Origin: a virus
IMG/VR virus record: IMGVR_UViG_3300027969_000001
Location: 32,001-96,000 of that record
Strand: one strand, 5' to 3'
Length of the DNA: 64,000 nucleotides
Each line of letters opens with the position of its first letter. The first letter of the stretch is position 1. Shown one piece after another: positions 1 through 64,000 of the stretch. The notes under the pieces were generated by a model that saw only the letters and a list, made by a program, of their open reading frames with translations, was not told the origin of the DNA and made no database searches. The translations under genes were made by a program, and so were the position numbers.

Positions 1-21
1 AACGATAAACACAAACTCAGC

Positions 22-306
22 TTGCGCATAAACAAGTCCGAGTTAGAGATAATGCAAATTATCTGTCCAGAAGAAGGACTTCACGCCTGCACTAACAGAG
101 ATGGCGTGTGCGTGGTTCAGCACTTTATTGGACTGTATGGACTTGATTGTAATGGTGGAGTGTGTCCAGCCCAAGAACACTTAGAAATATGCTGGACACT
201 CATCGGTGACGTTAATGATGTTGAGTCATCTCAGCTTTGGTTTATTCCTCTTGCTGACGAGGTGTTTCAAGCATGGATTGTTTCAAACCAGGAGCCACAA
301 CCCTAG
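22..306 (+). CDS. Hypothetical protein, probably the 3' part of a gene entering from outside the window
   Basis: ORF track; the frame appears open back to the window edge. Confidence 0.5.
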   Translation: MRINKSELEIMQIICPEEGLHACTNRDGVCVVQHFIGLYGLDCNGGVCPAQEHLEICWTLIGDVNDVESSQLWFIPLADEVFQAWIVSNQEPQP

Positions 307-757
307 ACCTACTGGGTCTATTGTTTTTACGCCTACAGGCTTCAATGTACTTCTGATTGGCTTCTTCAAGGATGGCATCCTCTCTGTCTATATTGTCAAG
401 ACTTAAAAGCGCCCCCCTCTCCGCGACATCAGCAAGCCTCTGCCTAAGAGTTGCTACATACATCTTCCCAAGCATTTTGTCTCTTGTTTCTCTGTAGTGA
501 TTTACGGATATGTATATCTCGTTTATGCCGGATGAAGTTATAAACCAGGTGTCTTCTCCAGACTTGTACAAAAGCTCATTTTTCTCCATTTTTCTAAGCA
601 ATGGACGTATATCACTGTAATGACGCTTACTGAACTTGCCAGACAAACACTCCTTTACTTCCATTGGAGTGAACGAACCTCTACGCATTCTTGCGAAACA
701 AAGCGCATAATACGAAAGAGTGCCGTAACTAACTAGTGGGAATCTTTGTTCTGACAT
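242..757 (-). CDS. Putative winged-helix protein
   Basis: 171 aa; LRKMEKNELLYKSGEDTWFITSSG resembles a wHTH wing. Confidence 0.45.
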   Translation of the reverse strand: MSEQRFPLVSYGTLSYYALCFARMRRGSFTPMEVKECLSGKFSKRHYSDIRPLLRKMEKNELLYKSGEDTWFITSSGINEIYISVNHYRETRDKMLGKMYVATLRQRLADVAERGALLSLDNIDREDAILEEANQKYIEACRRKNNRPSRSRVVAPGLKQSMLETPRQQEE

Positions 758-771
758 TGAATAACATTGTA

Positions 772-1206
772 TTAGAACGGTTCCTGTTCGCCAACTTCTT
801 CTTGTTCAGAAAATTTAATAGTTTCAACAGCGCGTAGAACATGTTGTATATCAGGCTGTTCTTTAATTAATTTATTATTTAATCGATAGACATTTTGTCG
901 GTTAACTTTTGTCTTTGTAAGAAGCCCTGAAGATATAAGGCTTTTAACAGTTTTATCTATCATTGTTTCACTGAGGTCAAGATAAACAGAAACAGCACGA
1001 ACTGTCATTGTTGGGTCTTGAATTAAAGAAATTAAAACTCGACCACTTGTGGATAACAAATTAACATCCGTATCACGATGATACCTAAGTATTTTTTTAT
1101 CATCCAGTGCTTCCATTATTTTCTGCACGGCTTCACTAGTTCCACCTTCTGAAGTGATGGCTTTTTCTATCGCTTTTTTAATGTCATCGTTTTTTGCGTT
1201 CTTCAT
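772..1206 (-). CDS. MarR/ArsR-like winged-helix DNA-binding protein
   Basis: PTMTVRAVSVYLDLSETMIDKTVKSLISSGLLTKTKVNRQNVYRL wHTH pattern. Confidence 0.75.
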   Translation of the reverse strand: MKNAKNDDIKKAIEKAITSEGGTSEAVQKIMEALDDKKILRYHRDTDVNLLSTSGRVLISLIQDPTMTVRAVSVYLDLSETMIDKTVKSLISSGLLTKTKVNRQNVYRLNNKLIKEQPDIQHVLRAVETIKFSEQEEVGEQEPF

Positions 1207-1325
1207 AGATACCTGTACATGATGGGGTAGGGTGGGGTAACATCTGGGGTGTCATAGAGACCGACATTGAGAGCAACACTTGATGAGAAACACCACATAA
1301 TTACAGACACTAGCAGGAGGGGCGA

Positions 1326-1604
1326 ATGCTCAAAGATACTCTCAAAGAACTAATAGCAAAGCCGGACAATACGTTCGACAATTGCAAACTAGGTTCCATT
1401 ATTAATAGCCAAGACAAAGAGACCCAAAAGGTACTTATAGACGCACTTAGTGGAGACATATCCACGATGTCACTTATAAGGGCACTTAACGCCGAAGGTA
1501 TCAAACTCAGCAGAGAATACCTAGGTACAAAGAGGGCCGGATGCTTCAAGAACGAAAACGGTAGCAATTCCTGCTGCATTAACAACAAGTCAGAAAGTAA
1601 GTAA
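1326..1604 (+). CDS. Hypothetical phage protein, coupled to the downstream phosphoesterase
   Basis: AGGAGG RBS upstream; abuts the next gene. Confidence 0.65.
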   Translation: MLKDTLKELIAKPDNTFDNCKLGSIINSQDKETQKVLIDALSGDISTMSLIRALNAEGIKLSREYLGTKRAGCFKNENGSNSCCINNKSESK

Positions 1605-1605
1605 A

Positions 1606-2856
1606 ATGGTCCCCCCAAAGAAAAAACCAGCAGCAGCTCCAAATCTTGGTGAAAAATTAAGAAATTTGAAGAATACGGCCGAAACAGCCAAGGCCACTGT
1701 AGACGGTGAAAAAAACTCAAAAAAAACACTCAATGACATCGCGCAGATGCTTGCTCGTAAAGGTATCGACCCATCCGAAGTTGGCTCAATCAAAAAAGTT
1801 TCGCTTTACCAGTCGGTAACAAAGAACCCAGATACTGGCGAAGCAATAGTTCACGACCTTCAAGCCATCCAGTTCAGCCCTTCGTGGGAGACCGGACCAG
1901 CTTGGCCTGTTATAGAACAAGGGCCTCAAATACAAATACAAAAGGTAAAGACAAAAACCGGCAAGCCCAAAGCATGGGAGACCGCAGTTATCGTACCTGA
2001 TATACAAATAGGTTTTTACCGTAAATCGCTCGATTCTTTTGAATTAGAGCCAATTCATGACGAAAAAGCCATAGCAGTTGCTCTTGAAGTAATAAAGAAC
2101 ATGAACCCTGACCAAGTGGTTCTCGTAGGAGACAACCTCGACTTTGCGGAATTCGGCAAGTTTCTTACCGCCGCACCATTTAAACAGATGGTTCAAGCCT
2201 CAATTGACCGAGCAACCATGCTTTGTGCACAATTGCGCGAAGCAGCGCCTACTGCCAAAATCACATGGATTGCCGGAAACCACGAAGCAAGATTGGCGCG
2301 ATACATCCAAACCAACGCAGAAGCAGCTTTTGGCATCACCCGAGGTAAAGCAGATAAATTTAGAGAGACCTGGCCTGTCCTTTCTGTGCCATTTCTTTGC
2401 AGAATGGATGAATTCGGCGTCGAATATCTTCCCGGTTACCCAGAATCAGCTCACTACATCAACTCAAACCTGATGATTGTTCATGGAGACAAGGTTGTTT
2501 CAAACAACTCAACCACCAAGAAGTATCTGGACAATGAGCGTATATCAGTTATTTATGGACATATCCACAGAAATGAGTACGCCTACAGAACTCGCCGTAC
2601 AGACAAGGGTCCACGAACAATCATGGCCGCAAGTCCTGGATGTCTCTGCAGAGTAGACGGCGCTGTTCCATCCACGAAATCAGGTATGGACGAATTTGGT
2701 AGACCACTCCTCCAAGGAGCCGAGAACTGGCAACAAGGACTAGGAATAGTTACTTACCAGCCTTACGGAGTAGGCGAAGAGTGGTTCAACTACGAACCAA
2801 TGTGGATTTACAACGGCCGAGGCATCCTTCGCGGAGTGGAGTACGTTGCCCAATGA
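1606..2856 (+). CDS. Calcineurin-like metallophosphoesterase
   Basis: Motifs PDIQ, GDNLD, GNHE, HG, GHIH. Confidence 0.85.
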   Translation: MVPPKKKPAAAPNLGEKLRNLKNTAETAKATVDGEKNSKKTLNDIAQMLARKGIDPSEVGSIKKVSLYQSVTKNPDTGEAIVHDLQAIQFSPSWETGPAWPVIEQGPQIQIQKVKTKTGKPKAWETAVIVPDIQIGFYRKSLDSFELEPIHDEKAIAVALEVIKNMNPDQVVLVGDNLDFAEFGKFLTAAPFKQMVQASIDRATMLCAQLREAAPTAKITWIAGNHEARLARYIQTNAEAAFGITRGKADKFRETWPVLSVPFLCRMDEFGVEYLPGYPESAHYINSNLMIVHGDKVVSNNSTTKKYLDNERISVIYGHIHRNEYAYRTRRTDKGPRTIMAASPGCLCRVDGAVPSTKSGMDEFGRPLLQGAENWQQGLGIVTYQPYGVGEEWFNYEPMWIYNGRGILRGVEYVAQ

Positions 2857-3086
2857 GCGGATACGACTTTGGCGAGAACATGCCAAACCTCAGAGAAGAC
2901 CTAGAATCCTTAAGAGACAAGGGTCTCATCGATATTGTTGGGATAAATGACGAGGGAGAGTGGCTTTACAACCTTTCCCCCACATCAAAACAACTTGTTG
3001 AAGAACTTCGCCATGAAACCGATGACATATGGGGTACTATCGCATTACTCATGGAAAACATGATGGAGGAAGAGCGTGACCTATGA
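2853..3086 (+). CDS. Small wHTH-like hypothetical protein (start taken at MSGYDF)
   Basis: ATGA overlaps at both ends; resembles 43708..43902. Confidence 0.55.
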   Translation: MSGYDFGENMPNLREDLESLRDKGLIDIVGINDEGEWLYNLSPTSKQLVEELRHETDDIWGTIALLMENMMEEERDL

Positions 3087-3718
3087 CAACAATAATTGGC
3101 ATACAGGGTGATGGCTTTTGTATAGCAACAACTGATTCTCGCATCTCAGAGCTTGAGGGCGGGTCTAATTTGATTTCGCAATTTGTCAGTCTAAAAGAGA
3201 CGAATACGAAAATAGCCTTAAATGGTCGCTACTTGTTGGGCGCGGCAGGGGATTTGCGCGCCATAAACATACTGCATCACGCTTTCCAGCCTCCGCCGGC
3301 ACCGCCAACACTTAAAGGCAAGAAGCTCGACCACTTCGTTACAGTTAAATTTATCCCAGCTTTAAGAGAAGTATTCGAGTCTTCCGGATACGCAATGCCT
3401 GATAAAGATGAAAAGACTCACATGGCGGAGCATGCCTCCACTGTATTCATGGCCATAAACGGCACTATCTATATCATTGATGGAGATTACTCCTGGATAT
3501 CTGACTCCTCTGGCTTGTTTGCCATAGGGAGCGGAGCCCAATACGCACTCGGTTCTCTCTATACACAGATGCCAAAAGGCAAACTAACCCTGCCAATGGC
3601 AAAGAAAATAGCAATGCGCGCAATCAATGTGGCCGCAAAGTTTGACCCATATACGGGAGCGCCGTACCACGCCTTCGTACAGGGAGCCGAAAAACCCCCT
3701 GCACCTAAGTCTCAATAG
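3083..3718 (+). CDS. Ntn-hydrolase, proteasome-beta/HslV-like threonine protease
   Basis: N-terminal MTT, DSR, GAAGD, AIGSGA, D-x-Y-T-G motifs. Confidence 0.8.
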   Translation: MTTIIGIQGDGFCIATTDSRISELEGGSNLISQFVSLKETNTKIALNGRYLLGAAGDLRAINILHHAFQPPPAPPTLKGKKLDHFVTVKFIPALREVFESSGYAMPDKDEKTHMAEHASTVFMAINGTIYIIDGDYSWISDSSGLFAIGSGAQYALGSLYTQMPKGKLTLPMAKKIAMRAINVAAKFDPYTGAPYHAFVQGAEKPPAPKSQ

Positions 3719-4161
3719 ATAAGTCATCACAGGATATATAATTAACTCATGCCAACAAAAAGCCAAAAACTAGCCGCAACAGCATCCTTCATCATCTCCT
3801 TGCCTATCGTTATTGGCTTGATTGTCCTAATTCGCTCCATGCGTGAGCACTTCAGGAAAATACGAGAAGGATACCGCTGGGAATAATCCCACGACCTTTG
3901 ACCCAACTATCTCCATATCTGGGTAGATAGATAAAGAAACGCCTTTTTAACCCATCCACGTGTAAGAAAAGTCCGTGTAATCACCATAGGTGTCTAACTC
4001 TTCTATGTAGGAGTAAACAAACTCTAGGGAGTAGTAGAAACACCTACCCTTTTTCTGCTCTGCGGGCATTGTCACAGAATCCACTTAACACCCCCCTGTG
4101 AGTACGAGTGTACTAATAATTGTGTAGTACTTAAAAATAAGCTTTTACACAAGGACACATA

Positions 4162-4512
4162 GTGGAATCAGACAACAAAAAGACCCAACAAAAATTACCC
4201 AATAAAAATACCTTACCTGTAGAAAGTCTAGCTATACCTAAAAAAGCTTGGTTTGGAATGGCAGCCTGTAAAGGAAAGACCGAACTAATGTTCCCCAAAC
4301 AACATAAGGACATTACTTATATCGCTCAGGCGAGAGCATTGTGCAGAACATGCCCAGTGATAGATAACTGTTTGGAGTACGCACTAGAGTTCCCGCCAGC
4401 TGATATGCACGGAGTATGGGCAGGACTCACATCAAGACAACTAGCCGCAGAACAAAGAAGGCGCAAGATAAAACCAATACGCCCAACACTCGCACAAATG
4501 TGGGGTAACTAA
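4162..4512 (+). CDS. whiB: WhiB-family Fe-S transcription regulator
   Basis: AAC...C-x2-C-P-x4-C...GVWAG. Confidence 0.9.
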   Translation: MESDNKKTQQKLPNKNTLPVESLAIPKKAWFGMAACKGKTELMFPKQHKDITYIAQARALCRTCPVIDNCLEYALEFPPADMHGVWAGLTSRQLAAEQRRRKIKPIRPTLAQMWGN

Positions 4513-4792
4513 CTTATGGTCACTTTTATCATGCTGGGAATTATTTACGCTTTCATCCTATGGTGGAGTTCCTACTAGAAGAGAAAGGGCTGGGCCGGAA
4601 GTCCGTTAGCAATCGCGCCTTTTTGTGTGGTTTGAGCATCCACCGACCCAGCAAGAGAAACTTTATCGCCGGCCATAAACAAAAGCAACACCCGTATAGC
4701 TTTCCACCCGCAAAAGGAATAAACGCAAAAAACCTCCGGAAGCTTGCGAATTTGCTCTTTTTTTCTTTTTTGAGAAAATTTGTCAGTATTAA

Positions 4793-5137
4793 CTACAAAA
4801 TCCTCAAATTACAGGTCGTACAGTATTGCATTTCATTTAATAGTGTTAATTTTTGGACGCATTCTTTTTGTCCGCAGGGTTTTAGTATCTGTTCGCCCCT
4901 GATGTAGGCAAGAACTGTCTCTTCGACTGTTGGTATTGAGAACTGTGGGGTGCCGGCGTCCGGTATTCCCTTCTCGTTCTGAATGAATTGCCACACGGCA
5001 TACAGCACTACTTCGTTTACCGAGTAGCCCTTTGCGCGCGCATAGTCAACTATCTCATTTTTTTGTTTGCCTTTTAGGCGTATTTGTATAGTGACGTACC
5101 TATCGGGGAATTTAGTCTTTTCAGACTTACGCCCCAT
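4793..5137 (-). CDS. Ribbon-helix-helix protein with C-terminal Cys (Zn-ribbon) cluster
   Basis: VTIQIRL...YARAKGYSVNEVV; C..C...C-x2-C. Confidence 0.6.
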   Translation of the reverse strand: MGRKSEKTKFPDRYVTIQIRLKGKQKNEIVDYARAKGYSVNEVVLYAVWQFIQNEKGIPDAGTPQFSIPTVEETVLAYIRGEQILKPCGQKECVQKLTLLNEMQYCTTCNLRIL

Positions 5138-5294
5138 CGCGTTCTACCAATGATTGCAAGTAAGCGGTGAGCGTCAGGTCTACAGCAGATGATTGGTTTA
5201 TGAGCTTTTCTTTAAACTCTTTTGTAACGCGCAGCGTGAGTGTTACTACTGGTTTAGTAGGAATGGTTACTGGACGGCCAGGATTTCTCTTCAT
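5127..5294 (-). CDS. Small RHH DNA-binding protein (start at MKRNPGRP)
   Basis: GRP followed by TLTLRV...LTAYLQSLV. Confidence 0.6.
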   Translation of the reverse strand: MKRNPGRPVTIPTKPVVTLTLRVTKEFKEKLINQSSAVDLTLTAYLQSLVERDGA

Positions 5295-5472
5295 GCAAGA
5301 GAATTTACTGCAATACGAACGTCCTGATTGCAACAACGATAAGCAATACGGTTATTAGCTTTGTTGCGAACTTCTGACTGGAGTACATTGTCGACCAGAT
5401 GAGGGCACTAGAACAAAATAAAATTAGGACTTTTAAAAAGGGTAACATTAATAACCTCACTATTGTTGGGAA

Positions 5473-5964
5473 CTATTGTTCCTCTATTAGAGGGACCGCA
5501 TATCTTGCGATATCCATCTCTGACACTATCCTAGTGTAGGTCCGGCAGAAGGCTTCCCTGTCTGAGTTGGTGTGCATGCCGATTGCAGCATCCCCTAATT
5601 GTTTGACAGTTTCTTTCAGTGCTTCTGATACCCCAATAGAAGGAGCCATACCTGAGTTGACGTCTTTTTGTATGGTAATCCAAGTACCCCAAGCAGAAAG
5701 GGGGTCTTCGAATTGGGTCATTTTTGTGACCCTATTTATTGCGGTGCGGCGTATCTCTCCTGGGCGGGGGAGGAACTGCGCTTCTACAGCCAGAGTAAGG
5801 AATGCTGCCTTCGCATCCTTGTAATCCAAATCGTGCAACAAGTCGAACCAAGATGCATAAAGCAACTTAGTTGGTGCGGGTCCTACAGGGAGAGGGACAT
5901 TAAAGGTCATGTAGGCCTGGTCCACTAGTGAGCACAGCTCTTCTTTGGTCATTCGTTTATCCAT
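5473..5964 (-). CDS. Replicative helicase loader/inhibitor (SPP1 G39P-like)
   Basis: W-x-D-L-L-x-D-L-D-Y...F-L-P-x-P-G-E-I pattern; follows the initiator-like gene. Confidence 0.65.
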   Translation of the reverse strand: MDKRMTKEELCSLVDQAYMTFNVPLPVGPAPTKLLYASWFDLLHDLDYKDAKAAFLTLAVEAQFLPRPGEIRRTAINRVTKMTQFEDPLSAWGTWITIQKDVNSGMAPSIGVSEALKETVKQLGDAAIGMHTNSDREAFCRTYTRIVSEMDIARYAVPLIEEQ

Positions 5965-6332
5965 TCGTCTTTAGCTGAGGTTTCGCTCTGCTTGTCATGC
6001 AGCTCGAGGAACTTCTCTACATTGCCGGCGTTTCTGAATATGACTGACACATCGTTATAGGCCTGGCCCCTATTATTCTGGCCCATCCACCACGGGTCAT
6101 TGGCACAGCCGTCTATGGCATCCCTACAGGCTTCTACTCCATATACAGCAATTGCCCACCCGATATCTCTGTGGCGGTTTACATCGAGAGCAGCGCGGCG
6201 TTTGGTCTTGCCCATAGCTACCTTCCAGTACTCAAAGATTTCTTCTATTAGAACATTGGAGACAGTTTTGGCTAGGTCTCCCTTACTCCTATTGTGAGCG
6301 CTGGGACCTCTTACTTTTTTATCATCTACCAT
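5949..6332 (-). CDS. Phage replication-initiator C-terminal-like protein
   Basis: IFEYW...AIDGCANDPWWMG...IFRN.NVEKFL; paired with the loader. Confidence 0.6.
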   Translation of the reverse strand: MVDDKKVRGPSAHNRSKGDLAKTVSNVLIEEIFEYWKVAMGKTKRRAALDVNRHRDIGWAIAVYGVEACRDAIDGCANDPWWMGQNNRGQAYNDVSVIFRNAGNVEKFLELHDKQSETSAKDEWINE

Positions 6333-6627
6333 TTTATGAATCTATCCCTTAATTTGTGATTACACACAGAGTTCTCCTTAAGCCTGATGGAGAAGGCTAC
6401 GGTTTTGACGTTGGCTTCTTTTCCGTGGACGGAAGATGTTTCGCCTAGTGAAGGACGGTCGCTGCGCTCCCTTTTGGAGGGGGGTGTGGGGGGAACCTTT
6501 AGATTTGCTCCAGCGCCCACGCATGCTAATGCCCACCGAGTTGATTGGGTGGTACAAAGATGCTAAGAAGTGACATATGCCTATGTCATGTGAATCACAT
6601 TCAAGCTCTATTGAACTTGCGGAGGTG

Positions 6628-6656
6628 ATGGTAGCAGCATCATCCACCACCGTCAA
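6628..6656 (-). promoter_or_regulatory. Sigma70-type promoter TTGACG-N17-TACCAT; the spacer is a copy of motif C
   Basis: Read directly on the minus strand, upstream of the replication genes. Confidence 0.55.
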
Positions 6657-6767
6657 CCCCTAACGCGAGGAATCTTTTAAAAGCCGGCGAAATATTTTTT
6701 GTTGACGTGTTCGTGTCACGGTTCGGATAAGTCTTGACGCGCGCTCGAGCCGTTATGCTGCTAAATT

Positions 6768-6885
6768 GGCCGGGGCTTCTACGGGAGGGTTTACCCCTTT
6801 CGACCTCCTATGGAAGTAGGACCCTGGAGTTGAGTTTTCTGGAACGTTGGTAGGTGGCTTACCGGAAAACTCCTCCGGGGTTTCC
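6768..6885 (+). ncRNA. Candidate two-hairpin sRNA with loops antisense to accessory-gene leaders
   Basis: Intergenic; stems 6775-6817 and 6821-6881 use G-U pairs only on the + strand; TATGCT -10 at 6754. Confidence 0.55.
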
Positions 6886-6890
6886 CATCT

Positions 6891-7247
6891 CTACTCGTAG
6901 ACGTCCCAGTCAGGCCAGAACGGTCTGTTCTTTTTGTCTTTTATTTCCTTGGCGCGGCGGAATGCTGCCTTGCCCATGGATTCTTTATCGAAGTACGACC
7001 AATTGGGGTTGCCCATCATTTGTACATTGAGGGTTGACCTGAGGTCTTTGTCCATATGCTTGTGACCGTACTCATGATTCAACATCTCTTGAAGCTCTTC
7101 GTCTACCAGAGACGTCTGGGCCTCAACATATTTATTGAATTCTTTTGAGTACTTCTTCTGGGTCCTACGACGTTCGACAGATTTTGAGTCAAAAAACCAA
7201 ATAATTAGCGCAGCGATGGCCGCAGCTGTAATAGTGAATTGTTTCAT
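6891..7247 (-). CDS. Hypothetical protein with N-terminal membrane anchor
   Basis: Hydrophobic N-terminus; AGGAG RBS. Confidence 0.6.
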   Translation of the reverse strand: MKQFTITAAAIAALIIWFFDSKSVERRRTQKKYSKEFNKYVEAQTSLVDEELQEMLNHEYGHKHMDKDLRSTLNVQMMGNPNWSYFDKESMGKAAFRRAKEIKDKKNRPFWPDWDVYE

Positions 7248-7255
7248 TTTTTCTC

Positions 7256-7495
7256 CTAAAATTGAGAATCTTGAGGGAAGTGTACTTCATCCCCAGTTAG
7301 CGGGTCGGTAAACAGAATTAAAACGTCATTTTTTGCAATATCAATCTGGGCCCAACCCAGCATCTTGTCAATAATCGCATTTTTTGTAATTTCTTCGCCG
7401 GCCGCAGCTAGCTCAGCTCGAGCTTCCGCCGCGGAATAATGCAAATTAAATGAAATTCCAACAATATCTGGGAGACCGTCGCGGTACGTGCTCAT
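7256..7495 (-). CDS. Hypothetical protein
   Basis: ATGA-coupled run of minus-strand ORFs. Confidence 0.55.
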   Translation of the reverse strand: MSTYRDGLPDIVGISFNLHYSAAEARAELAAAGEEITKNAIIDKMLGWAQIDIAKNDVLILFTDPLTGDEVHFPQDSQF

Positions 7496-7731
7496 CGTTT
7501 GAAGAATTCTTCGTTTTTCTTCATGATTTCTGGAGCTGCGCGGCCAGCAATTTCGAAGGTTTCATAATGGACGATGTCCCCGCATAGATAACATAGGTAG
7601 TAGTCGTCCCAGTCCTTGGGTGTTGGCTCTACTAGTTCTCCATCTTTTGTACATGGGTAGAACCCGTCACTGTCTGGGCGGTTGCCGCATGTGCATTCCC
7701 ACCAGTCTTCTGCTAATTGTTTAATAGTCAT
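7492..7731 (-). CDS. Small Zn-finger protein
   Basis: CxC...C...CxxC. Confidence 0.6.
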   Translation of the reverse strand: MTIKQLAEDWWECTCGNRPDSDGFYPCTKDGELVEPTPKDWDDYYLCYLCGDIVHYETFEIAGRAAPEIMKKNEEFFKR

Positions 7732-7996
7732 AGCGGACCCTTTCTAATTGATGCACGTATAACGCGTGCGCGTTTAAATTTATCTAAAGTCTACAAGAAT
7801 TTAGTGAAGTTTCTTTTTCTTTTTTTTCTTAATTTTGTAGCCGGCGCGCTCGAGCTCTTCGATTACGTGCTGCGGGATTCCTTCCCAGATTGGGATTCCC
7901 TTTTGAGTTAAGGCACGAGCAATCGCTGCGCGCTTTGGTCCTAGTTGACTAATGTCTTGCATCATCCACCACCGTCATTCGTTAACGTGAGAAAAC

Positions 7997-8674
7997 TCAC
8001 TTGATATCCAATAAAAACCAGCCGCGCTCCCACATCATACCGATGGCTGAGTAACCAATGATATCGACATACGTGTCAGTAAGTGCTTCGTTCTGGGGGT
8101 TGTTGCTTGAGAGATGTAAATTCCTCAAGCGCGCTAGCTTGTCATGAGTCCTGATAATTAATCCGATTCTTCCAAAGCGTGCGATGTTGTTATGCCCGTA
8201 ATCCATTTGCTTACGAATCAAGGTTTCTGTAATTTGCTCGCGAATCATCCAGGAGTCAAATTCGCCGGCCGCTGCGGGATTGTCAATTTTTTCAAATTCT
8301 GGATGATTATCCAGTGGCCCTGGAGCTCCCAGTAATGGCAATAATTCTCCATTTTTTATCCCCGCCGCTGCCGCGGTGATGCCAAGGATTTTCCACTCTT
8401 CTGTCCAATACATCTGGTCTGAGTCAAAACATTTAGAATTATTCACCATTCCTTCAAACTGAACATCCAGGCGATGAAGGCCTTCCAGAACAGCTTCCAG
8501 GCATGGGTCAATTTCTTGATTTTTTGAACTGTCAACTCGAGCTACGTGCGGTTGGGAGTTCATTTGGTCGAGGGACTTATCTATTAAGTCGAATATTTGA
8601 GAAACACAGATTTTGGCAGCATCTTGCCAACGTTCTGGCTGACCAGGATTCAGTTCATCCACCACCGTCAACAT
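7997..8674 (-). CDS. DUF1599 / nucleotide-modification-associated (MazG-like helical) domain protein
   Basis: KQMDYG...DKLARL...DTYVDIIGYS. Confidence 0.75.
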   Translation of the reverse strand: MLTVVDELNPGQPERWQDAAKICVSQIFDLIDKSLDQMNSQPHVARVDSSKNQEIDPCLEAVLEGLHRLDVQFEGMVNNSKCFDSDQMYWTEEWKILGITAAAAGIKNGELLPLLGAPGPLDNHPEFEKIDNPAAAGEFDSWMIREQITETLIRKQMDYGHNNIARFGRIGLIIRTHDKLARLRNLHLSSNNPQNEALTDTYVDIIGYSAIGMMWERGWFLLDIK

Positions 8675-9157
8675 CTAATTACCCCCACTAAGTAAGTCTT
8701 CCCACTTTTCGGGCGGGTTCGTGTCCATCTCTACCTTAACGGCGAGTGCCATCTTTTCCAACTTCGCCAACCATGCTGCGTCCGCGATACCAGTGAGCCC
8801 CGCTCCCTCTTCTATCGAATCGACATTTGATATCTCTGATTGTATATATTCTTTAGAAAAAGCTGCGATGATGCTTTTGTCTGTTGCCCCTCGCAGCAGA
8901 ACTGGTCCAGTTTCTCCATTTATTGATTTTTGGGGAACGTGTATGGCCGTCACGACGTAGTCCCCCTCCGTGAAAATAAAGATAATATTATGCTTTTCCC
9001 CAGAGGCCTCTCTGAGCTGGGAAATTACTTCATGAGCAACATCCACATCCATAGATGCATCTGTCAAAATTTTCAATAATTCAGCATTATCGTCTCGAGC
9101 TCCAGGGACATTTAGTTTGTCGATGGCATTCCATTTACTATTTTGCTTTTCTTCCAT
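8675..9157 (-). CDS. Hypothetical protein
   Basis: 160-aa ORF with AAAGGT RBS. Confidence 0.6.
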   Translation of the reverse strand: MEEKQNSKWNAIDKLNVPGARDDNAELLKILTDASMDVDVAHEVISQLREASGEKHNIIFIFTEGDYVVTAIHVPQKSINGETGPVLLRGATDKSIIAAFSKEYIQSEISNVDSIEEGAGLTGIADAAWLAKLEKMALAVKVEMDTNPPEKWEDLLSGGN

Positions 9158-9235
9158 GGTTACCTTTCTAAGGGCCCGATAGTTATGTTTAAAAAAACGA
9201 TTTTTTTAGGCACGCAGCGGCTGCTACGTAGCGCG

Positions 9236-9502
9236 TTACTTTTTAAGATTTGAGATTTTTATAGCGTCTACTGCAGCTTCATAAATGACTGACCAGTAAA
9301 TTTCCCAAAGCCTTGGGTCGTTCATGCATAAATTTGTCACTAAATTCAAGGTCTCTTCTTCAGCTTCCAGGAGAAACTCTCGAATATTTGTCGAATTTTC
9401 AATATCAAGCTGCTCAAGAATAAGACTCTCACGAGCTTCTTCTACAAGAGACATTGGGTCAAAAGGAAGTGCGGTGAACACGTACGGGTCGAGGTCGCTC
9501 AT
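9236..9502 (-). CDS. Hypothetical acidic protein (start at MSDLDP)
   Basis: AAGGA RBS before the internal Met. Confidence 0.5.
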   Translation of the reverse strand: MSDLDPYVFTALPFDPMSLVEEARESLILEQLDIENSTNIREFLLEAEEETLNLVTNLCMNDPRLWEIYWSVIYEAAVDAIKISNLKK

Positions 9503-9504
9503 AT

Positions 9505-9729
9505 TTATCCTTTTTCTTGCATGTTCTGGCTGAGCTCGTAAAGAGCCCCCCAATATTTAAACGTTTTTTCTTGCTCGGCAGCGGAGTCGAATTCCAGCCT
9601 GAGGTCTTCGTATTGTTGAGCCCCAGTTTCCACACTGACGGTTACGAAGTAGGAGGGGTCTCGACTAGAGGTACGTTCGGTGGATTTCTTGACACTACTG
9701 ATTCTGCCAGCTTTCATGAGACTCCTCAT
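9505..9729 (-). CDS. Hypothetical protein
   Basis: Preceded by TTGACA-N17-TAGATT on the minus strand. Confidence 0.5.
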   Translation of the reverse strand: MRSLMKAGRISSVKKSTERTSSRDPSYFVTVSVETGAQQYEDLRLEFDSAAEQEKTFKYWGALYELSQNMQEKG

Positions 9730-9823
9730 TCGTTATGTAATAAATCTATCCGCCACCGCAGCTTTTGTCAACCCCACTAATAAATAACTTTGGATAAATG
9801 ATTAAGGTGACATTTCTTTACAG

Positions 9824-9837
9824 CGAACATATGTTCG
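9824..9837. promoter_or_regulatory. LexA/SOS box (Gram-positive/actinobacterial type) CGAAC-ATAT-GTTCG
   Basis: Perfect palindrome between TTTACA (9817) and TAGGAT (9841). Confidence 0.75.
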
Positions 9838-9846
9838 TACTAGGAT

Positions 9847-10227
9847 GTGTTCATGGATAACCTCACAAAATTCAATATTTATACAGGAGCTCTCGAGCAG
9901 TACATTTCCCGAGAAGGGGATTCTCGAATTCCGGCAATTCATATCGAAAAATTTCAAGAAAATGATATTTCCCTAGGGGCATGGTCCGGATATATTCGTC
10001 AGAGATATCGTAAAAATCAACTCCATCCAGAACGTGTTTCAAAAATGCAAGAAATTGCTGGCTGGCAGTGGGGTCCATTTCAGCCGGGTCCTGCGACGGA
10101 CATCAAAAGAAATGAAATTATTAAAGAAATGCGTATCGAGGGAAAGTCCCTTCGGGAAATCGCCGATGAGTTTGATTTGTCTCGGCAGCGGGTTCATCAA
10201 ATAGTTAAGAAACTTAAAATCGATTAA
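9847..10227 (+). CDS. Helicase-associated (HA) domain plus sigma70 region-4-like HTH protein
   Basis: LGAWSGYIRQRYRKNQL..ER...GWQW (HA); SLREIADEFDLSRQRVHQI (HTH). Confidence 0.75.
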   Translation: MFMDNLTKFNIYTGALEQYISREGDSRIPAIHIEKFQENDISLGAWSGYIRQRYRKNQLHPERVSKMQEIAGWQWGPFQPGPATDIKRNEIIKEMRIEGKSLREIADEFDLSRQRVHQIVKKLKID

Positions 10228-10275
10228 TAATAAAAGTCATCCACCACCGTCATTCACTAACGTGAGGGAGAGAAC

Positions 10276-10560
10276 ATGAATCTCAGAAAAAACGAAAAAT
10301 TAAACGGGGGCGCAGCGTACCCGAGAGTAATCCGAGACGATTTTCGCGGGGCTCCTATCAAGCCGAAGGAGTCAGAATCAAGCGGGGCTCTCTTGGGATT
10401 TTTGGTGGCGAGCGCAATCAACACTTTGGTCATTGACGGTGCGCTACACATCTTGCGCTCTGCTGGCGTGACAGAGGTGAGCCTGTCACTGTGGCAGACG
10501 CTCGGCTTGTCATCACTTCTCATGGTGTGGCGTGGCGTAGAGAGAGCCATGCGCCAGTAG
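10276..10560 (+). CDS. Small membrane protein
   Basis: Two hydrophobic segments; GAGGGAG RBS. Confidence 0.45.
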   Translation: MNLRKNEKLNGGAAYPRVIRDDFRGAPIKPKESESSGALLGFLVASAINTLVIDGALHILRSAGVTEVSLSLWQTLGLSSLLMVWRGVERAMRQ

Positions 10561-10705
10561 CGATAGCGAGCGATTGACTTATCTATCACTGTACGGCTCT
10601 GTGTGAGCGTCACGGTAACGAGTTGAGTGAGAATGAGTAGTAGTGACAGAGCGAGCGTGTACGGCTCTGTGAGTAGCGCAAGAATGAATAGCAGAATCTC
10701 CATGA

Positions 10706-10909
10706 CTACTGTCTATCAGCAAGTTCAGCAAGAACGGACATAATGTTATTGCCTTCATTCCACATCAGATTATCGTAGTCCTCGTACGCTTTCTGTGGCG
10801 TGTATGTGCCTGCGATTATCTCGTCTTGTATTGCAGAGTAGTATCTAATTGCGCTCGTAAGACTCGCCTGCAAGTCTGTTAGTAATTCTGATTCAGATGG
10901 CTCGGTCAT
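10706..10909 (-). CDS. Hypothetical protein
   Basis: AAGGA RBS. Confidence 0.55.
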   Translation of the reverse strand: MTEPSESELLTDLQASLTSAIRYYSAIQDEIIAGTYTPQKAYEDYDNLMWNEGNNIMSVLAELADRQ

Positions 10910-10981
10910 AAAAAATCCTTTTTTTGATTAGTAATAGATAAGTGTCAGATGTGGTACATGAATAGATAAGTGAAACGCCAA

Positions 10982-11037
10982 TGTCTCTCGGCAATGTGTA
11001 GTACCCACCAAAGGAGAAACACGATTACCGAGAGACA
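10982..11037 (-). ncRNA. Hairpin with anti-Shine-Dalgarno loop (UUUCUCCUUUGGUGGGUA) in the 3' region of the MoxR/VWA operon
   Basis: 14-bp stem with a G-U pair on the minus strand. Confidence 0.4.
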
Positions 11038-11047
11038 CTAGCACCAG

Positions 11048-11085
11048 TGCCTCTGTTGGGAACAACCAAGAAACCAACAGAGGCA
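11048..11085 (-). terminator. Hairpin just downstream of the VWA gene
   Basis: TGCCTCTGTTGG/CCAACAGAGGCA inverted repeat. Confidence 0.5.
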
Positions 11086-11097
11086 GGGACTTATCTA

Positions 11098-12645
11098 TTA
11101 CTGAATGTTCACGCCCATGTGCTGACGATAAGTGTGAACGAACATTGACGGATACACGCTCTTTGGCTTTATGCCTTTGTTCATGTTGGACAGTTGCTCA
11201 ATCGCTTCCTCAATGTGTGGCACAACAATGTAGTTGTGTTTCATTGCGTAAGTTAGGCACTGCATAGCGAGCAGGTCTGTGTAACCATCACCTTCGCCAC
11301 ACACTCCACCGTCTGTAATCCAAACGAGAGGAGTGTTGCGATACTGGCGATTCTCTACGCCCCACACGATTGCAGGATAATCAACACCGTTTCCGTGTCC
11401 GTAAGGAATGTTCTCCAATGTCTCAATCATTCGTCCCTTATCAGCGATAATCCACATGTTCGCACCGTTCTTTTTGTGACGGTCTGAATAGATTGCCACC
11501 GTTGCGCCTTTTGCCAAATCTGTAATCTGCCAAATCTGCTCTTTGGTGAATGACATAGAACCACTTGCGTCAATGATGACCATGCCACCACTGCCACGAA
11601 CGGTCTTGTCAAATACTCGCTTTGCAGGGTCAGTCATGTAACGGTGCATACGGCGTGGTCTGCGCCCCATGTTCGTAGCAACACGCTTCTTGCCGATTGT
11701 GCCAGCGTGTAAGCGTGGCATAGGAACACGCTCAATGCGTAGTTCTGCCCACTTGCCAGTGCCACTGTGTGATGTTGGGGTAATGCTCTGATGAGGAATA
11801 CCTTTCTTGTCACCTTCCTCTGAATCGCCTTCGTTGGAATGGACTGCCGTAGCAGGGTCTTTCTCGCCTTCTTCGCCTTCGCCTGACTTATCTATTCCCT
11901 TTGCACCTGCACCAGCCTTGCCTTCTTTCTCACGCTCTTTTGGTGGTGGGAATGAAGCGAGCCTGTCCACCCATTCTGCGATTCTTTCTGTGTGAACGAA
12001 TCCGTATGGCGCAATGCCGTGATGTTCTGTTGTGTTGGCGAGAGAGCGTGTCTTGTGCGCTTTCTTCATCTCACGGACTGCTCGCTTGCTGATGTCAAGC
12101 AGAGCGTCACCCCATGCACGATTGTGCCTGCGAATACCGTTCAGGAATTGCTTGTGTCCAGCAGTGCCAGCAGTTGCGATTGCACCTGTTACTGCACCAG
12201 CCCAATCTCCAGTTTTCGCTAGGCGTTCTCCGTCATTGAGTTCTCCACCGTCAGCGAGATTCTTCTTCACATCAAATCCTGCCTCTTGGCAAAGAATGTT
12301 TATGCGTAATTCCTCTACAACGGTCAGTGCAGTAGCAGAAGCCATTTCACGAGCAACCCACATCTCAAATTGTTCAGAGTTTGGTGAAACTTTTGAGTGC
12401 ATGAGTTCATGCCCACGAATACAGCGAGCGAGTTCGTCCGTCTGTGACGGTGTGAACATTGTGCGAGTATTCAGGTCAGTGCTTGGCTCGCCTCTGACTG
12501 CTTGACATTCTTCTACTGTCCATCGTCCATGCGCTAAGTCTTTGCGCCCGATGAAGTTTGGCTCGGCTTTCGCCGTTCCCCCTGACTTATCTATTGACGA
12601 GGGGAACGGCTTACCAACGCTCTTTCGTGCTGGCTTGATACTCAT
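11098..12645 (-). CDS. HExxH metallopeptidase-like plus VWA domain protein (CobT-like partner of the MoxR ATPase)
   Basis: HELMH; acidic linker; MIDAS IIDASGSM; WITDG. Confidence 0.8.
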   Translation of the reverse strand: MSIKPARKSVGKPFPSSIDKSGGTAKAEPNFIGRKDLAHGRWTVEECQAVRGEPSTDLNTRTMFTPSQTDELARCIRGHELMHSKVSPNSEQFEMWVAREMASATALTVVEELRINILCQEAGFDVKKNLADGGELNDGERLAKTGDWAGAVTGAIATAGTAGHKQFLNGIRRHNRAWGDALLDISKRAVREMKKAHKTRSLANTTEHHGIAPYGFVHTERIAEWVDRLASFPPPKEREKEGKAGAGAKGIDKSGEGEEGEKDPATAVHSNEGDSEEGDKKGIPHQSITPTSHSGTGKWAELRIERVPMPRLHAGTIGKKRVATNMGRRPRRMHRYMTDPAKRVFDKTVRGSGGMVIIDASGSMSFTKEQIWQITDLAKGATVAIYSDRHKKNGANMWIIADKGRMIETLENIPYGHGNGVDYPAIVWGVENRQYRNTPLVWITDGGVCGEGDGYTDLLAMQCLTYAMKHNYIVVPHIEEAIEQLSNMNKGIKPKSVYPSMFVHTYRQHMGVNIQ

Positions 12646-12647
12646 GG

Positions 12648-13373
12648 TTAGACCACCGAATCAACTGCGATAGCGTCAAGAATCTGCTTTGCTCGCTTGC
12701 CGAATGTGAGTTGGCATGCTCGTTCCATGCCTACGCTCTTACGCAACTTGTCAAGAGCCATAAATGCTCGCAACGAGATACGGTCATCGCCAGCGTCAGC
12801 CATACGGATTGCGTATCCACGCAAATCCTTTGACAATGCGAGCAGAGCGTGTGGGTGTGGTTCGTTGATACGAATACGGATTGGGAAACGGTCAGCGAGT
12901 GCTGTTGGCAATTCGCCCATGTTCTCAATGTTCGTGGTCATAATTGCAGAGAAGCCTTCTTTGGGTCGGACTACCGAGCCAGTTTCAGGATGCTCAAATG
13001 AAGCAGATTCAGGTGAATCAAGCATGGCGAGAAGTGTTGCGAACACATCGCCACCAGCCTTGTCAATTTCGTCCACGATAAGTCGTGCGCCAACTGTGCC
13101 GTTGCCGTTCCATGCTTTGAGGGCAGAACCGTCAAGCCATTGGAAGCCACCGTTATTACTTGGCATGAAGCCACCAGTTACATCCATGTTTGTCATGTCC
13201 TCTGTGCAAACAAGACGGTATGCGCCTGCTTCCACATTGCCCATTGTCATACCTGCGTAGGTCTTGCCGATTCCAGCAGGTCCAAACAGGATTACTCGGT
13301 CAATGCCTGCATTGAGAGCGTCATTGAGGTCAGTCCAGCACTGAGGCAGGCTTTCCGTTGTTGTTGATTCCAT
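12648..13373 (-). CDS. MoxR/CobS-like AAA+ ATPase
   Basis: GPAGIGKT, LIVDEID, TTN, ALADRF. Confidence 0.9.
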   Translation of the reverse strand: MESTTTESLPQCWTDLNDALNAGIDRVILFGPAGIGKTYAGMTMGNVEAGAYRLVCTEDMTNMDVTGGFMPSNNGGFQWLDGSALKAWNGNGTVGARLIVDEIDKAGGDVFATLLAMLDSPESASFEHPETGSVVRPKEGFSAIMTTNIENMGELPTALADRFPIRIRINEPHPHALLALSKDLRGYAIRMADAGDDRISLRAFMALDKLRKSVGMERACQLTFGKRAKQILDAIAVDSVV

Positions 13374-13662
13374 CTCTATTCTCCTTGTTGTTGGTGAGTG
13401 GTGAACACACCATACCAGCGTAGGTACAGACCTACAAACCTGACTTATCTATTCAGTAGAGACTTATCTATTCAGTATCAGAAGCGCACCACTTATCTAT
13501 TCACTCTCCACTTGTGGGCAAGCGAGCGAGCGAGTGCGCCAGCGCAAACTTTTTTATCTCTACCCCCATGCTCGCCACACGCCCTTCTGCGTTGGAGCCC
13601 CGATGTTGCCGAGCAGTGCCGGGGCTCCTATGGGAAAGGGGACTTATCTATTACAGATAGTT

Positions 13663-14145
13663 TTATTTTTCTCGTTTGGGAACCATAAGAACTTCCCATA
13701 GTCCATTTTTGATTTTGCGAAATAATGGAGATTCTTTGAGGTAGGTCAAAGTTGTCTGGTAAGAGAATCCTGATTGTTCTGTGAGTTGGTCAGATGTAAA
13801 TTGCTCTGCCTGATGTTCGCTTGACCACTGCTCAAATGCTGACCACTTATCTTTGCGCTTCTCTGTGCGTTCTACTTCTACCTGTGCGTCAGATAGTCCG
13901 ATGAATGTTGATAGAAGGTACTTTGATACTTCTGCCTGCACCGAGTATGTACTTAGGTACGATTGTGGTACACGCTGTCCACCTTCTCGTTGCCAAATCT
14001 GCAATACATAAAGTCCTCTGTTTATTTCAGAAACATAAGAAACTTCCGAGAACGGAACTGCTGTTGCGTTTTTGTATTTTTTGAGAAGCACTGCCCAATG
14101 TTCTTTGTGTACTTCTTTGATTAGGTCATCTGTAATAGTTTGCAT
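13663..14145 (-). CDS. Hypothetical protein with C-terminal wHTH-like domain
   Basis: FTSDQLTEQSGFSYQTTLTYLK...FRKIKNGLWEV. Confidence 0.6.
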   Translation of the reverse strand: MQTITDDLIKEVHKEHWAVLLKKYKNATAVPFSEVSYVSEINRGLYVLQIWQREGGQRVPQSYLSTYSVQAEVSKYLLSTFIGLSDAQVEVERTEKRKDKWSAFEQWSSEHQAEQFTSDQLTEQSGFSYQTTLTYLKESPLFRKIKNGLWEVLMVPKREK

Positions 14146-14225
14146 TTTTTCCTTTTTTTTGCAGTTTCTACCGTTTAGTTTTTTTCTAAAAAATCGTTTT
14201 TTTGATAGATAAGTAAGTTGGGCTG

Positions 14226-14435
14226 TTAGTCAATAACAACCCAACTGTCCTCTCCCTTGATTAGTCCGAGACTAGACCCACTATCCCACTGCACAAACAT
14301 TGTTCCTAGTGAATCAAAGTCGGTAATGACCCCTTCATCTCCTTTGGATAGTTTGGTGTGAATGTCAGATGTGTAAATCAGCCTGATTCTCCTGCCAATA
14401 AGTGCTTCTAGTCCTGCTGACAACTTATCTATCAT
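14226..14435 (-). CDS. DUF4314-like SH3-fold protein
   Basis: G.RIRL...GDEG....D..GT..VQWD.GSSLGLI.GED. Confidence 0.8.
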   Translation of the reverse strand: MIDKLSAGLEALIGRRIRLIYTSDIHTKLSKGDEGVITDFDSLGTMFVQWDSGSSLGLIKGEDSWVVID

Positions 14436-14586
14436 GCTGGCTCTTTCTCTTGTAACGCGATGATTCGCATGTCTAATAGAAAATCTGTCATTTCTAATGA
14501 CGAAACAATGTCTCTGCCTGAACAGTGGGAGATTGCTTTGTCAATCAACAAGACGATTGGTGACTTATCTATTACAGATTCTTCAC

Positions 14587-14826
14587 TCATTCTGCGTACC
14601 CGTAAATAACCATGTCAAGTTCGTTGCCTTCTTCATCGGTGTACTTCTTCTTTCCCTCTCCTGCACAGTCGTCAAAGTATTCATCGGCTTCCAACATAAT
14701 CATTTCCATGATGTCATCAAAGTCGGGCTTCTCATCGTTGTCCTCTCTGAATCGCTTTGCCGTTTCTGCCACATCAAATGTGACAGTATTGGTGCGAGTT
14801 ACTGTGATTGTTTTTGGCTCAGACAC
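14587..14826 (-). CDS. Hypothetical acidic protein
   Basis: ORF track; GTG start overlaps Box A. Confidence 0.55.
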   Translation of the reverse strand: MSEPKTITVTRTNTVTFDVAETAKRFREDNDEKPDFDDIMEMIMLEADEYFDDCAGEGKKKYTDEEGNELDMVIYGYAE

Positions 14827-14830
14827 TTAT

Positions 14831-15499
14831 CTATTCCTCATCTTTCTTTTTCTTAGCGTTACCAAGTAGGTCGTGGTAACGGTGAGCAACTACGGCGAGT
14901 TTCATGTAGGCAGTGGTAGCACCCATAGCCTCAACCATGCGTCCGTACTCCTGACCTTCTTTTACTTCGCTTACATCTGCCATGTAATCTTCTTCCGAAT
15001 ACACAGGAACTCCAAAGTCATCGTAGCGATACATTTGAGTAGCACTACCAATCAACGAACCATCCCAGTCCATGCCAGTAACAACGATTGCTTCACGGAC
15101 TTCTGAAAAAGGATTCTCTGAAAAGTCTTTCTGCATTTCGCCACGCTCAAAGTCAATTTCTTCTGATGTGTCTGCACTACGGCAGAAACCCTCTACACAG
15201 AGAAAGAGGAAAGAGAACTCACGGATAGGCATAGCCTTGACTACATCTTCGTACGCCTCTAATACATCTTCACGGTGAATGAGTGGAATCATTGCAATCT
15301 TGTATGGAGAAGATAATTCGTTTTCTTCCTGATACTCAACTGCATCTTCGTCATCGCTCTTGTAAGCAACGAGCATGAGTGGGGGAGTGTCTGTCATCCC
15401 CTCGTCTTTGCACATTTGCTCTTTGGCGTACTTAGTACGGTCAAGAACATCCAGCATTATTTTTGACATTTCTTCTGAAATGGTTTCGTTGATAGCCAT
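14831..15499 (-). CDS. Hypothetical protein (start at MAINE)
   Basis: AAGGAG RBS; promoter at 15531. Confidence 0.7.
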   Translation of the reverse strand: MAINETISEEMSKIMLDVLDRTKYAKEQMCKDEGMTDTPPLMLVAYKSDDEDAVEYQEENELSSPYKIAMIPLIHREDVLEAYEDVVKAMPIREFSFLFLCVEGFCRSADTSEEIDFERGEMQKDFSENPFSEVREAIVVTGMDWDGSLIGSATQMYRYDDFGVPVYSEEDYMADVSEVKEGQEYGRMVEAMGATTAYMKLAVVAHRYHDLLGNAKKKKDEE

Positions 15500-15559
15500 T
15501 GGCTTTCTCCTTGTTGGTAGGTGTGCAGTCATCGTACCAGTACAGGTACAGAACTACAA

Positions 15560-15766
15560 CTATCCAAGCAACCCCTGAATGGGGAGACTTAGTGCGTCAC
15601 TTAGCGAGACAAGAGTGTCCACGCTCGGCGAATAATGTTGGTTCTCAATACGGTTCACCGTTTTTCGTTCCAGCCCTGCTCGCTTTGCTAGTTCCTCTTG
15701 TGACCAGCCTCTTTCTTTTCTTTCAGTTTTTAGCCGTGTGGCAATTACTTCTGTTGCGTTTCCCAT
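15560..15766 (-). CDS. XRE/Cro-C1 HTH regulator
   Basis: RGWSQEELAKRAGLERKTVNRIENQHYSPSVDTL. Confidence 0.9.
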   Translation of the reverse strand: MGNATEVIATRLKTERKERGWSQEELAKRAGLERKTVNRIENQHYSPSVDTLVSLSDALSLPIQGLLG

Positions 15767-15800
15767 GTTGTTTCCTCTCTTGGGGACTTATCTATTTAGT

Positions 15801-16457
15801 TCAGAATGACGGAATGAAACTCTGAAACACCTTTCTCCTTTTATTTCCCCTTCTCCATGCCACATACTCCCTGATAGTGGCATCCAAATCTATGTCATGC
15901 TGGTCAGTGATGAGATTGCGCCATTCACTTTGTGCTTCGTAGAACTCGTCATACAACTCGTCAAGCCCTGATTCTGACGCTTTTTCGTACATCTGTATCA
16001 GTTCAGGTGGTTGCGTCATGTCACACATGTCCTCTGCAATCTTTTCGCCGTCACAGTAAAGTTCCCAACCAGCGTAGAAATCTGCTTCTTCTGTGCAACT
16101 GTACCCAAATACCAATTTAGGGAACTGCTTGCTGATGTTCTCAATCAACTTGTCACATGGACTCCATGCGCTCGTGTAGCGCAGATGTAGTGGGTACGAA
16201 TCTTTATCGTCAATCTCTATGTCACAAGCACCCCACTTGCTTCCCCACACGCCAAGTGCGCCACCAAAGAAAGAATCAAGTTTGTCCACCCATTCACTCT
16301 CGTCAGGGATAGGTACTAGATGGTTCATGTCATAGTGAGCGTTTATCTTGCGCCCTAGTTCATCATAATCTTCGGGCATTGAGATTGCTTTGAGAAACTT
16401 ACGAGTTTCTGTTTTGTTCCCTGCAACAACAAGGTTTGAGAAGCACCAGTTTGGCAT
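15801..16457 (-). CDS. DUF1281/YubB ferredoxin-like protein
   Basis: MPNWC.., WGSKWG, Y/F-T-S/A-A-W-S-P. Confidence 0.75.
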   Translation of the reverse strand: MPNWCFSNLVVAGNKTETRKFLKAISMPEDYDELGRKINAHYDMNHLVPIPDESEWVDKLDSFFGGALGVWGSKWGACDIEIDDKDSYPLHLRYTSAWSPCDKLIENISKQFPKLVFGYSCTEEADFYAGWELYCDGEKIAEDMCDMTQPPELIQMYEKASESGLDELYDEFYEAQSEWRNLITDQHDIDLDATIREYVAWRRGNKRRKVFQSFIPSF

Positions 16458-16715
16458 GGTAGTCCTTTCGGGTTAGTGGTGGTATGCAATGAGCGTACCA
16501 GCACAGGTTCAGAACTACTCGGGGGGACTTATCTATTACTCATCCACCACCGTCATTGACTAACGAGCAAAAGTTTTCTATCTCATCCCCCAAGATTTTT
16601 GACTTTTCTATCTCTACCCCCCATGCGCCGATTTTTTCTCTTTTTCGCCGTGTTCCGAAGGAGCCCCGACCAGTTTGGTTCGCCCCGGGGCTCTTTTGGG
16701 AAAAGGACTTATCTA

Positions 16716-17038
16716 TTACATAGGGAGAGTTACGAGTTGTGCCGAGTGGATGTACCAGCCGTAAGCGTGACGGTGTGTCATGTAGTGCAGTAGTTCCTTG
16801 ACATCGGTAAGGTGCGTGAACACATCTTCCAACGGAACGCCGTGGCTATCAAAGAATCCACGCTCGGGCTTGGGTGAGAACGAGATGTACATGTTCTCGT
16901 ATCCCTCATAAGAGCCATAAGACCTCTGTGGCTTTATCTGGCACTGCGCTCCAATAAACTTTTTTTTTGTCATCATCAGAAAGAGAGTCTTTATCAAAGA
17001 CCAAATGTGGGCGAATGACTTATCTATTACCATTCTCA
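16716..17038 (-). CDS. Hypothetical protein (start at MRMVIDKS)
   Basis: ORF track; start uncertain. Confidence 0.45.
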
Positions 17039-17281
17039 TGCCCTTCGCCAAACGCTGAACTGTTCGGTCAGGTCGGTACCAATCAGGGCAATAGTCAATC
17101 GTGCAATGGATTCCAGCAGTTCTTTTTCGGTAATGCCCCATTCCTCGTTAGCCCACGGGAACATCATTCCGTTCTCGTAGTCACACCAAATGTTCGCCAT
17201 TGCGCCAGCACGACTAACGCCAATGCTGTAATAGTTTTCCCATAGGATTTCATCAACTGCGTATTTGCTAGTTTTCGTCAT
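17036..17281 (-). CDS. Hypothetical protein
   Basis: Overlapping operon arrangement; GAGG RBS. Confidence 0.5.
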   Translation of the reverse strand: MTKTSKYAVDEILWENYYSIGVSRAGAMANIWCDYENGMMFPWANEEWGITEKELLESIARLTIALIGTDLTEQFSVWRRA

Positions 17282-17483
17282 TTTGTACTTCCTCTGCTAC
17301 GTGCGATGAAATCGTGTCTGCAATTTTTGAGAAATCTACACCAAACGATGCTTTCCATCTGTCCAGTACAACTTCCATCGCAAGGTTCGCAACTTCTTCC
17401 GTAGAAAGATTTGCCGAGTCAATGCTCAGCACTTCCCTTACTGTTGCTGGTCCAACTATTGCTGTTACTTCGTAAAGAGCCAC
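17268..17483 (-). CDS. Hypothetical protein
   Basis: GTG start inside Box A. Confidence 0.55.
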   Translation of the reverse strand: MALYEVTAIVGPATVREVLSIDSANLSTEEVANLAMEVVLDRWKASFGVDFSKIADTISSHVAEEVQNDEN

Positions 17484-17487
17484 TTAT

Positions 17488-17715
17488 CTATTCCTCATCT
17501 TCATAGTCGCTGTCCACGGAGAACCAGCGCATCACTGTTAGAAGCAGGTTATCGTAATCGCCCGATGTTGCTTCGGCACGAAACGCCTCTATCTCATCGG
17601 CAGTCAATCCTGCTCGCCGAGCAATTCTCTGCACACGCCCAAGTATGGAGAAGGCGTTGCCGTCCTCTCCTACTAGTGGAATGTTGATGTGTGGGTATTT
17701 TGTATCTGTACTCAT
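17488..17715 (-). CDS. Conserved small phage/plasmid protein (GEDGNAF motif)
   Basis: LVGEDGNAFSILGRV...ATSGDYDNLL. Confidence 0.75.
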   Translation of the reverse strand: MSTDTKYPHINIPLVGEDGNAFSILGRVQRIARRAGLTADEIEAFRAEATSGDYDNLLLTVMRWFSVDSDYEDEE

Positions 17716-17927
17716 TCTGAGTGTTCTCCTGTTTCCATGTCAATAGCGTAAGCATCTTCCAACTTGGCTCCTGCCAAGCCTGCAACATTCCTGCCGAATG
17801 TTCTAGCCATTTTGCCTGCTTCTTTTAGGCTCTTGGCTTCTACGGTGGTATCTTCTGTCCACTCGGCAAGACCAATCTTTTCCTGCTTTGTCAGCAGAGC
17901 GATTATTTCGTATTCTTTTGTTGCCAT
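17712..17927 (-). CDS. Hypothetical protein (start at MATKE)
   Basis: AAAGGGG RBS; promoter at 17959. Confidence 0.6.
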   Translation of the reverse strand: MATKEYEIIALLTKQEKIGLAEWTEDTTVEAKSLKEAGKMARTFGRNVAGLAGAKLEDAYAIDMETGEHSE

Positions 17928-18002
17928 TACTTTCCCCTTTGTGGTTGGCTTCGCCTTCACTGTACCACAAGAGGTACGGAACTACAAGGGGGACTTATCT
18001 AT

Positions 18003-18350
18003 TCATGAACAGAGGTAGTCAAGCCACAGTACGAGAATGTCCAACGGCTCTGACATTGACGGAAATGCGTCCGAGGCTAGGAACTGGAAGTCCGAGAACA
18101 TCAACTCGTTCGTCTCCGTGTAACGGTTGCACCCACCTTCTCCCATGTTGTACACGGTCAGGAACTCCACACCATTGCGTGAGACAACTGCCTTCCAGTA
18201 AATCCCTCGGTCATGTTCGCTCTCCTCTTGTAGAGCAAACCTGTACCCCATCTTGTCAGGGCGCAGTTCGTCAGGAACGCTGTCAAAGATTTCTTCTATG
18301 TTTAGGTCAGTCATGTTTTTTAGTGTAGATAGATTTATCCGAAAAGTCAA
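18003..18350 (-). CDS. Hypothetical protein
   Basis: V.N.GEGGCNRY motif; real start possibly the internal MTDLN. Confidence 0.55.
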   Translation of the reverse strand: MTFRINLSTLKNMTDLNIEEIFDSVPDELRPDKMGYRFALQEESEHDRGIYWKAVVSRNGVEFLTVYNMGEGGCNRYTETNELMFSDFQFLASDAFPSMSEPLDILVLWLDYLCS

Positions 18351-18594
18351 TCAGCAGACTCATCCACCACCGTCAATTGCTAACGGCGACTTTTTTATCG
18401 CGACCCCCAGCTCGACCGACGAATTCGCAAAAAATCAACTTTTTTATCCCGACCCCCCAGATTTTTGCCCTGTTCCGAAAGAGCCCCGGACGGACCAGCG
18501 CAGGCGGGGCTCCAATGGAGAAGATGGGACTTATCTATTACATAGAGCAATCTCCCCTGCCGAGCGCAAGGGAGACTACTGAATAGATAAGTGG

Positions 18595-18912
18595 TCACTC
18601 GGTCAGGAGATAATGCCCACCACGCCTCTCGTATTGAGCAGTAGCCTCAGTAACGGTTTCACGGTAATCACCATTCTCCATGTGCCAACCTTCGGGACGG
18701 TCTACGGCGTTCCACACTGCGAACGGGTGAAGCGTGTTGTGTGGCAAGAGACAGAGAACAACCCACACGGCGTAAGCGTCAATGTCAGACGGGCGAGAGA
18801 GCCAGCAAGCGAGAATGGTGACAGGATTACTGCCACTGCTAGGAGTGAATGTGTCACCCACTTTCAGCAATCGCATTGGGTATGTCTCGGTAGGGGACTT
18901 ATCTATTGACAT
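18595..18912 (-). CDS. Hypothetical protein (start at MSIDKS)
   Basis: TAATG coupling with the upstream gene. Confidence 0.55.
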   Translation of the reverse strand: MSIDKSPTETYPMRLLKVGDTFTPSSGSNPVTILACWLSRPSDIDAYAVWVVLCLLPHNTLHPFAVWNAVDRPEGWHMENGDYRETVTEATAQYERRGGHYLLTE

Positions 18913-19355
18913 TACTCGCCACCCAACCAAGCGTTCATCTGCTCATCTGTCATCTCGGTAATGGTTGGTCTGAAATCCATTTCAGCGATTTCTTTGGTCA
19001 GCATTTCTTTGATGACTTCCATCTCTGCGATTTCTTTCGCAAAGTCAAAAAAGCGTCCTGATGTGTAGGTTGCTGGAATGTCGTGGTTCTCTCCGTCATA
19101 CTCGCCACGCTCGTTGAGAGAGCCGATTACAACGCAGTCACCCACAAGTGGACGCTGGAACAACATAGACGCTACGGCGTTCACTGGTAGCCCGATAAGC
19201 AATCCTTCGTCATGGACATAGCCCACGATTTCTTCGCCTCGTACACAGTCAAACCAGCCACCCACGATTTCGTGAATGAGTGTGTGACCGTTCTCGCTTG
19301 GTATGTCCTGCGTGAATACTTCACCTGTGGACTTGATGATTATTGCTGTTGCCAT
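18912..19355 (-). CDS. DUF3846-like protein
   Basis: IVGGWF..V, V.DEGL..GLP.N..AS, LVGD.V..G. Confidence 0.75.
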   Translation of the reverse strand: MATAIIIKSTGEVFTQDIPSENGHTLIHEIVGGWFDCVRGEEIVGYVHDEGLLIGLPVNAVASMLFQRPLVGDCVVIGSLNERGEYDGENHDIPATYTSGRFFDFAKEIAEMEVIKEMLTKEIAEMDFRPTITEMTDEQMNAWLGGE

Positions 19356-19470
19356 GATGGCTCTCCTTGTTTGGTAGGTGTTGATAGCGTACCACTGTGG
19401 GTACAGAACTACTGGTGGACTTATCTATTGAGTAGTGGGGACTTCTCCCCACTACTCGCAGATGAATTGG

Positions 19471-19875
19471 TTAGACGGCTTCTGCTTTGCTCGCAGGCTT
19501 GACTGAACCTTTGGCAGGCTTCACGAGAACTCGCACACTGTTCGTGATTTCCACGCAGGACTTGATGACCTTCTTGGTGATTTCGCCCTTGCCTACTGCG
19601 CTGTCCCACGCCTTAGTGTCAATCGCTGGCTTGGTGACCTTGCGAAACAATGCTGGCGAAAGTTGCTCACGCAATTTCTCAACAGAGAACGAACGGCGTT
19701 CTGCTGGCGAGACTTTGACATTCAGTTCTGCGAACTCGGCTTCGCTCACGCCTGCGATTGCGAATGTTGCGATAAGCAACTCTCTCGCTTCGTCATGCGC
19801 CTGCTCGGCTTGCTCTTTGGCTGTTAGAGCAGTGAGAAAAGCCTCTACTGCTTGGTTGATTGTTTCTGCTTCCAT
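19471..19875 (-). CDS. Hypothetical coiled-coil phage protein (possibly Gam-like)
   Basis: AAAGGGG RBS; promoter at 19919. Confidence 0.65.
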   Translation of the reverse strand: MEAETINQAVEAFLTALTAKEQAEQAHDEARELLIATFAIAGVSEAEFAELNVKVSPAERRSFSVEKLREQLSPALFRKVTKPAIDTKAWDSAVGKGEITKKVIKSCVEITNSVRVLVKPAKGSVKPASKAEAV

Positions 19876-20408
19876 GATGTACCCCTTTCGTGGGTGTGTA
19901 TCGCTTGTGGTACCCACAAGCGTACACGGTCAGGTACAGAACTACAACCTTTTGACTTATCTATTTACAACTCCCCTCAACCCCTCACGGTTAGCCTCTT
20001 ATTTATCACGACCCCCCATGCCTCGCCTCTCCTTTTCGCCCCTTCTCGGTTGGAGCCCCGTTCTAGTCGGGCATCATCGGGGCTCCCTTCGGCAAACCCC
20101 CCGATAGGCAAGTTCGCATGGGGAGTAGAGATAGAAAAGTGAACGATTTGGATAAGCGCAGACTGGCTCGGATTTATGCTCGGCTCACAGAAGTAGAACG
20201 GCTAGTGAGTGCCGTGCGTCTGCTCAACAGTCAGACACGGGCAAGGTTAGAGCGAAGCAAGTTCGTACTCGTGGAGAACGACTTATCTATTCAGGTAGAA
20301 AACCAAAAAAGGGAGACTCATCTGTAATAGATAAGTCTCCCTCTTTGTTGGTGTGGGCGTTTCCCTTCTGAAAGGAAGGGGGGACAGAGGTACTAAGCCC
20401 TCGCTCAA

Positions 20409-20828
20409 CTACTTTATGTAGCGAGCGACCCCTGCGTAGGTGTTGGTGCTTACTGTTTCCTCGTCTGTCATACGAAGGATACTGATAGCGTTCTCCAACT
20501 CCTCAATCTCTGATTTGATAGCCCAATGAACGAAGTCTTGTTCAGGCTCTTTTGGTGCTTTCACCGAAGCAGGAAACTCAATCGTGAGTTCGTACTTGTT
20601 GCCTTCCTCGTTACGGTAGTTGTTGTACTTGCTGACATTTGTGACCTTGCCCTTGCCTGAACGAAACAACTCCGAAAGACTGTCTTGGAAGTCTTTGACT
20701 TCTTTTTCGTATTCTTTTTTTGCTTTTTCGTAATCGGACATTTGCTTATTGCGAAAGTCAAGAGCCTTCTGTAATGCGTCAATCACTTTCTTAGTGCTGA
20801 CCTTTACATTTATGGATTTCTGTTTCAT
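20409..20828 (-). CDS. Hypothetical coiled-coil protein (start at MKQKS)
   Basis: AGGAG RBS; promoter at 20872. Confidence 0.7.
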   Translation of the reverse strand: MKQKSINVKVSTKKVIDALQKALDFRNKQMSDYEKAKKEYEKEVKDFQDSLSELFRSGKGKVTNVSKYNNYRNEEGNKYELTIEFPASVKAPKEPEQDFVHWAIKSEIEELENAISILRMTDEETVSTNTYAGVARYIK

Positions 20829-21147
20829 TTGGTTTCTCCTGCCAGCCTTGTAGGTGGGTGCTGACTCGCATACCGTACCACTCAAGGTACAGACCTACAC
20901 GCCCACTTATCTATTACATTTTTATCTCGCCCCCCCGTCCCTCGCCATGTGTTCGCAAGAAAGCCCCGACCTAGTTCGTTATCAACGGGGCTCATTCCGA
21001 AACGAGAGAACAAGAGCGCACTTGGGGGTTGAGATAGAAAAGTTGAGTTCGGGGTTGCGTAACTTATCTATTTGGAATAATCAAAAAACCGTAACGCTCG
21101 CACAACCGTAATAGATAAGTCAGGTCACCTTGGTAATAGATAAGTCA

Positions 21148-21183
21148 AAGCCCCTGTCAGCATGGGGTGGCTGACAGGGGCTA
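21148..21183 (-). terminator. GC-rich hairpin downstream of the 21198 gene
   Basis: AGCCCCTGTCAGC/GCTGACAGGGGCT. Confidence 0.55.
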
Positions 21184-21197
21184 AGGCTTGCTAAGTG

Positions 21198-21662
21198 TTA
21201 GCGCATGAAGTTGCGAATAGCGTCATTGAGACTGCCAGTTGCGCCACCTTCATCAGTAATCGTGTCATCAGGCTCGTCTTGGAAACGGAGAACGCTTACA
21301 ACATCTTCACGAGTAGCAACCACAACGAGACGAACACGACGCTTTTCAGGGTGCTGACTTGGTGGAGTGTCAAGACCAACTTCTGCGTCAAAGTCCTTGG
21401 GAAGTGGCGCAGCCCAACCCGTTGTAACTACTGCCGTGAACTCGTATGACTTAGCAACCTTACGGTCTGCCTTGTCCAGTAGGTCATAAACATCATCATG
21501 TGACGAGAGGTGAGTGAGTTTCGCTTCGTTGTTGGTGATAGTGACACCGTAGAGGCGAGATGAGGACAGTTGGAACTGGTCATCAGGATTAGTCGGGTGA
21601 CTGAGTAGGTGGTGGAGTTTGGCTTCTGCCAACTCTGCCGTAGCGAGTAATGAAAGTGTCAT
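21198..21662 (-). CDS. Hypothetical protein (start at MTLSL)
   Basis: GAAGGG RBS; promoter at 21697. Confidence 0.7.
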   Translation of the reverse strand: MTLSLLATAELAEAKLHHLLSHPTNPDDQFQLSSSRLYGVTITNNEAKLTHLSSHDDVYDLLDKADRKVAKSYEFTAVVTTGWAAPLPKDFDAEVGLDTPPSQHPEKRRVRLVVVATREDVVSVLRFQDEPDDTITDEGGATGSLNDAIRNFMR

Positions 21663-22101
21663 AGCGTTTCCCTTCGTGGTTTGTTGTGACAAGGACAGCG
21701 TACACGATTAGGTACAGAACTACAATGGCACTTATCTATTCAGAAAAAAGACTTCCACCACCGTCATTCACTAACAGGACAACCCACAACCCTTCTCGCT
21801 ATTTTTTGACTTTTTTATCACGACCCCCAAGCCCCTCGTTCGCCCTCGCCTTGGCGTGTTCGGAAAGAGCCCCGGGCATTTCGCCAACGGCGGGGCTCCA
21901 ATGGGAAAGGAAGCCGAGCCGAGTGAATTGGTTGGGTTGGGTGACTTATCTATTGCTGATACCGAGACAGCCGAGAGATAGAGCGAGCGTGTCACTCTCT
22001 GCCCTCGTGCCTATCCTCAATAGACAAGTGCCACGCCACAACGCCTGCCATGAGAGCAACACCGAGCAACGGTGAACAGAGGGCGAGTATCACGAGCGTT
22101 C

Positions 22102-22401
22102 TCATCTGTCATGTGGCATGGTCAGCACTTGCCAAGTGTCTAGGCTAGTTCCGTAGAAATCCACGAGCCGTGAGATGACAGCCCCCGTGTCTCCGTGACA
22201 ATTTGTGCGAGCGATACTCCACACCGTGTCACCCTTCTCAACATTCACCGTAGGCGTGTCACAAGTGAAGTGGGTACGGTCAGCCGTAATCCACCCCACA
22301 ACAGCACCAGCGAGAGGGAGAGAGAACAGCAGAACAATAAGCGAGGTAGTGCCGAAAGCGAAACGCCTACGCTTGTACTTATCTATTACCATTTCACGCA
22401 C
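22102..22401 (-). CDS. Membrane-anchored LysM-domain protein
   Basis: TM segment followed by VEKGDTVWSIA. Confidence 0.75.
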   Translation of the reverse strand: MREMVIDKYKRRRFAFGTTSLIVLLFSLPLAGAVVGWITADRTHFTCDTPTVNVEKGDTVWSIARTNCHGDTGAVISRLVDFYGTSLDTWQVLTMPHDR

Positions 22402-22825
22402 TCACTTTCATAGCGTCTGCCCACGAATAATTTGCAATTTCTGCCAATGTTTGATTTTCGTCTAATCCCTCTACGGCATAAACGGTGACACCATCTTTAC
22501 GCATTACATACACATAGTCAGCCCATGAGAACGATTTGTCCTCTGGCGCATACCACGCATACTCGTCATCAGGCGTATCGGTGTGAAAAATACCGTAGCC
22601 CTCGCAGTAGTTATCGCTTGCAGTTTCCTCACGAGGTTCGGTGGTGATTACTGACCAAGAGTTGTGGTCGTGCAAAAGCGTCTGAACCACTTTCGCTAAT
22701 CCGTCACGCTCTCGCAGTTCAGCCAAGAGAGGCACGATACGAGATGGGTAGTTGTCCCAATGAGCGTAACGCCCATGCCACCTGCCCCCTGCTAGTTCGC
22801 TTGCGATTATTGCTCGTGTACTCAT
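22394..22825 (-). CDS. Conserved phage protein (MSTRA.I...Y.HWD.YP motif)
   Basis: Motif pattern; operon context. Confidence 0.7.
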   Translation of the reverse strand: MSTRAIIASELAGGRWHGRYAHWDNYPSRIVPLLAELRERDGLAKVVQTLLHDHNSWSVITTEPREETASDNYCEGYGIFHTDTPDDEYAWYAPEDKSFSWADYVYVMRKDGVTVYAVEGLDENQTLAEIANYSWADAMKVSA

Positions 22826-22826
22826 G

Positions 22827-23132
22827 TTATTTACCCACCGTGATTACAGGGCGAGTGCCGAACATTGAGAAGTGCGCTTCCAATGGGTACGCCTCTAACA
22901 AACTCTTGTAGTGAGATGGATAGTTCGCATACGCCAAGAAATAATCGCTTGCGTCAATGATGGTAGTGATGGTGACATTCTCAATGTCTGAAAGGTCAAT
23001 AATCAGCAATACCGAATTATCTCGGCTTGCTCGCACATACGCTTGTGCGCCGTTGTAGTGGTACACGAGGTGTTTGCTCGCCTGCTGGTCAATAAACCTC
23101 GCAGTTGTCATGTGGTCATTGTTCATAGTCAT
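22827..23132 (-). CDS. Hypothetical protein
   Basis: AAGGA RBS; promoter at 23161. Confidence 0.6.
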   Translation of the reverse strand: MTMNNDHMTTARFIDQQASKHLVYHYNGAQAYVRASRDNSVLLIIDLSDIENVTITTIIDASDYFLAYANYPSHYKSLLEAYPLEAHFSMFGTRPVITVGK

Positions 23133-23541
23133 TTCGTTTCCTTCCGTTTGACTTGCTTGCAGAATACCAGTAGAGGTACAAACCTACAACCCTGCCCACT
23201 TATCTATTACCAACACGCCCGACCCACTCACAATCTGACTTTTTTATCACGACCCCCCATGCTCACAAAAGCGTCAAAAAAGACGCTTTCTGTTGGAGCC
23301 CCGACCTCGCTCGTTTCCATCGGGGCTCCCCTCGTGCGTGACGCTTTGCTCGCATGACGGGGGTAGAGATAGAAATGTGGAGTTCTATCGGGTTGCGAAC
23401 TTTATCGCACGGCTTGTATCGGTGGAGTGAGTTCGCTCACGCACGGGCGCACGGCTCGTATCTGTAATAGATAAGTCCACGCACACAGCAAAGCCCTGAC
23501 CTATCCGTAATAGATAAGTCAGGGCAAAGGCTGTTAGAGGG

Positions 23542-23850
23542 CTACTCGGACTCGCACCTGCCACACAGGTAGTCAGCACCCCAAGCGTCACCCACATAAT
23601 TACCGTGCTTACAGTAGAGGCTCGCCTGATACTCACGCTCACGGTTCTCACGGGCTTCACATTCCTCGTAGTACGCCTCGTAATGCTTCTCACAGCGTGG
23701 GAAGGTAACGAACGCACCCGAACGGTAGTAGCGCACGGGGATAGTCACCTCGTAGTTCACGGAGCCTTCGCACGGGGAGTCAGGATTATCGTAATCAAGA
23801 CAATCCTCATGCGTCAGTTCGGGCGTATCGGACTTATCTATGTCAGTCAT
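23542..23850 (-). CDS. Small Cys/His-rich protein (start at MTDIDKS)
   Basis: AAAGG RBS; CxxH and CxxC motifs. Confidence 0.55.
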   Translation of the reverse strand: MTDIDKSDTPELTHEDCLDYDNPDSPCEGSVNYEVTIPVRYYRSGAFVTFPRCEKHYEAYYEECEARENREREYQASLYCKHGNYVGDAWGADYLCGRCESE

Positions 23851-23851
23851 G

Positions 23852-24340
23852 TCAGACCTTTCCAGCACAGGTGCTACCCATGCCCCTAGCAACGCTCTTA
23901 GGGTCAGTTAGGTCTGCCCCACAGATAACGCACATTGAGTACAGCAAGCCAAGTTCAGCGCACTCGGCAATAGTCATACGCATACTCGCAGTAAGGCGAT
24001 AGAACGCCCCACGCTCAAAGACAATGCGCTCGGACTTCGTTGTGCCTTCGGGAACGAAACGCATGGCGTACATTCCTGATTTATCCTTGTTGTACTTCAC
24101 ACGATAAACAACGCCGTCAGCATTGCGATACATACCGATTTCGGTAACAGGGTCAAGGTTCGCAGGCGCACTCGCCTTAGCCTTCGCCATGCTCGCCTCT
24201 ACGGCTTCTATCTGCTTGATAGTGAGAGAGCCGAAACGGTCTAGCGAACTAAGTACGCTCGCATAGAACGAATTACTCTTAGCGTTCTCACGCAAGAAAT
24301 TAGCGATTATTTCTAATCGGTCTAGTGGTGGTGTGGTCAT
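23852..24340 (-). CDS. DUF6011-like Zn-finger protein
   Basis: CVICGADLTDPKSVARGMGSTC; promoter at 24374. Confidence 0.7.
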   Translation of the reverse strand: MTTPPLDRLEIIANFLRENAKSNSFYASVLSSLDRFGSLTIKQIEAVEASMAKAKASAPANLDPVTEIGMYRNADGVVYRVKYNKDKSGMYAMRFVPEGTTKSERIVFERGAFYRLTASMRMTIAECAELGLLYSMCVICGADLTDPKSVARGMGSTCAGKV

Positions 24341-24681
24341 GTCTTACCCCTTCTAAGTAGTTTGACTACTCGTACAATACCAGCAAAGGTACGGAACTAC
24401 TAGGGGACTTATCTATTCAGTATCGGCTCGCAGTATCCACTCGGATACGCTCGCAGTTGGCTCGCATACTTCGCTCGGACTTATCTATTCAGTAATCACC
24501 CACGCCTCGCACCTACCAGCACCAGCACTCTTTTTTATCTCTACCCCCGTTGCGCCCCCACCCGTCACTTCTCGGTGGGGGCCCCGTTCGCGCTGAGTCA
24601 TGCCGGGGCTCCCATCGGGCGCAAGGTCAAGCCTTGACCTACCCGTGAGAGTAAGTCAAGGCGAGACTATCTAGCACTTAT

Positions 24682-25116
24682 CTATTCAGGAAAGGCGCTA
24701 GCCCTTGCGAGTAATCCCGTAAGTATGCCGTCAGCGTAGTAGTCAGGCGCTGTGCCGTCTAGGTACTTGCCCAATGAGGCTAGGACTGTGCGCTCAAACT
24801 CGGCGAAGGACTTATCGCCGTAGCGCCCCACCGCTTGCGTGGCAAACTTGGTAGCAGGGTAGGTAGCGAAGTCAAAGACGGTAAATGATGTCACGCTCAT
24901 GGTGGCGTGTGGTTGCCAGTGAACTAGACGGATAGTTGCCTCATACTGCTTGCGCTTAGCGTCATGGCTGAACTCAAGTTCTATTTGCTCACCCCACAAG
25001 TCATTGCTGTGGACATGCGGAATGTCTACCTTTGAGGACTGCCAACGGTAGGTGACCTCACGGTCACGCTCACGGCGCTTGGCTTGCGCTAGTAGGTTGG
25101 TGGTTGCTGTGGTCAT
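24682..25116 (-). CDS. Hypothetical protein
   Basis: GAAGGGG RBS; promoter at 25149. Confidence 0.7.
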   Translation of the reverse strand: MTTATTNLLAQAKRRERDREVTYRWQSSKVDIPHVHSNDLWGEQIELEFSHDAKRKQYEATIRLVHWQPHATMSVTSFTVFDFATYPATKFATQAVGRYGDKSFAEFERTVLASLGKYLDGTAPDYYADGILTGLLARASAFPE

Positions 25117-25487
25117 GGTTACCCCTTCATGGTTGTTTGACTACTCGCATAGTACCATCGTAGGTACGGAACTACTGTGGGACTTATCTATTACCGATAC
25201 GCTCACGCCTCGCCACTCGGCAACCCCCGATAGTTGGGCTTATCTATCTCAACCCCCGTCACAGCCTCGGAGTCTCTCGGACTCTTACGGTTGGAGCCCC
25301 GTTCGCGCTCGGTTCCCTCGGGGCTCCCATCGGGAAGGGCGCTTCCCTACTCTTGGGGGTCGTGATAAAAAAGTTTCATCTAATCGGTCAGGGTCTTTCT
25401 TTCATAGATAAGTCTCGGTGGAGGTTTGTACCTCACCATGTACTCTGTGTCCAGTTGGGGGATGGTCTCCCAGCAGGAAGGGATGCC

Positions 25488-26009
25488 ATGTTCGGTGTTG
25501 TTCAGCAGTTGGAGGACGAAGAGGTGCAGGCTCGCACTGTGCTTTTCGTTTACGAAGTCAAAGAGGAAGGCGATGCACTCGCTGTGGTTGGAACATTCCA
25601 CCCCAACTTCTTTGACCAAGACATTGTCAATCTCATCAAGGAAGAGCGCCAGTGCTCTTACAACCAAGCAGAGGACGACGAGCAGGGTTCAGCGATGGAA
25701 GCCTGTGGTTGCATTTGGTGCCTCACCGAAGGCACGGGCTATCTCAATTGGGGAAGCAACGGATGGGATGACATTCCGAGAGGGTTCGCATTTGTGCAGT
25801 TTCCAAAAAGCGCTGCAATCGCCGAAGGCTCGCTCATTCTTGTTGAAGGCAAGTGGCTCTCCGAGGACATCCACGGCGTTTCGGAAACCAAGTCCGTTAT
25901 CAACTACGAGACCACAATGGTGGAGACCTCGCATGGCACCTACCCCGAAGCCGAGTGCCTTGCAGTTGAGCATTGGGAGTTGCTACCAGCACTCCCAGCC
26001 AATCGGTAA
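25488..26009 (+). CDS. Hypothetical protein (start at MFGVV)
   Basis: Promoter at 25420-25446; AGGAAGG RBS. Confidence 0.65.
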   Translation: MFGVVQQLEDEEVQARTVLFVYEVKEEGDALAVVGTFHPNFFDQDIVNLIKEERQCSYNQAEDDEQGSAMEACGCIWCLTEGTGYLNWGSNGWDDIPRGFAFVQFPKSAAIAEGSLILVEGKWLSEDIHGVSETKSVINYETTMVETSHGTYPEAECLAVEHWELLPALPANR

Positions 26010-26267
26010 TAGATAAGTCATCAACCACTCTGAGTGAAAGAAGAACTCGCTCAGAGTGATGACCAAGGAAGCCCCGGCTCGCTCGTTCCCAACGGGGCTC
26101 CCTTGCGCTTCGCTTGCTTCGGTGGTGGGGGTCGTGATAAAAAAGTCTGCTCCTCGTTGCGAGGGAGAAGCTCGGGTTATCTGTAATAGATAAGTACCCC
26201 TAGCAGTTCTGTACCTATTGGGTTACTATTGAGTGACCACATAACACTTTCCTGAAGGGGGAACTAA

Positions 26268-26681
26268 ATGTCAAAAATAGATTATGACGGAATACAACTT
26301 TCGTACGAGGCTCAAGTTATTGAGTCAGATAAAAAGTTGCTTGATGCTTTACTTGATGCCGTGAAAGATGAAGAACTTGCACCTTTCACATTCCACATGG
26401 AGTGGGTCATCTGTGATTACTGCCGTGGCAACGGTGGACACTCTCGCCGTTTCGGTGCAATGAGTTCAGAAGAGTTTGCAGAGTGGAGCGATGAGTCTCG
26501 TGAAGCGTACTTGCGTGGTGCTTACGATGACCGTTGTGAAGCGTGTGATGGAAGTGGAAAGGTCTATGAGATGAACGAAGGCGCATTGCCTGAAGAAGTT
26601 ATTGAGTTCATTGACAACTACCGTCAGTACGCATTTGATAGCGCATCTGAAAGTCGTGCTGAACGAATGGCAGGTTGCTGA
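26268..26681 (+). CDS. Protein with two CxxCxGxG Zn-finger repeats
   Basis: CDYCRGNG...CEACDGSG; promoter at 26203. Confidence 0.7.
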   Translation: MSKIDYDGIQLSYEAQVIESDKKLLDALLDAVKDEELAPFTFHMEWVICDYCRGNGGHSRRFGAMSSEEFAEWSDESREAYLRGAYDDRCEACDGSGKVYEMNEGALPEEVIEFIDNYRQYAFDSASESRAERMAGC

Positions 26682-26920
26682 TGTTTACTTACCGTGTAAC
26701 TGTTCAGGTCACGCTTGATGTTGAGGCAGAAGATGACGATGGAGCAATGGCAGTAGCAATGCAGAATGTCAGTGCTCGCATAGGCGATGACCGTACAACA
26801 CCTCTCCACGAAAGAACTGATGCAATGTGGGTGACAGGCATTGCTGAAAGAGATTACGAATACTTTTGTTACAAGCAACCATTCCCACTATGGGTAATAG
26901 ATAAGTCAGAGGACTACTAA
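26681..26920 (+). CDS. Hypothetical protein
   Basis: TGATG coupling. Confidence 0.55.
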   Translation: MFTYRVTVQVTLDVEAEDDDGAMAVAMQNVSARIGDDRTTPLHERTDAMWVTGIAERDYEYFCYKQPFPLWVIDKSEDY

Positions 26921-26922
26921 TC

Positions 26923-27213
26923 ATGAATAACAAAAGCGATAGTTATTACACACTTAGGTCTGTCATTCGTTTTATCTTTTGGGGAACGATACTCGCAGTA
27001 ATCATGTGGATTGTTACAACATCTATTGCAGTTTTTGCATCTGATGAAACACCCGATTGTGATGTGACATTAGAGCGTGACTTCACATGGAACGCTCGTG
27101 AGTTCGCAGTGCTCAATCCAACCAAGACGCTTGCAGATTGCCGTCATTACCAAAGCGTTGTTCTCAATGAGAACGGCACATGGGAATGGTACGACCCATA
27201 CATGGACTCATAG
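26923..27213 (+). CDS. Membrane-anchored hypothetical protein
   Basis: One TM segment; GAGG RBS. Confidence 0.6.
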   Translation: MNNKSDSYYTLRSVIRFIFWGTILAVIMWIVTTSIAVFASDETPDCDVTLERDFTWNAREFAVLNPTKTLADCRHYQSVVLNENGTWEWYDPYMDS

Positions 27214-27314
27214 AAAGGATTGATTATGGTTTTTTTATTTGTTATTGCAGTAACGCTTGCAGTTCTAATAGCAATAGTTCGTGACGATAGATGGTGGTGA
27301 ACACTTATCTATTA

Positions 27315-27626
27315 CTAATCAAACGAACGAGACACTGGTAAGTCGCATTGCAAACAATCGTAATGTGCAAGTGTCTTTTTTGTTTTTCTCTTGACGATGT
27401 ACGCAGATGAAAGATGACCACCACCTTCGTACTCACTCAACAATGCTTGATGCGTTTTTATCTCTTCGCTGTTGAGACCTAAGTCCTCGGCGCAGTACGC
27501 ACAGATGTAGCCATCGGCAATCTCGTCATAGATGACAGATGTAGTCATGTCATCTTGCTCGTACTCATCAGAGAACTGGTTGGTGCTAGTTGCAAAGTAC
27601 GGTTGGAGTGCTTTTGTTTTTTTCAT
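27315..27626 (-). CDS. Hypothetical Zn-binding protein
   Basis: Two CxxC motifs; GAGG RBS. Confidence 0.55.
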   Translation of the reverse strand: MKKTKALQPYFATSTNQFSDEYEQDDMTTSVIYDEIADGYICAYCAEDLGLNSEEIKTHQALLSEYEGGGHLSSAYIVKRKTKKTLAHYDCLQCDLPVSRSFD

Positions 27627-28219
27627 TTTTTCCTCTCACCTCTTATGAGGTTGCTTGTGTTTTACAATCGGACATTTTTTCTTACATCTTTTACAAGAGT
27701 CCTTGCATCTCTTTATGTCAAAAGTTTTTGTCCGTTACCTATTAGACGTGTCATCGTCTCCGTTTCTGAAAACGATGCTCGCAGTTGATAGAAGCGTCAT
27801 CTTGATACGAAAACGAAACGACTTATCTATTCAGTAATAGAAAGCAGGCTTCGCTCGGAGAAAGTAAGCGAGTCAGCAACTTTTCTATCTCTACCCCCGT
27901 TGCAAGGCAGTTATGCCAGCGCATGGGAGCCCCGATGCTGTTCGCTCCTAACGGGGCTTCTACCTCGCGCGCGTGACGCCGAGAGCAGCAAGCTTGGGGG
28001 GTCGCGATAAATAAGCAAGATTTCAGCTGGGAGCTGGGAGCTGGGAGCTGGCGAAATAAGGGATAGATAAGTGGTTTAAATCTTTTACAAAACTGACCGA
28101 TTGCAAAACGCAACTCCTTGCAAATAAAGGGTTTGCGGTCGTAAAAATGTAGGTTTGTACCTACTTTTGTATAATCCGCGCACGCCCACAACCACCACAA
28201 CAACCCACAAGGAGCCCAC

Positions 28220-28321
28220 ATGAAGCCACACGATAAGAACAGCCGCCCACCTACCTCATTCGTAGGCGGCGCAGGTCATTGGAATAAGCGCGGCAAATCA
28301 AAGCCAAAAGATAAAAAGTAA
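28220..28321 (+). CDS. 33-aa basic microprotein (not in the ORF track)
   Basis: AAGGAG RBS directly after the promoter with a TATAAT -10; MKPHDKNSRPPTSFVGGAGHWNKRGKSKPKDKK. Confidence 0.5.
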   Translation: MKPHDKNSRPPTSFVGGAGHWNKRGKSKPKDKK

Positions 28322-28348
28322 TTCGGACAAAGGAAGGAACCACACCCG

Positions 28349-28957
28349 ATGAACACACACCCACACCACGCAGCAGTAGTAGACGCAATCAAGGCGCTAC
28401 CTGCTTACACAGACCCGCAGACATTCTTTGAGTCAGAACTAGCCGAGTGCTACTCAGACGAGGAGCTTGTAGAAACATTCGGCTGGGACGGAGACAAGGC
28501 GCTCACAATCAAGCAGGCGCTCAAAGCAGTCAAGGAGCTTTGCGAGCTTCGTCAAGATGTTTACGGCTGGATTATTGAGGAAGGCGACCGAGAGCGCGAA
28601 GCAGAGCAAGAGGCGTACAAGCGCTGGCGCGAAGAACAAGAGGCAGCTAGCCGTTGTGGTTGGCTCGTAGAGCGCTCATGGGAAGCAGCTTTCCCATTCG
28701 TGCCGAACCCCGAATACACAGATGAGGAGAACGCCGAACACAGGCAGTGGCACGGTGAAAGCCTCGGTGAACGAGCAGCAGAGTCAGGCAACCGCTACGC
28801 AATCGTTGATTGTGGTGCGAAGCTCGCAGATGTCATTCGCAACGGCGTGCGAGTTGGTTGGGAGTGCGAAGCAGGTCACCGTTCCATCAGCATGGAACAC
28901 ATGACGCAAGAGGAGCAGGACGAGCAATACCGCTTGGATTACGAGGACAGCTACTAG
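28349..28957 (+). CDS. Hypothetical acidic protein
   Basis: AAGGAAGG RBS. Confidence 0.7.
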   Translation: MNTHPHHAAVVDAIKALPAYTDPQTFFESELAECYSDEELVETFGWDGDKALTIKQALKAVKELCELRQDVYGWIIEEGDREREAEQEAYKRWREEQEAASRCGWLVERSWEAAFPFVPNPEYTDEENAEHRQWHGESLGERAAESGNRYAIVDCGAKLADVIRNGVRVGWECEAGHRSISMEHMTQEEQDEQYRLDYEDSY

Positions 28958-29123
28958 CCACCTCTTGGAATAGATAAGTTCTCCCCACGCCCCCACCCCC
29001 CCTTCCATCAGGGGCGTGGGGTTTATCGCAGGGACAAGCCCCGTTCGGGTTCGTTTCCGTCGGGGCTCTCATCGTTAGCGCGAAATGTCCGTAGGTCTGT
29101 ACCTCCCCGGGTACTCTGTGGCC

Positions 29124-29453
29124 ATGACAAAAAAACACTTCACCGATTACACCAAAGCCGAAGCATGGGCCGAGAAAAACAACCTCGCCCTAGAACCCAT
29201 CGGAACCTGCTGGGAGGAGCACACAGTGGCCTCATGGAAGAGCGATACCACCCGTATCGAAATATGGATTCAGGAGATGGAATACGCAGCAGAGCACGAG
29301 CGTGGCGGATACATCCCTTGCCTTGTGGATTGCCCTGTAGTCCTCGTGTGGGACGGCCTAGAGGCCAATGCGCCCTACACGCTCCACCCTGACTTCTGCA
29401 CGCTCACAGAGGCTCGCAAGGGCTTCGATGAGTTGGTCAGGCAAGCGAGTTAG
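29124..29453 (+). CDS. Hypothetical protein, probably leaderless (start at MTKKH)
   Basis: ATG lies 6 nt after the -10 box TACTCT. Confidence 0.6.
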   Translation: MTKKHFTDYTKAEAWAEKNNLALEPIGTCWEEHTVASWKSDTTRIEIWIQEMEYAAEHERGGYIPCLVDCPVVLVWDGLEANAPYTLHPDFCTLTEARKGFDELVRQAS

Positions 29454-29737
29454 ACACCCGGTGAACTTTTTCTCCCCGGCACGAAATTCCCTGCCGGGGA
29501 GAAATTCCGGCGGGTTTTTTCTTCACCGGAATTTCTTGCCGGAATCGGAAAGATTTTGCGCTAATGGTAGAAGCCCCGTTCTCGTTCGTTCTCTATTGTT
29601 TCGAACGGGGCTCTCATCGGCTCGGGTGTTCGGCGCGAACAACACGCGATGGGGGTTGTGATAGATAAGTGTAGGTCTGTACCTGACCAGGTACGATGCT
29701 TGTACGGCGGGAAGTACCCGCCCATGAAGGGAAAGTC

Positions 29738-30019
29738 ATGAAGCAAGTAACAATCACATGGAAAGCGTTCGGCGAACCAACATCGGCTGCACTCGCGCTT
29801 GACACGAGCGCAAGCGCGTTGGAGATATGCGATGCAATATTCCACCAAACGAATGTTTACGCTGGTCCGATATGGGACGAACTGGAACCGCTCCTGCCAG
29901 CCACACGCACACACACTGCGCTTTCAGTTGGAGACGAAGTCACAGTTGATGGCGAAGTGATTCGGTGCGAGCCAATGGGTTGGGCTACCAGGTTCATCGC
30001 TGACGCTCTTACTGAATAG
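29738..30019 (+). CDS. YodL-like small protein
   Basis: HTALSVGDEV.V......C...GW. Confidence 0.6.
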   Translation: MKQVTITWKAFGEPTSAALALDTSASALEICDAIFHQTNVYAGPIWDELEPLLPATRTHTALSVGDEVTVDGEVIRCEPMGWATRFIADALTE

Positions 30020-30231
30020 ATAAGTCCCCCCAGCGGAGAACCCCACCTCACTCGGGTGGGGTTCTTCCCGTTCTCAAGACAGCCCCGTGGCTGTTCGGCA
30101 CGAACGGGGCTCTCATCGGCGAGCGAGCGAGAATGATTGGGGGTCGCGATAGAAAAGTTTCCAAAAGAAAAGGTTGCAATCCTGTACCTGCTGTGGTACG
30201 ATTTCATCAGACCAGTAGAAGGGGTTGACCA

Positions 30232-30531
30232 ATGAGGAAAGAGACACGCTCTCTCAAAAAGAAAGCCGAAGGCCTAGGCATTTCGGTAGATGAATTAGTT
30301 GAGGAAATGGAAGTCGGGAATCCCGACAAATCGTTCGTCATAACTGTGGCCTTTGACCGATACAAAGATTTGCGTTCGTTCGCAGACGAAATCGCTCAGA
30401 GAATGGGTCTCGCAATTTATCAGGCCGATTCACTTGACCACGAATACAACGGCAGTGTGCGAGACGGAATGTTCGTCCTGCGAGACCCGAACGGTTTCCA
30501 CGGCAAACCAGACCATTGGAGGGTTGACTAG
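30232..30531 (+). CDS. Hypothetical protein
   Basis: GAAGGGG RBS; promoter at 30176. Confidence 0.6.
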   Translation: MRKETRSLKKKAEGLGISVDELVEEMEVGNPDKSFVITVAFDRYKDLRSFADEIAQRMGLAIYQADSLDHEYNGSVRDGMFVLRDPNGFHGKPDHWRVD

Positions 30532-30605
30532 TGGTGATAGATAAGTCCCCTTGTAGTTCTGTACCTTATGTAGTACGCTCTGTTCAGACCACGGAAGGGG
30601 TTTCC

Positions 30606-30908
30606 ATGATAACAACGGAAAAATTCGAGATGCTCAAAGAGCAACTGGAAGCATCAACAGACCAGATGAAGAAAATGGTAGAGGCGCTAAGAACGCCAAC
30701 ACCATGCGATTGCTGCTTCTCAGACGAGGAGAACGCTGAGAATTATCGCGATTTTGAGAACGCAGTTCGCGACCTCTCTAACGAATGTCAAGAGATTGCG
30801 ATGAAGGCCTACGATTGCTACATGGCCATCACCCGCGCTCCACTGGAAATTGCGCTCGCACAACTGGATGCGATGCAAGAGGGCTACCGCCTCCTCGCCG
30901 AACAATAG
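30606..30908 (+). CDS. Hypothetical helical protein (start at MITTE)
   Basis: GAAGGGG RBS; promoter at 30553. Confidence 0.6.
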   Translation: MITTEKFEMLKEQLEASTDQMKKMVEALRTPTPCDCCFSDEENAENYRDFENAVRDLSNECQEIAMKAYDCYMAITRAPLEIALAQLDAMQEGYRLLAEQ

Positions 30909-31149
30909 GTAATAGATAAGTCCCCCGAGCACCCCCCGCTCGGGGGATTTTCTTTGCCCGTGACCCAGCCCGTACTTGTAATAGATAAGTCCCCTGTTGT
31001 GATGAAGCCCCGTCTTCGGCGGAGTCCGTTCGTCTCCGACGGGGCTCTCATCGGCGAGCGAGCGAGAGTGCATTGGGGGTCGTGATAAAAAAGTGTAGGT
31101 CTGTACCTAGTGCAGTACAGTGTGGTCATACCAACGGAAGGGGTACGAG

Positions 31150-31656
31150 ATGCCAAAGACGGCTCTACAAGTAAAGACCACAGGTGAAGTAGTAATGCTT
31201 GACCTAGAGGGTGACGAACTAGCAACACTGCAGAGTGCAGTGGGCGGATACATTGAAGCAATAAACTTCACCAACTCGCTGACTATGTGGTGCAACGAAG
31301 AAGGCAAACTAGACGGTCTCTCGCAGAACATCATTGCTCAACACTTCTATGACAATGCATACGGTGCAGGGCGTGACATTATCGTGGGTGATGTTGTATT
31401 CACTGGCGGTGCTGATGATGAAGGTGACACAATGGGTCTCCGTGAAGAATTGGTCAAAGACATTCACGAAGTAGCCGAGCGTCTTGCTCGCTCCGCAGTG
31501 TTCATCACCAAGGCAGAGACGAAGAAGGTCATGAGCTGGCAAGACCATCTCGGTGACGCTCCTATGACAGAGGAGAATGTGTGGCAGGCAATTGCTGATG
31601 CGAATGACCTTGACTACGACGAAATTGCTGACGGCGATTTATTTGAGTGGCTCTAG
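31150..31656 (+). CDS. DUF3846-like protein (paralog of 18912..19355)
   Basis: LQSAVGGYIE, CNEEGKL, IVGDVVFTG. Confidence 0.8.
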   Translation: MPKTALQVKTTGEVVMLDLEGDELATLQSAVGGYIEAINFTNSLTMWCNEEGKLDGLSQNIIAQHFYDNAYGAGRDIIVGDVVFTGGADDEGDTMGLREELVKDIHEVAERLARSAVFITKAETKKVMSWQDHLGDAPMTEENVWQAIADANDLDYDEIADGDLFEWL

Positions 31657-31743
31657 CGCTCAATTATTGGTAATAGATAAGTGCCAATTGTAGGTCTGAA
31701 CCTACGGTGGTACTGTGTGGTCACCTAAGGAAAGGGGTACGCA

Positions 31744-32085
31744 ATGTCATCAGACATTACATTCATCAACAGAGTGCAGGAAGCACTCACGGCAGGCAAG
31801 GTTATCGGGGACGGGCACACTCTGTTCGCTCCCGAGTTCTACGAGCCGTACTTCACGGCAGAGGAACTCTCTAGCCTTATTCGTAAGCACGAATCTCACG
31901 GCTCGTGGAAATCCACCATCTTTGACGAGGACGGCAATGTCATTCCTGAATTAGAGGCTATCTACAATCTAGATTTTCTCTACTGGCTCGCAGGGCAACT
32001 CGGAGTGACGGAGCGCACCACAGCGAACGGCAGAGGCTCGCAGGCTCAGCAACTCGTAGGGTACATCAGAGAAATACTGGTCTAA
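31744..32085 (+). CDS. Hypothetical protein
   Basis: AAAGGGG RBS; promoter at 31690. Confidence 0.65.
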   Translation: MSSDITFINRVQEALTAGKVIGDGHTLFAPEFYEPYFTAEELSSLIRKHESHGSWKSTIFDEDGNVIPELEAIYNLDFLYWLAGQLGVTERTTANGRGSQAQQLVGYIREILV

Positions 32086-32299
32086 CCAACAGAGCCACAA
32101 CGGCTCCCTACTGAATAGATAAGTCCCCCGAGTGTCATTGCTCGGGGGACTTGTCGTGTCCATGCACATTCGAGTCTTGTATCTGTAATAGATAAGTACC
32201 CCGCGCCAAGGAAGCCCCGGGTGACTCCGTTTCACACGGGGCTCTCTTGTGAGATTGTTTAAAGATGTGTAGGATTGCTTAACTATTCAGGAGGACATC

Positions 32300-32503
32300 A
32301 TGGGAGAACCAAAGAAGAAAGCCACATCGCGTAAATCGCCGGCTAAGAAAAAAGCCGAGCCAGTAGTGCGTACGGTGACAGTGGGTAACGTGACCAGCAC
32401 GCAGCCTCTTACGTACGTCACGAGCTTCCCGAAGGTAATTACAAAGTCGACAGATACCCGTATTAAGTCAGTCAACGTAACAATCGTATTTGGAGAAGGC
32501 TGA
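32300..32503 (+). CDS. Small basic protein
   Basis: AGGAGG RBS. Confidence 0.55.
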   Translation: MGEPKKKATSRKSPAKKKAEPVVRTVTVGNVTSTQPLTYVTSFPKVITKSTDTRIKSVNVTIVFGEG

Positions 32504-32576
32504 ACCGGTGGTGGGGAAAGATGCATGGGGATTCGACCCTTCCGATATGATGGCCCGTATGAAAGAGGAGAAAAAG

Positions 32577-32801
32577 ATGACGTTCGATGAATGGATTAAA
32601 GTAGGACTTGAGTCCGGATGGTGTGGTCCACCGGTCTGTTATACCCATGATGGGCTGCCAATGTCCGAAGAAGAAGAGTCAGAATTCGAAGAGGGAGACC
32701 CATGCATTCACGTGATTCGTATGTACGAGAGCGAAGAGCACAAGCAATCAATAGAGGACGCACACTCGCCGAGCCAGTGGCGCAATCACTACTCGAAGTA
32801 G
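32577..32801 (+). CDS. Small Cys/His protein (start at MTFDEW)
   Basis: GAGGAG RBS; C..HDG...C.H. Confidence 0.55.
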   Translation: MTFDEWIKVGLESGWCGPPVCYTHDGLPMSEEEESEFEEGDPCIHVIRMYESEEHKQSIEDAHSPSQWRNHYSK

Positions 32802-32994
32802 TTGATGAATTCGTAGCTTTCTTAAGGAACAGCGCAATATTCCACTTGCTAATGAGTCTGCTTGCTGGGTTCATGGGGCTGATGAACACATCAGACTTCA
32901 TAGCAACGCTACTGATTATATCTGCTGCAGCAAATTCACTTTACGCACTCCATTTGGGTGACGTGAATGGGGTTCTAGATAGATAAGTCGCTGA

Positions 32995-33312
32995 TTAGCA
33001 GCAGCGAGTGCGCCCGATGCGCGTTGGACGATGTGCTTTCACAATGTCGCCGGCAAGCTTTACTGCGCTTGATACAGGGGTTGACTTCTTTGCTATTTCC
33101 TCAACAACCGGAGCAGTCTCTACTACTGGCTCAACGATTGCCTCGACTACCGGCTCTGGCTCAACTGGAGCAGGCTCAATGATTGGCTCTGGCTCGACTA
33201 CTGTCTCTTCTTGGACAGGCTCAACTACTTGCTCTTCTGTGGCTTCCGTAACTATTTCGTCTACTTCGACGGTCTCGTTGCCAAATTCATCTGTTTTCTT
33301 GCGTGTTGCCAT
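32995..33312 (-). CDS. Glu/Pro/Val-rich low-complexity protein
   Basis: EPV repeats; start uncertain. Confidence 0.5.
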   Translation of the reverse strand: MATRKKTDEFGNETVEVDEIVTEATEEQVVEPVQEETVVEPEPIIEPAPVEPEPVVEAIVEPVVETAPVVEEIAKKSTPVSSAVKLAGDIVKAHRPTRIGRTRCC

Positions 33313-33353
33313 ACGTATATTGTAGATGATGGTCACCTGCACTGGTACAACTC

Positions 33354-33560
33354 CTAGAAAAGGGCATCCTGAATAGACACATTGAGGTTTTTATGGTCAC
33401 ATACATCATGTTTGTATCGATGAAGGTCCTCAACTACGCCGGCAACAGTATTGGTCTTGCCTCTAAGCCAGACGATAGCCAATCTGCTGCACCCATTGTC
33501 TTGAGGCCGAAGAGCAAACCCGCACACCTCGCATGTGTAAAGAGGCGGAATTCCACTCAC
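33354..33560 (-). CDS. Small Zn-finger protein
   Basis: CxxC...HxxC. Confidence 0.5.
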   Translation of the reverse strand: MSGIPPLYTCEVCGFALRPQDNGCSRLAIVWLRGKTNTVAGVVEDLHRYKHDVCDHKNLNVSIQDALF

Positions 33561-33766
33561 TTGTTAGCCATCCAATCAACCACGTAACCAAAGGAATAAT
33601 CCTCAAGGGCTTCGTCAGTTCCGCATCCGGAGCAGATTTCTGTTTTGTTGTCCAAACGGGAGAGAGCCCCCGGATATGCGCCCGGATATATATTGTTCGG
33701 AATCTGTCCACCACAACGGGGACACTCGTACTTGTTTTCAGTTGCTGTTTCAGTATTTGTATTCAT
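33557..33766 (-). CDS. Small Zn-finger protein
   Basis: CPRCG...ALSR.DN.T.IC..CG..EA. Confidence 0.7.
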   Translation of the reverse strand: MNTNTETATENKYECPRCGGQIPNNIYPGAYPGALSRLDNKTEICSGCGTDEALEDYSFGYVVDWMANK

Positions 33767-33775
33767 TAGTTTCTC

Positions 33776-34321
33776 CTAACGTAGGGATGAGTCAAGGTTG
33801 TAGTAATCATCAGATAGCCATGAGCGGAAAGATTTAATGTCTTTCTTTTTTACTAACACGGCTATTCCTGTTGAGAATACGTTTGATGTTGGGTCGGCCA
33901 CTATAGCGACCGGGCATGGTGAATAGATTTCCCCTGCAAGCATAGCGTCTGCCCATTCATTAAAGTTCGCTTTGCGTTCACCGATTGGGTCGCCTCCCCA
34001 ATTCGCTGTAGTCCACCCAGTGAGTACATTGTCCCACCCTTCGATTGTGGTGTCGTAGTGACCACGCCATCCATCGCTCGATACCCATTCGCGTTTGATG
34101 TTGAGTTTGTGGGGGTCCACAGGGTTTCCGAATTCGTTAAAGATGTCAAGGTCGCCGACGTAGATTTTCACTACCTTATCCTCGATTAGGTTGATAGTTG
34201 ACGCTGACTGGCTGTCACTTTCCCAGCAACTCCAGCAGACATAGTCCTCCTTGACAGAGGCATAGCGACTGTCATCACCACCTTCAGGGTCTATTGGTTC
34301 CCTGCACTCTGCGCATACCAT
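33776..34321 (-). CDS. Hypothetical protein with N-terminal Zn finger
   Basis: Two CxxC motifs; GGAGGAG RBS. Confidence 0.65.
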   Translation of the reverse strand: MVCAECREPIDPEGGDDSRYASVKEDYVCWSCWESDSQSASTINLIEDKVVKIYVGDLDIFNEFGNPVDPHKLNIKREWVSSDGWRGHYDTTIEGWDNVLTGWTTANWGGDPIGERKANFNEWADAMLAGEIYSPCPVAIVADPTSNVFSTGIAVLVKKKDIKSFRSWLSDDYYNLDSSLR

Positions 34322-34400
34322 TGGTTTCTCCTCCTTGGCTTAATGACTGAATGATACCCATAGGTGCACATTTACGCAAACGCAGTGTAGGATAAATTAT

Positions 34401-34470
34401 GGCTAGTGGGACATGTGCTTCCGTTTCTCCTTTCGGTACCCCCTTCACGTGCATGTCTCGCTAGCCTTTT
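34401..34470 (+). ncRNA. Candidate sRNA: 18-bp stem, 30-nt pyrimidine-rich loop of anti-RBS motifs, U-tail
   Basis: Four G-U pairs on the + strand; TAGGAT -10 at 34388. Confidence 0.55.
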
Positions 34471-34482
34471 ATCTTGTAAGGG

Positions 34483-36417
34483 GTGAGGGCTCACAGTATG
34501 CGACTTTATTTAGACAACGACGAGATAGTTCTTGACTTTCCGTTCGATAAAGAGCAAGTGAATGAACTCAAAGCAATCTCCGGTGCTCGCTGGGACAAGC
34601 TTACGAAATTGTGGCGACTACCTATCACCTCTGTAACCGAAGGAAGAGACTTCGCACTCAAGCACGGGTTTGATGTAACCGTTGATGTAATGAAGTTCAC
34701 TGTTCCTCAAGACAAGAAGCCATCTGCTGCTCGTGTATGGATAAACGCCGGCAGTATCAGTATTCGTTACCCGTACGAGCGCGTGGCCATTAAAGCAATC
34801 AAGCAAATACCCGCAGTGTCTTGGGATGGGGAACAACGAGCGTGGACTGCACCCATGTCATCAGTCAAGAACGTAATTGCGTGGGCTGGAATGTTTAACG
34901 TTACGGTTGATAACGAAATCATGGTCGAAGCAACCCATGTAGAAGAAAAGACTAATCAACTCATCGAAGCATCTCGCTCTACTGATGCAGTCATAGCAAT
35001 AGATAAGTTGCAGGGTGATTTGCTTCCGTATCAAAGAGCCGGTGTGCAGTATGCAGCCAACGCTCGTAGAACATTCATCGCAGACGAGATGGGTCTTGGA
35101 AAGACAATTCAGGCAATATGCACTGTTGAGTACGTAATGGATTCGTATCCGGTAGTAGTTGTATGCCCACCGAGCCTTGTACTTAACTGGGCTAAGGAGT
35201 GGAATAAGTGGTTACCCGAGAGACGAGTAACTACCGTAACGAATAGGAAAGTGTTTCCAGATGAAGAAACATATGACGTTGTCATCGTTGGTTACAGCAA
35301 CATCCCTCACTGGGAGAAGAGGCTCACCGGACATCGCTCGTACATTTTCGACGAGAGTCACTATTGTAAGACGCCTACTGCACAACGAACCAAGGCAGCA
35401 GTCAAGATAGCCCGTAGTGCTCCGAAGGAAGGTCTTGTTCTCTGTCTTACCGGAACACCCGTGACCAACCGGCCAAACGAATACGCTTCACAACTCGAGA
35501 TACTCGGAAGACTCAAAGAGTTCGGTGGGTTGTGGGGTTTCTACCGGCGTTATTGTGCTGCGTATCAAGACTCGTTTGGTCAATGGAACATCAGTGGGAA
35601 CTCTCACTTAGATGAACTCAACGACAGACTACGTGGAGCGTGTTACATACGCCGAACAAAAGACCAAGTTCTTTCCGAGTTGCCACCCGTAGTCCATAGC
35701 CGGCTTGTCGTCGAAGGAAGCTCGGCCGGAATGAAGGAGTATGTCAAGGCAGAAAAGGACATCTTGTTCTACATCGCTGAACGCGCACGGCAACTTGCTA
35801 TAGAACGAGGCGAGCCGTCTCACAAAGCAGCGATGGCTGCAATGATTAGAGCCGAAGCCAATGAACACCTCGTTCGGTTGTCCATACTTAGAAGACTTGC
35901 TGCCAAAGCGAAGATGGATTCCGTACACGAATGGGTTGATGCGCACCTAGAGGACGGCAAGAAGGTAGTGATTGCTGCTCACCACAGAGAGATAGTCGAC
36001 GAGTTGTCTAATAAGTACGGCAATCTACGTATCCAAGGAGGGATGTCCGTAGAGGAAGTCGAACTAAACAAGAAGAAGTTCCAAGAGTTAGGCGTCGACA
36101 AGGCACCCGTAATCGTTTTGTCGATGCAGGCAGCAAAGACCGGACACACGTTGACTGCTTCGGAGAACTGTCTGTTCGTGGAACTCCCGTGGACACCCGC
36201 GGACGTAGACCAAACTTACAGCAGATTGCACAGACTGGGACAAAAGGGCAGCGTGACGGCGACTTATCTATTAGCAGCCGGAACAATCGATGAAGATATT
36301 TACGATTTAATAGATAAAAAGCGTTCCGTAGTCGATGCAGCCGTAGAAGGTGGCGAAGTATCTAGCGTAAATGGCACCGTACAGATGATTATGGGCCTAT
36401 TTGATAGGGCTCGCTAG
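34483..36417 (+). CDS. SNF2-family helicase (SMARCAL1/HARP-like annealing helicase architecture)
   Basis: DEMGLGKT, DESH, LTGTP, QxxxRxxRxGQ; two N-terminal HARP-like repeats; start may be 34498. Confidence 0.9.
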   Translation: MRAHSMRLYLDNDEIVLDFPFDKEQVNELKAISGARWDKLTKLWRLPITSVTEGRDFALKHGFDVTVDVMKFTVPQDKKPSAARVWINAGSISIRYPYERVAIKAIKQIPAVSWDGEQRAWTAPMSSVKNVIAWAGMFNVTVDNEIMVEATHVEEKTNQLIEASRSTDAVIAIDKLQGDLLPYQRAGVQYAANARRTFIADEMGLGKTIQAICTVEYVMDSYPVVVVCPPSLVLNWAKEWNKWLPERRVTTVTNRKVFPDEETYDVVIVGYSNIPHWEKRLTGHRSYIFDESHYCKTPTAQRTKAAVKIARSAPKEGLVLCLTGTPVTNRPNEYASQLEILGRLKEFGGLWGFYRRYCAAYQDSFGQWNISGNSHLDELNDRLRGACYIRRTKDQVLSELPPVVHSRLVVEGSSAGMKEYVKAEKDILFYIAERARQLAIERGEPSHKAAMAAMIRAEANEHLVRLSILRRLAAKAKMDSVHEWVDAHLEDGKKVVIAAHHREIVDELSNKYGNLRIQGGMSVEEVELNKKKFQELGVDKAPVIVLSMQAAKTGHTLTASENCLFVELPWTPADVDQTYSRLHRLGQKGSVTATYLLAAGTIDEDIYDLIDKKRSVVDAAVEGGEVSSVNGTVQMIMGLFDRAR

Positions 36418-36869
36418 GGCTTTGGAGCGTCTTCTGACTCGTTAGTATCGACGCCATTGACGATTTCTGCGGCTATTAGCTTGGAGTATTTTCTCCGTAA
36501 GCGCCAAATCTTCTTGTTCATCTCCATTAGGCGGTTACTCATACGTGCCTTTATGACAGCATCGTCGTCGAACACCCCGTGGTTATCAAAGAGGGCATCA
36601 TGAAGGTCAGCATCCTCAAGGATTATGTCTGAAATCCACCCAGCACGCTTATCGATAGCGAGCATCAATTCACACATGCCTTCAACGCCGAACTCTTTCC
36701 AGAGACGATTGACAACGATAGAGCAGAAGTGTGACCGGTACATCTTTTCTGCCTTACTTGATTGAGACATGAAGTCCGATAGCCATACCGCTAACTCTTC
36801 AGTGGTTGGGGCATCGTCGTCTTCTGAGTCGAAGTCATAGAAACGTTCATTATCACTATTGTTGTCCAT
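36414..36869 (-). CDS. Hypothetical protein
   Basis: 151-aa ORF with GAGG RBS. Confidence 0.6.
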   Translation of the reverse strand: MDNNSDNERFYDFDSEDDDAPTTEELAVWLSDFMSQSSKAEKMYRSHFCSIVVNRLWKEFGVEGMCELMLAIDKRAGWISDIILEDADLHDALFDNHGVFDDDAVIKARMSNRLMEMNKKIWRLRRKYSKLIAAEIVNGVDTNESEDAPKP

Positions 36870-36916
36870 GATGCCTCACTTAATCTCGTGATACACAATG
36901 ATACAGCGTAATGATG

Positions 36917-37942
36917 TTAGATAGACGACAAGAGGAAATGTTGCGACTTCAGCTTAGCTCTTGTCACCCATGAGTTCGAATCCATTGATGCGAGCGCGCG
37001 TTCACGTATGGACGCGTCACGGTAATGGTCAAGGTATTCACCGATTGCGTTAACAGCAGACCACCCGTTGTACCCGTAGCCTTTTGCGTTGTTCTGGTTT
37101 TCGTAGACTCCACGAACAAGTGACATTACGTTGTCATGGTTCTTCTTCTGTCTCTCCGTGGCCCCTGAATCAATAGGAAATGTAGCGATAAGTAAGTCAT
37201 TGAGAAGCTTAGAGCGTGGTGCTACCGGAATGGCCAACAAACGTTCTGCCGTCTGCGTGAATTGGCGTGCCCATTCGTTAGAGATGTTGAGTACTTCGTT
37301 AGCCTCTTCCATTACTCTGTCAGCGTTGCGTGTGTGGCGAGCAGTAAACACCCGTTTGGCACCCGTGATGCCTGCGGTCACTGTGTTCTTGCAAACGGCT
37401 CTAATTGATGTATTCGCAAAGGTGATAGCGGTCTTGCCATCGTGACCATTGTGTACAAGTAGGTAACGAGCAATCTCATCATTAATACCCTTTGGGTCAA
37501 TAACGAGAGCGCCTAGGTCTATGGATGAGAAGAACTCTCTGCCACCATTAAGCACTCCACAAGTATCAACAACGGCATCACCAGATGAAGCGCCGGCTAT
37601 GGCAAGGGCGTAATCAAGACATTCACGGTTCTGCTGCACCACATACCGTGTGCCTACCGTAGCCAATCCATCAAAGGTTCCATTCGGGTTGACTCTTACC
37701 GTGGCTCTACTGTCAGGAACTAGGACAGGCGTACCATCGGAGTTGCGAATAGGTTCACCATTGTCATCGCACACAGCAACACGCGTGGTCACTACATCAA
37801 AATCTGCCTGAGCAGCGGTAAGCATTGCTTCGGCGGTTTGGAGTCCCTTCATAGGGGTTCCGAGTCTGTGCCAAGGGATTTCTCTATCAGCAAAAGCCAT
37901 TCGTGCTGTGCCGTCTGATTCGATTTCTAGTTGATGAGCCAT
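36917..37942 (-). CDS. DUF932 (phage/plasmid-related, TIGR03299-like) protein
   Basis: PWHRLG, Y..VQN, HDG, R.VC.NT, RHT, W.A.NA..EY.DH. Confidence 0.85.
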   Translation of the reverse strand: MAHQLEIESDGTARMAFADREIPWHRLGTPMKGLQTAEAMLTAAQADFDVVTTRVAVCDDNGEPIRNSDGTPVLVPDSRATVRVNPNGTFDGLATVGTRYVVQQNRECLDYALAIAGASSGDAVVDTCGVLNGGREFFSSIDLGALVIDPKGINDEIARYLLVHNGHDGKTAITFANTSIRAVCKNTVTAGITGAKRVFTARHTRNADRVMEEANEVLNISNEWARQFTQTAERLLAIPVAPRSKLLNDLLIATFPIDSGATERQKKNHDNVMSLVRGVYENQNNAKGYGYNGWSAVNAIGEYLDHYRDASIRERALASMDSNSWVTRAKLKSQHFLLSSI

Positions 37943-38013
37943 AACGTGTCCGTCTCTCTATATGTTTAGATAAATCTATCTGAATGAAGTTTACACAACA
38001 GGGACGTCTGTGG

Positions 38014-38082
38014 TGTTTAATCCTCGAGTTTAGAAATGTTTAGTCCTCGAGTTTAGAAATGTTTAGTCCTCGGATTTAGAAG
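38014..38082. repeat. Three tandem 23-bp repeats TGTTTAGTCCTCGAGTTTAGAAA
   Basis: 38014-36, 38037-59, 38060-82. Confidence 0.85.
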
Positions 38083-38488
38083 AGGAACGCCTGTATGGGT
38101 AGGCGGGGTGATTGCGCTTGGCTGATTGCTTAGCATCCTCAACTTCGTTATAGATAACAAGGCCTCCTAGCGTTGCGCCTATGGTGCCTACTAGCAACAA
38201 CACTATACCCGTGGCTACTTTCATGAAGTCAGCCATTGCGTAACCAAGCACTATCGAGAAGATACCAAGTGCAGGCAATGCGATAAGCATTATCCCTACT
38301 ATGTGAAACACGGTGTATGGGTCGATGCCGTTCTTTACTGACGAGTTCATATCGTCAATCCAATCGATAAACCTATCGAACGAATGGCGTGTGTCAATGT
38401 CTTTCATGATTCTCCTTATTTTCATCATCACTGTACAGCATCCTAATAGATAAGCTATGCTTTCACTATGCCAGTACTTTACGGTCAC
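38063..38488 (-). CDS. Two-TM membrane protein (true start probably internal)
   Basis: AGGAG before MKDID; hydrophobic helices. Confidence 0.6.
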   Translation of the reverse strand: MTVKYWHSESIAYLLGCCTVMMKIRRIMKDIDTRHSFDRFIDWIDDMNSSVKNGIDPYTVFHIVGIMLIALPALGIFSIVLGYAMADFMKVATGIVLLLVGTIGATLGGLVIYNEVEDAKQSAKRNHPAYPYRRSSSKSED

Positions 38489-38755
38489 CCAGAAAAAAGC
38501 GAGAGAACTATGAGTTCATATGTAGAGCAATACGCTAAATGGTTTGACATGCATGATATGGACTTCGAAGCAACCAATCGCTCAGGGGTATGGGTAGTGA
38601 GTGCATGGAGTAGAGGCATGGCATCATCACTAGACGATGTGCCATGGGGGCAGAGCGGTCAATGTGACTCCCTTAATGAAGCACTACTGTATTGCTACAT
38701 GGACACCAAAGAGTGGATGCGTAAGTACAGAGGTACTACGTCACCCGTGGCATAA
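38468..38755 (+). CDS. Hypothetical protein
   Basis: ORF track. Confidence 0.4.
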   Translation: MPVLYGHPEKSERTMSSYVEQYAKWFDMHDMDFEATNRSGVWVVSAWSRGMASSLDDVPWGQSGQCDSLNEALLYCYMDTKEWMRKYRGTTSPVA

Positions 38756-38764
38756 GAAATCGGA

Positions 38765-39166
38765 CTAACCGTTCGCCTCAGGCTGGTCGTCATGCCACAC
38801 GCCATCAGGCCACGATGACTGGGTATGGACGCCATACTCAAATCGACCGAACAGTTCAGTGCCTCGCCAAGCGTGCCTACAGCACGGCTCTTCACCATCT
38901 TCTCTTGACACCACATGACACGATGGTCCTACCGTCTCTCCCAATAGAGGGAATACGGCAAGGAACTTCGCAACACAGTCATGACACATAATCCACTGAC
39001 GAGGACGTCTATCGCCTAGTAGTACAGGCATGTTGTCATCGAAGCCACCATAGTAACCAAAGGTGTCGAAGGGTAAGACCCAACCATTATCAGGGTACAA
39101 CTCCTGTTGAGTGCATGGTACTGATGTATGGCATGCTGAACAGAGCACTGTGTTTGTTGTGGTCAT
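38765..39166 (-). CDS. Cys-rich hypothetical protein
   Basis: Two CxxC motifs; GYYGGFDD. Confidence 0.6.
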   Translation of the reverse strand: MTTTNTVLCSACHTSVPCTQQELYPDNGWVLPFDTFGYYGGFDDNMPVLLGDRRPRQWIMCHDCVAKFLAVFPLLGETVGPSCHVVSREDGEEPCCRHAWRGTELFGRFEYGVHTQSSWPDGVWHDDQPEANG

Positions 39167-39185
39167 GATGTGGGTACTTATCTAT

Positions 39186-39437
39186 CTAGTGTCTATGCAC
39201 GGGGGTTGATGAATCTTTGCGCCACTTCATCATGTTGTAGGCATGTGTTATCCACCACATGAGGGACATGGCTATGAAGCCGGGCTTATCATGACTGATG
39301 CTGTACACAAACCATGGCACGCTATGTAGTAGGACAATCAACCATCCCCACCAATGCAGGCGTCCAACGGCGAACATGCCACATACACCTACTATCTCCA
39401 TTGCGAAGAGGAACCAAGTCCATCCTGTATCACCCAT
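39186..39437 (-). CDS. Small Trp-rich membrane protein (PnuC-like hairpin)
   Basis: WWGW...W..Y pattern; 3 TM segments. Confidence 0.6.
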   Translation of the reverse strand: MGDTGWTWFLFAMEIVGVCGMFAVGRLHWWGWLIVLLHSVPWFVYSISHDKPGFIAMSLMWWITHAYNMMKWRKDSSTPVHRH

Positions 39438-39630
39438 GGCTACCCGTGGCTGTTGCGTCGATGTTTGAGCGAGAGGGTCTAAGGGCTTCGACCACCTGAA
39501 TGAGCAACGTCATTAGGTGTTGGTCGGCATAAGGGTGAGGGGGATTAGTACCTAACGTCCTCTTGTGTTCATTGATGAAGGTGTCAAGAGCGTCGTGTTG
39601 ACTACCTGATGAGGCATGTGTGGTATTCAT
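39430..39630 (-). CDS. Hypothetical protein
   Basis: Directly after the promoter at 39639. Confidence 0.5.
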   Translation of the reverse strand: MNTTHASSGSQHDALDTFINEHKRTLGTNPPHPYADQHLMTLLIQVVEALRPSRSNIDATATGSHG

Positions 39631-39688
39631 TGACTGTGATACTACACCAATAGGTACAGACCTACACGGGGGTCGTCAAGAAAGGCGA

Positions 39689-40069
39689 TTACTTGATGAA
39701 GCCATTAGACGTCATCCTTATCAGTGATGAGTAAGCGAACTGCCTTCGCTCGGTCACTTCTCTCAACGCCCTCTCTCTGTATGCCTTATCCATTAGGGCG
39801 AAGGACGTTTCAGAGATGTGTATGTCGAGCTCTCTCTCTGCGTCAAGCATGAGCGAGTTGAGGCTGAACTGTCCATCGGCTGTCATAGGGGTGACGTTGT
39901 GTTCAGCACAGGCATCAAAGACCTTAGTCATAAAGAGAGAGGCGAGATGCCAACGAGTCAACTCCTCGTGCTTAGAGGGGTGCTTCTTCTGTTTACCACG
40001 TCCTACTAAGTAGGAAGCGATGGTCTTAGAGAGAGACGATGTGTCAACGTAGAAGGCGATAGGTGTCAT
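39689..40069 (-). CDS. Hypothetical protein
   Basis: ORF track. Confidence 0.5.
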   Translation of the reverse strand: MTPIAFYVDTSSLSKTIASYLVGRGKQKKHPSKHEELTRWHLASLFMTKVFDACAEHNVTPMTADGQFSLNSLMLDAERELDIHISETSFALMDKAYRERALREVTERRQFAYSSLIRMTSNGFIK

Positions 40070-40567
40070 GAGATAGGCACTCTATCACTACTAGGGGTAT
40101 CGGTCCCTGTTATCGCATCGGGTCATCGTGTATGTGGATGAGGTGATGTGTGTGCAAAAGCGTACCTATTAGGCACGCTTCTACACGATGTGAGGGTATG
40201 GAGGTGAAGGATGAGGGAGGGGAGGGTGAGATGGGGTTGAGGTACGGGGGTACATAGAGGGGGACTTATCTATCTCAACACCCGTAGCCACCCGTAGCCT
40301 TGCGAAACGTGTTGGGTCAAGGTGACGAGGGCGAGGGGGTAAGCGATGAAGGGGTGTGATGGTTACCTCATTAGACAAGGGGTACGTACCCCTATCTCCA
40401 TACGGTGTCATCCTTCGTTGCCCCTGCCTCGGGCGTTACTGATAGCACATCAACGAACGAACCATGTGACAACAAGTCGTGCACCAACATGATTGCTTCA
40501 GCTTCTGACGTTGGTCTCTCAAGGTCATTGCGTTTACGTATTGCGATAGTCAATCGGTATGTATCAC

Positions 40568-40795
40568 TCATGCGTTACACCATACACTCTTAAGCATTGC
40601 GGATACGGCATGCGCTTGGGCGTGTGTAACACAAGGTATGTGACGAATGATGTGTGTGCCTGAGGGGTGCGATAACCACACCTCTACTGATGTGTCTATT
40701 ACATTGATGAGCATTACGTTGTGTGTCATCACGAGTGTTGTGAGGTCATCATCACTATCAATCATGCTGTCAATCGTTGGAGTATTTATTGTCAT
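40568..40795 (-). CDS. Hypothetical protein
   Basis: ORF track. Confidence 0.4.
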   Translation of the reverse strand: MTINTPTIDSMIDSDDDLTTLVMTHNVMLINVIDTSVEVWLSHPSGTHIIRHIPCVTHAQAHAVSAMLKSVWCNA

Positions 40796-41147
40796 AAGAG
40801 TAAAGTACTCTAAGGGTGTATCACGGGTGATACAACACGAAGTGACGAATGATTGTCATGAGGTGATGTGGTTGGTATCGTCTCTCACCATGCTTGACAC
40901 AACCATCGTCTCATTCGTCCTCGTCACGGCGTGCGCTGTAGCCATGGTGGTGGGGCTGAGGTCACTCAAATAAAAAATGTGTATAGGGTGCACTCCCTGT
41001 GGTGGGAGGCCCTAGTGAGCCCCGCAAACTTTATCGGTATCCCGTACCCGGGTGGGTAGCTACAAATCAAAAAATAGAGCTGGCTGTTGTTTGTTTAAAT
41101 TTATCCAAAGTTATGTGTCGTGCTTGTCTTTATGATGGTGGTACGAT

Positions 41148-41372
41148 GTGCTGATGTTTGATGGTCCTGTGAAGCCTGCGTATTTGGCGTTTGTGGCCGG
41201 CGTCGATGAGGCGTTTGTAAGTTCGGGTCTACGATATGGGCAGGTGTACTTCAATCGGTTGTGTGAGGTGGTTCCAGAGGCTGCTGAGAGGCTCAGGGGG
41301 ACCAGTAGTGACCCCTTCTATTCTGATGAGGTGTCTGATATCACTCATGAGCTTGTTGAACTATTTTTTTAA
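41148..41372 (+). CDS. Small phage protein (RYGQ..FN.L...DPFY motif)
   Basis: Motif pattern. Confidence 0.55.
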   Translation: MLMFDGPVKPAYLAFVAGVDEAFVSSGLRYGQVYFNRLCEVVPEAAERLRGTSSDPFYSDEVSDITHELVELFF

Positions 41373-41815
41373 TTTGTTTGTTTTTTATTAGTTGTTTAGA
41401 TATTGTTTCTGGCATGTTCTGGTTATGGTTCTCCTTGTTTGTTCTCTGGGTGTGGTTCGTCACCGCAGACCAGTAATTGTTACTCCTTACACTGTTTTGT
41501 AACCCTTATTGATATTTCCGCAGGTATTGCGTGGATGGCTCATTTGAAAGTGCCGGCGATGAACTTCCCTGAGCTTTTTGGACCCCCTCTAAATATCAAC
41601 AAACGGGGCATTACTGGGATAAATTTACCCAAATTCTAAAAATTTTTTTGAAGGTTTCTAACCCTTTACTAGTAAGGCTTTCAGAGCCATATTTGGGGTC
41701 TCGCGGGGGTGGGGGTGCCCGCTCCGCAGGTGGTGACTGTATAATAGTTGGTACCCCGAACGAGGGCGCTCGCATACTACAAGAGCTTATTATCCGCCTA
41801 TGACAGGAGAAATCA

Positions 41816-42817
41816 TTGTCTAAGTACCGTCGTTTCCTAACATCCCTTTTAATTACATCTTGCGTTTCCGTAAGTGTTGTTGACGCTGCGGGCGTCAAGA
41901 CTGGGGGTGATAGTTCAACAACGAGTACCTCAGCGGTTTCCGTAATCAACCCTGCTGTGCAGAACAAGGTGAACGTGATGGCTGTCAGCACAATGCATCC
42001 CGAACTAGTGGTTCAGCTACGTTCTAAAAAGGGTGGTTCCATCAAGTTCTGGGAGGCTGTCTCCTGGTGTGAGACTAACCACAACTGGGAAAACGGTGGA
42101 TATTTCTCTGGCGGTTTGGGAATGGCTCAGTCTGTCTGGGAGGGATATGGCGGACGTCAGTTTGCTTCCCGTCCACCTAAGGCAACCAAGGAAGAGCAGA
42201 TTATTGTTGCGAACCGTATGGCGTTTTTTGGATATCAAACAAGAAATGTATTTCGTACGCTTGATGACAAGCTGAACAACAGGCCTTTCTTTCGCCCAGC
42301 CGTTGGTTGGCGTAACTCTAGTAACTGGGGTAGGACATGTGTTAACTGGAAGACCCGCAAACCTACGCGAGATAGATACACCGAAGCCGGAATGACTGAG
42401 TGGTTAAAGACGCGCCCTAGTAGTGAAACAAAGAGTTCTGTTCCCTCGGGAAGCGTTAGTAAATCAAGCGTGTCATCCACGGTTAGTCACTCAAGTGACA
42501 AAACTAAAAGGTGCCCCAAATGGGAAGCTCAGTTACGCGCAAATGGCCTTGTTCCAGTAGATAGGTTTTCTTATATTATGTGGCGTGAAAGTAGATGCAC
42601 CGAAAAGGTTGTGTCTAAATTAAACAGTAACGGCACAAGAGATTACGGCTTACTGCAGATTAATAGCTCATGGAAAACAGTGACTGCACAAGTGTGCGGT
42701 TCTAAGTTTGGCGACCTAAAAGTGTTGTTGAATAGCAAGTGCAATTTAAAGGTTGCTCGTTACTTGTTTAATAACGGTGGGGCTCATCACTGGGCTAGTA
42801 ATTCAGGCAGTAACTAA
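41816..42817 (+). CDS. Secreted two-domain muralytic enzyme: Rpf-type transglycosylase plus SLT/lysozyme-like domain
   Basis: Signal peptide; WEAVSWCET..W...GGLG...W..YGG...EEQI.VA; RES...DYGLLQIN...W. Confidence 0.85.
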   Translation: MSKYRRFLTSLLITSCVSVSVVDAAGVKTGGDSSTTSTSAVSVINPAVQNKVNVMAVSTMHPELVVQLRSKKGGSIKFWEAVSWCETNHNWENGGYFSGGLGMAQSVWEGYGGRQFASRPPKATKEEQIIVANRMAFFGYQTRNVFRTLDDKLNNRPFFRPAVGWRNSSNWGRTCVNWKTRKPTRDRYTEAGMTEWLKTRPSSETKSSVPSGSVSKSSVSSTVSHSSDKTKRCPKWEAQLRANGLVPVDRFSYIMWRESRCTEKVVSKLNSNGTRDYGLLQINSSWKTVTAQVCGSKFGDLKVLLNSKCNLKVARYLFNNGGAHHWASNSGSN

Positions 42818-42860
42818 ATACATAAAGACATGTTGATTCAGGATAAATTTATCTGAATAC

Positions 42861-43064
42861 TTATTGTTTGTTTCTAGTTAGTTCTAGGCCCATGGAGTGA
42901 GCGAAAGCTCTAGCTTCATCGGGGGAAATAAAAGAACCAGCTCTATATGAGGTTCCATTACGCAACCTCAGCAGAATCCATTCATCTACATCAGCAAGCT
43001 TCATTACGTGAAACGAATCTTCGCCTTTTATTTTTATTCCATCTGAAGAGAAGTCGTAAGACAT
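42861..43064 (-). CDS. Hypothetical protein
   Basis: Operon context. Confidence 0.5.
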   Translation of the reverse strand: MSYDFSSDGIKIKGEDSFHVMKLADVDEWILLRLRNGTSYRAGSFISPDEARAFAHSMGLELTRNKQ

Positions 43065-43067
43065 TTG

Positions 43068-43545
43068 TTATTTTTCCTTGGAGAGGATAAATTCAGCTAA
43101 AAAAGCGGCAGCGTCTGCTATCTCTGCTGGTTCTGGGTCGTGTAATAAAACATTAGACAGGTGAGACGCTAGTGTATCCGCATCACGGAGAGCGTCGTTT
43201 AGCGCAGTGCGCGCCTCAATAAGCTCTAGCTTTAAGCTGAACGCACGAGACTCTGCATCTCTTAGTGCTTTTTGTTCAGGACTGCTTGGTACTGAGTGTA
43301 AATTTTCCAAATTTGTCTCGGCTGATTGTTTCATCTTTTTTTGCCATTTCTTCATATCTATCAAGCGTCCAAAAGACCCTATGCCAATTCTTCATGCTTG
43401 AAGAATCATCTTCCAATACCTTTATAGCATGAGCAAGTTGGTGCGCAATAGCTTTCCAGTCTTGGCCCTGTATGTTTTGGTTATTAACTATGGTTGTCAT
43501 TAGATTCGCCTGTTTTTTCTGCTTCAATCCAGACCCTGGCCCCAC
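43068..43545 (-). CDS. Hypothetical protein(s): two overlapping ORFs (43068..43364 and 43276..43545)
   Basis: ORF track; boundaries ambiguous. Confidence 0.4.
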
Positions 43546-43711
43546 ATTTATCTGGAGTTTCTGACTGGACTACCGTTGCTGCAACATTATTACAATGTGG
43601 ACATACTATGTCAAGCGTTCTCTGATGCTTTGAACCCTTGTATGTTCTATCAATGATTGCAGCAAGACCTTTTTTAATGTTTTGCTGATGAACGTGAATG
43701 ATGTGTTTCAT
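43484..43711 (-). CDS. Conserved small phage protein (IHV.Q...CGARVWIE)
   Basis: Motif pattern; ATGA coupling. Confidence 0.6.
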   Translation of the reverse strand: MKHIIHVHQQNIKKGLAAIIDRTYKGSKHQRTLDIVCPHCNNVAATVVQSETPDKCGARVWIEAEKTGESNDNHS

Positions 43712-43902
43712 TCTTCGTCAGCGTAATCTTCTAGATTACAAATGATTCTTTCTTTCTCTTCCTCTGTCATGAGTAAAGACTTATCACTCACTTTGTAAAC
43801 CCACTCACCATCTTCTCGCATGTAGATGTCAAGAAGTCCAGCTTTGACCATTAAGCCAAGGTCCCTTGCAAGCTCTTCTTTTCTATAAGTCTCATCACTC
43901 AT
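43708..43902 (-). CDS. Small wHTH-like protein
   Basis: GLLDI....GEWVY; similar to 2853..3086. Confidence 0.55.
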   Translation of the reverse strand: MSDETYRKEELARDLGLMVKAGLLDIYMREDGEWVYKVSDKSLLMTEEEKERIICNLEDYADEE

Positions 43903-43929
43903 TTGTTTATTCCTTTTTATTACTATTAG

Positions 43930-44003
43930 TGGGCCCTCTGGGACTTGAACCCAGGACTGACGGATTATGAGTCCGGCGCTCTAACCAACTGAGCTAAGGG
44001 CCC
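43930..44003 (-). tRNA. tRNA-Ile2 (anticodon CAT, lysidine type)
   Basis: Cloverleaf GGGCCCT...GACTCATAATC...GTTCAAGTC; resembles bacterial Ile2 rather than Met. Confidence 0.8.
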
Positions 44004-44017
44004 GTATTTTTTCTTAG

Positions 44018-44090
44018 TGGGCTAGACGGGGATTGAACCCGCGACCGCCATTTTATAAGAATGGTGCTCTTACCGCTGAGCTACTAACCC
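44018..44090 (-). tRNA. tRNA-Ile (anticodon TAT)
   Basis: Cloverleaf; anticodon arm CCATT-CTTATAA-AATGG; T-loop GTTCAATC. Confidence 0.85.
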
Positions 44091-44096
44091 TAAAGG

Positions 44097-44435
44097 TTAG
44101 CTGTATATTCGCCAAGTGGTATTCGTTTCGGGGTCACTATTTCCATCCCAGTAGGTTGGTATTTCTCCGAGAATAGTAGCTGCGTTATGTATGTCTAAGT
44201 CCATTTTGGGCAGCTCTGTGTCTAGCTCAGCAAGCCATCCAGCGGCAAAATAATCTTCTGACCGTGCAGACATTACTTCCGGCATCCATGTTTTTATGAT
44301 TTTTGTTAATTGCAAATTTTCTGCATTAGCTTGCGAAAGTTTCTCCTCAAGAAAATGACAATGGTCAACCCAAAACTTGAGAGCTCTACGTTCTTCTATC
44401 CGTTTTTGTGCTGGCGGAAGGTCGGGCATTTCCAT
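44097..44435 (-). CDS. Hypothetical protein
   Basis: Operon context. Confidence 0.55.
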   Translation of the reverse strand: MEMPDLPPAQKRIEERRALKFWVDHCHFLEEKLSQANAENLQLTKIIKTWMPEVMSARSEDYFAAGWLAELDTELPKMDLDIHNAATILGEIPTYWDGNSDPETNTTWRIYS

Positions 44436-44436
44436 T

Positions 44437-44778
44437 TTATTTTTGCTCCATATTTGAAATGGCTTTATTCATTCCGTCAACTATCTTGGCCTTCGATAGG
44501 CCGGAAGAAGTTTGTACTTTGTCAACGAAATTACCGTCTTTAAAAACTAGTAGCGCAGGTATCGACCTGATTTCAAATCTTGCTGCTAATTCAGGAAACG
44601 CGTCTACGTCAACCTTCGCAATAGAGAAAGAGTCATTCATTTCTCCTGAGAGCTCGTCAATAATCGGCGCAATCATTTTGCACGGTCCGCACCATTCGGC
44701 CCAGAAGTCAATAAGTACTGGATTTGTTGATGATTTAACAAATTCATCAAAAGTTTCGGAAGTTAGCTGAATAGTCAT
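44437..44778 (-). CDS. trxA: Thioredoxin
   Basis: DFWAEWCGPCKMIAP; SIP. Confidence 0.95.
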   Translation of the reverse strand: MTIQLTSETFDEFVKSSTNPVLIDFWAEWCGPCKMIAPIIDELSGEMNDSFSIAKVDVDAFPELAARFEIRSIPALLVFKDGNFVDKVQTSSGLSKAKIVDGMNKAISNMEQK

Positions 44779-44808
44779 ATTGCTCCAATTTTTCTAATAG
44801 TGTAGGTG

Positions 44809-45261
44809 CTAATCATACTGAGGGTTAGTTAACAAATCAACTACGTCGGTTTCCATTATCAGAAAACCTTTTGCTGGGTTATCTGAACCACCGAAGTTTC
44901 GTTTCGTTGCATCGCTGTATTTGTTTTTGTTAGACCGTAGATAATTTTTAAGGCGAGAAACGGAAATTACAACGAACGCATTGTCTGGCGAGTATACGTA
45001 AACCCACCACTTTGCAGTAGTCACGTTTATTCCACTTTTGACCCACACTGGGGTGCCCTCGGAATCCTTAATTCCACGTGGATTTTGTTCTGTCTCAACA
45101 ACCATCCGGCCGTTTCTGTATCTATCAGATTTAACCTCAAAAGCTCCACCGGATAGAGCGTCTAAAAAACCTTTTATGGTTTCTTCGCCGGCTTCGCCGA
45201 ACTTTAAGTCTTTTACAAAGTCAAAAGTTCTTCCTGGTATGTCGAACTCTTTAGATGTCAT
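44809..45261 (-). CDS. PD-(D/E)xK-like nuclease-fold protein
   Basis: G..GE, FEVKSD, VE, SGI..T.A.WW. Confidence 0.6.
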   Translation of the reverse strand: MTSKEFDIPGRTFDFVKDLKFGEAGEETIKGFLDALSGGAFEVKSDRYRNGRMVVETEQNPRGIKDSEGTPVWVKSGINVTTAKWWVYVYSPDNAFVVISVSRLKNYLRSNKNKYSDATKRNFGGSDNPAKGFLIMETDVVDLLTNPQYD

Positions 45262-45265
45262 TTTT

Positions 45266-45514
45266 CTACTCTACAAAGTCAGAAGGATTTTGCAAAGATA
45301 TTCTAACGAATATTTCTTTTGAGACTTCATTAAAGTCAATAACTTCCAGCCCCATGGACTCGACCAACCTTTCGGCTAGGTCTTCAATAGAGAACTTGAG
45401 TTCGGCACCAGCTATGGTATCTATCTTGTTGAAGTCCGTGAATATGAGAATAGTGTCCACTATCTGGTCGATTATTGCCAGTCTGGCTTCATGGGAAAAT
45501 TTATTCTCTGTCAT
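45266..45514 (-). CDS. Hypothetical protein
   Basis: ORF track. Confidence 0.5.
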   Translation of the reverse strand: MTENKFSHEARLAIIDQIVDTILIFTDFNKIDTIAGAELKFSIEDLAERLVESMGLEVIDFNEVSKEIFVRISLQNPSDFVE

Positions 45515-45576
45515 GTTGACATCCTACACCCATGCCGATAATGTGTACATCAGTCCCTAGTATGGAGGAAAGAAAT

Positions 45577-46071
45577 ATGAATATGGCACCAGTCACTATT
45601 GTTGGAAATCTCACAGATGAACCACAATTGACCTTTACAACGAACGGTCAGGCACGATTGTCCTTTTCCGTAGCAACAAATCATGTCTGGTATGACCAGA
45701 GCAATGAAAAGCAGGAAAAGGCAAGTTACATCAACGTAACTGCATGGCGTTACCTCGCAGAGAACTCTGCTCGTACCCTTGAAAAAGGAATCGGCGTTGT
45801 TATCTACGGTCGCCTTGAGCAGCGCTCATACGACGACAAAGAGGGAAACAAGCGTTCCATCGTTGAAATCGTTGCAGACGAAATCGCCATCGCAACCAAG
45901 TCTCTTGAAACAATTGAGCGCCGCCGTGGAAACGGTGGAGAAGGTTCTGCCGCAGGAGCTCCTGCACAGCGCTCAAATCAGCAGGGTGGGGCACCTCGCC
46001 GCAGCCGTCCAGTTACCGCCAGTGCTGGCGTCTCAGGCTCCTCTAACGAGGGAATGGATGAACCCTTCTAG
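45577..46071 (+). CDS. ssb: Single-stranded DNA-binding protein
   Basis: VGNLT..P.L, GRLEQRSY, acidic DEPF tail; GGAGG RBS. Confidence 0.95.
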   Translation: MNMAPVTIVGNLTDEPQLTFTTNGQARLSFSVATNHVWYDQSNEKQEKASYINVTAWRYLAENSARTLEKGIGVVIYGRLEQRSYDDKEGNKRSIVEIVADEIAIATKSLETIERRRGNGGEGSAAGAPAQRSNQQGGAPRRSRPVTASAGVSGSSNEGMDEPF

Positions 46072-46092
46072 GTCCTCCTAAGGAAAACTTAA

Positions 46093-46135
46093 GAAGCGCT
46101 CGGGAACCAGAGATGGGGAACGAGCGCTTTTTTTG
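46093..46135 (+). terminator. Intrinsic terminator after ssb
   Basis: AAGCGCTCG/CGAGCGCTT plus T run. Confidence 0.7.
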
Positions 46136-46227
46136 TGCGCTAAATTATTTTATAAGAATGTTGTCATCTTTAAAAAATGCTACTAATATCTAAACAACTA
46201 CAAATAAACCCATTGAAAGGGGAATAT

Positions 46228-46476
46228 ATGTCAGAGTATGAAAAACTCAAGCAAAAGGGAATCATGAGCCGAGGACGCCCTCGCCATACTCCAGAACAAC
46301 AAGAACAGTCTCGTGTTCTTAACTCGTTCAGACAAGAAGCACGCCGTAGGGCTCACCTGGTCCTCAAGGAGCGCCACACTGAAGAGTTCGAAGAGATTTA
46401 TCTTGCGGAATTAAAAGACCTGCAAAAAGCAACTCGTCAAATTCGGGACAGAGTTAAGACTTCTCGGAAGAAGTAG
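46228..46476 (+). CDS. Basic protein with RGRP (AT-hook-like) motif
   Basis: AAAGGGG RBS before MSEYE. Confidence 0.6.
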   Translation: MSEYEKLKQKGIMSRGRPRHTPEQQEQSRVLNSFRQEARRRAHLVLKERHTEEFEEIYLAELKDLQKATRQIRDRVKTSRKK

Positions 46477-46633
46477 ACTCTTCCTCGTCTTCTAACTTTT
46501 TACGCTTCTTTGAATGTTCATAGATAGCAATTAAGTCCATTTTATTCTGAAAACTGTTATCGCGCATTAGTCCATCTAGTGCAGCAGCTTCACCAAGCAC
46601 TTTTATATCTGCGTCGGTATTGAAGGTTGTCAT
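46454..46633 (-). CDS. 59-aa hypothetical protein (below the track cut-off)
   Basis: TAATG coupling with the upstream ORF. Confidence 0.4.
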   Translation of the reverse strand: MTTFNTDADIKVLGEAAALDGLMRDNSFQNKMDLIAIYEHSKKRKKLEDEEESTSSEKS

Positions 46634-46809
46634 TATTCTTTGCTTCCTCGATTGGGGCGTTTATAGACACGTTTTTTGGAAGCACCAAATTCAACATCCA
46701 CCCAGTCGTCAAAGTCTTCATAGTCTCCAGGACTGCTTTTTACATAACGCTCATAAAGAGACAGTAATTCGATGTATTCGTCGTCGTCTTCGTCAAAGCT
46801 GCGTCCCAT
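46633..46809 (-). CDS. 58-aa acidic protein (below the track cut-off)
   Basis: MGRSFDEDDDEYIELL...; directly after the 46812 gene. Confidence 0.45.
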   Translation of the reverse strand: MGRSFDEDDDEYIELLSLYERYVKSSPGDYEDFDDWVDVEFGASKKRVYKRPNRGSKE

Positions 46810-46811
46810 GA

Positions 46812-47060
46812 TTATTTCTCTTTAGGCTGTTCGTCGGGCTGCATGAAGGCTTGTTCAAATTGAAACATCTCTGCGGGTTCTAAAGAGTAGACCCATGGAT
46901 GCTCGTTAGCTATTTTCCTGATAGCAATATTTCTTTCTGGCTGTTCTTGTGGAACATTGAAATATTTAACTATGTCGACAAACGTTTCCAGTCCTGGTAT
47001 GTCTAGTCTTACGGACTTTAACCAGTCTGCGTTTTCTGTATTGTTATCTATGTTTGTCAT
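46812..47060 (-). CDS. Hypothetical protein
   Basis: ORF track. Confidence 0.55.
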   Translation of the reverse strand: MTNIDNNTENADWLKSVRLDIPGLETFVDIVKYFNVPQEQPERNIAIRKIANEHPWVYSLEPAEMFQFEQAFMQPDEQPKEK

Positions 47061-47098
47061 AAGGGTATTGTCAAAGTCTATATCTATACGGTGTCAAG

Positions 47099-47290
47099 TT
47101 ATTGGAAAGATTTATTGGGCTCTTCAACCATGTCCCAGGAACTCCTGGACAATAAGTCGTCCACGTTTACATCAATTCTCTTCCCGTTGCCCATGATTAC
47201 ATAACCAAGGCGTATCTTTCCGGAGATGGTTTCTTCTTCTGAATCAACAAACAGCTTGTCGTTGTCCCTTTTTGCTATTAGTTTGTTCAT
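47099..47290 (-). CDS. Hypothetical protein
   Basis: GGAGG RBS; ATGA coupling. Confidence 0.55.
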   Translation of the reverse strand: MNKLIAKRDNDKLFVDSEEETISGKIRLGYVIMGNGKRIDVNVDDLLSRSSWDMVEEPNKSFQ

Positions 47291-47457
47291 TTTTTGCCTC
47301 CATCACGAAGTACTTGTATCAATTCAGATAAGGCCCTTTTTGTTCTGGATGCTTTTTCTCCACTTGCTTCATTCATGGCCATGTTTATGCCGAACGAAGA
47401 GATAGCTCTAGTCTCTTCTTCGTATCCTTTTTCGCCAATTTTCTTACTAGGAAGCAT
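47287..47457 (-). CDS. 56-aa protein immediately downstream of the giant gene
   Basis: ATG 1 nt after the giant ORF stop; MLPSKKIGEKGYEEE... Confidence 0.45.
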   Translation of the reverse strand: MLPSKKIGEKGYEEETRAISSFGINMAMNEASGEKASRTKRALSELIQVLRDGGKK

Positions 47458-47458
47458 C

Positions 47459-50400
47459 CTATAATCCCATCGTCTTTAGTTCTTCTACGGTTAATCCAAG
47501 GAACTCTGAAAGCATATCGTAGTGCTCTGCTTTGAGCCTTCTTAGTCCTTCGTTTGCTGGAGCCGTAGCGTAAGCTATTGCTTCCGCTATGTATTCCGCC
47601 CTGTTGGTTGCAGCGTAATCGCTTATTTGCTTAGCTAGTGATGAATCGTATTCTGAAAGCATGTTTACCATTGAGGAAAGTTCGTCTTCAATTTCGGAAC
47701 TACTTCTTCCGGCTTTTAGTTCGTCTTTTGCCCACGAGGTGGCGGCTTTTAGTTCTTTATAGATTCCATCTAAATCTTCTGATTCACGTTTGAATGCAGC
47801 TTTATTTGTCTTTTTAGCCATAGCGTGGATTGCGTGTCCAAGTTCGTGACGTATTACGTACTCTCCGGTAAGGTTTGTCCCCGGAATATAGTCCTTAAGG
47901 ACTTTGTCTGGGAATGCTATGAAGCCATAAGACGGTGTGTATACCCCGCCTCCGGCGTACCAGTTAGTTGGCTCTAGGTCGGATTCAAAAATAAACCCTT
48001 GCTTGAGCCCAAAGTCAGTTAGAAGCATTGGTGGTATGTCAAATCTTCCGAGCATGTTTCTCAATGATGGTGAATTGCTTAGTGTCAATTCAACTTTTTT
48101 CTGAAGTTCTTTTTGTTTATCCCAATTAATTTCTAGTTCTTCAATGAGTTTATTAATTTTTCTAATACTCTTGTTTGAATTCTTTGTGTGCGGAGAACTT
48201 CTCAATATTGATGCAAGCTCTTCAGGGGAAGACGGAACGGCTCTGATTGATAATTCATTTGCAGAATAAGCAACATATTCAGCGTCGCTGCGAGGTTTTG
48301 CTCCTGGACGGCCTTTGCGAAGCCTCCTATTTGACCTGCCGCTACTTAATCGCGTGGATTCAGGAGAGGAATCTCCTGCCTGTTCTCCTCCAGCATTGAG
48401 TATGTAATCTTCATCGAATGCGCCAGGGGTACCGCCGTAGTCTATGTCGTATTCAGAAACCGCAGGTATGCCTAGACGTCTTGATAGCGCTTGAAGTTTT
48501 TCTCCTTCGTCTGGGTTTTCTCCGGTGTAATCATCCCTTACTATGATGTAGGCAATATCGTCTAGCGAAATTCCGCCCTCGCCGGGATGTACCTGTGCTT
48601 CGACTGGATAGTCGAAAGTGTCTTTTTCTCCAGCGTTTCTCAACATCATCATGTTTATATCAGGAGAGTTCATTGCTGACGTTGTTCCCATTAAGCTGAG
48701 GGAGTCTGATTCTGTTACGGTTGTTCTGTCTTCATTTCCTGGCTTGAGGACTAATAGGTAGTTGCCGTACTGCTGACCAGAACCAGCCACTTCTTCAGTT
48801 ACTCCACCATATGCAGCCATTCCATAGATTGGTCTGAATTCTGGAGCCATATCTGGTGGATATCCAAACAGTGTTACTTCCGCTTGCTGTCTAGCTTGAG
48901 GATTGTAATGTCCATTGCTTCTGCCTGTTTCAAACTGACTAAGAAGTTTTTTGTTTTTTATAAGACCGCTTATTGCTTCTTTGTCTACAGCAACGACTAC
49001 GCGATTATAATCCATTGGCCCTGGCTGGAAATAATCTCCACCCATGCCAACGAGTTCTTTTGCGTATTTATCGTATTCGCTTACCAAGTCTTCAACGGTA
49101 CCTCTAACACGCATGTCCGCGGACATTATTATTTTTTTACGTTCATTTTCTAGATACTTAGCGCGTGTTATGTGTATCCCGGCACGAAGAACCAAGCCTT
49201 TGGCAATGGTTTCAGCATCCCATTCCATCATTTGAGGGTCTCTAGATAAAACTATTCCTGTTATTTTGTCAATTGCTGGACCGATGCGTTCACTGAATGG
49301 AGACCTCTCTCTAATACGTGCCCATGGCCCCTTTGAAGTTTCTAGTAGGAATGGGTTAATTTCTTCTCCGTCGAATGCTTTTTTAAAACGAGGGTCATCG
49401 AGTACACCATCAATTAGTTCACCAATAACAGCACCTATTTTAGGGTCTATAGTTTCGTCCAGAAGCCAAGATACTGGTCTTCCTTCTTTTCTTGCGATAG
49501 CAATATCTTCGGTTGGTTCCTTCAGTGACCTTGGATAGGCAGCAACAAGGGCTTTGGCGTGTTCGTTACTTACGTGCTCGGTTAGTCCGGACGAAAGCTT
49601 TTTTCCAGCGTTTTTCCCAACCGATTCTCTTTGTCCGTCAAGAACTTCCGGAGTGGCGGAAGCGGCAAAAGCTCTGCCATCCGGGGATAATGCATCAGAG
49701 TGTTGAAGGTTCTGTTCAGGCCATGTATCCCTGTGAAGGCGCATCATTTCTGATGCTATTCCCGTACGTCTGCGGGTTCTGGCTACGCCAGTCCTTAGGA
49801 TTTCGCTGTGGTCATCCTCGTTCCACTTTATGGTCGTCATCAGTCCTATCGAATTCTTGGAGTCTTCCATTCGCTTTAGGGCATCTAAGACGTTTACTTC
49901 TTCAATAGGAACTGGCCCTTTTTTATCAGTCATCGGATTGAAACCAAGTTTTGTCCAGCTTTCGGAAAGTTTTTGTCTAGCGTCATTTACGCTTCCAGTA
50001 TCATAAGCAGTTATGGTTCCACCAGCATCAAGAACTACCCAGTAGCTAGTTTCGTTTCCATCTTTAGATGTGTGTTCAATATGTCTTGCTGAAACTATGC
50101 CGTAGTAGTTTGCATTCATAACGCTCTCTACTACTTTTTTCTTACCGGACGACATGCGCAGTTCTTGATTTAATTCATCAGGCTGCAGTACTTCTGTTCC
50201 GGAAATGGAGCGAGGTTTTACCAGTGTTGATAAGTCCACTTTCTTGTTGCCCTGTTTATAGTTTTTAATAGCTCTAACAATAAGTGCGGGTGTTATCGCA
50301 TACAGTCTATTCCTGCCTTCATCAAGAGTAACGGAAGAGAATCCAACAAAAGGTCTCTGCATGCCGATTATTTGTTTTTCATAACCAGGTCCAAGCTTGT

Positions 50401-53400
50401 TGGTCCAGTGTTTGTGTTGTTCTCCACCAATAATCCACTGCGTTCCACGCATGGCGTACTGCCATCTTTGCATCATTACACTGTCATGTACTTTTAAGTC
50501 TTTGCCTCTGTTCTCGAAATCCCAATCTCTCGAAAGATTTTCTGCTATGTGTTTAGGGATTATTCGATGCGCGTATCTACCAAAATACCCCCCGGCCAAT
50601 TCTTCTCCAGTCATGAGTGCGCTCAAGAACTGATTGTCCGCTTCCTCGAGGGCCTTGATGACAGACTTTACATCGACTTGTTCATTCTCAAGTCCTGCAA
50701 TTCTTTTATGTGCTTCCGATATGAAGTGAGCAACATCCCACCCTCTAGCAGCGAGGTCTATTACTTGGTCTGGACTATTCTGACGAAATTCTTGAGATAG
50801 GTTACTAGACAACAATCCAAGTGAATTTCTGTTGTAGTTCCCAGCGTGTATTGTCCCATCAGTAGAAGCTGATTCAATAAACTTTTTTAATTCTTCAATT
50901 TGTTTTTCTATTTGATTATTTCTAGCTTTTACATCAGCGACGTTGATATTGTTAAGAGCTTTTGTGTCAGCAGAAGCAACATTAAAACCGTCAGAACCAA
51001 CAGTTTTTTTAGGGTTAAGGACTCCGCCATCAAGTTCTGATGAGCCTTGATGTATTAAGAATTTTTCTCCATCTGAAGCGCCATTACCGAATAGTTCCCA
51101 GTATTTATCTCTATCATTTTGTTTGAGTTCTAATATCTCTCGTGTTTCTTTAAGTAGGTCATCGTACTCTTCTGGAGTTATATCTTCTAGGTCAAGTACG
51201 TTTTGTTCAATTCTTATCTTCTTGCTATCATGTTTATATTGCAGCAAGGCTACTTCTTCTTTTAAAAGTCTTGACTTTTCATTAATATCGTCTTCAAATT
51301 TCTTAATCCAGTTTTTAACAAAAGAATCACGTTCGGGTTCCTTGTCGCTTCCCGGATATCTAGTCCACGACTCATGTCTTGCAGTAAACGCATCTTCAGC
51401 TCGAGTCACTATGTCTGCTTTTAGTAAGTTTTTTGCTTGAGCTTCCGATGAATGTATGGTCGGAGCATTCATGTTTTTATCTGAAGCAACCACAACGTCA
51501 AAGTCTCCGCCAAGCCAGTCGCCAGTTTTATTATAATGCTCCAAGGCCTGAGTAAATCTTCTCATATAGGAAGATTGTTCGTCTAGTTTTTCTTTCTCGT
51601 AAGAAGTATTAAATCGGGTATCAGCTTTGTACGGAGTTGGTTTTTCCAATACGTCTGTTTCTCCAGATGAAAGCTTCTTGGCCTCGATTTGTTTAGCCAT
51701 TGAGTCTCTATCAACGTCAACTAATTTTGTAGCAAGTGACTCTCCGTCTGCGCTGTATCGTGTTGCTTCATCAACTCTGAAAACCATCGCCTGCATCGGT
51801 CGGCCTAGTATTACTGTTTCATCTTCTTCTAGACACCCAAAGCCAGTAAATGGAGTAGAAAAAATATCTTTAATTGGCACAAAAGCCTTTATGACGTATC
51901 CACTTTGGTCATTACCTGGTCTTCTACTGAACGACCTGGCTGTAGCTTCATTGATTGACCAAGACGAAAGTGGCCTCATACGTACTTCACGTATATCCAT
52001 ATCGCCTATGGCTATTGGTTCTCCAAACGCATTTTCACCAGCAGTAATTCCTCTGTATACAGCAAGATGTGTTATCCCTCTGTCTTCGAAATACTGCTGC
52101 GTTGCTTCATGAGATGTTTGCAGGAATTCTCCAACAAATTTTCTTTGCATTTCGCTCAGGACTGGAGCACCATCGAAGTCTTCCATAATCTGTCCTGGGC
52201 CAGGGGATGCAACAACTCTGTCCATCCTATATTGATTTCCTCGGTCCCAACCAACAGCACCGTCTACGGAGAACAGTTCTCTGGCTACGTTCTGCATTGA
52301 TAACGCAACGTCGTTGGAGTCGTTTGCTGATATAGCCCATGTATGAACCAATCCTGATATTAACGCCTGCTTCAGAACCCCTTGCCCTTCTGGGGTATTG
52401 GCGTCAAACTCTACAAGACCACGGCTTTTCAACAATTCTTCAGGACTAGGTATTACTTTTTTAATATTTTGTATAGTTAGTTCTTTTAATACTTCTAGGT
52501 CTTTTGCGTCGTCCGGCGTATTTTTGTCAATTTTGGCGACCATCAATTCAGACAAGTCTTTGTAATCAGTACCTTTCTTTATTCCGTAGCCTTTTTGCAG
52601 TATCTGTTCCCAGTCATCCGGACTATTCATAAGAGAATATGAATCTATTGATATTAAGGTTCCGTCTTTTAGCCTGTATATGCCCAGGTAGTCATTTTCG
52701 GGATTGCCTTCTCTTCTTTGACGTGTTTCCCTATTCCCCCACATGTCAAAGTAATACAACTGAGTTTTTATTGCAGTTATATGGTCTCCGGACCAGCGGC
52801 GCATTTCAGTTGGACCTATGGAGCCTATTGAATAATCATCCATGGTTTTTTCATACATGTCCCACATGCTTGATTTATCAAAAAGCTCACCAGCAGTCAG
52901 TGATTCAAGTTTAGGAATAAAAGATTCGTTCCATATTTTGAGAACGCGCTGTTCTACACTGAAATCTATTCCCGAAGCTACCGAGCCTTTTTTGGGATTG
53001 TAAAAAAACTTACTTCCATCGCGCACTCCTTCGAGTGTTCTGTTAAGGATGAGTGATACGTCTCTAAAATTCTCGTCATCAGCAAAACCAACTCCGCTTC
53101 CAGGCATTGAAGTCTGAAACATTTTTACAAAATCTTGAGGAGTAAAATCCATAGATTCTGCTATTTTTTTAGAAATCTCTCTTTTAATTTTTGGAGCAGC
53201 AAGACTAGAATCAATATCGTATGTTCCAGGAATAGAAACCGCATCGTCAATAAACATCTGCAAGACGTCTTTTTCGTCAGCAGGTTTTGTTGGCGAGTAA
53301 GGCTTACGAGTTGTCGGTATTGGAACAAACTTGGCAATCTGTGCTTTTTTCCACTGCGTATCTCTTGATTGAGGAATAGAAGTTTCCGTTATTCTAGAAC

Positions 53401-56400
53401 GGCGCAAACCTTCTATTTCCGAAAGAGCACTTTCTAGTCTTCCGCGACGTTCGTCTCTTACTCCAGGGGAACGCCCAGATGAAAGAATCCGACCAGCCCT
53501 GTCGCCATCACGCCATGGCTGATAGGTGTCGTTTCCGCCAAGCAAGGTTGTTACAGCTTTCTTCAAGGAAGGACTAATCATTTCATTTTGTATTTTTTCG
53601 TCTGGATGCAGTACGGCGACAATGCCCTCAGCCATGGTTTCTGCCATGTTGACGTTTCCGTATGAAGTGAGCAAACGAGGAACGTCTGGAGTTTCAGAAA
53701 ACGGAACATCGTTTTCAAACATTGTTATTCTGTCTTGGTCATATGTAAATTTATTAAATTCAGAAGCAACAGCAAGTGCACGAGCATAGTTTGTGTTGCC
53801 CTTGTCTTTGCTGCCGTATCTTTGACGTGTATGAATTGTTGTCTTTGGTCCGCCCTCAGAGTCAGCTATGGCCTTGAAGTGCAGCCAGTGACCCCATTCG
53901 TGAAGCAGCGTTCCTGCAAGGGAGTTTTCTATTGACTTCTGTCCTTTTACTGGGGACTGACCATTCCATCGAAGAGTGCTTTTGGTTACTGACGGTATTG
54001 AGTCATCCAATGCTTCAAGAAACACCTCTTTGTTGAGATAGACGGTGTCCATGTTTGGACTCATTCTTCCTCTTGCCCTAACCGGCTTACCGTCGTTGCG
54101 TTGCTTTGCAATCGCTGCAAATTTCTCGCGCACTTCTGGTATTGCTTCATAGGCTGCTATGCCTTCTGGGTCCATGAAGGAGAAAGAAGGAGCTCCGTGG
54201 TTTTCAAAAGCCCACTTCATTTGTGGGTTATCTTCAATGGATTGTGCCAGGAGTTCTTGCATGGCTTTTACGTTGTCTGGTGAGAAGTCCGGGGTATCCC
54301 AAGGGTTTTTTTGATGAAAATCATCATAGTATTTCTGAAATTTTAATCTAGTAGCAGGGTCTACAACATCAGCGCCAGCGTAGTCGTCGAGCCACATTTG
54401 AAAATGTTCTTCACGATTTGAAGGAACCAAAACCTTAGCCATTTGTTCAGAGCTGAGACCTCTTAGCCATGTATTTGTAGTCTTTCTTATCTCGCCGCCA
54501 AGCACGCTCTTGTCGCCGTACTTGTAATCCTTGGCTCTGTGTTCTCTTAGAAGTTCGCGCTCGTTGCGACCAATTTCTATTATTGGTCTTTGGGGGGAAT
54601 CTGGTCTAATTTGTATAGACGGACGTTCCTGCCCTGAAGCAAGTGAGGGTCTGCTGCTCTTTCCCAAAATATCGTGCGCAAGAGCTAATTCAATATCTTC
54701 TTCGTTGGCTTCATAAATTGGCTTGCTTCCAGAAGACAGTCGTCCACTAGTAGATGCTGTATCAAGCTTCTTAATAACTGAATTAAAATCACCAGCATAT
54801 ATACGCGTTTCGGAGTCAGATACGCCTTCAATATCGAATACGGTTCTTGGTCGATTACGGTAGCCCATTGTTTCGTTCATATTTAGGTCGGACTCGTCAA
54901 GTCTGCCAACCCTGAGCATTCGTTCGGCGGAGTACATCATGTAATGAAGATGCTTAACGACCATTTTTTCTTGAGGCGTTAGAGGTGAGTCTGGGTGGTC
55001 CGCAAGGGACATCATGGCAAGGTCGTTTGCCCATTCTCCATGGCGGTCAAAAGCTCTACCGGTTCCGAGATGTCCGAATAGGTCATGGGTGTCTTGAAGT
55101 GCCTTGCCATAGAGTCCCATATTGAATTTATGCGGGTCAGTTATTCCACCTATGTAGCCACGAAGATATGTATCCGTGCTGTGGCTGATTCTTGAACCTG
55201 GAAGAAAAAGCTCCTCGTCACCCATTAGTTCGCCCGCACGGCGCGTAAGTTCCCTAACAAACTTGCTATGTTTTTTCCACGCTTCAAGATACGGTTCCGG
55301 CAATGTATCTTGAGTTAATGCTGGCAAACCAATACTGTCGCTCCTGATGACAAATCCTTTTGGAGCCAACATTTCCAACAGGGGGAATCTTTCCCTCGCC
55401 TCGTCGTTTTCAAATTCTAAAGTAGAAGCGTCGTTTTTGTATATTTTTCTTGCAATAATGTTTCCGTCGGAATCTTTCCATACGGAACCATTGAAAACAA
55501 CCGTATCTTTCATTGCTTCATCAAGTATTGAAATAACGTCATCACGCTTAGGCAACTCGACGGTACGCCAGTCTCGTTTGTCCGGTATCTGTTCTGCCAA
55601 TTGAGGTATCGGGTCAGCGGAAACAAACGGAATTCCGTCTGAAGAAATATCAATCGATATTGATTCAAGTAGCTGTTTTCCGGTTTCGGAAAACGCATTG
55701 TCCACTTCAACGTCAAGTAGTGTTTTCCCAGCAATTTCTTTGGTCAAGCCGGGAATAGCATCTTCAATAGAATATTTCTGTTGTTTTGTTAGTTCTTTTC
55801 CTGTCGTTTCTTCTATTTTTTTAATTATTCTCTCGGCAACTTTTTTACCCGTTAAAGACTCTCTAGTTAGTCCTATGTCGGCAGCTTCTTGCTGGGTTAC
55901 TTCTGTGGGTTCATTAAATGCTTCAACTACATTTGCGCCAGAAGAGAGTCTTGTGCTTTCCCCTTCGTTGCGATTTGAGTATATTTTTTCATCAGAAAAT
56001 CTTTCGTCTTTCTTTATCTCGTCTATAGCCCTATACATAGCATCAAGAAGAGACATTCCTTCTGCTTTGTATATTTCTCGCAAGCGGGCCATCTCTTCCG
56101 ATTTTTGACGACTCAATTCTGCGTCAAAATCCATAAGAACATAAGACAGTCCGCTACCGTCTGGATTATGTTCAAGTTTGAATGCTCTGTTTTTAAGCTT
56201 GTTTGATTCTTCGAGGCCTTCTAAGACTTTTTTTACTTTATTAACAGCCTTTGTCTGGCCTTCAGTACCCTTTCCTATTTTTCCAATCAATGCGTCTAGG
56301 GAGTTATATGCAAGTTCGTCGTCGTATACTTCTATTACAGCTTTTTTGGTTTTCTCGCCGTTTTTGTAAACTGGGCTATACAGGTACCCATATCGTTTTA

Positions 56401-59400
56401 TGTGCTCTAGCTTTAGTTCTTCTTTATAGGCTTCATCTTCTTTGAAACGTTTTCTTCTGACATTTAGTATTTCAAGTGCTTTTGCCCAAGTATCAACATC
56501 TGGTCCGAATGCTTCATTTAGTGCTCTAATTTGTGCTTCTTTGTCTATTTGTCCAAAACCATCTTCGGCAGGCTCAAGTCTGTTGTATCGCTTGTATTTT
56601 TCGTAAAGTTCCCAATACTTGAATTTCTCCTGCTCAGGGTTGGCAAATTCGAGTGTTTGGTCGAAACTGTCATCATGATTTCCACCTCTGGCTACGGTAA
56701 AACGAGTTGATTCTCTGCCAGAAGAAAGTCTTGTGCTTCCCTCTTCTTTCTGGGCTGCAACAAAAGACTCTTTGTCTGATTCAAATTTTTTTACATCGGC
56801 GTCAAACTTTTCGCGCTCAAGTCTTAGTTTTTCATCGCGGCGCTTTCTGCTAAGTACAGAAGTGTCCCAGTTGTTTTCTATAGCACCATCAATTATCTTT
56901 TGCATTACCTGACTGGTTGCGAAGGCATCAGCGTCTGCGTTGTGATGTCCGTCGCCAAGTTCCACGCCGAGGTATTCGGTAATGGCGGCAAGGCTGCTGG
57001 ATGGTTTGGTTGTCCCGTCTCTACTACTTACGATATGTGGGCCATCTGGGCTATCTTCGCTCCATACCGGAAGGGTAAGAGAACTTATTTCGCGAGTATC
57101 TAAATAACCGCGTGGTGTCCAATCGATACCGCTTTCACGTAAAGCATCATCAAGAACGTTCTTGTCGAAAGTTGCGTTCTGAACGCCGATGATTGCGTCT
57201 GGGCCAATAAACTCAGCAACCTGTCTATGCGCTTCAGCCATGGGCATTTGCGTGGCAAGCCATTCATTGGTAATCGGATTACCGTCTGCGTCTTTAAGAT
57301 TTGCTAAAGACCATTCTCCTAGTGGTTCTTCTGGGTTCATAAACAGATTTAATCTGCCTATTTCTTCCCCATTTTTCATGCGAACTAGGCCAATTTGTGT
57401 TGGTTTTCCGTTGGTTGTGGCTTTACCAAACTCGTCAAAATTCAGGCCGGTTGTCTCATAGTCGAGAAATACAATTTCGGCATCGTTGTATTTCTTCTTG
57501 AACTCTTCCCATGAATTAGAGTCGCCAAAGTATGAATCTGCTTCACCAAGGAAAGCTCCAAGCGTTGGTTCGCGTGGATATCGTGGAGCCTTGCCGCTAG
57601 ATAGGCGGTCTCCCATCTGTTCCTCAAGCTGGTTAAATGCTTGAGAATCGTCAACTTCAGGAGCCCGTGAGGTTTTAACTGACAGAACCCTGGCAAGTTC
57701 TTCCTTGAGCACATCTCTCTTCCAAACATCTTTATCTTCTTCGCTCTTGCCACTAGGACCACGGTATTCAAATATAACAGGGAGTTTTTCGGACTTGACC
57801 AGAACTCTTAGCCATGCTTCATATGGCGTAGTTGATTTATCTGGGATTATTTCTTCTTTAGACAACCCCTTATCCCCGAAGTTTTTGTCAAACCACACAT
57901 CTGTCATTGCTGGGTTAAACATCTCAACATCGTCAGTTTTAAATACTCCGCCCCTAATGTTAGGAACTACCTCTATGCCATACTCTCGCATTAGTTCATC
58001 ACGTGATTGCGCCATATCAATCAGGAGACTCACATTGCTTTCGTTATTCTCGTTGTAGTCCTTGCTAAGTTCTCCCAACTCTTTTCTAAACTCTTTTGGT
58101 GTAGCAATTATTGCTTGAACTTCTTCAGGCTTGAATCTTCCAAGAACTAATGCTTCTTTGTAACTTGCTGATATGCCATTGTCGGAACTAGCCTCAAATG
58201 CTCCGGATGGTGTTGGGTAAGTGTCGCCAGTCTTGTAGTCATAAAGTATGCCAAGTGGACTAAAACTACTAAGAAACACTCCATCTTCACCCAGTGAACT
58301 GAGTTGAAGAGGCGCATTGTCTTTCATTGACATATCAACTGTGTCTGCATCAAAAACCCTAGTGCGCTCTGCAACTTCTGGTCGTAGCACAAAATGTGAA
58401 TCGCCGTACTTTTGTGTTCTGTTCTGCGAAGCCTCTAGTGCTGCTCCTGCAGGACCTTCGTACATAAGTTTAATGTCGTCTCCGTATATTTTTTTAAACT
58501 TTTCTTCTCGTGCTAATGCTGTTTTTGAAGTAGTAACATAGCCCGATGATGGTCTAAGTTCTCTTACTTCTGGAGGGTCTTCCACCCCTTCTTCAAACGG
58601 TAAACCTAATAGATTGCCTTCAACCTTTCGTCTGGCACTGGTAGTAATAGCATCGCCTATTAGGTTCATAGACTCAATATCAGCTGCTTCTCTTTCTTCT
58701 TTGTCATGTTGAGTGAGTATGGTGCGATTGCCCTTAATAAACGAGGCAATGCTTCTTGTCCTTACGAGCACCCGTGTGTCGATAGATTTACCATACGCTT
58801 CAGACGCCTTCCTCATGTCTGCATTCAACTGTTCTGGGGTGGCTGTTTTTAGATAAGTTTTAAACTCGTCAATTTTTGCAACCATTTCAGTATCGCCCCT
58901 AGCGATATGTATCTGTCTTGATATTTCTAATGCTACGCTCGGAGGAATAGGGTCTCCTTTTGCCCATACTCCAGACTCACGAAGTCTTGCTTGTATGGGG
59001 AAAAACGCTGCCTCGGCATCCCTGCCGGTCATCTCCGAAGTAAAAAACTTTCCTTCTGCTACTACTTCGTTTATGTAATCAATAGCCTCTTGCGGAAGAA
59101 TTGTATCTTTTTTAAAGTAATAGTCAATTTGACGCTTGGCGGACTCTGCTGTTTCTTTTATTCTTGTATCGAGTTTTTCTTTGCTTACTTTTTCTTCAAA
59201 GTTCGTGCCGTAACCGAGTCGTTCTTTCAAGGCTCTTAGTTTCCCAAATATTTCCTGCGTATAAGCTGCGGATATATCGGCATTATTTATTTCGGTACCA
59301 CTAGAAAGTTTTTTGGTTACTTCTGGGTCGTAGCCCCATTCAAGCCAAGAGTCGCCGGCTGTATAAATATCCTTAGCCTTGACTCGCTTCTTTATGATTT

Positions 59401-60211
59401 GATATTCGCCACGCAGTGCTCCATCGCCGTGCATAACTGCGTACTCTCGAATTGGGGTAACCCAGTCACCGGGGGTTATCTTCATGTCGTCTGGTGGAAG
59501 ATTCTTTAGTCTCTCTATTTCGTCTCGAACACCCTGAGACCAATCGCTAGGTTCGATACTTCTGCTGGTTCCTTCTGGAAGTTTGCCACGCGCCATATAT
59601 CTGGCGAGTTGTTTTTCTAGTTTTTCTATCTTTTTACTGTTTGAAAGAGGCACCGCACGATAAATAGTCACCTCGGCATTTGGCTTGCCTTTGTATTGCT
59701 TAATCAGGCTGGCGGCTATTGGGTCAAGCTGGTCATCCCCGACACCATAAAAACGTATTGCATCGGCAGAATAGACGTCCTCTGGATAAACTCCACCATC
59801 TGCCAACATGTCATGTAGGGGAGCGCCTGCGCCTCTTTCTGGAGCTCCATGCTGGCCTCTGTAGTCCTCGTTAGCGCCCGAAGACATTCTTCTGGCTGTC
59901 TCAGTGCCTCTTGTGGGCGAATCTATGCCAATAAAACGTGGATTAGTTGAGCCTTCGTCTACCCAGCCGTCATTGTCGGGGTCAAAGTTGCTGAGGGTGG
60001 GTTTTCTGTAGCCACGAACTCCGCCCGTCGGTGCATCAATGTCCATCCCGCCACGGCGGCGTCTTCCTTCGCCAATGCTTGGCCTATCCACTAGTCGGCT
60101 ACCGACTAATCGGGCGAGTCTATTTCCAAGCGCTTTCTGCTCTACTGAGGCAGGGCGCGCTCTACGGGATTCCTCTATGGGAATAAGGAACTCATTATCA
60201 TCGACAGACAT
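47459..60211 (-). CDS. 4250-aa polyvalent protein: ART-like domains, two DUF3626-like domains, DEDDh exonuclease, two HExxH zincins, HDxxGH domain, GNAT
   Basis: DYETTG..QNATFD..HNADAD; HEWGH and HELGH; VYRG..LSSWS..EDE; RRRTGIA; SQFETG..RPIYG..EAQVH. Confidence 0.85.
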   Translation of the reverse strand: MSVDDNEFLIPIEESRRARPASVEQKALGNRLARLVGSRLVDRPSIGEGRRRRGGMDIDAPTGGVRGYRKPTLSNFDPDNDGWVDEGSTNPRFIGIDSPTRGTETARRMSSGANEDYRGQHGAPERGAGAPLHDMLADGGVYPEDVYSADAIRFYGVGDDQLDPIAASLIKQYKGKPNAEVTIYRAVPLSNSKKIEKLEKQLARYMARGKLPEGTSRSIEPSDWSQGVRDEIERLKNLPPDDMKITPGDWVTPIREYAVMHGDGALRGEYQIIKKRVKAKDIYTAGDSWLEWGYDPEVTKKLSSGTEINNADISAAYTQEIFGKLRALKERLGYGTNFEEKVSKEKLDTRIKETAESAKRQIDYYFKKDTILPQEAIDYINEVVAEGKFFTSEMTGRDAEAAFFPIQARLRESGVWAKGDPIPPSVALEISRQIHIARGDTEMVAKIDEFKTYLKTATPEQLNADMRKASEAYGKSIDTRVLVRTRSIASFIKGNRTILTQHDKEEREAADIESMNLIGDAITTSARRKVEGNLLGLPFEEGVEDPPEVRELRPSSGYVTTSKTALAREEKFKKIYGDDIKLMYEGPAGAALEASQNRTQKYGDSHFVLRPEVAERTRVFDADTVDMSMKDNAPLQLSSLGEDGVFLSSFSPLGILYDYKTGDTYPTPSGAFEASSDNGISASYKEALVLGRFKPEEVQAIIATPKEFRKELGELSKDYNENNESNVSLLIDMAQSRDELMREYGIEVVPNIRGGVFKTDDVEMFNPAMTDVWFDKNFGDKGLSKEEIIPDKSTTPYEAWLRVLVKSEKLPVIFEYRGPSGKSEEDKDVWKRDVLKEELARVLSVKTSRAPEVDDSQAFNQLEEQMGDRLSSGKAPRYPREPTLGAFLGEADSYFGDSNSWEEFKKKYNDAEIVFLDYETTGLNFDEFGKATTNGKPTQIGLVRMKNGEEIGRLNLFMNPEEPLGEWSLANLKDADGNPITNEWLATQMPMAEAHRQVAEFIGPDAIIGVQNATFDKNVLDDALRESGIDWTPRGYLDTREISSLTLPVWSEDSPDGPHIVSSRDGTTKPSSSLAAITEYLGVELGDGHHNADADAFATSQVMQKIIDGAIENNWDTSVLSRKRRDEKLRLEREKFDADVKKFESDKESFVAAQKEEGSTRLSSGRESTRFTVARGGNHDDSFDQTLEFANPEQEKFKYWELYEKYKRYNRLEPAEDGFGQIDKEAQIRALNEAFGPDVDTWAKALEILNVRRKRFKEDEAYKEELKLEHIKRYGYLYSPVYKNGEKTKKAVIEVYDDELAYNSLDALIGKIGKGTEGQTKAVNKVKKVLEGLEESNKLKNRAFKLEHNPDGSGLSYVLMDFDAELSRQKSEEMARLREIYKAEGMSLLDAMYRAIDEIKKDERFSDEKIYSNRNEGESTRLSSGANVVEAFNEPTEVTQQEAADIGLTRESLTGKKVAERIIKKIEETTGKELTKQQKYSIEDAIPGLTKEIAGKTLLDVEVDNAFSETGKQLLESISIDISSDGIPFVSADPIPQLAEQIPDKRDWRTVELPKRDDVISILDEAMKDTVVFNGSVWKDSDGNIIARKIYKNDASTLEFENDEARERFPLLEMLAPKGFVIRSDSIGLPALTQDTLPEPYLEAWKKHSKFVRELTRRAGELMGDEELFLPGSRISHSTDTYLRGYIGGITDPHKFNMGLYGKALQDTHDLFGHLGTGRAFDRHGEWANDLAMMSLADHPDSPLTPQEKMVVKHLHYMMYSAERMLRVGRLDESDLNMNETMGYRNRPRTVFDIEGVSDSETRIYAGDFNSVIKKLDTASTSGRLSSGSKPIYEANEEDIELALAHDILGKSSRPSLASGQERPSIQIRPDSPQRPIIEIGRNERELLREHRAKDYKYGDKSVLGGEIRKTTNTWLRGLSSEQMAKVLVPSNREEHFQMWLDDYAGADVVDPATRLKFQKYYDDFHQKNPWDTPDFSPDNVKAMQELLAQSIEDNPQMKWAFENHGAPSFSFMDPEGIAAYEAIPEVREKFAAIAKQRNDGKPVRARGRMSPNMDTVYLNKEVFLEALDDSIPSVTKSTLRWNGQSPVKGQKSIENSLAGTLLHEWGHWLHFKAIADSEGGPKTTIHTRQRYGSKDKGNTNYARALAVASEFNKFTYDQDRITMFENDVPFSETPDVPRLLTSYGNVNMAETMAEGIVAVLHPDEKIQNEMISPSLKKAVTTLLGGNDTYQPWRDGDRAGRILSSGRSPGVRDERRGRLESALSEIEGLRRSRITETSIPQSRDTQWKKAQIAKFVPIPTTRKPYSPTKPADEKDVLQMFIDDAVSIPGTYDIDSSLAAPKIKREISKKIAESMDFTPQDFVKMFQTSMPGSGVGFADDENFRDVSLILNRTLEGVRDGSKFFYNPKKGSVASGIDFSVEQRVLKIWNESFIPKLESLTAGELFDKSSMWDMYEKTMDDYSIGSIGPTEMRRWSGDHITAIKTQLYYFDMWGNRETRQRREGNPENDYLGIYRLKDGTLISIDSYSLMNSPDDWEQILQKGYGIKKGTDYKDLSELMVAKIDKNTPDDAKDLEVLKELTIQNIKKVIPSPEELLKSRGLVEFDANTPEGQGVLKQALISGLVHTWAISANDSNDVALSMQNVARELFSVDGAVGWDRGNQYRMDRVVASPGPGQIMEDFDGAPVLSEMQRKFVGEFLQTSHEATQQYFEDRGITHLAVYRGITAGENAFGEPIAIGDMDIREVRMRPLSSWSINEATARSFSRRPGNDQSGYVIKAFVPIKDIFSTPFTGFGCLEEDETVILGRPMQAMVFRVDEATRYSADGESLATKLVDVDRDSMAKQIEAKKLSSGETDVLEKPTPYKADTRFNTSYEKEKLDEQSSYMRRFTQALEHYNKTGDWLGGDFDVVVASDKNMNAPTIHSSEAQAKNLLKADIVTRAEDAFTARHESWTRYPGSDKEPERDSFVKNWIKKFEDDINEKSRLLKEEVALLQYKHDSKKIRIEQNVLDLEDITPEEYDDLLKETREILELKQNDRDKYWELFGNGASDGEKFLIHQGSSELDGGVLNPKKTVGSDGFNVASADTKALNNINVADVKARNNQIEKQIEELKKFIESASTDGTIHAGNYNRNSLGLLSSNLSQEFRQNSPDQVIDLAARGWDVAHFISEAHKRIAGLENEQVDVKSVIKALEEADNQFLSALMTGEELAGGYFGRYAHRIIPKHIAENLSRDWDFENRGKDLKVHDSVMMQRWQYAMRGTQWIIGGEQHKHWTNKLGPGYEKQIIGMQRPFVGFSSVTLDEGRNRLYAITPALIVRAIKNYKQGNKKVDLSTLVKPRSISGTEVLQPDELNQELRMSSGKKKVVESVMNANYYGIVSARHIEHTSKDGNETSYWVVLDAGGTITAYDTGSVNDARQKLSESWTKLGFNPMTDKKGPVPIEEVNVLDALKRMEDSKNSIGLMTTIKWNEDDHSEILRTGVARTRRRTGIASEMMRLHRDTWPEQNLQHSDALSPDGRAFAASATPEVLDGQRESVGKNAGKKLSSGLTEHVSNEHAKALVAAYPRSLKEPTEDIAIARKEGRPVSWLLDETIDPKIGAVIGELIDGVLDDPRFKKAFDGEEINPFLLETSKGPWARIRERSPFSERIGPAIDKITGIVLSRDPQMMEWDAETIAKGLVLRAGIHITRAKYLENERKKIIMSADMRVRGTVEDLVSEYDKYAKELVGMGGDYFQPGPMDYNRVVVAVDKEAISGLIKNKKLLSQFETGRSNGHYNPQARQQAEVTLFGYPPDMAPEFRPIYGMAAYGGVTEEVAGSGQQYGNYLLVLKPGNEDRTTVTESDSLSLMGTTSAMNSPDINMMMLRNAGEKDTFDYPVEAQVHPGEGGISLDDIAYIIVRDDYTGENPDEGEKLQALSRRLGIPAVSEYDIDYGGTPGAFDEDYILNAGGEQAGDSSPESTRLSSGRSNRRLRKGRPGAKPRSDAEYVAYSANELSIRAVPSSPEELASILRSSPHTKNSNKSIRKINKLIEELEINWDKQKELQKKVELTLSNSPSLRNMLGRFDIPPMLLTDFGLKQGFIFESDLEPTNWYAGGGVYTPSYGFIAFPDKVLKDYIPGTNLTGEYVIRHELGHAIHAMAKKTNKAAFKRESEDLDGIYKELKAATSWAKDELKAGRSSSEIEDELSSMVNMLSEYDSSLAKQISDYAATNRAEYIAEAIAYATAPANEGLRRLKAEHYDMLSEFLGLTVEELKTMGL

Positions 60212-60260
60212 TCAAAGCAATAATAGCACTGCTTTCAGCGCTAAAACACAGATAAATAAG

Positions 60261-60584
60261 CTATGGGAGGCGTTGTCCACACTTCATGCAAGTCCTAGCC
60301 CACGGATAGTATTTAACGAACTCTACGGGGTGACTACATTCAAGAATATTCTTGGCTTCAGTGTTGAGGGTTTTTCTAATCCACGCAGAAACTGTCAACT
60401 GTTCTTTTAAGGATGCATCTTTCCACCGGTCACGTTCGTAGTCTGTCGTGCGTATAAGTATTTGCTTATCTGCCGGACCATCGTCGTTTTTTACAATCGG
60501 AGCCACAGACATGTCGATATTTTCAGCAACTTTATCCATTGCGGCCCTAATGTTTGAATTAGTTGGCTCTTCTATGTCACTCAT
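60261..60584 (-). CDS. RHH-like protein with C-terminal Zn ribbon
   Basis: QILIRT...W...TVSAWIRKTLN; C.H...CxxC. Confidence 0.6.
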   Translation of the reverse strand: MSDIEEPTNSNIRAAMDKVAENIDMSVAPIVKNDDGPADKQILIRTTDYERDRWKDASLKEQLTVSAWIRKTLNTEAKNILECSHPVEFVKYYPWARTCMKCGQRLP

Positions 60585-61197
60585 TTTTTTCCTCTTCTAT
60601 CACTTCAGCATCGATGATGTCAGAATCCTTGTCACCCATAAGCAAGCGAACGGTACTTTCTGGCAAAACACCAGAAATAGCCATAAGCTCCAAAAGCTTC
60701 TTGGATTCAGATTCCGAGTCTACTCCAGTTAGTGGCTTCGTAACGCCAGGTTGACCGGCAATGGTAGCCCTAACGGTCTGTGAACCATTTACATCCATCT
60801 GGACGTTAATGTTCGTATGTTCCATTCCCAGCAGTTTTGTTCTGCGGTCCATGATTGACAAGACTTGCTGAATTGCCTTAAGGTCTGGCTCTACCTGTAT
60901 TTCCGTGCCATCGTCTGTGACTACGCGCCTATGCTGGGTTAGTGGCCAAATAGCCTGCTGTAGGTTGTCTAGGCGCTCCAGCTCCATTCTCAAGACCTCG
61001 GGGTAGGCAAGTATTGCCTCTCTGTTCATCTTCTCAAGTTGACGCTGAATAGAGCGAGAGACAGATGACGTTGAAACGCCAAATCTTCTAGCTATCTCGT
61101 TTACGGATGTACCAGCTTGACGCATCTTAAATATGCGCATGTCTCGTTCGCTTAAAAACTCTTTGGTTGTTATCGGCTTTGCTTTGTCGTCACTCAT
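60577..61197 (-). CDS. HTH protein, probable terminase small subunit
   Basis: G.S..EIARRFGVS; ELERLD.L...W...AI..VL.IMDRR.KLLG. Confidence 0.6.
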   Translation of the reverse strand: MSDDKAKPITTKEFLSERDMRIFKMRQAGTSVNEIARRFGVSTSSVSRSIQRQLEKMNREAILAYPEVLRMELERLDNLQQAIWPLTQHRRVVTDDGTEIQVEPDLKAIQQVLSIMDRRTKLLGMEHTNINVQMDVNGSQTVRATIAGQPGVTKPLTGVDSESESKKLLELMAISGVLPESTVRLLMGDKDSDIIDAEVIEEEKNE

Positions 61198-63017
61198 TTA
61201 GATACGTGGTTCCACTCAATTACCTCAAACGGGAATCTTTTCCCACGTCTCATTTTAGTAGGCCAATGCCTCTCATCGCGTGCACCTCTGAAGTGTTTCA
61301 CATCGTACACATACTCACCTAGAGCCGTTGGGTCGGGAGTGAGGGAGATACCGAACTCTGGCCACCTCGACCATACCGCTGAACCAAATGGTCGCAATTC
61401 TCTTGACGTCATGCTTGAGCCCAGTGGGGCGTGATGCTCAATCCATAGAGCACAGCCATACACGACACGAATAGTGTCAAGATACTTGGCTACTTCTAGA
61501 GCTACTGATTCTGAAGTTCTGCCACCTGGGTCAAGGAACGCTTTATAAAGAGGTCCTATCAACAGTATTTGTGGCTTCACGTCTTCAATAGCCTGCTCCA
61601 GTACTGCTCTGTCTGAGGCTTTCATTAGGTCCATGCCGGACGGTTTTGTTAATACGTAGGCGTCAAACCTGTCGGTCCTTGAATACGCCATTGCGTCTTT
61701 GGCAATAGCACGAGAGGTTCGTCTAATAATCTTTTCTGGGTTTTCAAGGTCGACAGTTAATGTCCTAACCCTCGGCATTGGCTGCAACGAAAGGGGATGA
61801 ATCCCGCACGAAGAAAGAATAGCAACCTGTCTAGCAAGCATTGTCTTGCCAACACCTTCGGCTGCTACGACGATTACACGCTCTGACTTTTCTAGCAAAC
61901 CAGGGATAACCCATTCGTAGGATTCGTCATCCGATTCACCCAGGAAGTCGTTCCACTGAACGAGTCTTCCAGTATCTACCGCCCTAGTCATACTGGCAGT
62001 AGCAATAATTAAATTGCTTTTTGCAATCTTTTGAAGAGGGCTTATGTCTTTTCTGTCAAGCAAGTCTTGTAGTTTGGCTAGAGCCATTTCTTCAAGCGAC
62101 TCTTGTTCTTCATCTTCTTCAACTAGTTGATTATTTGTGGATTCTTGAATCCCAACATTCTCTTGCTCTGTAAATCTGTATTCCTCAATAGCAATGAGTT
62201 CATCAAGTTCTCCACCAGCACCAATGTGGTCGGATATGTCTTTTGCTTCTGGACACATCCAAATCTGTGCATCACACCCAGCGTCAATTAATGTTTCAAA
62301 TACTTTCTTAGCGTGAGCAATACCTACTTCATCATGGTCTGCAATTATTTCAATTACAGCACCAGACAAAGCCTCGGTATGAATGTCGAGCCACTTGCCC
62401 GCACCGCCAGGCATTGTTGTTGCTATCTCTCCAAGTGAGGCAAGCGTATTCGCGTCCTTTTCACCTTCTACCAACCAAATGGGAATTCCCTCTTGTTTGG
62501 CTGCCAGAACTAAGGGAAGATTGTAGAGAACTTTCGGTATCTCACCGAGACTGTATTCCCACCCACCGTTTCCATCCGGTTTGCGTTGGCGAAATGTTTT
62601 TTTTCCTTCTTCGTCTATGTAGCGAAGTTTCTGAAATAAAACGTTTCCGTCAGCATCAACATAGTTGTACGTATCTACCAGCGTTGTTTTCAATGCTTGC
62701 TTTGGTGCCTGTGCTGGCTTGTTAATCTTTAAAGGTTTCTCAGTAAGAAAACTTTTAGCAGAAGAAAGAGTATCGTCTCCTGGCATTAAGTCAGACACAT
62801 GTAGTCCAACAGACGCACATATTGCTTCTACGTCACAAGATTGACCACGATGGCAAGTGACCAGTACTCGTCCATCATCCCCTTGCCCAACGGAGAGTGA
62901 AGGGTTTGAGTCGTCGTTTCTGCACGGGCATCTAGCCTGCCAGCCTGAACCAGTCTTGCGAACACCCTCAAGCCGCTGTAAAAAATTTTCTGTTATCTGA
63001 GATGCGATTACTGACAT
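61194..63017 (-). CDS. Primase-helicase (Zn finger, TOPRIM, RecA-like AAA)
   Basis: CPC..CH..C; VEGEKD, DHD; AAEGVGKT; EHH. Confidence 0.9.
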   Translation of the reverse strand: MSVIASQITENFLQRLEGVRKTGSGWQARCPCRNDDSNPSLSVGQGDDGRVLVTCHRGQSCDVEAICASVGLHVSDLMPGDDTLSSAKSFLTEKPLKINKPAQAPKQALKTTLVDTYNYVDADGNVLFQKLRYIDEEGKKTFRQRKPDGNGGWEYSLGEIPKVLYNLPLVLAAKQEGIPIWLVEGEKDANTLASLGEIATTMPGGAGKWLDIHTEALSGAVIEIIADHDEVGIAHAKKVFETLIDAGCDAQIWMCPEAKDISDHIGAGGELDELIAIEEYRFTEQENVGIQESTNNQLVEEDEEQESLEEMALAKLQDLLDRKDISPLQKIAKSNLIIATASMTRAVDTGRLVQWNDFLGESDDESYEWVIPGLLEKSERVIVVAAEGVGKTMLARQVAILSSCGIHPLSLQPMPRVRTLTVDLENPEKIIRRTSRAIAKDAMAYSRTDRFDAYVLTKPSGMDLMKASDRAVLEQAIEDVKPQILLIGPLYKAFLDPGGRTSESVALEVAKYLDTIRVVYGCALWIEHHAPLGSSMTSRELRPFGSAVWSRWPEFGISLTPDPTALGEYVYDVKHFRGARDERHWPTKMRRGKRFPFEVIEWNHVSK

Positions 63018-63035
63018 TTAGCAGGCCTGTCGTGG

Positions 63036-63365
63036 TTAGTTTGGCAAAAGAATGTTGATTGGTTCTCGCGGTACTACGAAAATATTTAAGCGCCGACGCA
63101 TTGTTTGTCTTTCACGTTCAGTCATCCCGCCCCATATCCCGAAGTGCTCATGATACAGGCCGTATGAAAGACATTCTTCCTTAACGTGACAGTCGGAACA
63201 TATTTGTAAAGCAATACCGGTATTCATTCTGGCTTTTCTGTAGTTATCAGAAAAATTTCCTGGCTGAGTTTTATCAGCGTGTGGATACCAGATGTTTGGG
63301 TTAAGACCTTTGCAATCACCATCTCTTGGTGGTGTGTCAACTCTTTGCATCTTTTCCCCGTTCAA
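63036..63365 (-). CDS. whiB: WhiB-family regulator
   Basis: C...CSDC....C...GIWGG...ER. Confidence 0.9.
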   Translation of the reverse strand: MNGEKMQRVDTPPRDGDCKGLNPNIWYPHADKTQPGNFSDNYRKARMNTGIALQICSDCHVKEECLSYGLYHEHFGIWGGMTERERQTMRRRLNIFVVPREPINILLPN

Positions 63366-63382
63366 GTAGTTAACGAAGAATA

Positions 63383-63793
63383 CTATCTTGCGTCAGACAG
63401 TCTTGCTACGTCGATTGAAGAAAGATATATCGTTGCGCTGCGTATAACAAGTTGACCATCAATGTCTTGAGCTTTTATGTCTACGGCGTCTTGTGATATG
63501 TTGAACTTTGCTGCTATAGAAGCACGTGTTTGTTCTATGTGTAATTCTTCGTCAATCAATGTTGATTCGTAATATCTAGGAATCTTTGTATTTGCTAAAG
63601 CTTTTAACTCTGTGTCTTTTTCGCTTGCGCGTAGGCACCATGCACAAGCTAAAACTTTTGTTGTTGCTGCTCTTTTACGAGACTCAACATGACCGCAAGA
63701 AAGTCTATGAAGATAAACAAAATGACCCCATCTGCCGGTCTTCGATATTTCAATTATCTCCCTACGGGGAGCACGTCTGTGGTCGGTGGTCAT
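63383..63793 (-). CDS. Hypothetical Zn-binding protein
   Basis: LSCGH...CAWC. Confidence 0.6.
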   Translation of the reverse strand: MTTDHRRAPRREIIEISKTGRWGHFVYLHRLSCGHVESRKRAATTKVLACAWCLRASEKDTELKALANTKIPRYYESTLIDEELHIEQTRASIAAKFNISQDAVDIKAQDIDGQLVIRSATIYLSSIDVARLSDAR

Positions 63794-64000
63794 TTAACCA
63801 CAATACATCAATAAGTCAATGCTTATTTGAGGCGAAGAATCTTACGAATCCAGCTTTTCTTCTTTTTTACTTCAGAAGCAAATGTGACGTTAATTTTCTC
63901 AACTACATCGTCAACCTCGTCAAAAAAGATTCGAACTACTTCTTCTTTAACAGGGTCTGCCAAAGTAATTAATTCGTCGTCAAACTCAACAGCAATCGCT

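Follow-up and report, generated by a model that had tools for sequence, protein, structure and literature searches.

We found that a giant phage protein, P0001, is punctuated by a short junction peptide, [LM]SSG. Within that genome the peptide also occurs in two further giants and in the tape measure, and sister phages have other peptides in its place throughout their genomes. P0001 is best read as a polyvalent multi-enzyme polyprotein of ~12 independently folding, swappable modules on disordered linkers. On sequence evidence, we assign a probability of roughly 0.6 to the whole reading, that the polyprotein would be cut at the junction peptide by one trans-acting, phage-encoded endopeptidase with lineage-dependent specificity. 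P0001 is an intact ORF of 4250 aa (470 kDa at full length) at 47459-60211(-) of the window (the whole 64,000-nt stretch of DNA analysed), which derives from the 158.7-kb genome of an uncultured myophage (DTR record). The ORF had no Megablast match in cultured phages, and of the phage as a whole the S78 protease domain, encoded elsewhere, was the sole part with matches there (~38% identity). The phage has ~139 relatives, and no relative is in culture; the host is suggested to be actinobacterial because of a WhiB gene and the actinophage-like protease.

Motif occurrence, linker position, genome-wide use and replacement in sister phages were computed here. P0001 contains 11 copies of [LM]SSG, with 0.18 expected from composition (2000 shuffles of P0001: mean 0.19, maximum 3), the last base of the Gly codon lying at 59876, 59297, 57593, 56717, 55937, 54728, 53474, 51662, 50144, 49586 and 48338. 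Codons vary between copies (TCN and AGY for Ser; CTN, TTA or ATG at the first position), and the motif is therefore conserved at the peptide level. The consensus is [RK]-[LM]-S-S-G-[RKA]. Across 347 distinct contexts, position -1 was R or K in 62% and position +4 was R, K or A in 71%, with polar flanks, and in a homologue alignment (A1) the LSSG columns were conserved and the flanks variable. Triplet counts in P0001 (SSG 12, SGS 1, GSS 1, GGS 0, SGG 0) ruled out a Gly/Ser-rich linker artefact as the source of the motif. The twelfth SSG, RPSSG at aa 553, lies within the conserved domain of module 3 and is no junction, because it is kept as RP[ST]SGY in relatives using other junction peptides. 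SLASG at 54632 (aa 1857-1860) aligns with RLSSG/SLSSG of homologues and, judging by this alignment, is a decayed true site; elsewhere, RMASA in P0004 is also decayed. The preliminary description had listed the 11 copies and SLASG at these positions, had noted the different synonymous codons and had rightly left the SSG of RPSSG uncounted. The features of P0001 are as follows.

59876..60211 (-): module 1, the leader, aa 1-112; invariant PTGG...DxDxDGWxDEG; ends RMSSG (aa 108-112)
59297..59875 (-): module 2, aa 113-305; PHROG 2579, annotated 'ParB C-terminal domain'; ends KKLSSG
57593..59296 (-): module 3, aa 306-873; distant DUF3626-like; ends DRLSSG
56717..57592 (-): module 4, aa 874-1165; DEDDh (RNase_T) exonuclease, Pfam PF00929, E 1.3e-9; ends TRLSSG
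55937..56716 (-): module 5, aa 1166-1425; family not recognised; ends TRLSSG
54728..55936 (-): module 6, aa 1426-1828; family not recognised, conserved HDLFGHLGTGRAFDRHGEWAND (alignment A1); ends GRLSSG
54632..54727 (-): spacer peptide, ~28 aa (aa 1829-1856), with the decayed SLASG (aa 1857-1860)
53474..54631 (-): module 7, aa 1861-2246; HEWGH zincin motif; ends RILSSG
51662..53473 (-): module 8, aa 2247-2850; family not recognised; ends KKLSSG
50144..51661 (-): module 9, aa 2851-3356; family not recognised; ends LRMSSG
49586..50143 (-): module 10, aa 3357-3542; possible GNAT; ends KKLSSG
48338..49585 (-): module 11, aa 3543-3958; DUF3626 (SopF-type), Pfam PF12294, E 1.4e-8; ends TRLSSG
47462..48337 (-): module 12, aa 3959-4250, C-terminal; HELGH zincin motif

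PHROG and Pfam scans of single modules were mostly empty, and a PDB sequence search with six modules returned nothing significant; the ubiquitin rows it gave for module 2 held no significant stretch and were rejected as poly-ubiquitin chain artefacts. Among the domains named in the preliminary description, the DEDDh exonuclease was upheld by Pfam, as was the DUF3626-like character of module 11, while the same call for module 3, which had no Pfam or PHROG match, is weaker. The proposed GNAT is a weak call, with Pfam Acetyltransf_1 at E 0.034, under the curated cut-off. Both proposed zincins carry HExxH, which in module 7 is kept in homologues; module 7 also had a weak fold match (Foldseek, anthrax lethal factor metalloprotease fold, E 0.02, prob 0.99). 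Two ADP-ribosyltransferase assignments (modules 2 and 8, the latter as R-S-E) and an HDxxGH domain were not confirmed by any library searched. Module 2 has a relative in MW202462, which occupies the last ~186 residues of a protein of 304 aa and stops where that protein stops, and module 12 has homologues in genomes G001 and G002 and in P0019.

The peptide was closely associated with module borders. P0001 has 21 giant homologues (2403-7353 aa) that reuse modules in different arrangements, with the motif at the module ends, and gains, losses and rearrangements of modules coincide precisely with the peptide. Based on 81 near-full-length module matches in these giants, the median distance between a projected module start and a junction peptide was 1 aa, and 80% of the starts lay within 15 aa compared to 10% for random placement. 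In an AlphaFold model of aa 1405-2265, all 4 sites fell in stretches with pLDDT<50; module 6 was folded, its junction was among these stretches, and the spacer formed a short helix amid a disordered stretch. These results agree with the earlier statement that the motif stands between domains and never inside one. Two checks had been suggested with it, of domain edges in structural models and of punctuated ORFs with shuffled domains; the sites in the model lay in low-confidence linkers, and punctuated ORFs occur in the genome (P0002, P0003) and, with shuffled modules, among the 21 giants. Homologues lacking the motif at their junctions had been named as counter-evidence: sister phages carry other peptides at the same joints, which supports a recognition site, and in the relative P0024 no junction peptide could be recognised, which, like the decayed SLASG and RMASA, counts against cutting at the motif.

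We found 20 of the 21 [LM]SSG sites of the genome in its four proteins of >=1000 aa, namely P0001, P0002, P0003 and the tape measure (shuffle mean 2.2). P0002 and P0003 are head-module giants, and P0002 begins with an S78 prohead protease (Pfam 3e-8) directly after the portal gene; a 566-aa protein between the two had no Pfam match, PepSY included, at E<=0.01. Sister phages use [IV]SG[KR]M, GLAS, GFAS or STRS genome-wide, and each of five related genomes was enriched for its own peptide only, as in G004 ([LMF]SSG 21), G001 (GLAS 29 vs 1.3 expected), G002 (STRS 37 vs 0.6 expected) and G006 ([IV]SG[KR]M 15 vs 0.1 expected). The five motif types are each confined to their own genomes and are common to all punctuated proteins of a genome; sub-types are L[AS]SG in P0023 and [LF]SSG in P0036 and P0065. 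The exonuclease module is flanked by LSSG in type-A genomes and by GVSGKM in type-B genomes, and P0018 combines a B-like copy of this module with LSSG/FSSG flanks. The peptide thus goes with the genome rather than with the module. In homologous tape measures, the peptide of the respective genome sits within one shared variable central region (at aa 576 in G000, 580/589 in G001 and 624 in G002). That the motif marks module borders and behaves like the site of a trans-acting factor, being common to the giants and the tape measure of a genome and replaced genome-wide in sisters, is thus in line with what had been suggested for P0001.

These patterns suggest that the junction peptide is recognised by a phage factor that acts in trans and differs between lineages, which would most likely be an endopeptidase. 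A cis-acting zincin in every polyprotein was ruled out, as several punctuated giants have no HExxH, and the reader therefore acts in trans. From the computed patterns we infer cleavage, its enzyme, its timing and virion delivery: the endopeptidase would split each of the three giants (P0001, P0002 and P0003), as well as the tape measure, into individual fragments, and its specificity would shift between phage lineages. Two candidate enzymes, the S78 domain and a candidate gluzincin at the N-terminus of P0003-type head giants, occur in every genome examined. The P0003-type module, present in all five genomes examined, has invariant H587, E588, H591, E690 and E694; its zincin family is not named here because the AlphaFold model of aa 1-800 (8-row alignment) was unusable at a mean pLDDT of 39.6. 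We tentatively place this gluzincin first; the S78 prohead protease is possible and doubtful as the reader, and so, to the same degree, is another phage protease or a host protease. Because the tape measure carries the site, we favour cutting outside the capsid, either ahead of assembly or once the proteins have been ejected into a new cell.

The leader bears on how P0001 may be delivered. Its ~110 aa are 71% identical to aa ~540-620 of P0002, and when its profile was run against 1.84 billion representatives, 48 matched, nearly all of the strong ones starting at residue 1 of giants or just past a protease-scaffold part. In almost all leader-bearing representatives, LSSG follows the leader at aa ~90-140. 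A role as the C-terminal tail of the protease was ruled out by L045 and L074, where the protease ORF stops before the leader and the next ORF, a giant, begins with it; an Atlas look-up of the leader gave no usable match. The leader and first site together resemble a removable targeting propeptide, as far as their arrangement in sequence can tell. We hold it reasonably probable that P0001 is delivered with the virion; packaging would be backed, indirectly, by the leader common to P0002 and almost always followed by the first site, and by homologous modules on head-module giants of sisters.

Alternatively, the S78 prohead protease could read the peptide within the procapsid, the leader targeting P0001 to the head and being clipped, and the modules being freed during head maturation. 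We consider this rather unlikely, despite the fusion of S78 to the punctuated P0002 just after the portal gene, the first GLAS of G001 at aa 526, the end of the protease-scaffold part, the constant order of leader and first site, and an earlier prediction that polyvalent proteins are processed by assemblin-like peptidases (PMC5512222). The tape measure, which lies outside the capsid, bears its genome's own peptide in three lineages, while the capsid and protease-scaffold proteins carried no junction peptide in any lineage examined, unlike classical prohead-protease substrates; the major capsid protein is 72-76% identical across five genomes and alignable from residue 1. Protease clades do match motif types, but S78 mirrors general phylogeny no more closely than do the capsid and portal proteins, and this co-variation is non-discriminating because those proteins diverge in parallel. 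The S78 domain is also 72-94% identical across lineages with the five different peptides, such that an unusually fast change of specificity would be needed.

A second alternative, to which we give similarly low credence, is that P0001 is not virion cargo: it would be expressed together with the replication genes and, in the manner of RNA-virus polyproteins, be processed in the cytoplasm to yield stoichiometric host-takeover enzymes. P0001 ends a WhiB-primase operon, in which it is preceded on the same strand by WhiB, primase and two small genes; the upstream ORFs overlap, just 49 nt stand before the P0001 start codon, and the gene lies ~28 kb from the head module. A bipartite putative late promoter precedes four structural operons (capsid, protease, sheath and tail genes) and was not found before P0001, which, in its replication-type operon, may therefore be intracellular and not packaged. 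However, the leader is common to P0002 and restricted to such giants, and in L045 and L074 a leader-type giant directly follows the protease gene. The exonuclease module and modules 3 and 9 are moreover found on head-module giants of type-B phages and on P0018, which also argues against a purely cytoplasmic product.

The peptide might instead stay uncut and serve as a docking, modification or hinge signal for a chaperone, packaging factor or modifying enzyme, the giants being intact beads on a string. Giants of the N4 vRNAP type are packaged uncut (PMC5512222), and every junction type contains a modifiable Ser. Yet a tight signal of 4-5 residues in disordered linkers at every edge, after the leader and around a 28-aa spacer, has the anatomy of a protease site, and the modules are found within quite different proteins elsewhere, making an uncut peptide improbable. 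A cassette junction kept by recombinational module exchange, with no role in the protein, would fit module gain, loss and reordering exactly at the peptide but is very improbable, since codons are free to differ and leave no nucleotide identity for recombination, 12-15 nt are too short for homologous exchange, and the peptide changes with the genome rather than the module and is present as well in the tape measure, which is not built of shuffled cassettes.

Building on trans-acting cleavage, a more speculative and on balance unlikely extension is that effector strings and the tape measure are threaded into the host as single chains, and that a co-delivered protease then cuts them at a private 'postcode' that close relatives have rewritten at least 5 times, with host immune sensors perhaps exerting the selective pressure. 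For CBASS and T4 gp21, decoy loops have been shown to let host sensors detect the activity of a phage protease (PMC12991175). If the extension holds, protease and sites would co-evolve quickly as lock and key and determine the cargo modules that phages can exchange. Many anti-defence and host-takeover enzymes reside in polyvalent phage proteins, which may be deployed as intact giants or as released enzymes, and a strict junction peptide would give exact predicted module borders, aiding the cloning and assay of dozens of uncharacterised families. The putative site is suited to a direct biochemical test in which a linker reporter is combined with a candidate protease, and at least 5 specificities among close relatives may amount to a natural set of orthogonal protease-site pairs. 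A site in the tape measure would further tie tail-protein processing to cargo processing.

In 2017, Iyer, Burroughs, Anand, de Souza and Aravind predicted that polyvalent proteins are processed by peptidases of the zincin or assemblin-like kind (PMC5512222). Their text contains no junction or linker peptide ('linker', 0 matches), and our literature search for LSSG with phage and cleavage found no paper. A junction code of this kind, as read from these genomes, thus appears undescribed in the literature searched, which agrees with the preliminary description's statement that no such linker was known, although the processing itself had already been predicted. Members of their class, from phages or conjugative elements, combine 2-15 unrelated domains with enzymatic or binding functions in a single chain, comparable to the ~12 modules of P0001, which include RNase_T, DUF3626, two HExxH zincins and a possible GNAT. 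The hub domains of the class (MPTase-PolyVal, ART-PolyVal, ArdC-N, SNF2/helicase) are represented by Pfam matches in P0002 (MPTase-PolyVal and ArdC-N), whereas P0001 had none and carries HExxH motifs only. Linkage to virion or head genes, typical of the class, holds for P0002 and P0003, in the head module, but not for P0001, which lies elsewhere. What differs from the class is a strict, lineage-specific peptide at every joint that is common to the tape measure.

Comparable processing occurs in other viruses. The internal proteins of T4 have a capsid-targeting sequence that is cut by the prohead protease gp21 at I/L-x-E, and phiKZ and SPN3US head proteins are cut by their own prohead protease. 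The I/LxE consensus is cited in PMC12991175 and the cleavage of SPN3US head proteins in PMC10052503. Similarities to such ejected head cargo are the short consensus and the N-terminal piece before the first site (leader aa 1-107, RMSSG 108-112). Proteins of the T4/phiKZ type, however, usually have one or a few cuts each, with the same motif in capsid and scaffold, whereas here 11-17 putative cuts per protein occur with none in capsid or scaffold, the tape measure has a site, and at least 5 motifs are found among phages with 72-94% identical proteases. In positive-strand RNA virus polyproteins, enzymes are carried in one chain and split by a 3C-like or papain-like protease. As in those polyproteins, the site here co-varies with lineage and is common to all predicted substrates of a genome; unlike them, the giants belong to a dsDNA tailed phage with no single-ORF constraint, their modules are accessory and freely shuffled, and the proteases are candidates only. 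Tal of lactococcal phage TP901-1 is processed at a Gly-rich linker (PMC11409707) and resembles the reading proposed here in being a virion protein cut at a short small-residue motif, in the linker ahead of a catalytic domain, but it has a single site in one protein, within a Gly-rich stretch, as opposed to a defined peptide across the genome.

The window's giant ORF (P0001; 47459-60211, minus strand) is uninterrupted over 4250 codons and contains all 11 [LM]SSG copies reported in the preliminary description, as well as the variant SLASG at residue 1857; composition predicts 0.18 copies, and the maximum in 2000 shuffles was 3. Leu, Ser (TCN and AGY) and Gly codons all differ among the copies, as had been noticed. 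Because Ser/Gly triplets other than SSG are unenriched (SSG 12, SGS 1, GSS 1, GGS 0, SGG 0), a Gly/Ser-linker artefact was ruled out as the motif's origin. The twelfth SSG, RPSSG at residue 553, lies within a conserved domain and was rejected as a junction because it persists as RP[ST]SGY in relatives with other junction peptides. This RP[ST]SGY (residues 553-558) is strictly conserved in module 3 (window 57593-59296, minus strand) across differing junction peptides and is probably a functional motif of the DUF3626-like domain. A logo of 347 distinct junction contexts reads [RK] (62%)-L-S-S-G-[RKA] (71%), with polar flanks.

P0001 was split in silico at the motif and the pieces were compared with 21 homologues, themselves giants (2403-7353 aa). 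Matches covered full pieces and ended at piece borders, in an order that varied among proteins. Projected module starts lay a median of 1 aa from the subject's junction peptide (81 near-full-length matches), with 80% within 15 aa compared to 10% under random placement, and module ends were equally close. In a 16-row alignment of residues 1405-2265, four LSSG columns are conserved amid variable sequence and SLASG of P0001 aligns to one of them, while the AlphaFold model of this region (mean pLDDT 67) places 4/4 sites in segments of pLDDT<50 between folded domains. Module matches and model together bear out the earlier claim that the motifs fall between domains.

The identities proposed for those domains were upheld in part. 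Pfam confirmed the DEDDh exonuclease (1.3e-9) and one of two DUF3626-like modules (1.4e-8), the second being weak (BLAST 8e-4 to the first over 57 aa), as was GNAT (E 0.034). Both supposed zincins have their HExxH motif (HEWGH and HELGH), the HEWGH one weakly matching anthrax lethal factor in its metalloprotease fold. No library model matched the two ADP-ribosyltransferase readings or the 'HDxxGH' domain, and module 2 is a member of the PHROG 2579 family ('ParB C-terminal domain' by annotation). In P0001 and its homologues, two junction sites enclose one conserved segment:

Window 54632-54727, minus strand: spacer mini-peptide KPIYEA..ELALAHD..G, ~28 aa, helical (residues 1829-1860).

Reminiscent of the spacer peptides in retroviral Gag, it may be released as a small peptide.

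The virus record (158,714 bp, direct terminal repeats; window at bases 32001-96000) has phage structural genes for tail sheath, a 1629-aa tape measure, major capsid protein, portal and terminase, and encodes WhiB, primase and SSB; its protease domain has its nearest relatives in actinophages (~38% identity). Genome-wide, 20 of 21 [LM]SSG copies (shuffle mean 2.2) fall in P0001 and three further proteins:

Genome 120118-130227, minus strand: P0002, head-module giant, 3369 aa, outside the window; 5 copies.
Genome 110339-118276, minus strand: P0003, second head-module giant, 2645 aa; 3 copies plus VSSG and FSSG variants.
Genome 149410-154299, plus strand: tape measure; 1 copy, at residue 576.

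The genes of P0002 and P0003 both lie between those for portal and capsid. In P0002, a single ORF, Pfam detects a Peptidase_S78 prohead protease domain at the N-terminus and, after it, ArdC-N, MPTase-PolyVal and SF1 helicases; the ORF also includes a scaffold-like Cys-rich part and a leader. P0003 had no match in Pfam.

Among the homologous giants, [LMF]SSG occurs at 7-14 sites in P0004-15, P0018 and P0023; P0016, P0017, P0020, P0021 and P0022 have none, with G-[VI]SGKM-[ST] in its place, and P0019 has (RS)GFAS[RK]T. Four related virus records, retrieved in full, were each enriched solely for their own peptide, almost exclusively in proteins of at least 1000 aa.

Junction peptides in related virus records (peptide, observed, shuffle mean)
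G004: [LMF]SSG, 21, 3.2
G001: GLAS, 29, 1.3
G002: STRS, 37, 0.6
G006: [IV]SG[KR]M, 15, 0.1

LSSG borders the exonuclease module in proteins of LSSG genomes (type A), and GVSGKM/[AG][VI]SGKM does so in those of [IV]SG[KR]M genomes (type B), yet P0018 has a B-like copy with LSSG/FSSG flanks, indicating that the peptide goes with the genome rather than with the module. Homologous tape measures (35-42% identical) of the window's genome (G000), G001 and G002 bear their own genome's peptide in the same variable mid-region, after a hydrophobic segment (KLSSG at 576, GGLAS twice at 580/589 and STRS at 624, respectively); that of G004 has the near-match KMSSAQ and no exact [LMF]SSG. The same factor would thus seem to act on tape measure and giants alike. 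In P0024, a 5459-aa ENA homologue sharing the exonuclease module and containing long pentapeptide-repeat arrays, none of the junction peptides of types A-E is recognisable; this giant may be a relative that lacks punctuation or one with another code.

The 4-5-residue peptide is conserved at the protein level, restricted to disordered joints, common to unrelated proteins of one genome and swapped as a set between sister genomes, as would be expected if one trans-acting factor recognised it and co-evolved with its sites. The simplest candidate is a site-specific endopeptidase, with predicted cleavage at the peptide. This agrees with the predicted processing of polyvalent proteins by zincin or assemblin-like peptidases (Iyer et al. 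2017, PMC5512222), where, unlike the strict peptide here, no junction peptide is described; a full-text literature search for LSSG, phage and cleavage returned no match. Phage effector proteins with multiple domains are already a known kind, as is head cargo that is trimmed at short motifs. New to the searched literature is a junction code that is strict, applies genome-wide and switches between lineages, with 11-17 sites per protein and the tape measure marked as well.

Delivery of P0001 with the virion appears moderately probable. A conserved leader makes up its first ~110 aa and shares 71% identity with P0002 residues ~540-620. This leader has 48 hits in 1.84 billion representatives; strong hits lie nearly all at residue 1 of giants or directly after the protease-scaffold part, with LSSG downstream at residues ~90-140. 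A leader-type giant is the next gene after the protease in two further relatives (L045, L074), and homologues of P0001 modules occur in head-module giants of type-B phages and in P0018. However, P0001 is the last gene of a WhiB-primase operon and lacks the bipartite promoter-like motif (TAGNTNCNC, then 20-22 nt, then TANNNT), clear copies of which occur only before the sheath, tail, protease-giant and capsid operons:

Genome 146486, plus strand: clear motif before a structural operon.
Genome 148558, plus strand: the same.
Genome 130291, minus strand: the same.
Genome 105598, minus strand: the same.

A fifth, looser match lies at genome 73062 (minus strand), and none in the 120 nt before the P0001 start (window 60211).

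Two proteases found in 5/5 genomes are candidates for reading the junction peptide, judging from sequence. One is a gluzincin that P0003-type head giants carry in their N-terminal module (P0003 residues 1-800), a module universal in the phage group, with an invariant motif RCPPGTPAANQFTD..G.NCF at residues ~234-254 and an HExxH...E signature at 587-694; it had no match in Pfam or PHROGs and its AlphaFold model was poor. Besides the 5/5 genomes it occurs in type-B giants, its HExxH and downstream Glu residues are invariant, and it diverges much faster than S78 (37% vs ~86% identity, G000 vs G004). The other candidate is the S78 prohead protease. Its identity of 72-94% across all motif types counts against it, as do a peptide-bearing tape measure that is no capsid-internal protein and capsid and protease-scaffold proteins that never bear the peptide; its gene nevertheless adjoins portal, the leader-then-site layout suits it, and the first GLAS of G001 stands where the protease-scaffold part ends. 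Since HExxH is missing from several of the punctuated giants, a zincin that acts in cis in every one of them is excluded.

In G000, G001 and G004 the S78 domain forms part of a giant; it is a separate protein in G002, G006, L045 and L074. In the last two the protease ORF (543/551 aa) stops just upstream of the leader, and the ORF that follows, which overlaps it in another frame, encodes the leader-giant; compared with P0002, this layout reflects either fusion/fission or a programmed frameshift.
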